Shown: positions 1 to 33,561 of the stretch, one piece after another | Layout of the letters: the number at the start of each line of letters is the position of its first letter | How positions within the stretch are numbered: the first letter of the stretch is position 1 | Source of the DNA: Candidatus Micrarchaeota archaeon | GTDB lineage: Archaea > Micrarchaeota > Micrarchaeia > Anstonellales > Bilamarchaeaceae | Direction: 5' to 3' | Assembly (NCBI GenBank): GCA_038046805.1 | Contig: JBBSVO010000002.1 | Span: forward strand, 80,784-114,344 | Length of the DNA stretch: 33,561 nucleotides | Made by a program: the position numbers and the translations under genes | Notes under the pieces: model-generated | Told to the model about the DNA's origin: nothing | The model's database searches: none | What the model saw: the letters and a program-made list of their open reading frames with translations, nothing else

Positions 1-945
1 GGAGTCGGATTGACCGGAAAGCCGCCCTGGGAAACAATCCTATTAAACGGAAACGTACTTGCTCCGGACGGGAAGAAAATGAGCAAGAGCCTTGGAAATA
101 TAATCTCCCCATCTGAACTTCAACGGGATTATCCAACTGATGCAATCCGCCAATGGGCCGCGCTGTCCGGCGCAATGGCAAAGGACAGGCCATTCAGCTA
201 TGAGGATATAAAATATGCGAAAAGTTTCTTAATAAAATTCTGGAATGCCGCGCGGTTCATAGAAGGTGCAACAAAGGATTACGCGAATGATGCGAACGGC
301 ACTAATGCCGATGGTAGCGGGGGAGCTGACGTGAATGCAATCATTCCGTTCGGTTCTCTTCATTCGATTGACAAGTGGATGTTCTCACGAATGAATCAGG
401 TTATCCGCGACTTTACGAGTGCGATGGAAAAATACGAATACCATACTGCAATGAGCGGTTTCCTGAATTTCTTCTGGCACGAAGTCTGCGATAATTATCT
501 GGAATATGTAAAGCACAGGATTTATGATATTTCCCCGGAAGGCGCCCAGGCAAAAAGGTCAGCGCAATTTGTCCTGCGTTATGTTCTCCTTAATTCCATA
601 AAACTGATTGCCCCTGTCCTTTCACATATCTCCGAAGAATTATATCACTCGTTTTTCAATGCAAATGAAAAAGAGAGCATCCATCTTTCAAAATGGCCAG
701 AACCAAAAGAGATCGATGAAGCGATAATAAAGCGCATGGAGCCGCTTCATCGGATAATAAGCGAGCTTCGCCAGTATAAGGCAAAGAACAAAATGGCCCA
801 GAACGCGCAAATTCCAAGTATAACCATTTCCCTCGAAGAAGGTCTTTCCCCTGACCTGCTGGATGAAATAAGAAAAATAGGAAAGGTCGGTTCAATTGAA
901 ACCAAACCTGCTGAAAAAGGAAAATTCTGCATTGAGTGCGGGTAA
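1..945 (+). CDS. valS: Valyl-tRNA synthetase, C-terminal part (5' truncated by window edge)
   Basis: Frame open from base 1; class I KMSKS motif (DGKKMSKSLGN), DAIRQWAA, FFWHEVCDNYLEYVK anticodon-binding helical domain; a separate IleRS is present elsewhere in the window. Confidence 0.88.
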   Translation, partial: GVGLTGKPPWETILLNGNVLAPDGKKMSKSLGNIISPSELQRDYPTDAIRQWAALSGAMAKDRPFSYEDIKYAKSFLIKFWNAARFIEGATKDYANDANGTNADGSGGADVNAIIPFGSLHSIDKWMFSRMNQVIRDFTSAMEKYEYHTAMSGFLNFFWHEVCDNYLEYVKHRIYDISPEGAQAKRSAQFVLRYVLLNSIKLIAPVLSHISEELYHSFFNANEKESIHLSKWPEPKEIDEAIIKRMEPLHRIISELRQYKAKNKMAQNAQIPSITISLEEGLSPDLLDEIRKIGKVGSIETKPAEKGKFCIECG

Positions 946-959
946 TCAATCGCGTCTTT

Positions 960-1208
960 CTAATAACGCCTTTCTCCAAATTCTCTGAACTGGGGTCTTA
1001 GTAATTTATCAACCGCTGACCTATAGGATTTGTATTCGCTCCTGGTCTTCATGTTGCTCCAACATCCTTTGCAAATGCTAATCGAAGTAGTCTTTGCAAC
1101 CTTCTTGGCGTTTTTAATGCAGCTTACACACATTTTCTTTTTGCAGTATTTGCATGTGCTGAGTTTTACTGTCTGCTTTCCGCATCGTTCGCATGTTTCA
1201 ATTGCCAT
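960..1208 (-). CDS. Small basic Cys-rich (4x CxxC) zinc-finger protein
   Basis: CERC, CKYC, CVSC, CKGC; GGTGA ribosome-binding site upstream of the ATG on the minus strand. Confidence 0.75.
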   Translation of the reverse strand: MAIETCERCGKQTVKLSTCKYCKKKMCVSCIKNAKKVAKTTSISICKGCWSNMKTRSEYKSYRSAVDKLLRPQFREFGERRY

Positions 1209-1332
1209 AAATATTCACCATTTAAATTCGTTCAACTGTCTCCTTCACGTGGATTGCCATCAGTGAAGGTAAAAGTATGTTTTATTTGTTTTAGATGGGG
1301 GCTTTTTTAAGGTTTTGGGTTTCATTCGCCGC

Positions 1333-1398
1333 CTATTCAGAACCAAATAAGTAATACCGATTCTGAATATTGGTATCTACCTCGATGGTTCTGAATAG
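1333..1398. other. Long imperfect inverted repeat (intergenic hairpin)
   Basis: CTATTCAGAACCA (1333-1345) and TGGTTCTGAATAG (1386-1398) form perfect 13-bp arms, with an inner ATACCGA/TTGGTAT stem. Confidence 0.6.
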
Positions 1399-1466
1399 AT
1401 CGATCCATCCTGAAATGCGTTAGCATTTTGGGAGCTGGTGAATTGATTCAATTCACTGGAACTTTT

Positions 1467-2888
1467 TTAGTTGGATCGGGATATTTCCATCCCGTTTCTT
1501 CCCTTTTTCATTGCCTGCGCTGTAAGTCTTTTTGCATTTTTCTTTTCGTATTCAAGCGCTTTTTTTATCTCTTCTGGATTAGAATATCCCCATATCTTCA
1601 ATGCCTGAGCCAATTCGGGATGCGTCTTCGCGTATTTCGGTGAAGGAATCTCTTTCATTATTGCATCTATCGCCTGTCTCATGGATATCGCGCCTTTTAG
1701 TGTTCCTCCTGGATGGCCATGCACCCCTGCGCCTGCCTGCATATTTGTATTTAATCCATGCAGGGCTACAAGTGCATCTATCTTTCCAGCATCAATCCCT
1801 CCAGATGCAATGCTTAGCATTGGTTTGATATGCTGGGCGAATTCCATTTCAAGAGAGCCAAAGTAAAATTTTTCAGCAACCGCGCGTTGTTCTGCGATGT
1901 CGTGCAGTCGTTTTATTACGAGCGGAGAACCCTCCATCTTTCCAACTCCGGTTCCTATGTGCATCTGGTCTATTCCGAGCAGGCGGTAAAATTTCTCATA
2001 AATCTGGAAATTCACTCCATAACTTCCGCGGTTTGCCGCGGCGAATCCGGCCCTGTGTCCGTGCGTTGCAAATCCATATCTTTTGGTCATTTCAAGAATG
2101 TCCTGGAGTGCTGCCATTCCCATCACATATACATCAAGCATTACGATTATGTGTTTCTGGAGTTTTAGGCTGTTAAGATAATCAAGTCGTTTGACCATCC
2201 TGCTGTATCTGTCGGTTATGTTGCAGGAATAAAGATGATTTTGGCCGGTTTCTCCACCCACAGTATCTATTGCTTTGACTACCTCATGCAGCCGTTCTTC
2301 CCACCCACAGAATTTCTGGTCAACCAGGTTTTCGTCGTCCTTTACGAGGTCCAGACCTCCAGAATATGCTTCATATGCAACATGTGCCCATTCTTTTGGG
2401 GTAAGTCCGACCTTTGGCTTTACAATCGTTCCAACATGCGGGCGTCGCGTTTTTTCGGTTCCAACAAGTTTTCGAATACCTTCTATTCCATGTAACGGCC
2501 CTCCAAACTGCTGTTGGTAATCCTTCGGGAATGATATGTCGAATACGTAAAGTTCCTCCAGCTCTTTCAGCCCGAAAATATTTCCCAGAACTGAAGCCTG
2601 GAATTGCATTATATTTTTAGTGTCAAAATGCTCAATCGGATAAGCGACTTTTATGAATCCACTGTTTTTTCCTACCTTTCCAATCCAAAAAACCCGTGCG
2701 CGATAATGTGTCCAGACATTTTCATTCATTGTTGCCAATTTCGTCCATGAGCCAACGCTTGATTCTGCGGCTATTGCCTCGGCGATCTTTTCTATCGGTA
2801 CGCTTCCCTTTGCCCAAAAAAGAACTACAAAATCATCCTTACTGGGAGAATATTTGAAATCCAGATAACTATAACCTCCATAAGCCAT
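1467..2888 (-). CDS. rbcL: Ribulose-1,5-bisphosphate carboxylase large subunit, form III-type
   Basis: AAESSVGSW, GNIFG, GTIVKPKVGL, GGLDLVKDDENL, HGHRA, QMHIGTGVGKMEG, ASGG, QAGAGVHGHPGG; ATG at 2888 follows GGTGA. Confidence 0.93.
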   Translation of the reverse strand: MAYGGYSYLDFKYSPSKDDFVVLFWAKGSVPIEKIAEAIAAESSVGSWTKLATMNENVWTHYRARVFWIGKVGKNSGFIKVAYPIEHFDTKNIMQFQASVLGNIFGLKELEELYVFDISFPKDYQQQFGGPLHGIEGIRKLVGTEKTRRPHVGTIVKPKVGLTPKEWAHVAYEAYSGGLDLVKDDENLVDQKFCGWEERLHEVVKAIDTVGGETGQNHLYSCNITDRYSRMVKRLDYLNSLKLQKHIIVMLDVYVMGMAALQDILEMTKRYGFATHGHRAGFAAANRGSYGVNFQIYEKFYRLLGIDQMHIGTGVGKMEGSPLVIKRLHDIAEQRAVAEKFYFGSLEMEFAQHIKPMLSIASGGIDAGKIDALVALHGLNTNMQAGAGVHGHPGGTLKGAISMRQAIDAIMKEIPSPKYAKTHPELAQALKIWGYSNPEEIKKALEYEKKNAKRLTAQAMKKGRNGMEISRSN

Positions 2889-2898
2889 GTTCATCACC

Positions 2899-2947
2899 GT
2901 TTCGCGTTTAGCATTTAGCGTTCCGCGTTTTGTTTGTTCCGCGTCTT
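2899..2947. repeat. Degenerate heptamer tandem repeat
   Basis: GTTTCGC GTTTAGC ATTTAGC GTTCCGC GTTTTGT. Confidence 0.65.
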
Positions 2948-2999
2948 ACCCTCTCATACTTACTGCATGATTAAAAAGATTATCCGTTGTTAGTCTTTT

Positions 3000-3548
3000 A
3001 TGGGTTTTTTGAAATCTGAGAGCGGAAATTATTCGCGCGGCCAATCTGCTGTTGAATATGTAACAACTTATGGATGGGCACTTCTATTTCTGGTTCTTGT
3101 TATAGGCGCGCTTCTTGCAAGCGGCATCGCAGATCCATCTTATATAATCTCTGAAGGCTGTAACCTGGGACCAACAATGCAATGTAATTTTCAGGTTTAT
3201 TCTGCGGGAGATATTTCAACTGGCGGTACAACTGTCATAGCATTTAACGTCAGCAATGGCTTTGGATATAATGTGAGCATAAAAAGTTTCCGGGTTTCAC
3301 TTGAATCTGATGACGCGATTTTTGCAGAGCTTGCGGATTCACCAATTACTGTTCCTTCTGGAGAAAGTTTTTCCGACAAGGCTGAGTTAGGGTTTTCCGC
3401 TTCTCCTGGTTCTCTTCAAAAATTCAATGTTCATGTGGAATATGTTTCCTGTGCAAAGGAGATAAATCCGGAATGCAAGGTTGATGATGCGTTCAAGCAT
3501 ACGGTAACCGGAAAGATTGTCGGAAGAATTTTGAAAGGTTCGGAATAA
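3000..3548 (+). CDS. Archaeal class III signal peptide protein (type IV pilin-like)
   Basis: RG/QSAVEYVTTYGWALL followed by a hydrophobic helix; beta-rich C-terminal region with paired Cys. Confidence 0.82.
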   Translation: MGFLKSESGNYSRGQSAVEYVTTYGWALLFLVLVIGALLASGIADPSYIISEGCNLGPTMQCNFQVYSAGDISTGGTTVIAFNVSNGFGYNVSIKSFRVSLESDDAIFAELADSPITVPSGESFSDKAELGFSASPGSLQKFNVHVEYVSCAKEINPECKVDDAFKHTVTGKIVGRILKGSE

Positions 3549-3558
3549 TTTTAATCGG

Positions 3559-5022
3559 TCACATATTTTTCATCCTTTCCTTTACTCTCTCCACAATTTC
3601 CTTATCAACTTCCGCAGGCCCGGTCATTTTCCCGGTCGCAAGAACGTTAGCCAACTCCTCTTCGGTCATTAAGCCTTTTTGCAGAACAAGTTCGCGGAGC
3701 GGAACATTTGTTTTATACGCTTCGGTAACGAGTTTTGAAACAAGCGAGTAGCCGAGATACGGGTTTAACGCGGTCGCGTATACAAATGACGAGTTGAAAT
3801 TTCGTTTTATGTTCCCCCGGTCAAGTTGCGTTCCCTTTATGCATTTTTCCCGGAACATGTTCGTTGAGTTTGTGAGAAGTTCCAGCGATTGAAGCAGGTT
3901 GTGCCCGATCAATGGCGTCATCCAGTTTAATTCAAGCTGCCCGCTCTGCGCGCCAAGAGAAATCGCATGATCATTTCCAAGAACCTGAAAGCAGCACATA
4001 TTCACTGCTTCGGGAACAGAAGGATTTACCTTTCCAGGCATGATTGACGAGCCTGGTTCTATCTCCGGAATAATTACCTCGGCGATCGCAGTCTTTGGTC
4101 CGGATACCAGAATCCGCAAATCGTTTGCAATGCGGTTCAAAGTCACGGCATAAAGACGCAGCGCTCCAGACATATTAAGAAGCGGATTCATTGCATGCGT
4201 TGTTTCGATTGCGCTTTCAGCAGCACTTAATCCAAATTTCGTTTCTTCGTTTAGATAATGGATTATTCTTTCCTTAAATCCAGGATGGCAGGTAATTCCA
4301 GTGCCTACTGCGGTTCCGCCAATCCCAATCTTTCGCACTTCATCAAGAGATTTCTTTATTTCCGAAACATCCCGCCTTACCGCCACCGCGAATGCGTGGA
4401 ATACCTGTCCGTATGTTATCGGAACTGCGTCCTGGAGATGCGTTCTTCCGACCTTTACATCCCCTGCGAATTCCTCTGCCTTCCTGAGAAGCGCTTTTTC
4501 CAATCCCTCGGCCTCTTGAATCAGTGGCTGCACCATTTTTAGTGCGGCAAGTCTTATCGCTGTCGGGGTAACGTCATTTGAACTCTGCGACATGTTCACG
4601 TGATTGTTTGGATGCACCACGGAATAATCTCCCTTCCGCCCGCCCAAAATTTCAATCGCGCGGTTCGCTATCACTTCGTTCGTATTCATGTGAAGCGGGG
4701 TTCCGGCTCCTGCCTGAAACGCGTCAAGAATAAAACCTTCCCATAGCTTGGGGTTCTTTTCCTTTCCGGCAATCACTTCATCTGCTGCCTGAATTATGGC
4801 ATTTGCCAGTTTCGTGTCCAGCGTCCCGAGTTCGGAGTTCGCCGCCGCAGCAGCTTTTTTAATCAGTGCAACCGCGATTGTTATCTCAGGATGAACCAGC
4901 ACTCCGCTCAGTTTAAATGTTCCGGCTGCCCGCACTGCAAATCCGCCATAATACGCATCGGCCGGAACTTCAATCTTTCCGAGAAAATCCTCTTCGGTTC
5001 TTGTTTCGGTAGAATCGGTCAT
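3559..5022 (-). CDS. aspA: Aspartate ammonia-lyase / class II fumarate hydratase
   Basis: GSSIMPGKVNP signature, HPNNHVNMSQSSND, KVGRTHLQDAVP, GGTAVGTG, GQLELN (AspA-like); FumC activity cannot be excluded. Confidence 0.78.
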   Translation of the reverse strand: MTDSTETRTEEDFLGKIEVPADAYYGGFAVRAAGTFKLSGVLVHPEITIAVALIKKAAAAANSELGTLDTKLANAIIQAADEVIAGKEKNPKLWEGFILDAFQAGAGTPLHMNTNEVIANRAIEILGGRKGDYSVVHPNNHVNMSQSSNDVTPTAIRLAALKMVQPLIQEAEGLEKALLRKAEEFAGDVKVGRTHLQDAVPITYGQVFHAFAVAVRRDVSEIKKSLDEVRKIGIGGTAVGTGITCHPGFKERIIHYLNEETKFGLSAAESAIETTHAMNPLLNMSGALRLYAVTLNRIANDLRILVSGPKTAIAEVIIPEIEPGSSIMPGKVNPSVPEAVNMCCFQVLGNDHAISLGAQSGQLELNWMTPLIGHNLLQSLELLTNSTNMFREKCIKGTQLDRGNIKRNFNSSFVYATALNPYLGYSLVSKLVTEAYKTNVPLRELVLQKGLMTEEELANVLATGKMTGPAEVDKEIVERVKERMKNM

Positions 5023-5107
5023 AGAAATCGTTGGCTCAATAAAGGAAAGAAGAGAATAAAAAGTTTGGGTTCTGGTTTCACATTTCGGGTTTTGACAGTC
5101 CTAAAAA

Positions 5108-6094
5108 TTATTCTGGTTTGAGTCTGCCACTTAAAGGATTCAGCATTCTATCTTCTATTATCGATATGAACGTATGTTTCCCGATTATGTGCCCAAACAT
5201 TGTTCTTATTTCCCTGGTAAATTCGTGCAATTCCAGATTATTGCGGACAATCAAATCAACCTCAAGATCCCAGCTCCCGATTGTTTTATTCAGGTAAACA
5301 ACATTGTCATTTTCTATACAAAATTCAATGAACTCTTTCTCCAAATCCTTGGTTATATTCCTGAATCCAATCAGTATTTTATAATAGTCAAATCCAAGTT
5401 TCCGCGAATCAAACCATGCAGTATATCCAAGTATAAACTTCCGTTCAGCAAGCCGTTTTATCCGGTATTGGACCGCATCTGGGGTCAGGCCGACTTTTCC
5501 AGCAATCTCAACGGTTGTTGCCCGTGCGTTCTGATAAAGCACGGAAAGTATCTTCATGTCAGTCTTATCCACGCTTTCAACCTTGGTTATCCTTTCCATG
5601 GGCAGTTCGGGATGTCGTTCACTTTCAAATGCCTTGTTCCATGCAAGATAGGTCTGGTATGTCGTAGTAACCACTGTTTTTTCAACTATCTTGGTCCCGA
5701 ATTTCTGGAGAAGCGCTGACATCGCATCCTCGACTTCGAATTCGTCCCTTGCAACAATGCGCCATAGCACATCGTATTCTCCTTCACATATAACCCTCCA
5801 CAGTGTGCCTGGATATGAGTCCAGCAGCTTCACTACTTCACTCTCAGTTTTTTTATCGAACACATCCAATTTGAAATAAAGCCGGTACGCCCTGAAGCCG
5901 AGTTTCGCGAAATTTACGTCAGCAAAAAGAAGCGATATTATCCCGTTCTTTTCCAGCTCCCTCATCCTCCGCTCCACCGCGCTTCCGCTTAGTTTGAGCT
6001 TTTTACCTATTTGTGTAAAGCTCGCCCTGGAGTTGAGGTAGAGCATGGTGAGCAATTCCTTATCCTTCTTATCCAGGGGATGTCTTATTACCAT
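5108..6094 (-). CDS. Tandem-duplicated (two HTH + two RAM domain) Lrp/AsnC family regulator
   Basis: LDKKDKELLTMLYLNSRASFTQIGKKLKLS...VERRMRELEKNGII and VDKTDMKILSVLYQNARATTVEIAGKVGLT..AVQYRIKRL; GEYDVL / GSWDLEV effector-domain motifs. Confidence 0.88.
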   Translation of the reverse strand: MVIRHPLDKKDKELLTMLYLNSRASFTQIGKKLKLSGSAVERRMRELEKNGIISLLFADVNFAKLGFRAYRLYFKLDVFDKKTESEVVKLLDSYPGTLWRVICEGEYDVLWRIVARDEFEVEDAMSALLQKFGTKIVEKTVVTTTYQTYLAWNKAFESERHPELPMERITKVESVDKTDMKILSVLYQNARATTVEIAGKVGLTPDAVQYRIKRLAERKFILGYTAWFDSRKLGFDYYKILIGFRNITKDLEKEFIEFCIENDNVVYLNKTIGSWDLEVDLIVRNNLELHEFTREIRTMFGHIIGKHTFISIIEDRMLNPLSGRLKPE

Positions 6095-6197
6095 ATGCAA
6101 ATATTCCGATTATTATTTATATATTTTTCGGTTTTCTTGCGTTTTTCTTTAAAATCTAATAAATAGTCCGATTGATTAGTTATACTTGGTGATGTTT

Positions 6198-6890
6198 ATG
6201 GATGAAAAAGAACAAAATGAATTTTATAAGAAGATAGAGGCTTGCGATGTTATGGGCGTTATAGACATGCTTGTATATACTCCCGAACTGGCTAATGCAA
6301 GACTATCTTGTGACGGCAGAAGCCCGCTTATACACTCAGTAATGAATGCTATGACCTGGGCAAAAACCGAAAAAGGCAAGGCGCAAATTGGAATTATAAA
6401 TGTGCTTTTGAAAGCTGGAGCTGATCCAAATGCGCGTACTGGCGATGGTAGAAACGCATTAGGTTGGGCTGCAGGTTTAAGCAGTGAGACTGTTGAAGTG
6501 GACCAATACGACTGTGGCCGCGTAGTGCAAGTCATTATGGAACCCCGTACTCAAGACGTATTCAGGGAGATTGTCGCGTTATTGCTTACTGCTGGTACAG
6601 ATTCTGATGCCAAAGCATGCGATCGTTCTGACCATCAAACAAAAACAATGGTTGAATTTGCGCGACAAGACGGGCGTATACGTGATGAGAAGCTGATTAC
6701 TTATTTGCATGGGAACAGCCCACGTGCGATAATGTCCGGCCTAATAGAAAAACACAACCAATCCAAAACCACCGCACCAAACCCGCTTACAAAGGACGGA
6801 GAGTTCCAGACTGCACACGCACTCTCAAACAGGCCGGCACCATCAAAAATAGATTTGTCTAGGAATAGGGGTCCAAAGGTTAAATGTTAA
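6198..6890 (+). CDS. Ankyrin-repeat-containing protein
   Basis: DGRSPLIHSV, IINVLLKAGADPNARTGDGRNALGWAA, EIVALLLTAGTD. Confidence 0.78.
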   Translation: MDEKEQNEFYKKIEACDVMGVIDMLVYTPELANARLSCDGRSPLIHSVMNAMTWAKTEKGKAQIGIINVLLKAGADPNARTGDGRNALGWAAGLSSETVEVDQYDCGRVVQVIMEPRTQDVFREIVALLLTAGTDSDAKACDRSDHQTKTMVEFARQDGRIRDEKLITYLHGNSPRAIMSGLIEKHNQSKTTAPNPLTKDGEFQTAHALSNRPAPSKIDLSRNRGPKVKC

Positions 6891-6909
6891 ATCCACTGGG
6901 TGATTACTT

Positions 6910-7695
6910 ATGATTGGTGAACACATGGATAACTGGAACGAAGCCGGCTTGAACGAAGAATGGAAAAAGACCTGCAAGGTGCTGCTTGGGGAAGAAATAG
7001 GTGATATCACTCCATACCTCAGTTACCTTCAGAAGTTTGTCGAACCTGTTGGCCTAGCCAAATCTGCATTTAGCGGCGAAGAAATAGCAATAAGCGATAA
7101 ATATTCCGAGGGCTCGAAATTCATGGCAGGGGACGAACTCAATGCTTATGAGAAGGCGTTTTCAAATGAAAAGCTGGACATAAATCAGATTAAGGATATC
7201 GATTCTATAATCGGGGCGATAAAAGAACGGATTTATTACGCCGGAAGTGTGGCACTGGGAAATTCAACCAATGTTACGCTCTCAAACAGACTGATAGATT
7301 CATCATTTGTTTACAAATCACATGAGGTGTGCTACAGCAAATACGTTGCCTACGCCCATTTCACAAGATTTAGTGAGCGCGTTTTCGGCTCAACATTTGT
7401 CAGCAAAACAAAATTCTGCATAAAGAACTACGAGACATTTGAAGATACGCGCATTATGGAGACCGTGAGAACTTATCATTCATCTGATTGTTATTTTACA
7501 TCAAACTGCGAAAATTGCCAGAACTGTTTGTTCAGTTTTAATCTCAGGAATAAGAATAATTGCATCGGAAACCTGGAACTTCCTCCGGACAAGTTCAAAA
7601 CCTTAAAGGAAAAACTGATTGGGGATATAAGGCAGACTCTGGAATCCAAAAAGGATCTGAAATCGATAGTAGAACTAATCGGAGAGGTGAATTAA
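6910..7695 (+). CDS. Hypothetical protein with Cys/Ser-rich short repeats (probable beta-solenoid), paralog 1
   Basis: SSDCYFTSNCENCQNCLFSFNLRNKNNCIGN; paralogous to the next ORF. Confidence 0.72.
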   Translation: MIGEHMDNWNEAGLNEEWKKTCKVLLGEEIGDITPYLSYLQKFVEPVGLAKSAFSGEEIAISDKYSEGSKFMAGDELNAYEKAFSNEKLDINQIKDIDSIIGAIKERIYYAGSVALGNSTNVTLSNRLIDSSFVYKSHEVCYSKYVAYAHFTRFSERVFGSTFVSKTKFCIKNYETFEDTRIMETVRTYHSSDCYFTSNCENCQNCLFSFNLRNKNNCIGNLELPPDKFKTLKEKLIGDIRQTLESKKDLKSIVELIGEVN

Positions 7696-8454
7696 ATGCA
7701 AGAGATTGAAAAGTTATTTCAAACCACTGCGTTGCTGTTGTTTGGCAAAAAGCTCGAGGGCCTTGATTCTTTTGGGGATTGGCTAGGGAGCTGTTTTCCA
7801 TCCGGAATCAGGTTCATCAAATCCGTAAAAAGCAATAAGCAGGTATGCGTTCCTCCGGTTTATTTTTTCCAAATGATGGAGAACAATATGGTTACCCTGG
7901 ACGAGTCGCTTGAGCTCGGGAGCTTAAAATTGACAGAGGAACAGGTTGGTAACCTGACTCTGGAAAACGCATCTAATCTACTTTCAGGCATAAAAACAAC
8001 CACGTGCGAGATCGTTTACGGGCAGAATCTTGGTACAGAGCAATGCGCAGGCTATGGCCCGACTCAGCATTGTTACAGAAGCGTATTCAACTGGTTTGCA
8101 AAGCACAATGGGTATGCTTTCATGGCAAGAACCTCGGAAAGCGTATTCGGGTGTTCCAATATTCTGGACTGCCAGTTTAGCATGCGTTGCTTCAACTCTG
8201 CAAAGCTTGTCAGGTGTTTTGAGGTGGCTGATTCCAACAACTGCAAAGATTCGTACTTCTGCTACAACTGCGAAAATCTTGAAAACTGCCTGTTCTGCTT
8301 TAACACCAAGAGCAAACGTTATGCCATTGCCAATATAGAAGTAGGCAAGGAGAAATACCTAGAAATAAAAAAGAAAATCTGCGAGCAGGTTTTTGCCGAG
8401 CTAGAGCAAACTAAAAAATTAGATTACGGAATATTTAATTTGTGTCATCGGTGA
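7696..8454 (+). CDS. Hypothetical protein with Cys/Ser-rich short repeats, paralog 2
   Basis: NCKDSYFCYNCENLENCLFCFNTKSKRYAIAN; starts directly after the stop of paralog 1 (TAAATG) with GGAGAGGTGA upstream. Confidence 0.72.
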   Translation: MQEIEKLFQTTALLLFGKKLEGLDSFGDWLGSCFPSGIRFIKSVKSNKQVCVPPVYFFQMMENNMVTLDESLELGSLKLTEEQVGNLTLENASNLLSGIKTTTCEIVYGQNLGTEQCAGYGPTQHCYRSVFNWFAKHNGYAFMARTSESVFGCSNILDCQFSMRCFNSAKLVRCFEVADSNNCKDSYFCYNCENLENCLFCFNTKSKRYAIANIEVGKEKYLEIKKKICEQVFAELEQTKKLDYGIFNLCHR

Positions 8455-8471
8455 ATTTACTTTCTCTTTTT

Positions 8472-11444
8472 TTATTTCTTCCTGACCGAAATCTTCACCC
8501 TTCTCCCATCAACTTCAAACTCCTTCACTTTTTCATCTTTTATGGCTGCTGGCTTATGGCTGCTGGCTTCTAGCGTTATCTCGCTCGCATTAACTTCCTT
8601 AGCAAGTCCATCCTTTAGCTTTTCAAGGATTCCTTCAAGTTCCTTCTCCGCGGAAATACTAACTTCTATTTTATCCTTTTCAACAAGCGCAAGATCTTTT
8701 CTCAGGCTTTGGATTCTTCTCTTTATCTCATTACCCATTGCCTCTTCGTAAAGTTCCTCGTCTATTTCGGTTGTTATATGAATATTTCCGAATGAAAACG
8801 GGGCCGAGGCAATCTTCTTATTCGGAGCGGATTCCACCACCATTACTTCCTTTGAGTTTGCTACTCCGGAGATAACGTCTTCCATTGCCTTTACTGCATC
8901 AGTGCATTCATGAGATTTGGTTTCAATATAAACCGTTCGCACAGGCCAGCGCACCTTTATGTTCGCAGTCTGTCTTATCGTGAGCGCAATGGAGCATATT
9001 TCCTTTGCTGTTTCCATCTGCTTTTCGAGCATTACGTTTATTCCGCCGTCGCTTTCTTTTGGCATTCCGGAAAGTGAAATCGAATCCTCGTCTTCATATT
9101 TTGCAAAAAAGTTCTGGTAGAAATATTCACTTACAAATGGGGCAAATGGCGCAAGCATTCTGACTGCAGAATAAGTTGCATTATAAAGTGCGTTAAGCGC
9201 GCCTTCTGCATCCTCCCCTCCAGCAATTCTTTCTTTTGCAACTTTCATATACCATCTGCTAATATCCTCGACTACAAACGCGCGGACTGCCTTTATCGCT
9301 CTGTTGAGTTCATACTCCTGCATGTGCTCGTGGTATTCCTTAAGCACGGAATTGGTGCGGGAAACAAGCCATGCATCATCTGCGGAGGTTTTTCTCTTTT
9401 CGTTGCCGCTCTTTGTATCTCCATTTTTTATTTTCTTTTTCTGTTGGAAATTATCAAATTTCCAATCAGAACAAAATCGTAAGATTTTGTTCTTCGGATA
9501 AAATCTTCCAAGGAAAACATAAAGATTAAAGAGAATGTTCAAATCCGCGCTTGCCTCTTTCATTTCAGTCCAGTTGAACCGTAATTCTTCCCAGATCGTA
9601 CTGCTTAAACCCCATATCCTGAAGCTGTCTGCGCCATATTTCTCAAGTATTTCCTCAAGCGGGACAAAATTTCCAAGCGACTTGCTCATTTTCTCGCCTT
9701 TTTCATCCACAAAGAAGCCATGCATTAGCAATCGTTTATATGGGCAGGCGTTATATCGCACTATTCCTGATCCAAGAAGGGAATAAAACCATCCTCGTAT
9801 CTGGTCCTGGCCCTCTATGATAATGTCTGTTCTTTCGCTATATCTTTCCACATCTTCTTCGGAAAGAGTTGCCCATACTGCGTTGCCGGAATCAAACCAG
9901 ACATCGAGCACGTCTGGCACGCGTTTCATTTCATTGCCGCATTCGCACTTAAGAACTACTTCATCTATATGCGGTCGGTGGAGATCCTTGAGCTTTTTTG
10001 GCAGTTCGTCACGCGATCCAACGACCTTTATTTTTCCGCATTTTTCGCTTTCGCATCTCCATATAGGAAGCGGAATCCCCCAGTATCTTTGCCTTGAAAT
10101 GCACCAGTCCGGAGCTCCGGAAACAAATTCGCTGAATCTTTCCTTTACGAAATCAGGATGCCATTCCACATTGTTTATTTCCTCCATCATCCGGTCCTTT
10201 ACCTTTGAAATCGTGATAAACCATTGTTTGGTTGTCCTGAAAATCAGTGGGGTCTTGCATCTCCAGCAATGAGGGTACCTGTGTTTTATGCGGGATTCTT
10301 TTATCAGAGCTCCGCGTTCCTTTAGTTCCTTGATAATAAGCGGATTTGTCTCGCGTACATTCTTTCCAGAATATTTCCCTGCCTCATAAGTATAACAACC
10401 TCGCTCATCAACTGGAGAAAATGCCTCTATGTCGTAACGCTTTGCTATTATGAAATCTTCTGGCCCGTGTCCTGGTCCGCAGTGAACAAGTCCGGTTCCT
10501 TCCTCGAGCGTTACGTATTCGTCGCTTAACACGACCCTGCGTTCATACTGCTTACTAATCGAGTCCTGGAACGGGTGTTCGTATTTCTTTCCCTCCAGTT
10601 TTTTCCCGCTTGTTTCCTCAAGCACAGTGCCGCTTTTTTCTGAAACCTCTAGCACATGTTCTAGCCTGTCCTTTGCAACATACCATATTTCATCATCAAC
10701 TTTTGCTTTCACATACGGAAGCGTTGGATGAACCATTACAGCCATGTTTCCTACAAGCGTCCATGGAGTCGTTGTCCAGATGATAAGGTATTCGTTACTA
10801 CCTGTGTCATTGCCTTTCAATTTGAATTTCACATAAATGCTCGGGTCGGTTTCCTCTCCATATTCCAGTTCATAATTTGCCATTGTTGTTTCGCATCTGT
10901 AGCAATATGGAAGAACGTAAATCCCCTCATACATGAGTCCCTTTTCCCATGCAAGCTTAAGCGTTTTCCAGGAGGAATTTATATAATCATCCTTATAGGT
11001 GATATAGGGATTATCAAAATCCAGCCACACGCCCAAACTTCTGAACTGCCCGCTCATAACTCCGATATATTTTGTGGCAAATCCCTTGCATTTTTCTATG
11101 AATTTGTCTATTCCGTATTTTTCAATATCCTGTTTGTTTTTTATGCCGAGTTCCTGCTCTACTTTCACTTCGATTGGCAGTCCATGAGTATCAAATCCTG
11201 CCTGTGCGCGGACGTCCCTTCCCATCATACGCCAGTAGCGGCAAACAGAATCCTTTATTGTTTTATTCCAGCCGGTTCCTGGGTGTATTTGGCCCGTAGC
11301 ATAAGGCGGTCCATCGCAAAAATAAAATGGTTCTCCCCCTTTTTTTTCTTTGCTTCCACGGTTTTTGGCAACAGCCTTTTCCTGGATTTTTTTCTTTTCC
11401 CAAAATTCCGAGATTTCCTTTTCTATGTTCTTGTGATCATACAT
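8472..11444 (-). CDS. ileS: Isoleucyl-tRNA synthetase (archaeal/eukaryote-like type)
   Basis: DGPPYATGQIHPGT (HIGH-like), GFDTHGLPIE, WTTTPWTL, GTGLVH, DWCISRQRYWGIP, EGQDQIRGWF, KMSKS. Confidence 0.96.
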   Translation of the reverse strand: MYDHKNIEKEISEFWEKKKIQEKAVAKNRGSKEKKGGEPFYFCDGPPYATGQIHPGTGWNKTIKDSVCRYWRMMGRDVRAQAGFDTHGLPIEVKVEQELGIKNKQDIEKYGIDKFIEKCKGFATKYIGVMSGQFRSLGVWLDFDNPYITYKDDYINSSWKTLKLAWEKGLMYEGIYVLPYCYRCETTMANYELEYGEETDPSIYVKFKLKGNDTGSNEYLIIWTTTPWTLVGNMAVMVHPTLPYVKAKVDDEIWYVAKDRLEHVLEVSEKSGTVLEETSGKKLEGKKYEHPFQDSISKQYERRVVLSDEYVTLEEGTGLVHCGPGHGPEDFIIAKRYDIEAFSPVDERGCYTYEAGKYSGKNVRETNPLIIKELKERGALIKESRIKHRYPHCWRCKTPLIFRTTKQWFITISKVKDRMMEEINNVEWHPDFVKERFSEFVSGAPDWCISRQRYWGIPLPIWRCESEKCGKIKVVGSRDELPKKLKDLHRPHIDEVVLKCECGNEMKRVPDVLDVWFDSGNAVWATLSEEDVERYSERTDIIIEGQDQIRGWFYSLLGSGIVRYNACPYKRLLMHGFFVDEKGEKMSKSLGNFVPLEEILEKYGADSFRIWGLSSTIWEELRFNWTEMKEASADLNILFNLYVFLGRFYPKNKILRFCSDWKFDNFQQKKKIKNGDTKSGNEKRKTSADDAWLVSRTNSVLKEYHEHMQEYELNRAIKAVRAFVVEDISRWYMKVAKERIAGGEDAEGALNALYNATYSAVRMLAPFAPFVSEYFYQNFFAKYEDEDSISLSGMPKESDGGINVMLEKQMETAKEICSIALTIRQTANIKVRWPVRTVYIETKSHECTDAVKAMEDVISGVANSKEVMVVESAPNKKIASAPFSFGNIHITTEIDEELYEEAMGNEIKRRIQSLRKDLALVEKDKIEVSISAEKELEGILEKLKDGLAKEVNASEITLEASSHKPAAIKDEKVKEFEVDGRRVKISVRKK

Positions 11445-11492
11445 AAATATCGTCTCCAGTTTTTAGTTCTGCGGCTCGACTCTTGCACACGT

Positions 11493-11828
11493 TCAATTCT
11501 TTACGAATATTTTCTCTCTTATGAATGAAAGAAGAGGAGAAATCCCAACCATAAGCGCGAACATGGACACCGGAGTTTGCGCGGTTCCCAATCCGGCCCC
11601 GTTTTGTAATGTGATTGCGATTACGAATCCCGCAATTGCACCAACCAATGCATGGAAGGGTTTTACATTTGTATAACTAACTATTGCAAAACCTATCATT
11701 GCGCCTGCGAATAGAAATGGCGCGTGTTTGATTGTTGTTCCAAACACCCCTAAAAAGCTAAGTCCCAGAATTATGAGTGCGGACAGAAGTGCTGTGAATA
11801 TAAATGTCTTGAATTTGTCGTCAGCCAT
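11493..11828 (-). CDS. Small multi-pass membrane protein
   Basis: About four hydrophobic segments; co-oriented between the KaiC-like gene and ileS. Confidence 0.65.
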   Translation of the reverse strand: MADDKFKTFIFTALLSALIILGLSFLGVFGTTIKHAPFLFAGAMIGFAIVSYTNVKPFHALVGAIAGFVIAITLQNGAGLGTAQTPVSMFALMVGISPLLSFIREKIFVKN

Positions 11829-11851
11829 ATTAACTACCAAAACAGAACCTC

Positions 11852-12553
11852 TTAGAATACCTTCTCTCCTACATAAACCTTTATTCCGTTCGGGAGAACC
11901 TTGAACGGAACAAGCTCTCGTGAGTGGTCAGTTCCTCTCATCTTGAATATTTCAAGTGCCCGGATTCTTTTATCTCCTCTATCCAGATTATACAGGTTAA
12001 TTATTCCGTCCATAACAAAATGTTCTATATCAAATGTAACCGATTCGCGCTGCGGGCTTGTAGCCTCCAAAGTCGTTATCGTAGTGCAGTCCAGATTGCG
12101 AAGCAGGGAAAGAAACTCAAAAAGCGTCTGGCGGTATTCGATTTCCTTTGCCATTGAAAGACGAATCATCGTCGCAGAATCAATTACTGCTCTCCTGACC
12201 TCGTGCTTTGTAATCTCATCTTCAATCGTTTCTGCAATTCCTTCCATATCCAGCTTATCCGGTTTTATGATCTTGATGCTCTTTGCCTTTATCAGTGCAT
12301 CAACATCTGCAAACATCGGAAAAGTGTTTTTCATGTTTGAAATAATATCCTCTTCGGTTTCTTCAAGTGAAATATAAACCCCATTCTCACCTGCCTGCGC
12401 TCCCCTGTAGATGAATTCAAATCCAAAAGAAGTTTTACCACACCCGGGTCCTCCTGAAAGTGCAACGTGTCTTCTTGCAGGGATTCCTCCACCTAACATC
12501 TCGTCCAATCCAGAAATACCAGTTTTTACGCGGTCCATGTTTTGATATTTCAT
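11852..12553 (-). CDS. Single-domain KaiC/RAD55-like RecA-family ATPase
   Basis: RVKTGISGLDEMLGGGIP, Walker A GGPGCGKT, YISLEE, AVIDS, IFKMRGTDH. Confidence 0.9.
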   Translation of the reverse strand: MKYQNMDRVKTGISGLDEMLGGGIPARRHVALSGGPGCGKTSFGFEFIYRGAQAGENGVYISLEETEEDIISNMKNTFPMFADVDALIKAKSIKIIKPDKLDMEGIAETIEDEITKHEVRRAVIDSATMIRLSMAKEIEYRQTLFEFLSLLRNLDCTTITTLEATSPQRESVTFDIEHFVMDGIINLYNLDRGDKRIRALEIFKMRGTDHSRELVPFKVLPNGIKVYVGEKVF

Positions 12554-12630
12554 GATAAAGCTTATTAATATAGCCGTGCAGATTAAACTGGCTAATCAAG
12601 TATTTTGGATTTTGTTTTCTGGTGTATCCT

Positions 12631-13602
12631 ATGTCACACGTTAAATCAGATGATTTACTTCCCTGGACCGAAAAATATCGTCCGCGTACTCTTTCAGAAG
12701 TCGCGGGCCAGGCAGAAATCGTCAAAAGCCTTTCCGCGTTTGTTTCCGAGTGCAACATGCCAAATCTTCTTTTTTCCGGTCCGCCCGGAGTCGGAAAAAC
12801 GACTTCCTCGCTTGCACTTGCAAAGGATCTTTTTGGAAAGGAATACCTAAGCAATTTTCTTGAGTTGAATGCATCCGATGACCGGGGGATTGATGTTGTC
12901 CGGGGAAGAATAAAAGATTTCGCAAGAAGCGTTTCAATAGGAGAAGTTCCATTCAAACTAATCTTTTTAGACGAGGCCGATGCGCTCACTTCAGATGCGC
13001 AGCACGCGTTAAGGCGAACGATGGAATCAAATTCCCGCGTTACGCGTTTCATTCTCAGCTGCAACTACTCCTCAAAAATAATTGAGCCTCTTCAGAGCAG
13101 GTGCGCAGTGTTTCGTTTTGTCCAGCTTAACCAGGACGAAGTCTCGAAAATGCTTGATAAAGTTGCAAAAGCTGAGAGTATATCTCTTGAAAAAGGAGCC
13201 GCGGAAGCAATTTTCTATGTTTCAGAAGGAGACCTGCGCAGGGCAATAAACTGTTTGCAGGGTTGTGCGCTCCATTCAAAAAAGATAACTGCTGATCTTG
13301 TCCATAAAACAAGCAGCAGGGCAAAGCCAAAGGAAGTCGTGGAAATGATGGAACTTGCGCTGAAGGGAGATTTCCAAAAATCACGTGAATCCCTGAACAA
13401 GCTTATGATAAGCTATGGGCTTGGCGGAGATGATATTCTGATGCAGATGTATCGTGAAGTTTCTGGCCTGTCTATTCCCGAAGATAAAAAGATGGCACTT
13501 ATTGGTCACATCGGTGAATTTAATTTCAGAATGGTTGAAGGTGCGAACGAACGCATACAGCTTGAGGCGCTTCTTGCGCAGATGGTTCTGTTGATAAAAT
13601 GA
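12631..13602 (+). CDS. rfcS: Replication factor C small subunit
   Basis: PWTEKYRP, GPPGVGKT, LELNASDDRGIDVVR, DEAD, SRC motif; no intein. Confidence 0.96.
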   Translation: MSHVKSDDLLPWTEKYRPRTLSEVAGQAEIVKSLSAFVSECNMPNLLFSGPPGVGKTTSSLALAKDLFGKEYLSNFLELNASDDRGIDVVRGRIKDFARSVSIGEVPFKLIFLDEADALTSDAQHALRRTMESNSRVTRFILSCNYSSKIIEPLQSRCAVFRFVQLNQDEVSKMLDKVAKAESISLEKGAAEAIFYVSEGDLRRAINCLQGCALHSKKITADLVHKTSSRAKPKEVVEMMELALKGDFQKSRESLNKLMISYGLGGDDILMQMYREVSGLSIPEDKKMALIGHIGEFNFRMVEGANERIQLEALLAQMVLLIK

Positions 13603-13657
13603 GGTTTTTATAAAATGAAGTTTTAATGAGAAATACGGTTTTGACGAGGGTTTTATT

Positions 13658-14761
13658 ATGTGTGGTATGAGTTTTAAACTTCAGGAAGCTCCGAAGGTTC
13701 ATGAGCCTGTTAAGGCAAAATTTCCGGTTGATGCAAAGATCTTAACGCGGGACTCAAAACGCGAAACAGTATATGATATCATAGTGCTTGGTGGCGGTCC
13801 GGCTGCGCTCAATGCTGCGATTTACGGGACCCGTGCCGGGCTTAGTGTGCTCGTACTTGAAAAGCTTCCGGCGGCAGGCGGTTTTGTGGTGAATACCGCG
13901 CTTGTTGAAAACTGGCTTGGTGTTGAGTCTATGTCTGGTTTTGATCTTGCCGCGAAAATGGCATCGCATGCTGCGAAATTCGGTGCGGAAATAAAAACAA
14001 TGACAGAAGTTGTTGGAGCGGACCTTTCCGGGAAAATAAAAAAAGTGAAAACCGCGGACGGATCGGAATATTTTGGCCTTACTATTATAATAGCATCCGG
14101 CACAGGGCATGCAAAACTCGGAGTTCCGGGCGAAAAGGAATTTTTCAGCAAGGGAATAAGCTACTGCGCACCATGCGATGGAATGTTTTTCAAAGGAAAA
14201 AAGATTGCAGTAATCGGAGGTGGGAATTCCGCATTCAGTGAGGCAATTTTCCTTTCAAGAATTGCAAACGAAGTTGTGATCATCCACAGGCGCAGCGAGT
14301 TCAGAGCCGAACAGGCGCTCGTGGATGCGGCAAAAAAAATCAGCAATATTTCATATATTCTTAATTCAACCGTTAGCGAGTTCAGGGCAGATGAAAGCGG
14401 AAAAAAACTTGGAGCCGTTGTAGTAAAAAACACAAAAGCGCAAAACGCCAAGCCAGTGCCAATCCCGGTTGAAGGCGCATTCATTTACGTTGGCCTTGTT
14501 CCGAACACGAAAATGCTCGAAGGCGGGGCAAATTCCCAGGATGTCCGTGTCGATGAAAAGGGATTCATTGTTACTGACGAAAAGATGCGCACAAATATTC
14601 GCGGAGTGTTTGCCGCAGGTGATATTCGTGCAACCCCGTTGAGGCAGATTGTAACTGCTGCATCGGATGGTGCGATTGCCGCGATTTCAGCGCAGGAATT
14701 TATTTCAGAATCCGGTGTAAGGGAGCATCTTTCGGAAATAAAGCTGATAAAACCGAACTGA
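13658..14761 (+). CDS. trxB: Thioredoxin-disulfide reductase
   Basis: GGGPAA FAD motif, GISYCAPCDG, GGGNSA, HRR, GVFAAGD. Confidence 0.92.
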   Translation: MCGMSFKLQEAPKVHEPVKAKFPVDAKILTRDSKRETVYDIIVLGGGPAALNAAIYGTRAGLSVLVLEKLPAAGGFVVNTALVENWLGVESMSGFDLAAKMASHAAKFGAEIKTMTEVVGADLSGKIKKVKTADGSEYFGLTIIIASGTGHAKLGVPGEKEFFSKGISYCAPCDGMFFKGKKIAVIGGGNSAFSEAIFLSRIANEVVIIHRRSEFRAEQALVDAAKKISNISYILNSTVSEFRADESGKKLGAVVVKNTKAQNAKPVPIPVEGAFIYVGLVPNTKMLEGGANSQDVRVDEKGFIVTDEKMRTNIRGVFAAGDIRATPLRQIVTAASDGAIAAISAQEFISESGVREHLSEIKLIKPN

Positions 14762-14870
14762 TGAAATCAAAGTTGAAATCCGATTTATGAAACTAGATTG
14801 ATAAAAAAGGATTGATGAAACTGGATTATAAAATCAGATTAATGAAACCAGATTTATGAAATAAAATTAT
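14745..14870. repeat. Degenerate ~13-15 bp tandem repeat (consensus about TGATGAAACYAGAT), about 9 units
   Basis: TGATAAAACCGAAC TGATGAAATCAAAGT TGAAATCCGATT TATGAAACTAGAT TGATAAAAAAGGAT TGATGAAACTGGAT TATAAAATCAGAT TAATGAAACCAGAT TTATGAAATAAAAT. Confidence 0.7.
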
Positions 14871-14902
14871 TTGAATATATTTGAGCATTATTGGTGAAAC
14901 AT

Positions 14903-16420
14903 ATGTCTTCAATAAAATCATCCCAGGTCTCCCGTTGTATGAGCACCCAGCATCCGGATAATATTTCCTCCCCGTTTTTCGCGGATGGTGAGGTAATCCA
15001 GTCTGACGCAGAAGTAAAAGAGGCATTCTACGTTTTCTCGCAGCTTGGATGCAAGGAGCAGATGTGGGACAGTGAAGGAAAGGAAGCAGATAATCAGGTT
15101 GTTGAGAAGCTTCTTTCACGCTACACAGAATTTTTCAGTAAAAATCTTATTGGCAGGGACTTATTTCTCACGTATCGGGTTCCAAATCCTGCGATCCAGA
15201 AAGAACAGGGAAAAATTCTCCTGGAAACATTACACAGCATTCCACGTGCATTCGATGTTGCGCAATCGGTGAACAATGGCATTGCTCCGATTTTTGAAAT
15301 AATCCTTCCGATGACCACTTCCGCGGAAGAACTAGAAAGGATTCGCGACTATTATTCAAAAGTAATGGTTGGTCAAAGAGATACAATTATAGGAAAACTG
15401 GGAAAATCCGGCGTCGGCTCTGGCGGAATCTCGGTAAAAGACTGGATAGGTGACTTCAAGCCTGACGAAATAAATGTTATCCCGCTTTTCGAAACAAGTG
15501 AGGCTCTTTTGGGTTGTGCGGATATTGTTGAAGAATATCTGCATGGAAAGGAAAAGAAATTAGAATATCAACGCGTATTTTTGGCAAGAAGCGATCCTGC
15601 GCTCAATTACGGCGCAGCAGCTGCGGTTCTCATGGCAAAATGCGCCTTATTCGATCTTCAGGAATTGGAAGGGCGTATTAATGTCGAGCTTCTTCCGATT
15701 CTTGGTGTTGGTGGTGCGCCGTTCAGGGGAAATTTCAGGCCAGACAACGTAAGCAATTGCGGGGATGAATACCCCAGCGTGCAAACATTCACCGCGCAAT
15801 CTTCTTTCAAATATGATCACCACCCAAGAGATGTCATAAATGCAGTCGATATCCTCAATCATTCAAAACGATCCGAAGCGCTTTCCATTGATCGCAGTGC
15901 CTCGCTTGGTTATATTGAAAAGATGAAATCACACTACCAAAAGGAAATATCTCACCTTGCGGACATAATCAATGCAATCGCAAGCCATATTCCCGCGAGG
16001 AGGAGCCGCAAACTTCACATTGGTTTGTTTGGCTACTCCCGTTCGCTAAAGGGAATGCGCCTTCCACGTGCAATCAATTTCTGTGCTGCGCTTTACTCTG
16101 TTGGTCTTCCACCGGAATTTCTTGGGCTTGGCGGGCTGACTGAAAAGGAATTGGACGGCCTTCGCGAAATTTATGTGAAATTAGACGAAGATTTGCGTGA
16201 TGCAGGAAAATTTTTCAGCAGAAAGGCGTTTAATGAGTTGCCACACGAAATCCAAAAATCTGTTGCCCCTGTAATTGATAGTATACTCGAAGATTGCGAA
16301 ACAGATCCGGATTATGAAGCCCTTGCCTATCGCACTATTATTAATATTAAGGGAGGTCACACAGTCACGCTCACAGAAGATGTCAAGAGAATGGCATGGA
16401 TGAGGAAATTTTTGGGATAA
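14903..16420 (+). CDS. ppcA: Archaeal-type phosphoenolpyruvate carboxylase
   Basis: MSTQHPDN, EQMWDSEGK, FLTYRVPNP, VFLARSDPALNYG, PFRG, HIGLFGYSR, LPRAINF; ATG 14903 follows GGTGA. Confidence 0.95.
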   Translation: MSSIKSSQVSRCMSTQHPDNISSPFFADGEVIQSDAEVKEAFYVFSQLGCKEQMWDSEGKEADNQVVEKLLSRYTEFFSKNLIGRDLFLTYRVPNPAIQKEQGKILLETLHSIPRAFDVAQSVNNGIAPIFEIILPMTTSAEELERIRDYYSKVMVGQRDTIIGKLGKSGVGSGGISVKDWIGDFKPDEINVIPLFETSEALLGCADIVEEYLHGKEKKLEYQRVFLARSDPALNYGAAAAVLMAKCALFDLQELEGRINVELLPILGVGGAPFRGNFRPDNVSNCGDEYPSVQTFTAQSSFKYDHHPRDVINAVDILNHSKRSEALSIDRSASLGYIEKMKSHYQKEISHLADIINAIASHIPARRSRKLHIGLFGYSRSLKGMRLPRAINFCAALYSVGLPPEFLGLGGLTEKELDGLREIYVKLDEDLRDAGKFFSRKAFNELPHEIQKSVAPVIDSILEDCETDPDYEALAYRTIINIKGGHTVTLTEDVKRMAWMRKFLG

Positions 16421-16447
16421 TCAAGCGACCATTGTGTAGTGATTCTT

Positions 16448-17620
16448 ATGGCTGACATAAAATGGACCAAAGAGGAAGTGCTAGAACTGCACCGCAAGCT
16501 TCGGGGAAAAGTTGGAATCGAAGGGAAATCTCCTATAAATTCCGTAAAGGACCTGAGCCTTCTTTATACCCCGGGGGTAGCGGATGCATGCAGGGAAATT
16601 GCGGCTAACAAGGAGCTTGCGTACGAATATACAATGAAATCCAATTCTGTTGCGATTGTTACGGACGGCACACGGGTACTTGGGCTCGGCAACATTGGTC
16701 CCGAGGCCGCGCTTCCGGTCATGGAAGGAAAAGCACTGATTATGAAACAGTTTGGAAACATTGATGCGTTTCCGATTTGTCTGCGGACAACAGATCCGGA
16801 TAAAATAGTTGAAGCTGTTCGCCACATTGAACCTGTTTTCGGGGCAATAAATCTGGAGGATATAGAAACACCGAAGGTTTTTGACATTGAGGAGAGGCTT
16901 ACCGAAGGCGCAGAGGCTCTAGGCATCCCGGTTTTCCACGATGATCAGCACGGAACAGCAATCGTTGTTCTTGCCGCACTCATAAACGCGTTGAAGGTTG
17001 TTGGAAAAAGCAAGGAAAATATTCGCGTTGCAGTGGTTGGCGCAGGTTCTGCAGGTCACGGAATCGCGAAACTTCTAATTGCATACGGGGTTCGCGACCT
17101 AGTTGTTTTTGACAGCAAAGGCGCGCTCACGAATCTGCGCACAGACCTAGACCTCCGAAAAATGGAACTTGCCAATATAACTAATGAAAGCGGATTTAAT
17201 GATTCAATCGGCAAATTCACTGGCGCAGACGTATTAATCGCGGCGTCAAAAACCGGTTCAGTTCCGCACGAGACGTTGCGAGGAATGAAAGACGACAATT
17301 GCAGGATCATTTTTTCATTGTCCAATCCAAATCCCGAAATCCCCCCGGAAGTTGCACAAAGTTTCGGAGTGAGAATTTACGCAACCGGAAGAAGTGATCT
17401 TCCGAATCAGGTGAATAATTCTCTATGCTTCCCGGGTTTTCTTCGTGCGCTTCTCGATCTGCGCGTGAGAAAGATAACCAACAAGATGAAAATTGCTGCA
17501 GCAGAAGCAATCGCAGGATGCGTTGCAGAAGAGGAATTACGGGAAACAAAAATTGTTCCTGAGATTTTTGATACGAATATTGTTCCGGCGATAAAGGAAA
17601 AGGTTGCGGGTAGTCTGTAG
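16448..17620 (+). CDS. NAD(P)-dependent malic enzyme (short prokaryotic type)
   Basis: YTPGVA, VTDGTRVLGLGNIG, VMEGKA, INLEDI, FHDDQHGTA, GAGSAG, SLSNPNPEI, ATGRSDLPNQVNN. Confidence 0.93.
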   Translation: MADIKWTKEEVLELHRKLRGKVGIEGKSPINSVKDLSLLYTPGVADACREIAANKELAYEYTMKSNSVAIVTDGTRVLGLGNIGPEAALPVMEGKALIMKQFGNIDAFPICLRTTDPDKIVEAVRHIEPVFGAINLEDIETPKVFDIEERLTEGAEALGIPVFHDDQHGTAIVVLAALINALKVVGKSKENIRVAVVGAGSAGHGIAKLLIAYGVRDLVVFDSKGALTNLRTDLDLRKMELANITNESGFNDSIGKFTGADVLIAASKTGSVPHETLRGMKDDNCRIIFSLSNPNPEIPPEVAQSFGVRIYATGRSDLPNQVNNSLCFPGFLRALLDLRVRKITNKMKIAAAEAIAGCVAEEELRETKIVPEIFDTNIVPAIKEKVAGSL

Positions 17621-17664
17621 CTAAATGCTTTTTATATATTACCATATTAATCACATTGATCTCC

Positions 17665-18462
17665 ATGTTGAACTCAATAAACCGCGCTATTGGAACGTAT
17701 ATGAAAAGACCGCTTTTTTTCATGAAATCCGCATTTCTTTTCGCATTTTTTTATTTGATGGCTTTATTGGCAGTTGTCGGATTGTTTCTGATATTCTTTT
17801 TTGCAATGACCGTGCTTGGAATGACAAAGGATATCATTCCGTTCGTAGTTGCAGGTGCAATTTTGTTTCTAATCTTTCTTTACCTTACAAGTGCGTTCAA
17901 GGGTGCATTATTCCGCGCATTTTATCTATCCGCGAACGGTCAGAAGATGGGCATCAGGGATTTTTGCAGCTATGCGCTCGGAAACGGTTCAACATTCTTC
18001 GGAGTTTTTATTATTTCAATCCTGTTTGTTGCGCTTCTCAACGCTCCGATTGCGGCGCTTTATTGGTTTTATCTTAAGGACAATATGTTCCAGTACGGAG
18101 AGATAATCCTCGCGGTGATTGCACTGGGCCTGACATTCATTGCCGAATTCTTTGCAGTTCCGGCGATGATGGGCGCGGCAATTTACGGAACTGGCGTCGG
18201 ACGCGCGTTTAGCTTTGCAGGAACATTTGCAAAGAGAACTCACATAATGGGTTTGGTTTTCTTCGCAATCTACTCGTTTGTATGGCTCACCAGCTATCCG
18301 GGCCTGATATATGCGGCAACGCTTGTTCCTTCGGCGTTTCTCATATTATTCCTATTCCTTTTCCTAGTTCATTTAGTGGCGATGTTCATTACGTATCCAA
18401 TAGTAGCAACGGCGTTTATGTTATATGTTGAAAAGAAAGTAGCGATGAAAGGGAAAAATTAA
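17665..18462 (+). CDS. Polytopic membrane protein of unknown function
   Basis: Six or more hydrophobic segments, basic C-terminal tail. Confidence 0.7.
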   Translation: MLNSINRAIGTYMKRPLFFMKSAFLFAFFYLMALLAVVGLFLIFFFAMTVLGMTKDIIPFVVAGAILFLIFLYLTSAFKGALFRAFYLSANGQKMGIRDFCSYALGNGSTFFGVFIISILFVALLNAPIAALYWFYLKDNMFQYGEIILAVIALGLTFIAEFFAVPAMMGAAIYGTGVGRAFSFAGTFAKRTHIMGLVFFAIYSFVWLTSYPGLIYAATLVPSAFLILFLFLFLVHLVAMFITYPIVATAFMLYVEKKVAMKGKN

Positions 18463-18607
18463 ACCAATTTAGTACGGTTGAAGTGGGCAAAATGAACGAA
18501 CTTGCTAACAAAACTGGTTTTTACCTCGGAGAGAACTCCGCGGGCATTAGAAACCTTTTTAAATATTATCATTTTAATCTGAACAGAAAAGTTTCTGATA
18601 ATGGGGT

Positions 18608-21600
18608 ATGACTATGAACTATGTCCTGAGAAATCTAGCATTTGTGTTTTTGGGGATTTTGCTGTTAAGCAGCATGAGCTTTGCGATTTTGCGTATTGTG
18701 AATTATTCAACGGGTGGCGACAATGTTTCTGCCATGCGTTTGTGTAACAACTCAATTGCGCTTCCTGCGGGCGGATCAGCTGCGGCTCCTTGGGGCGGAC
18801 TTGGTACTCCCTATCAAAACCTTACCGCGGCAATTAATGCTGCATCTGCGGGGGACTACATTCTTATCTGCGGTAATGGCACAGGTGGAATCACGGCCGA
18901 GGCCCCATGGACAATAAACGTATCAGTTAACATTTTTGGTTATAACTGGACATCTGGAATTGGAACGGTGGGTGTAGGTCCGAATACAACAACAGTTCTC
19001 AAACCATTTAATAGTACTACTCCAATTTTCACGATAACCGCGAATGGGGTACATATATCAAACCTTACATTTTCAACGGTTACTGGTGCAGGCCCGGGTG
19101 TTGCGGCAATCGCATTTAACAATGCCTCTGCATGGGGGCTTTGGGTAAACTACAGCAACTTTACATTAAACGTTGCAGACGTATTATTTAGTGCGGGTGG
19201 TAACGACTCCAACCTTTCCGGTAACAACCACTTTGGCGGGGTTGGTTCAGGTGTGGTTATAACTGCTGCAATACGTAACGTTTCAATCTGGAACAGCAGC
19301 CTTACGGGTTATGGTACAGGCAACTATGCGCTGACCAATCCAGCTGCGGTATCTGGTATTTATGTTGCATCTGCCTCCAACGTTTCTGTTGCTGGTGTAT
19401 TTGTTAGCCAGTATGCGTATGGTCTTTATTCGGCATTTGCAAACAACCTTACAGTCAACAATCAAAATCAGTCGCCACTTAACTTTAACAGATTTTTCAA
19501 CAATACATACGGTATCTACCTCAACGGAACAGTTGGGGTTGCACCAACAGTGAGTGATACCTGGATTTACAACAGCTCAAATAACTCCACTGGTTTTGGT
19601 ATGTATGTGCTGAATTCAAACGGAAGCACATTTACGAACCTGACTATGTGGGACAATTATGATACTGCATTATATCTGGCGAACTCTTCCACAAACACGA
19701 TTGCAAACAGCAACTTCTCCAGCAAACAGTCGCATGGTTCGTTTGGTGCATATCTGGATTCAAACAGCCACAGCAATACGATAACCGGCGGAAGAATGAA
19801 CGAATCCTATGCTCGTGCGGCTATTGCAATATATGGTAATTCAAACTCAGTTACTTTGGGCCTATTAAACGGAACAAACAGCAACGGGCAGGGCATTATA
19901 ATCGGTAGCGGTTCAGCAAACGCGGTGCGAAACACATCTGTAACAGATATGCCGATTGGTGTGAACGTGACAACTGCATCATCAACAACAGTTGGTGGCG
20001 TGAATGCATCATATACTACAAATGCATTCTTCATAGACCAATCGAACTCAACCAATCTGCTCAACAGCTTTGCAGACAGAGGAAACGGAACCGGTGTTAC
20101 ACTCTCTAATACGAATACGGGTGGAAACATCAACAACGTTACTGTGAACGAAACTGCGGTTACAGCGTCTACTGGGGCGTTATATCTGGTGTTTGCGAAC
20201 AACACGGTAATAAGTTCCCCAACAATATACGGTATATCTACCCACAGTACATATTATATCCTTTTATCCAGGGTTAACAATGTAAACGTTACAAATGCGA
20301 ACTTGACCGAAAGTGGGAGTGTGCCAAACCAGACTGGTTTGTTTGTTAGCACTACTACAAGCAACGTGAACGTCACGAACCTCAAAACATGGGGTTTCTG
20401 GAACCAGACCACTGGTTTAGTAGCCTATGCGGTTGATTTTGCAGGTGGAACGGGTCACTCAATAAGAGACAGCCTGATGAACAACAGTAGTACGGCGTTG
20501 GCAATCTTTGCGAACGTAACTGTAGACAATAACACGCTGTTCAACTGCGGATGGGCAAATAACTTCGCGGCAGCATGTCTTGTGCTTGGTGGAAACGGAA
20601 ACACCGCGTCAAGCTCGCCAGTCCGAAGCAATATAATAACAAACGCAACCTATTATTCCGTGAGTGTCTATAATACTAGTTCAACTCCGGGTGCATTCAG
20701 TACATTTGCAAGCAATACAATAACAAACGGTACCTATGGTATCTTCCTGAATAACTCTAACCTGACATTCTCAGCAGGAAACACCATACAATCGTTACTT
20801 GCAACTGGATTTGATATCTACAGTGTAAGTGGTGGTTACATCTCCACCTTAGTTGGCTCCACATTCTACAACGTGTCAAGCAACTATTCTCTACAGCCAA
20901 GCGGAGGAGTAATTCACATGCCATATGCGTTAGGTCCGTCTGTAAACTTTGCAGTCAGGCCATTCAACGTGTCCAACGTTAGCGCGATTCCAGGTGCTCC
21001 AGGAAACTGGACTCTTCTGCCAAACATAACTTATTCGGCAGGAAATGTAATTTCCGGTCTTGCAAATAATGCATGGACACTTGCAAAGGCAATGAAGTTC
21101 GTTACCAGCAGCGCAGACTACTATGGTCTTAACATAACTACAACTGTGGGAACGGCATCTTTCTCCCCGGTAATGTACTTCAATGAAACAGATCTCGGAG
21201 CTGACTATCCAGCAAATAAGATTAGCATGGGTTCATGGAACCTTACAAGGTGGTCCTGGCATGACAGAAGCTCATACGACTTAACGTATGATTATGTCTA
21301 CCAGACTGGAATGTCTGAACCGGGTTATTTCTACCCGTTCGTGTATGTTCCAACGACTGCGGCAGCTGCAAATCAAGGTGGATTAACCCAGGCAAATACC
21401 GTGCCTTCAATATCTACCAAGCAGAACTGTCCTGACGACACATTAACAGTGACGGTTTCAAAATCCGGCGGAGTGGCATCAGGCGCAACTGTTAAGTTGT
21501 ACCGCGAAAGCCCATACCTTGGATTGCTTGAAACAAAGTCATCTGATTCGGATGGAAAGGCAACCTTTGCAACAAAAGGAACAGGTATCTATTCGGTTGA

Positions 21601-22024
21601 AGTGACTGGAAGCGGATACACGACAACAACTTCGTCTGTGTCCTACACTGCATGTACTGCGGAATCCGCGGCTACAACAACAGTGCCAACAATCCCGACA
21701 CCAGAAGCAGCACCTGAAGTAACTTCAACTCCAGCCCCATCTACTGCTCCGGCAGGAACTGGTGCTGGCACAGGAACACCTGCAGGTGAAAGTGCAACAC
21801 CATCCGAGCAACCAGCTCCTTCAAAGGAAACTGGCGCAGCTGGAACAGGAAAGGCACCTGAAGTTCCTTCACAGCTTCCAACAGCAGCTGCTGGAGCAAC
21901 TGGCGGAAACATGGGTACAATCCTGTTGGTCGTGGTTGTGATAGTGGTGGTTGCAATCGGCATCTACTTCTTCACAAAGAAGGGTGGAAGCAGCAAAGGT
22001 ATCTACAAAGGGTTTAAGAGGTAA
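18608..22024 (+). CDS. Large secreted, C-terminally membrane-anchored surface glycoprotein with parallel beta-helix repeats
   Basis: Signal peptide; PYQNLTAAINAASAGDYILI beta-helix start; repeated NNxYGIYL/GIFL motifs; many N-x-S/T sequons; Thr/Pro/Ala linker, TM helix, Lys-rich tail. Confidence 0.85.
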   Translation: MTMNYVLRNLAFVFLGILLLSSMSFAILRIVNYSTGGDNVSAMRLCNNSIALPAGGSAAAPWGGLGTPYQNLTAAINAASAGDYILICGNGTGGITAEAPWTINVSVNIFGYNWTSGIGTVGVGPNTTTVLKPFNSTTPIFTITANGVHISNLTFSTVTGAGPGVAAIAFNNASAWGLWVNYSNFTLNVADVLFSAGGNDSNLSGNNHFGGVGSGVVITAAIRNVSIWNSSLTGYGTGNYALTNPAAVSGIYVASASNVSVAGVFVSQYAYGLYSAFANNLTVNNQNQSPLNFNRFFNNTYGIYLNGTVGVAPTVSDTWIYNSSNNSTGFGMYVLNSNGSTFTNLTMWDNYDTALYLANSSTNTIANSNFSSKQSHGSFGAYLDSNSHSNTITGGRMNESYARAAIAIYGNSNSVTLGLLNGTNSNGQGIIIGSGSANAVRNTSVTDMPIGVNVTTASSTTVGGVNASYTTNAFFIDQSNSTNLLNSFADRGNGTGVTLSNTNTGGNINNVTVNETAVTASTGALYLVFANNTVISSPTIYGISTHSTYYILLSRVNNVNVTNANLTESGSVPNQTGLFVSTTTSNVNVTNLKTWGFWNQTTGLVAYAVDFAGGTGHSIRDSLMNNSSTALAIFANVTVDNNTLFNCGWANNFAAACLVLGGNGNTASSSPVRSNIITNATYYSVSVYNTSSTPGAFSTFASNTITNGTYGIFLNNSNLTFSAGNTIQSLLATGFDIYSVSGGYISTLVGSTFYNVSSNYSLQPSGGVIHMPYALGPSVNFAVRPFNVSNVSAIPGAPGNWTLLPNITYSAGNVISGLANNAWTLAKAMKFVTSSADYYGLNITTTVGTASFSPVMYFNETDLGADYPANKISMGSWNLTRWSWHDRSSYDLTYDYVYQTGMSEPGYFYPFVYVPTTAAAANQGGLTQANTVPSISTKQNCPDDTLTVTVSKSGGVASGATVKLYRESPYLGLLETKSSDSDGKATFATKGTGIYSVEVTGSGYTTTTSSVSYTACTAESAATTTVPTIPTPEAAPEVTSTPAPSTAPAGTGAGTGTPAGESATPSEQPAPSKETGAAGTGKAPEVPSQLPTAAAGATGGNMGTILLVVVVIVVVAIGIYFFTKKGGSSKGIYKGFKR

Positions 22025-22080
22025 TTCTAAACCCTTTCTTTCTTTATTTTTTTGGTTTTTCAATACGAACGAATTAAGAA

Positions 22081-22120
22081 GTGGGGGATATTTCTCCCCA
22101 TCTCTTTCTTTTATTTTTGT
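22081..22120 (+). terminator. Putative terminator (hairpin followed by T-rich tract) downstream of the surface protein gene
   Basis: GTGGGGGA-TATT-TCTCCCCAT followed by CTCTTTCTTTTATTTTTG. Confidence 0.45.
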
Positions 22121-22204
22121 ATTGGAATTTCTAAATTCCAATGCTGAAAAATTTTAACAAAAATTTTTCATCTAAAGAACGACGTTAGGAAGCCGGGGAA
22201 GTAA

Positions 22205-22249
22205 GTGGGTCAATCCTCTATGAGTTGGATATTTTGGAGGATTACCCAC
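22205..22249 (+). other. Intergenic hairpin with a single bulged base
   Basis: GTGGGT-C-AATCCTC ... GAGGATT-ACCCAC; extendable by G-U pairs on the + strand. Confidence 0.55.
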
Positions 22250-22287
22250 ACTGTTTTTATTATCTTCGCCTTTTGATTATTTTATGT

Positions 22288-22329
22288 AATGGCCAGAAGC
22301 CAGTAGCTAGTAGCTAGGAGCCAATGGCA
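22288..22329. repeat. Degenerate heptamer tandem repeat (ANNRGCY family)
   Basis: AATGGCC AGAAGCC AGTAGCT AGTAGCT AGGAGCC AATGGCA; related units at 22654-22674. Confidence 0.7.
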
Positions 22330-22343
22330 ATAAGGTGAAAAAC

Positions 22344-22658
22344 ATGCCCAAACACGTTTACGAATGTGAAACCTCAAAAAAAGTGGATTTGATGAAGGTA
22401 ATCGAGGCTGATCCTTACGCAACAGACAGCTTTGCACGAGTTTCCCATAAGGTCAAGGAAGGCCAGCTTATAGGCCATGATACCCAAAAAGTTTATCTTT
22501 ACATCTCTGCTTCGGACGAATTCCTGAAAAAGGCAGCGGAAAAACTAAAAGAATTCGCAGTGCGGTGCAAAAAAGAAACCGAAGACGATATTATCGCAAA
22601 GGTTGATGCAGAGGATTCAAATGCAGAGACTGGGTTCGGAAGCATATTTGGCGAATAG
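22344..22658 (+). CDS. Hypothetical protein
   Basis: GGTGA before the ATG; globular composition; C-terminus AETGFGSIFGE. Confidence 0.7.
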   Translation: MPKHVYECETSKKVDLMKVIEADPYATDSFARVSHKVKEGQLIGHDTQKVYLYISASDEFLKKAAEKLKEFAVRCKKETEDDIIAKVDAEDSNAETGFGSIFGE

Positions 22659-22706
22659 CCAGAAGCCAACGGCTAACTATTTAAACAATACCGCAGAATA
22701 GCGAGC

Positions 22707-23267
22707 ATGGAAGAAGATACATCGCCCTCCCAGTCTGTGGCATCTGACAAGGAAATTAGAGAGAAACCTTCTATAGCCTCACGCGGCATTCCATCTTCTG
22801 AATCCCTTTATTTCCCCCCGCATGGTAGCGAAGAGCTTCGCTCGTTTCAGGATAAAGAAGAAAATCCAACCAGAAACCTCTGGGATATCGAGGAGGTAAT
22901 TAATTTTGTATTTCCAAAAAAATATCAGAAAAAATATCATGAAACCGCGGTTTCGTTCCTTGTTTTGCTTGCGGAAAAGCTCCAGCTATCTGGCAATGAA
23001 ACCGCTTCTTTCATCTCATCCAGCGGCATTTCAAAGGCAACGTTCTACAATCGCGTTCTTCCGCGTCTGAGGCGGGTTGGAATGATAAAAATAGAGCGGG
23101 ATACCGTAATCGCAATGGAAAGCAAAAGGAAATTCAGGCCAATGCGCATAAGCCTGAGCAAAACGTTTGGAAATTACATGATGAAGATAGGGGATTCATG
23201 GCTTGCCGTAGTGGACGACTCGCGCTCCAGAAAAAAAGATTCGCAACAGGTCAAGCTGTCGGAATAA
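22707..23267 (+). CDS. Hypothetical protein with probable winged-helix domain
   Basis: SGISKATFYNRVLPRLRRVGMIKIER HTH-wing-like segment. Confidence 0.65.
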   Translation: MEEDTSPSQSVASDKEIREKPSIASRGIPSSESLYFPPHGSEELRSFQDKEENPTRNLWDIEEVINFVFPKKYQKKYHETAVSFLVLLAEKLQLSGNETASFISSSGISKATFYNRVLPRLRRVGMIKIERDTVIAMESKRKFRPMRISLSKTFGNYMMKIGDSWLAVVDDSRSRKKDSQQVKLSE

Positions 23268-23298
23268 ATATAATGCGGGTCCGCATTCTGTATTTTAT

Positions 23299-23589
23299 CT
23301 ATTCCGAAGTTCCAAACGGGCCAATTATCTTTTCCCTTGCCGCATGTGCAATAGCTTGGTTTATGGTCCCATCTGCAAGCATACCATCTACGGCCCCAAC
23401 CAGTTCCTTTTTTGCCAAAGATACCATCGTGGGGGTAGCGGTTCTTTTCTCTTCATTTACCATATAATACACAGAAAGCCCGATAAAAGTCGCTTCCCCG
23501 TTTCGGAATGGGTTTGTGCGAATCTTTATGTCAATCCCCATAGGGATTACGGCTTCAATCGGAACCGTGTATGTTTTCTTCTCAAACAT
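23299..23589 (-). CDS. Hypothetical protein
   Basis: ATG start 7 nt after the upstream stop; fills the gap in a minus-strand run. Confidence 0.5.
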   Translation of the reverse strand: MFEKKTYTVPIEAVIPMGIDIKIRTNPFRNGEATFIGLSVYYMVNEEKRTATPTMVSLAKKELVGAVDGMLADGTINQAIAHAAREKIIGPFGTSE

Positions 23590-23596
23590 GGCTTAT

Positions 23597-23917
23597 CTAC
23601 CTTTGTGGTCCGCCTTCAGTAGCCTTTGGACCCTTCTCTGCTTCTTTTGCTTTTGCCATTTCTAGGGTTACTTTGGCTGCATCTTTTTCAAGTTGCCTCA
23701 TTAATAGTGCTGTACTTCCAGATGGGATTTGGCTATTTGATTCCACGTTTCCCAACGCCGTTTTAATATTTCCACGTAACATCCCAAACATTTCAGTATC
23801 CACTGAAGTTGGACCAGTCATCTTTGCTGTTGTCCCATCTTTAGCAATCTCTAGATTAAAACCCATTTCCTTTAGAATACCAACAGTTATTGTTTTTTCC
23901 CCAGCCATTAACATCAC
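23597..23917 (-). CDS. Hypothetical protein
   Basis: GGGGTGA ribosome-binding site, tightly packed behind the coiled-coil gene. Confidence 0.55.
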   Translation of the reverse strand: MMLMAGEKTITVGILKEMGFNLEIAKDGTTAKMTGPTSVDTEMFGMLRGNIKTALGNVESNSQIPSGSTALLMRQLEKDAAKVTLEMAKAKEAEKGPKATEGGPQR

Positions 23918-23921
23918 CCCA

Positions 23922-25835
23922 TCATTTTTTCTTCCCCTTCCTCTTCTTCCTGACTCTCTCCAAATCCTCTTTTAATCTTTCCTTTTCCTTCCCTTTTTCC
24001 TCAACAAGAGATGCAACCTTTCTTGTTGCAGATTTTCTTTCGCTTACCGCAGTGCGGAAATCCATTCCACCCTGCGTTTCTGTGTGCATTTTTTTGATTA
24101 TCATCTGGCTTTCCTCAATCAATCCTGCCAGTCGTTTCTTTGCATCTTCTATCTGGTGTTCGATATTCTTTTCTTCCAGTGCCGCACCTTCCATTTCATG
24201 CTCGTATGTTCTGGTTAATCCCTCAAGCTCGCGCAGGTATTTTTTGATGTACTCTTCTTCTGCACCTTTCCTCAATCGTTCCATTTCCTCTTCGCTTCTG
24301 TCAACGTAATTTTCAATCTCTTCTATCTTTCTCTCGTAATCGCCAACATATTCTGAAACCCATTGCTCAAGCTTTTTCACTTCTTCAAATTCAGAATTCA
24401 ATTCCTCAAGCTGTTTCTCTCTTCTGTCAATAGCTACGCGTAAGTGGTCCATACTATCCGTTATATCCACCTTTCTTTCAGTAGCCTCCTCAAGCAATGC
24501 AAGTGTGTCATCCATCTGCGCCCTAAGCTCGCTTATATGGGCTTCGGTAGTTTTCAACGTCTCGGTGAGCTTCTGGTGCTGGGAATCCATCTTCCTGTTT
24601 GTTGCCTCAAGCGCGCTCATTCGTTCGGTTTCTTTTGCAATTCCGCTTTTCACATCTGTTATCCTTTCCTGGATATTTTCCTCTGCGTTTTCAATCTCCT
24701 TCTGGAATGCCGAAACCTTTTTTCGCACTCTTTCCAGTGTTGACTTTCCTTCATTACCTATTTTTTCTGCAGTGCTTTGCAGTTTTTCTATTTCCGCAAT
24801 CCGGTCAGGCAATTCCAATGCCTTTTCCTTAAGTTCCAGGATTTTTCCCTCTTTTTCAAGTATTCTTTCAGTAATAGAAACGATATCTGCTTCCATTTTG
24901 CTTTCAAGCTTCATATATTTATCGCGGTAAACCTTGTCTTTTCTTTTCTTCAATCGTTCAATTTCTTCCTTTTGGGTTTGTATCTCATCCAGATATTCGC
25001 TTATCTTTTCCCGGAGCGGGGCTTCCATAACAGGGTGTGGCGCTTCACTTCGGGCGGAAAGTTTTGAGTTTGATTGGTCTCGCGTTTCGCGTTTCGGACC
25101 ACGAATCTCATGTCTCTGATTTCGCGTTTCGGATTCCGAATCCAGTTTTTTTATCTTCGGACCGGCCTTTGCTTCCTTTTCTTCTTCCTTCGCACCGCCG
25201 AAATATTCTCCGAATTCCTCTGCCTTCTTATTCCTTTCAATCTCTTCCTCAAACCATTCGTTTTCCCGTTCTTCTTTGGTTACCTGTACATCAATGGTTC
25301 CTTCTTTTTCCATTTCACCTTCATCAGTAAGTGATTCGAGAACGTCGTGTTTTGCTTTTTCTTCAACATCCTTTTCTTCTTCACCCTCAATCTTTTCATC
25401 AAATACGCGAAGGCCTTCCTCAACCTTTTTTACTTCCTCTTCTTCTTCCTTGTCCAATGGCTCAAAAGGAGTGGATGTTTTTGGAAGTGCTTCTTCGAAC
25501 GGAGTACTCTTTTCCAGCGGCCCTTCGTATTCTTTCTTTTCTGTGGGTCTTATTTCTCGTGGAATTTCAGCTGGTGAACCTGGTTCTTCAGCTTCTACTT
25601 CCTCACCAATCCATACGACGTATGTTTTGGTTAGCTTGTATTCTATCTTGACATATCCTTCTTCTTCAAGAACATGAACCCATTTTTCTATATTTTTGTG
25701 CGGAATCCTGGTTTCTTTTTCCAGCACACCTAATTCTATTGTTTTTTTTGTAGAAATAGCCTTGATCAATTTGTCAACATCTGTGCTTATAAGCGCGTCA
25801 TCAACTTCAATTCTTTCATGCACCAACGCCTTCAC
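23922..25835 (-). CDS. Long coiled-coil protein with N-terminal winged-helix-like domain and acidic linker
   Basis: TDVDKLIKAI...IEKWVHVLEEEGYVKIEYKL N-domain; roughly 350 aa E/K-rich coiled coil; no Walker motif; start codon uncertain (25835 or 25823). Confidence 0.75.
   Translation of the reverse strand: MKALVHERIEVDDALISTDVDKLIKAISTKKTIELGVLEKETRIPHKNIEKWVHVLEEEGYVKIEYKLTKTYVVWIGEEVEAEEPGSPAEIPREIRPTEKKEYEGPLEKSTPFEEALPKTSTPFEPLDKEEEEEVKKVEEGLRVFDEKIEGEEEKDVEEKAKHDVLESLTDEGEMEKEGTIDVQVTKEERENEWFEEEIERNKKAEEFGEYFGGAKEEEKEAKAGPKIKKLDSESETRNQRHEIRGPKRETRDQSNSKLSARSEAPHPVMEAPLREKISEYLDEIQTQKEEIERLKKRKDKVYRDKYMKLESKMEADIVSITERILEKEGKILELKEKALELPDRIAEIEKLQSTAEKIGNEGKSTLERVRKKVSAFQKEIENAEENIQERITDVKSGIAKETERMSALEATNRKMDSQHQKLTETLKTTEAHISELRAQMDDTLALLEEATERKVDITDSMDHLRVAIDRREKQLEELNSEFEEVKKLEQWVSEYVGDYERKIEEIENYVDRSEEEMERLRKGAEEEYIKKYLRELEGLTRTYEHEMEGAALEEKNIEHQIEDAKKRLAGLIEESQMIIKKMHTETQGGMDFRTAVSERKSATRKVASLVEEKGKEKERLKEDLERVRKKRKGKKK
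25077..25139. repeat. Nine degenerate heptamers (63 bp) inside the coiled-coil CDS
   Basis: GTCTCGC GTTTCGC GTTTCGG ACCACGA ATCTCAT GTCTCTG ATTTCGC GTTTCGG ATTCCGA. Confidence 0.7.
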
Positions 25836-26355
25836 CCTTTATCCTGGTTTTTATTTTGAAACTTCCAGATAGTTTTTTTCTTGCTTTTATGAATGCTGCC
25901 TTTGCCTGGTTTGCATTCGCATCTACAGTATAAATCGTGAAAACCGGCTGGCCTTTATTTACCCGGGCTGCCCTGTCAACAGGCCTTCCGAACGACTGCC
26001 TCATTCCTTTCTGAAGACGGTCTGCTCCTGCGCCTGAAATCATTTTGTTTTCCCTTGTAACATGGTGCGGGTATACTCTCACGATGAAATAATATGCCAT
26101 AGGAGTGTTCTTTTCCATGTGCTTGTTCGCAGTCTGCCTTGCGCTTTCAATTGCATTATCGCGCAGAATAATGTCTCCTTGACATACTAAGTCGAATTCC
26201 GCAGTGTATTCTGGCTTCATTGCGCCCATCCTGAATACGTTCAGGTCCTTGTGCGGCATTGCCTTTATGTATGATCGTCTTGGCTTTGTCTTTGAAAACC
26301 TGGTCCATGCTACCTTGTCCATGTCGCGAATTGATCTTCCCGGTCTGATACCCAT
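25816..26355 (-). CDS. rpl10e: 50S ribosomal protein uL16 (L10e)
   Basis: MGIRPGR, RDNAIESAR, RVYPHHVTRENKMISGAGADRLQKGMRQSFGRP. Confidence 0.96.
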   Translation of the reverse strand: MGIRPGRSIRDMDKVAWTRFSKTKPRRSYIKAMPHKDLNVFRMGAMKPEYTAEFDLVCQGDIILRDNAIESARQTANKHMEKNTPMAYYFIVRVYPHHVTRENKMISGAGADRLQKGMRQSFGRPVDRAARVNKGQPVFTIYTVDANANQAKAAFIKARKKLSGSFKIKTRIKGEGVGA

Positions 26356-26474
26356 GTCATTCCCTCTTTTTTCCTCTTTTTGAAGAATTACTCTACGTGC
26401 AATTAGTGTAATATTTATGTTGTGATAGGTTTAAAAATAACGGCTTAGGGGGCTATTTGGTTGTCTTTGGTTTG

Positions 26475-28037
26475 TTAGTCTCCTGGTAGGTTTCCGAGTT
26501 CTTTCAACATGAAATTCTTCAGGAAGTATGCAGTGTCCTGTGTTAATGCTCTTACGTATCCGGCTTCCTGTGCTGCGGCCATGTCCCTGTATTCTATTTC
26601 CCTCCCGTTTGGTCTTTCCACTCTTCTTCTGGCAATCAGAAGTTTACCCTCATGCGTCTCTGTGAAAACCCTTGCTTCCATTCGTGCGGAACCATCTACA
26701 ACCCATCGAATAATTTCGTCAGATATTGGTTTTCTGCCCAAGGCGATAAGCGCGTTTTGCGTTGCGGCATCAAAGACAAATCTGGTATACCCCATTCCGT
26801 TTGGGTCTCCCCCGCAAACGTATGTATCATCTGTTCCGAATTCCGGGTGCGGATTTCCTGTGGAAGTTGTCTTATGGTCGTCCCCGTCAAAGCTGCTTTT
26901 TCCGTATTCTCTTCCAAGCGCCATCGCTACGTTGTGCGAGGTTATCTTGTCTCCAAGTCCATGTGCTGCAAGAAGATCCAAAAGTCTGGCATTAAGCTCT
27001 GGGCTTTTCAACGGAACTTCTCCTTCGTTTAGAGTAGAATTCGGTCCTGCAATAAAATGCGCCTCGCGTAAGATTTTATCAACCGTGTCCCAACCTATTA
27101 CACCTTTGTCTATTGCGCTTACCAATCCAATCGCGGGTATAGGGAGCGTTGGCGAGTTGTAATTAAGCGGATGCGCTATTCCAAATACTGCAAGTTTTCT
27201 TTTTACCAATTCCCTTATTTTCACGAGCATTTTGTCCAGCGTCATTCCAAGGAATAATGAGATCATATGCAGTTCCGGGTCGCGCTTTCTCAAAATCATC
27301 ATATCCGCTGCTTTTATCGCGGTTTCATTTGCAAGCAAAAGCAGAATGTGTGGGCCGTTTGGATTATGGTCTTCAAGTGGTGCCGTGATTTCAGTTGCTG
27401 GAATGCAGACAATTCCGAGTTCTTCGCATATTATCCGCGTCATCTGGTATGTGCCAAGGTCGATGTTGTTATGCGGAGTCATTGCAAGGACGTCTGTGTG
27501 ATATAAAACTGCTTTTCTGATTATATCCGAGAGCATTGATTCTCCATCATCCAGTGCATGCACGAGATGCGGAACCCCGTTCATATCCAGTTCCGCTCTT
27601 CCTGTGTATCCGTGGTGAAGATGAATCTGGCCGCGATATTCTTTTTCATCTTTTTTTAACGAGAGTGCCATTGCCTCCCCGATAACTGCCTCTGCACCTC
27701 TTTCCGGGTCTCCTTCGTGATAATCCCTTCGGATTAAGAATTCGTTTCGTTCAAGTTTTTCCGCACCATCGCTTTGGTCAGGGTTTGATAAAAGAATAAT
27801 TACCCTGTCTTCGGAAATAACTTTTGCGAATACGAAAAAATTCGATTTTCCGGACGTTGTGCCGCTTCTTGTGAAAATCGTTTCTCCGCTTTCTATTATA
27901 CCAGACGCCCGTCCTTGCGGAAGAAAGCCGGAATCCCTTAATTTGCCATCCACTCGTTCCTTGGTTACTGCTGAAAATCCGCGCTGTTCCATTCCGGTTC
28001 CGAGTCTTTCCATGAACTTAACAGCAAACGTGCCCAT
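26475..28037 (-). CDS. PHP-family metal-dependent phosphoesterase-like protein with N-terminal extension
   Basis: PHP motifs in order: QIHLHH, LAMTPHN, IPATEIT, HILLL, GIAHP, DGDDH. Confidence 0.7.
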   Translation of the reverse strand: MGTFAVKFMERLGTGMEQRGFSAVTKERVDGKLRDSGFLPQGRASGIIESGETIFTRSGTTSGKSNFFVFAKVISEDRVIILLSNPDQSDGAEKLERNEFLIRRDYHEGDPERGAEAVIGEAMALSLKKDEKEYRGQIHLHHGYTGRAELDMNGVPHLVHALDDGESMLSDIIRKAVLYHTDVLAMTPHNNIDLGTYQMTRIICEELGIVCIPATEITAPLEDHNPNGPHILLLLANETAIKAADMMILRKRDPELHMISLFLGMTLDKMLVKIRELVKRKLAVFGIAHPLNYNSPTLPIPAIGLVSAIDKGVIGWDTVDKILREAHFIAGPNSTLNEGEVPLKSPELNARLLDLLAAHGLGDKITSHNVAMALGREYGKSSFDGDDHKTTSTGNPHPEFGTDDTYVCGGDPNGMGYTRFVFDAATQNALIALGRKPISDEIIRWVVDGSARMEARVFTETHEGKLLIARRRVERPNGREIEYRDMAAAQEAGYVRALTQDTAYFLKNFMLKELGNLPGD

Positions 28038-28092
28038 GGTTAATATTAGTGGGTAGGAAAAGGATAAAAAACAGTGGGGTTAGTGGCGGATT

Positions 28093-28129
28093 GCCTTGGG
28101 CTGTGAGCCTTGAGCCGTGGGCTTTGGGC
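28093..28129. repeat. Degenerate heptamer tandem repeat
   Basis: GCCTTGG GCTGTGA GCCTTGA GCCGTGG GCTTTGG. Confidence 0.7.
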
Positions 28130-28211
28130 AGACGCTACGTTCGTGCGGAACACAAAATAAAACTAATCAAAATCAGAAACACTCAACGCGAAACCGCAAG
28201 ACAAGACGCAA

Positions 28212-28607
28212 TTAACTTCCGCCAGCCAGTCCCAGACAATCTGTTTCAGGGTCTACCCTGCAGCATTTCTGAACCCATTCGCTGTTTCCCTCGCCCGTCA
28301 TAAGCTGGGAAATAATTACTGGCATCAGAATGTAGATGAGCGCACCTATAATCGCTCCAATGAACATCGCAGTCGCCCATACGGCTGCTCGTGCCCTTGT
28401 CTCGGCACCAAGTACCTGTCCGACTGCATAAACCAATGCGGCAATAACAACAAGCATTAGCATTCCGATTGCAAGTGAACTTTGAACTATTGCGCACATT
28501 CCGCCCAATGCCTTTTGAATATTTTCAGCGGCGTTCTGTCCTGCAAAGGTCGCACTAACCAAAAGAAGAAAAATAAAAGAAAAGGAAAAAAGAAAAGGTG
28601 TTTTCAT
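28212..28607 (-). CDS. VirB2/TrbC-like pilin-type membrane protein, copy 3
   Basis: Signal peptide plus two hydrophobic helices joined by GQVLGAETRARA; Cys-rich C-terminus. Confidence 0.72.
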   Translation of the reverse strand: MKTPFLFSFSFIFLLLVSATFAGQNAAENIQKALGGMCAIVQSSLAIGMLMLVVIAALVYAVGQVLGAETRARAAVWATAMFIGAIIGALIYILMPVIISQLMTGEGNSEWVQKCCRVDPETDCLGLAGGS

Positions 28608-28611
28608 ATGC

Positions 28612-28986
28612 TCACGAGCAGGAAGTTCCAACTGCGTCTGGATTGTCTATTATATCCGTAAGTGCAGTATCTTGCGAGAACAGTTGCTTCAATATGAACG
28701 GTAGTAGAATGTACAACAGCGCCCCGATTATCGCACCAATGAACATTGCCGTTGCCCAGACCGAAGCTCTTGCCCTAGTCTCAGCACCAAGTACCTGTCC
28801 TACTGCGTAAACCACTGCCGCAGCAACTACAAGCAACATCATGCCGATTGCAAGCGCGTTCTTTACAGTTACGTACATACATCCAAGTGCGCTTTTAATG
28901 TTTGCACCTGCATCAATAGCTGCAAATCCAACGCCCAACAATCCAACCAGCACCAATGCCATGATGATATATTTTCCGTATCTCAT
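28612..28986 (-). CDS. VirB2/TrbC-like pilin-type membrane protein, copy 2
   Basis: Same core (AIGMMLLVVAAAVVYAVGQVLGAETRARASVWATAMFIGAIIGAL); GAGGG ribosome-binding site. Confidence 0.75.
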   Translation of the reverse strand: MRYGKYIIMALVLVGLLGVGFAAIDAGANIKSALGCMYVTVKNALAIGMMLLVVAAAVVYAVGQVLGAETRARASVWATAMFIGAIIGALLYILLPFILKQLFSQDTALTDIIDNPDAVGTSCS

Positions 28987-29028
28987 AGTGTAATCCCTCT
29001 TTTGTATTTTATTTTATTATTATGAAAT

Positions 29029-29409
29029 TTATATCGCATTCGGATTGCATTGAATCAAAGACGGGTCCTTTAAAACAGCTGCAATTGGGTCCCCTGCAAA
29101 CAATGTTCCCAATATGAACGGCAGTAGAAGGTATATCAATGCACCAATTATCGCACCAATGAACATTGCCGTTGCCCAGACCGAAGCTCTTGCCCTAGTC
29201 TCAGCACCAAGTACCTGTCCTACTGCGTAAACCACTGCCGCAGCAACTACAAGCAACATCATGCCGATTGCAAGTGCATCTCTTACTGTGACCAGTGTAC
29301 ATGCAAGTGCCATATTAATGTTTTTACCTGCCTCCATAGGAACAGCAGACCCTATACTAAGTAAACTGGCGAATATCGACGCAATAACGATATACTTATT
29401 ATATCTCAT
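29029..29409 (-). CDS. VirB2/TrbC-like pilin-type membrane protein, copy 1
   Basis: Same core as copy 2; GAGGG ribosome-binding site. Confidence 0.75.
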   Translation of the reverse strand: MRYNKYIVIASIFASLLSIGSAVPMEAGKNINMALACTLVTVRDALAIGMMLLVVAAAVVYAVGQVLGAETRARASVWATAMFIGAIIGALIYLLLPFILGTLFAGDPIAAVLKDPSLIQCNPNAI

Positions 29410-29455
29410 AGTTATCCCTCTTTAGCATATATTTTATTTTTCATTTGCTTGCCAA

Positions 29456-29475
29456 TATTTAAAAAGGTTTATATC
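29456..29475. promoter_or_regulatory. Putative back-to-back archaeal TATA boxes
   Basis: TTTTTTAAATA on the minus strand about 50 bp upstream of pilin copy 1; AAAAAGG-TTTATAT (BRE/TATA-like) on the plus strand facing the structured element. Confidence 0.4.
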
Positions 29476-29533
29476 CCAGCATATTTCGGGTTTGGGGGCC
29501 GGTTTTCATTTAAATCCAGAGATTTCCACCAGT

Positions 29534-29682
29534 CTATCGTGATGTCGGCAGAGTACCGTTCTACTCGTGAACGGGCGAATGCCGACACGACATCACGAGA
29601 ATTTTTCGAATGGGTGGGATACCGTGCGCTTGCGCACGGTCCCTCTCCCACAGGAGGGGACGCCCTTCGAAAAATCTGATTT
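29534..29682 (+). ncRNA. Candidate structured ncRNA, copy 1
   Basis: 11-bp stem TCGTGATGTCG/CGACATCACGA; GAGTA/GCGAA internal loop; 10-bp stem ATTTTTCGAA/TTCGAAAAAT closing a three-way junction; covaries with copy 2. Confidence 0.65.
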
Positions 29683-29750
29683 CGTCTTTTCCCTCGTATA
29701 TCCTGAAAACATATTTTTAGCATAATCAAAATCCAATATCCCCTCATCTT

Positions 29751-29799
29751 GGCCAATAAACTGTCCGAAAATAGCCAAAATCGGTCAATATAATGACCG
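29751..29799 (+). repeat. 49-bp direct repeat, left copy (two CGGTCA-N6-TGACCG-like boxes)
   Basis: GGCCAATAAACTGTCCGAAAATAGCCAAAATCGGTCAATATAATGACCG; 42/49 identical to 31057-31105. Confidence 0.8.
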
Positions 29800-29842
29800 A
29801 CCTGTTTAAAAAACCAATGCTCCATAGGATATATTGATTAAT

Positions 29843-31054
29843 ATGGGCGTTGTGGAATTTCTCAAGGAAGAAAAATTTCTGATGGAAGATGCGCTTAAGG
29901 GCAGTCTAAAAGAGCACAGAAGGGACGCATATACTGAGATGGAAAAGGCAAACATTATCGTGTTGCATGGGCTAAGGGGCACGGGCAAGACAACACTTAT
30001 TGCACAGAAATACGCGGAAACCGGGAAAGGTCTGGCAATACACGGTGAGCATCTGGGTCTTGCAGGATACACGATAAAGGATCTTATAAGTCCGTTAAGG
30101 CACATTCTTACCGAAGGGTATCTTTTTTTTGACGAGATTGCCAAGCTGAAGAACTGGCCAGAGGAGATAAAGGTATTATCCGATATGTATCCAAAGATAA
30201 AGATAGTAATTACTGGTTCATCCGCAGTTAATCTTCAGAATGCAAAACGCATATTATCGCGGCGTGCTTTATTCATACATCTCAGGCCATTGACGTTCAA
30301 CGAATTTCTGCGCATACGATATGGAAAAACCATCGCGCAATTTGATCCATTTTCAGGTGATCCGCTTACCAGTGCTTTGAGAACAGAACTTGATTTCAGA
30401 GAAAAAATAAATGACCCGCCAGAAGCAGTGTTAAGCGAATATAAACGTGCTAACCTGCCATATCTGCTTGAAAAACCAGTATCTACTCTGTTGGACATGC
30501 TCGACAGGGTTATATACGAAGATATAGGTTCAACAGGATCTTTTTCCGAGGACGTCCTGGGAAAATTTTGGCCATTGCTCAAGCTTCTCGCGCTTTCGGA
30601 AAAAACAAGCTATGATAATCTTTCTACTGATCTAGGATTGGGTAAAGGCACTGTTGTTAAAATGATTGAATACCTAACAAAAGCAAATCTTATCATTCCA
30701 GTAATGCCATATAAAAGCGGGAAGGCAAAAGTGAGAAAAGAGTCGAAATATCTGTTTGCTTCCCCAGTAATAAGAGAAACTATTTTGCAATTACTGGGGG
30801 AAAAGGAGCGGGCGGTTGGTTTGGGAAGAGAAGATCTTTTTGCCATGCATGTAGATGGTTTGTTTTATCTCAAAACCGGCCCGGATTATGTTTGGAATAA
30901 CGCGCTTTTTGAGATTGGTGGCCCAAGCAAAAGCTCCGGGCAGTTTGCAATGGTAAACGCCAAGTTGAAACGTTTTATCATACATGAAGGAACTGAAATT
31001 TCCTATGCCGATATCATGAAGATTCCGTTTTATGTTTTTCTTACTCATAAATAG
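29843..31054 (+). CDS. AAA family ATPase (AAA_14-like) with winged-helix and degenerate PD-(D/E)xK-like C-terminus
   Basis: Walker A GLRGTGKT, Walker B LFFDEI, ITGSSA, LRPLTFNEFL, LSTDLGLGKGTVVKMIEYLTKANLI, PDYVW...FEIGGPSK. Confidence 0.85.
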   Translation: MGVVEFLKEEKFLMEDALKGSLKEHRRDAYTEMEKANIIVLHGLRGTGKTTLIAQKYAETGKGLAIHGEHLGLAGYTIKDLISPLRHILTEGYLFFDEIAKLKNWPEEIKVLSDMYPKIKIVITGSSAVNLQNAKRILSRRALFIHLRPLTFNEFLRIRYGKTIAQFDPFSGDPLTSALRTELDFREKINDPPEAVLSEYKRANLPYLLEKPVSTLLDMLDRVIYEDIGSTGSFSEDVLGKFWPLLKLLALSEKTSYDNLSTDLGLGKGTVVKMIEYLTKANLIIPVMPYKSGKAKVRKESKYLFASPVIRETILQLLGEKERAVGLGREDLFAMHVDGLFYLKTGPDYVWNNALFEIGGPSKSSGQFAMVNAKLKRFIIHEGTEISYADIMKIPFYVFLTHK

Positions 31055-31056
31055 TC

Positions 31057-31105
31057 GGTCAATCTATTGTCCGAAAATAGTCAAAATCGGTCAATTTACT
31101 GACCG
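31057..31105 (+). repeat. 49-bp direct repeat, right copy
   Basis: GGTCAATCTATTGTCCGAAAATAGTCAAAATCGGTCAATTTACTGACCG, beginning 2 nt after the ATPase stop codon. Confidence 0.8.
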
Positions 31106-31123
31106 TTATGTTTCCGGGCGAAA

Positions 31124-31185
31124 GGAATCCGGAACGCAAAATTCAAAACGGTGAGCAAAACCCTAAACTCAAAACCCGAAACGCT
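31124..31185. repeat. Degenerate heptamer tandem repeat
   Basis: GGAATCC GGAACGC AAAATTC AAAACGG ... AAAACCC TAAACTC AAAACCC GAAACGC; related units at about 31404-31436. Confidence 0.6.
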
Positions 31186-31237
31186 ACTTCCAATATCTGC
31201 CTGAACGACATTTCGTTCAAGTCTGTCGAAAATAAAC

Positions 31238-31386
31238 CTATTGCCAAGTCGGCGAGAGTACTGCATGCTTGCGGGCAGGTGAATTGCCAACCGACTTGGC
31301 AAGTATTTTTCGAATGAGCGGAATACCCCGCGAGTGCGCGGGGTCCCTCTCCATTAGGAGAGGGTGCTCTTCGAAAAATTTGATTT
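31238..31386 (+). ncRNA. Candidate structured ncRNA, copy 2
   Basis: 12-bp stem TTGCCAAGTCGG/CCGACTTGGCAA; GAGTA/GTGAA internal loop; same 10-bp stem and three-way junction as copy 1 with compensatory changes. Confidence 0.65.
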
Positions 31387-31436
31387 ACTGACTGAATTCC
31401 AGAGAACTCGAAACTCAAGACGCGAAGCGCGAGACC

Positions 31437-32513
31437 CTACTTCATTGCTCCTCTTACCCTTTGCATTGCAATCTTCAATGCCGCCTCTCTTGCATACCCG
31501 CCAGTTGTTTCGGATAAAACCAGCTTTGTATTTTTCGTAATTTTCTCCTCAACTACCTTGAACATTTCCTTTTCATTCATTCCCTTCCATTCGCAATAAG
31601 ACGAAATAACTCCTCCGGCATTTGCAAGGAAATCCGGAATAACAAGAACACCGCGGTCTGCGAGTTTCTTCTCCACTTCCTGTGTCATCGGAATATTTGC
31701 TGCTTCAACAACAATTTTCGCTTTCACTGCGCCAACATTCGCTTCTGTAATCACATTTGGTCTTGCACCAGGAACAAGAACATCAACAGGCAATTCAAAC
31801 AGTTTCGCGCCATCCAGTTTTTCTCCATCATCGTAAGCTGTAACCATTCCATGCTGTGCCTTTGTTTCCATCAGTTTATCGTAACTCAATCCATCCTTGT
31901 TGTAAATCGTTCCGCGCGAATCCGAAACCGCGACAACATTCGCGCCTTTTTCAGTCAAAAATTTCATTGTGAATGTGCCAACATTTCCAAACCCTTCTAT
32001 AGCAACAGTTGCGCCATTAACATCAATTCCTTTATGTGCAAGCGCCTCAAGCGTTGCAAGATAAACCCCATAGCCTGTAGAACCCAGTTCATGCGGAAGT
32101 CCGCCCATTGATGCAGGCTTTCCCGTGCATCCTCCTTTTCCCAATTCCTCTGCAAGAATGCCCATCTCCTTTTCAGTGGTATTCATATCCGGACCGCCAA
32201 TATAAAACTCTGGAACAAGAGGCTTTATTCTTCTTGCAAATGAGCGGATGATCTCCTCTTTATTAGATTTTTTTGGGTCTCCGCGAATGCCGCTTTTCGC
32301 TCCGCCAAAAGGCAAATCTGCAAGCGCATTCTTCCAGGTCATTGCACGTGCCAAACCTTTGACTTCATCAGTTGTTAAATCCGGAACAAACCGTGTTCCG
32401 CCCTTTCCAGGTCCAAGTGCGGTGTTATCAACAACTACGACGCCCCACATTCCGGTCTTCTGGTCGTATACTTCAAAAACTCTCTCGGGTCCGAATTCAT
32501 CAACTTTTGCCAT
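31437..32513 (-). CDS. gdhA: Glu/Leu/Phe/Val dehydrogenase (glutamate dehydrogenase-like)
   Basis: GPGKGGTR, MTWKNALADLPFGGAKSG, GPDMNT, TGKP, IEGFGNVG, VEAAN, PDFLANAGGVISSY. Confidence 0.85.
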   Translation of the reverse strand: MAKVDEFGPERVFEVYDQKTGMWGVVVVDNTALGPGKGGTRFVPDLTTDEVKGLARAMTWKNALADLPFGGAKSGIRGDPKKSNKEEIIRSFARRIKPLVPEFYIGGPDMNTTEKEMGILAEELGKGGCTGKPASMGGLPHELGSTGYGVYLATLEALAHKGIDVNGATVAIEGFGNVGTFTMKFLTEKGANVVAVSDSRGTIYNKDGLSYDKLMETKAQHGMVTAYDDGEKLDGAKLFELPVDVLVPGARPNVITEANVGAVKAKIVVEAANIPMTQEVEKKLADRGVLVIPDFLANAGGVISSYCEWKGMNEKEMFKVVEEKITKNTKLVLSETTGGYAREAALKIAMQRVRGAMK

Positions 32514-32715
32514 GCAAATCACTTCCTTGATATTTTTTAGAACAAGAATAGTTCAATATTAGTGCCAACTTCGCATGAAAAATTTATAAATGGATGCGGG
32601 CGGAACGAAAAACCCGGAAAGAAACACGTATGAAAAAAGCGGAATAAAAAAACCAAACACGCGAAAAATAAAAAAATCAAAAAAAAAAGAAAATTCCGTA
32701 AGCATTCGCTTCAAT

Positions 32716-33069
32716 TTACTTCTTAGAAGCAAGCGAATATACGGATTTTATGGCGACAATTACTGCCGCAGGTGCCACGAACGCTGTCAATGCGCCGGCA
32801 AATCCGGAAATCGCTCCCTGGACCGCCGCTCCGAATAGCGTGAATGCGTTTCCAAGCGCAGCAGCGGATGCAATCAATACCAATGCCGCAAGCAGGAATG
32901 AGTTAATCTCCTTGTCCGTGATATTCAATAGTCCGACAATCAAACCAAGCAATGCAAGCAAGGCCATCAATAAGCCAAGCCATGGCTGCACGAATGTTGC
33001 GAAAACCCCAACCAGCACGGCAATTACCAATCCTGCCAGAAATGCATACTCTCCATATTCTTCTGCCAT
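32716..33069 (-). CDS. Small four-TM membrane protein
   Basis: Four hydrophobic helices, GLIVGLLNITDKE, FVAPAA; GAGGTGA ribosome-binding site. Confidence 0.75.
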   Translation of the reverse strand: MAEEYGEYAFLAGLVIAVLVGVFATFVQPWLGLLMALLALLGLIVGLLNITDKEINSFLLAALVLIASAAALGNAFTLFGAAVQGAISGFAGALTAFVAPAAVIVAIKSVYSLASKK

Positions 33070-33281
33070 AAAAATTTCACCTCAGTTTTTTGTTATTTAA
33101 TTTTTATGCTTGAACGGTTTGCCGTTCAATGCGATGTAAAATCATCTGTTCCGTAATCTCGGTACAGGTTTAAAAAATTAGCGTTGTGCGCTTCGGGTAT
33201 CTTCTTTCATCACTCGTTTCGGAATTTTCATTTTTCCGAAATCTTTATAAACAATCCATGAACAAGTATAGCGGGATAACT

Positions 33282-33561
33282 ATGATTTCATCTCGTCTTT
33301 GGCATGTTGGATTATTTGGGATTTTATTTTTGCTGGTTTTGGCGAACTTCGGGTTTGCTGCTACGGCAGTTAATACCTGTGGCTCGGATGACGATCCTTC
33401 AAATGATCCTCTTGTAAAGGGAGAGATTGAAGTGAAGTATGGTTCTGGTTATTGGGACTCCACTAAAATAGGTCAATTAGTTATGTATGAAGACAAATGT
33501 TCTGGTTCTACAGTAGTTGATTTTTATTGTGATTCAACAGTTTATGCTGGTTATAATAATA
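33282..33561 (+). CDS. Secreted Cys-motif protein, N-terminal part (runs off the window)
   Basis: Manual translation: MISSRLWHVGLFGILFLLVLANFGFAATAVNTCGSDDDPSNDPLVKG...YEDKCSGSTVVDFYCDS; signal peptide; TTTATAAA box upstream; open to the window end. Confidence 0.7.
   Translation, partial: MISSRLWHVGLFGILFLLVLANFGFAATAVNTCGSDDDPSNDPLVKGEIEVKYGSGYWDSTKIGQLVMYEDKCSGSTVVDFYCDSTVYAGYNN

Follow-up and report, generated by a model that had tools for sequence, protein, structure and literature searches.

Two 143-nt sequences in a 33,561-nt stretch of a Candidatus Micrarchaeota genome (contig JBBSVO010000002.1, positions 80,784 to 114,344 of the forward strand; hereafter the window) very probably belong, judging from their sequence and that of their relatives, to a new gene-less, non-autonomous IS200/IS605 family of the Micrarchaeota. 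Elements of this kind are known as palindrome-associated transposable elements (PATEs) and were defined in Haloquadratum (PMC3119063). Domain A of each copy is best read as the left end and domain B as the right end of such an element, fused without a gene between them, and the hairpins most likely serve, by analogy, as the points at which a single-strand transposase, provided in trans, takes hold. The copies have fixed ends, are dispersed, and are inserted 3' of a tetranucleotide that their guide predicts, with no target duplication. A guide and a hairpin are present at both ends, and the left-end module is common to IS200 elements that encode the transposase TnpA. A first-pass annotation had described two homologous copies of about 150 nt, the first starting at 29534, as a functional RNA. 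The two copies and their stems are indeed found there; the element proper measures 143 nt and has further copies in the genome, and the first four bases of the annotated start (CTAT) are the target site, outside the element. The features are listed below.

29534..29537, +: target/left cleavage site C_L of copy 1 (CTAT), host sequence outside the element; fits the prediction from guide AGTA
29538..29680, +: copy 1, putative gene-less IS200/IS605-type element, 143 nt (DNA and model matches, homolog alignment)
29552..29555, +: putative left guide G_L of copy 1 (AGTA); 18 nt from cut to hairpin foot
29556..29574, +: left subterminal hairpin IP_L of copy 1, 6 bp, tip partly decayed (folding, left-end alignment)
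29575-29576, +: putative base-triple dinucleotide GC of copy 1, directly after IP_L and followed by GAA
29618..29621, +: putative right guide G_R of copy 1 (GATA), first base not complementary to the end TGAT
29622..29639, +: right subterminal hairpin IP_R of copy 1, 8 bp, TT loop (folding, right-end alignment)
about 29642-29659, +: second, dispensable hairpin of copy 1, missing from short variants
29677..29680, +: right cleavage site C_R of copy 1 (TGAT), the final four element bases; 75 distinct right flanks begin directly 3' of this site
29751..29807, +: 57-nt direct repeat, upstream copy of the ATPase unit
29843..31054, +: AAA_14/DUF4143 ATPase gene (PF13173, E 5e-22; DUF4143 below cut-off)
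31057..31113, +: 57-nt direct repeat, downstream copy of the ATPase unit, 82% identical to the upstream copy
31238..31241, +: target/left cleavage site C_L of copy 2 (CTAT), outside the element
31242..31384, +: copy 2, 143-nt element, between convergent ATPase and glutamate dehydrogenase genes
31257..31260, +: putative left guide G_L of copy 2 (AGTA), register set by hand
31261-31278, +: IP_L of copy 2, one mismatch
31279-31280, +: dinucleotide GT of copy 2, directly after IP_L
31322..31325, +: putative right guide G_R of copy 2 (AATA), first base mismatched to TGAT
31326-31343, +: IP_R of copy 2 (right-end alignment)
31381..31384, +: right cleavage site C_R of copy 2 (TGAT)

Across the family, conservation begins after a tetranucleotide ending in T and ends at TGAT. 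Among the 75 distinct right flanks, the first base is A in 26, T in 25, C in 19 and G in 5; the contigs of a paralogous copy part from copy 1 directly after 29680, and on the left of copy 1 the flanks beyond CTAT vary freely further out. Terminal inverted repeats are absent, the left and right ends not being inverted copies of each other, and at 143 nt the element is too short to code. The only nucleotide-exact empty site found, in a filled/empty pair at locus L254 (G068:C73), places the insertion exactly after CTAT with no base duplicated or lost; the copy there is degenerate (52 nt, without both hairpins) and sits in one of two repeated sequences. Neither this pair nor the 75 unrelated right flanks contain a target-site duplication. 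The host sequence at L254 is a partial duplicate of the end of a tRNA-like gene. At L162, the sequence to the right of the element continues an IS200 right end, one that L038 and L039 carry after TTAT. No excision joint was found in the contig sets X8, X9, X10 and X13, contigs being a form of assembly that drops rare variants.

In IS608, each hairpin is preceded on its 5' side by a four-base guide that pairs with the cleavage site, its first base with site base 2 and its second with site base 1. The dinucleotide 3' of the hairpin adds base triples to these pairs, AT being the partner of the guide AAAG and AG that of GAAT, as described in the available portions of the sources (PMC3201880, PMC5934647). 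The corresponding positions were compared in 67 left ends, comprising 66 of 83 model matches and 2 from another search, less L263, which was removed for its inverted interior; duplicates, cut matches and partial matches were excluded. Guide registers were set by hand in 11 of the 67; of the 56 placed automatically, 49 agree with all three pairs. The third pair in IS608 joins guide base 4 to site base 4, as can be deduced from AAAG with TTAC and GAAT with TCAA. In the Micrarchaeota set, target base 1 is complementary to guide base 2 in 63 of 67 left ends and target base 2 to guide base 1 in 60, with all three pairs fitting in 56. Mutual information reaches 1.07 bits for guide 2/site 1 and 0.58 for guide 1/site 2, the other flank positions staying at or below 0.31 for these two guide bases, and 8 of the 5040 permutations of seven guide types score as well as the observed assignment. 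Ten guide tetranucleotides occur among the 67 left ends, 24 of which represent one guide type from a recent burst. AATA is found with TTAT (24/24), as is AAAA (7/7); GATA (4/4) and GAAA (5/7) occur with TCAT, AGTA with CTAT (11/16), ATTA with ATAT (3/4) and AGGA with CTnT (2/2), and three singleton guides, AATC, ATTG and GGTA, miss the rule. The dinucleotide after the hairpin also follows the guide, being AT after AATA (24/24), AG after GATA (4/4) and GAAA (7/7), and GT after AGTA (13/16). The left cut lies mostly 17-19 nt from the hairpin. In a sister subfamily, GATA accompanies TCAT in 14 of 16 copies in genome G020, single cases of CATA with TGAT and GCTA with GCAT fit, and in the genome of the window (G000) one of three copies fits.

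Since the guide tetranucleotide varies in step with the flanking DNA, the conserved GAGTA/GYGAA "loop" of the window copies would be a DNA guide together with its base-triple partners. This loop had been compared in the first-pass annotation to a loop-E/S-turn motif of RNA, the consensus of which is AGUA/GAA. The resemblance fails in the homologs, where AGTA is replaced by AATA, GATA, AAAA, GAAA, ATTA or AGGA in step with the DNA outside the element; such tracking is the behaviour of a DNA guide; nothing would cause it in an RNA loop-E motif.

At the right end, 30 distinct variants were compared. Guide base 1 is complementary to the element end in 21 of these, namely CATA (13) or CAAA (7) with TGAT and, in one compensatory case (L256), GATA with TCAT. 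Position 1 is mismatched in the remaining 9, which include the window copies (GATA and AATA against TGAT), and the other two pairs are uninformative because they are invariant. The right cut lies 41 nt past IP_R in the window copies and 19-66 nt past it across the family.

Four full copies are present in the genome of the window (two on C2, one each at C6:25616-25807 and C13:40469-40659), along with one decayed copy near C2:56500 and three 114-nt copies of the sister subfamily; most are intergenic. One 114-nt sister copy (C6:62496-62609, +) lies in frame inside a trpA-like gene of the opposite strand, named by inspection, to which it adds 38 codons without a stop. A DNA search found matches in 7 of 41 genomes. 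The search of other genomes with covariance models that had been proposed earlier did yield homologs, with domain A in 20 and domain B in 18 of 151 genomes of the order (that of the window included), counts that rest on 31-34 candidates scored per genome. Named Micrarchaeota records carry the element; among the non-archaeal matches listed for an 18-mer of the element the structure is absent, and these were treated as chance. In genome G034, the right-end motif has 156 matches against 0 for a reversed control, and many copies share identical interiors in unrelated flanks, while in G020 all 16 sister-subfamily copies read are identical (16 of 17 matches; two share flanks). In a genome of the same genus (G001), the pilin-like gene and the glutamate dehydrogenase (GDH) gene also bound an interval, which does not align base by base with its counterpart in the window and is without both copies and without the ATPase gene.

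The interiors of the elements vary, with hairpin modules inserted, deleted or inverted and sizes of 114-320 nt; as they are so freely rearranged, the ends constitute the conserved part. The stem described earlier as invariant and the loops described as conserved are fixed only between the two window copies and vary across the family. Copies at L040, L075, L178, L255, L296 and L263 carry the interior of one domain, A or B, in inverted orientation inside the outer stem, reflecting either template switching at hairpins or an assembly artefact. The window copies are about 75% identical to each other, have worn hairpins, and probably represent ancient insertions, possibly no longer active. Copy 1 is flanked by a divergent gene on one side, which appears pilin-like on inspection of its protein (without a Pfam or NCBIfam match), and by the AAA_14 ATPase gene on the other, and copy 2 by the ATPase gene and the convergent GDH gene. 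A tandem array of three paralogous genes for small membrane proteins, pilin-like by inspection and with one weak Yip1 match below cut-off, occupies 28215-29409 (-), and further stretches homologous to these genes occur at C4:115504-115678 of the same genome and in G001. Immediately 5' of copy 2, a small hairpin distinct from it (31195-31233) has counterparts at C7:91758 of the window's genome and on C12 of G001, and resembles hairpin modules in the leader of the IS200 element of the former.

The proposal that selection acts on a single-strand fold read on the + strand is supported. Folding of the + strand is far better than that of shuffled sequences (z -6.35 for copy 1 and -8.14 for copy 2; 0 of 200 shuffles as good), as is folding of the - strand (z -7.13 and -10.72), and with DNA parameters the two copies are stable too, at -42.0 and -47.7 kcal/mol. 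As the fold is stable with RNA and DNA parameters alike, energy does not decide between RNA and DNA. The strong covariation noted in the first-pass annotation holds in both copies and in their homologs, with 94.3% of cells paired in domain A (two-sided changes in 14 of 23 pairs, 15 sequences) and 90.9% in domain B (13 of 29 pairs, 13 sequences), figures that lean high, both structures having been drawn from the same alignments. The outer stems take part in this covariation (domain A helix 1, 6 of 9 pairs, and helix 2, 3 of 6; domain B helix 1, 4 of 14), and domain A keeps a duplicated segment of 4-6 nt that permits two pairing registers.

Such covariation, together with G-U-type pairs on the + strand, a three-way junction, outer stems that have no counterpart in IS608 and the lack of an Rfam match, is what a stand-alone structured non-coding RNA or ribozyme, spread as RNA, would display. 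As had been claimed, no known RNA family is recognised: no Rfam family reaches its gathering score anywhere in the window, and at E<=10 the sole match within 28000-33561 is an unrelated weak one at 28505-28598. Neither standard ARAGORN nor RF00005 gives a tRNA overlapping the element, relaxed intron-permitting ARAGORN output being noise. (In the whole genome of 1.2 Mb, standard ARAGORN reports only 2 tRNAs and RF00005 has 6 matches, a low count that likely reflects many intron-containing or unassembled tRNAs.) The view that the element is not a riboswitch is likewise borne out, and the G-U pairs are present, although G-T wobble is equally expected of an active single DNA strand. Against an RNA stand the covariation of loop bases with DNA outside the element, a genomic position that is not conserved, hairpin modules that are freely inserted, deleted and inverted inside the element, and a left-end module that is an IS200 end. 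A free-standing functional RNA is consequently highly improbable. The fold may nevertheless have a subsidiary function as RNA. One version of this idea, in which the element is a PATE and RNA-level selection preserves its outer stems so that they hide the insertion, terminate or stabilise read-through transcripts in the manner of REP sequences, or act as a guide scaffold, is unlikely, but far less so than a free-standing RNA: the outer stems covary and yet seem awkward for guide-cut pairing, most copies in the window's genome lie between genes, and copy 2 lies between convergent genes, whereas the tnpB element of this genome has its own, different right end without a model match and the fold is also stable with DNA parameters. 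In a single RNA run (X13; contigs of depth 2-3 and a small share), pieces cross both boundaries of copy 2 and none lies on copy 1, a pattern that demonstrates neither transcription nor discrete ends. Derivation from a TnpB omega-RNA-bearing IS605 element was considered and rejected, as the tnpB locus of the window's genome (L048) has a different right end and no model match; three other tnpB right ends also differ from that of the element.

If the element is a PATE, a TnpA has to be supplied in trans, and IS200/IS605 elements occur in more than 65% of Micrarchaeota genomes according to a census, as given in the available part of the source (PMC13343696). The genome of the window encodes a single, intact IS200 TnpA of 157 aa (NF033573, 103.2 bits against a cut-off of 55), which appears to be the TnpA available in trans and is a candidate mover of the element. 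At L221 and L237, intact tnpA genes are immediately preceded by a module of AGTA, hairpin and GTGAA, placed 14 nt after CTAT or CTTT. The encoded proteins score above the IS200 cut-off and far below the RAYT cut-off; the TnpA of the window's genome is only distantly related to this clade (E 3e-8). The left-end module of these two elements (short closing helix, AGTA, 8-bp hairpin, GTGAA) is nearly identical to that of the gene-less element; they differ in encoding TnpA, in lacking the lower outer stem, and in having another right end, in which guide GATA and end TCAT follow the pairing rule. The domain B model has no match at L221, L237, L271 or L034, no autonomous element with both ends was found among the tnpA elements tested, and relatives of the L221/L237 TnpA were found at four loci only, none of those tested having the element's right end. 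The tnpA genes beside the element at L035 and L040 were rejected as partners, the element there appearing nested in the leader of another IS200 element. Several Micrarchaeota IS200 lineages (L033, L034, L037, L038, L045, L226 and L271) have long hairpin-laden leaders and ends, and by eye the right ends of L033, L034, L037, L045, L226 and L271 follow the same guide rule.

The two copies bracket the ATPase gene in direct orientation, with a left end outermost on the left and a right end outermost on the right, and the orthologous site in G001 is without the ATPase and both copies. This arrangement could suggest a composite transposon (29538-31384) that imported the ATPase gene. Such an origin is very unlikely, given that neither element end occurs at any of 19 related ATPase loci, that the ATPase has flanking repeats of its own, of which one box persists where the gene is missing in G001, and that the copies are only about 75% identical. 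The ATPase gene thus appears to be a neighbour of the copies, its status as cargo not being supported. Its repeats, about 50 nt long, are built from two palindromic boxes and are locus-specific. When the window and 19 relatives (L303-L321, out of 36 matches) were compared, an upstream/downstream repeat of 22-61 nt was present at 14 of the 20 loci (one of the 14, at L319, weak and T-rich) versus 0 of 20 mismatched pairs. This suggests that the ATPase gene and its repeats are a candidate separate single-gene mobile unit, and a PD...E pattern at the C-terminus of the protein is suggestive of a nuclease fold. No description of this unit was found among literature titles, and with its own direct repeats it is possibly a more novel lead than the element itself.

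The element resembles the PATEs of Haloquadratum walsbyi (PMC3119063) and the PATE-like elements of Geobacillus stearothermophilus (PMC10055086) and Halanaerobium (PMC7290912), as described in the available portions of these papers, in being short and gene-less with near-terminal palindromes, in lacking terminal inverted repeats and target duplication, and in having core-deleted forms and invasions by other small repeats. It differs from them in host phylum, in sequence, in its 114-320 nt modular variants and in the long covarying outer stems that enclose each end, stems that may also exist in Haloquadratum. Guide/target covariation was already reported for ISGst elements, as seen in the accessible text (PMC10055086). 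With IS608 and ISDra2 it shares, as far as the accessible text describes them, the four-base guide 5' of each hairpin, guide-to-cut pairing and the triple dinucleotides (PMC3201880, PMC5934647); the left cut to hairpin distance is 18 nt in copy 1 and 19 nt in IS608, and the right cut lies 19-66 nt past the hairpin in the family against 10 nt in IS608 (PMC3201880). Unlike these two, it is without tnpA and tnpB, its spacer is base-paired, it has at least seven natural guide variants, and the first right-end guide pair is often broken. No description of this Micrarchaeota family was found among titles and abstract openings, mostly of papers outside subscription and with ISfinder beyond the coverage.

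Being short, palindromic, multi-copy and intergenic, the element could also be a classical MITE or belong to the REP/REPIN repeats, in which case a DDE transposase or a RAYT would move it. REP/REPIN/BIME sequences with their RAYT share hairpins with a 5' tetranucleotide and a Y1 HUH enzyme, and are distinguished by a fixed tag and inverted doublets, as opposed to the variable target-pairing guide and asymmetric ends of the Micrarchaeota element (comparison from the available part of PMC6006769). There are no terminal inverted repeats and no target duplications, the guide is variable in place of a fixed REP tag, the two hairpins stand head-to-tail, and the RAYT model, with its cut-off of 80, gives the tested Y1 proteins 19-23 bits or no match at all. 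Dozens of copies with target-site duplications had been named in advance as the sign of a MITE; dozens do occur in G034, and they are without such duplications, which points to a PATE and not to a MITE. Given the guide/target covariation, the MITE/REP reading appears largely refuted and retains hardly any probability.

For the PATE, the course of transposition may be sketched by analogy with IS608 and ISDra2. When the + strand is single-stranded, a dimer of TnpA (HUH, Y1) made elsewhere would bind IP_L and IP_R; pairing of AGTA with CTAT, and of the right guide with TGAT, would be reinforced by base triples to which the dinucleotide following each hairpin contributes. Excision of the strand as a circle and resealing of the donor would come next, before the circle is pasted 3' of another CTAT. 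IS608 geometry does not account for the outer stems, which would keep each cut site some 13-16 bp away from its guide. Speculatively, their probable role is to maintain the short single strand in its fold or to adjust excision; compaction or gating of the single strand is conceivable, as is a function in transcripts. A bolder and rather doubtful idea is that the outer stems add a new control layer to single-strand transposition, with the cleavage sites caged at the foot of a helix and the duplicated 4-6 nt segment of domain A slipping register to free the guide. Such a DNA conformational switch would make minimal elements efficient in trans, and the family would be a natural library of re-programmed guide/target/triple sets.

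Reading the two sequences as a PATE removes a false non-coding RNA candidate and indicates that IS200/IS605 ends mimic RNA covariation in such scans. Many of the copies in the G034 burst lie near contig ends, which suggests that elements of this kind fragment DPANN assemblies. A programmable single-stranded DNA element of 114-143 nt offers a compact substrate for testing re-targeted integration, and the family, with at least seven guide variants, provides evidence from nature for co-evolution of the guide with its target and its base-triple partners.
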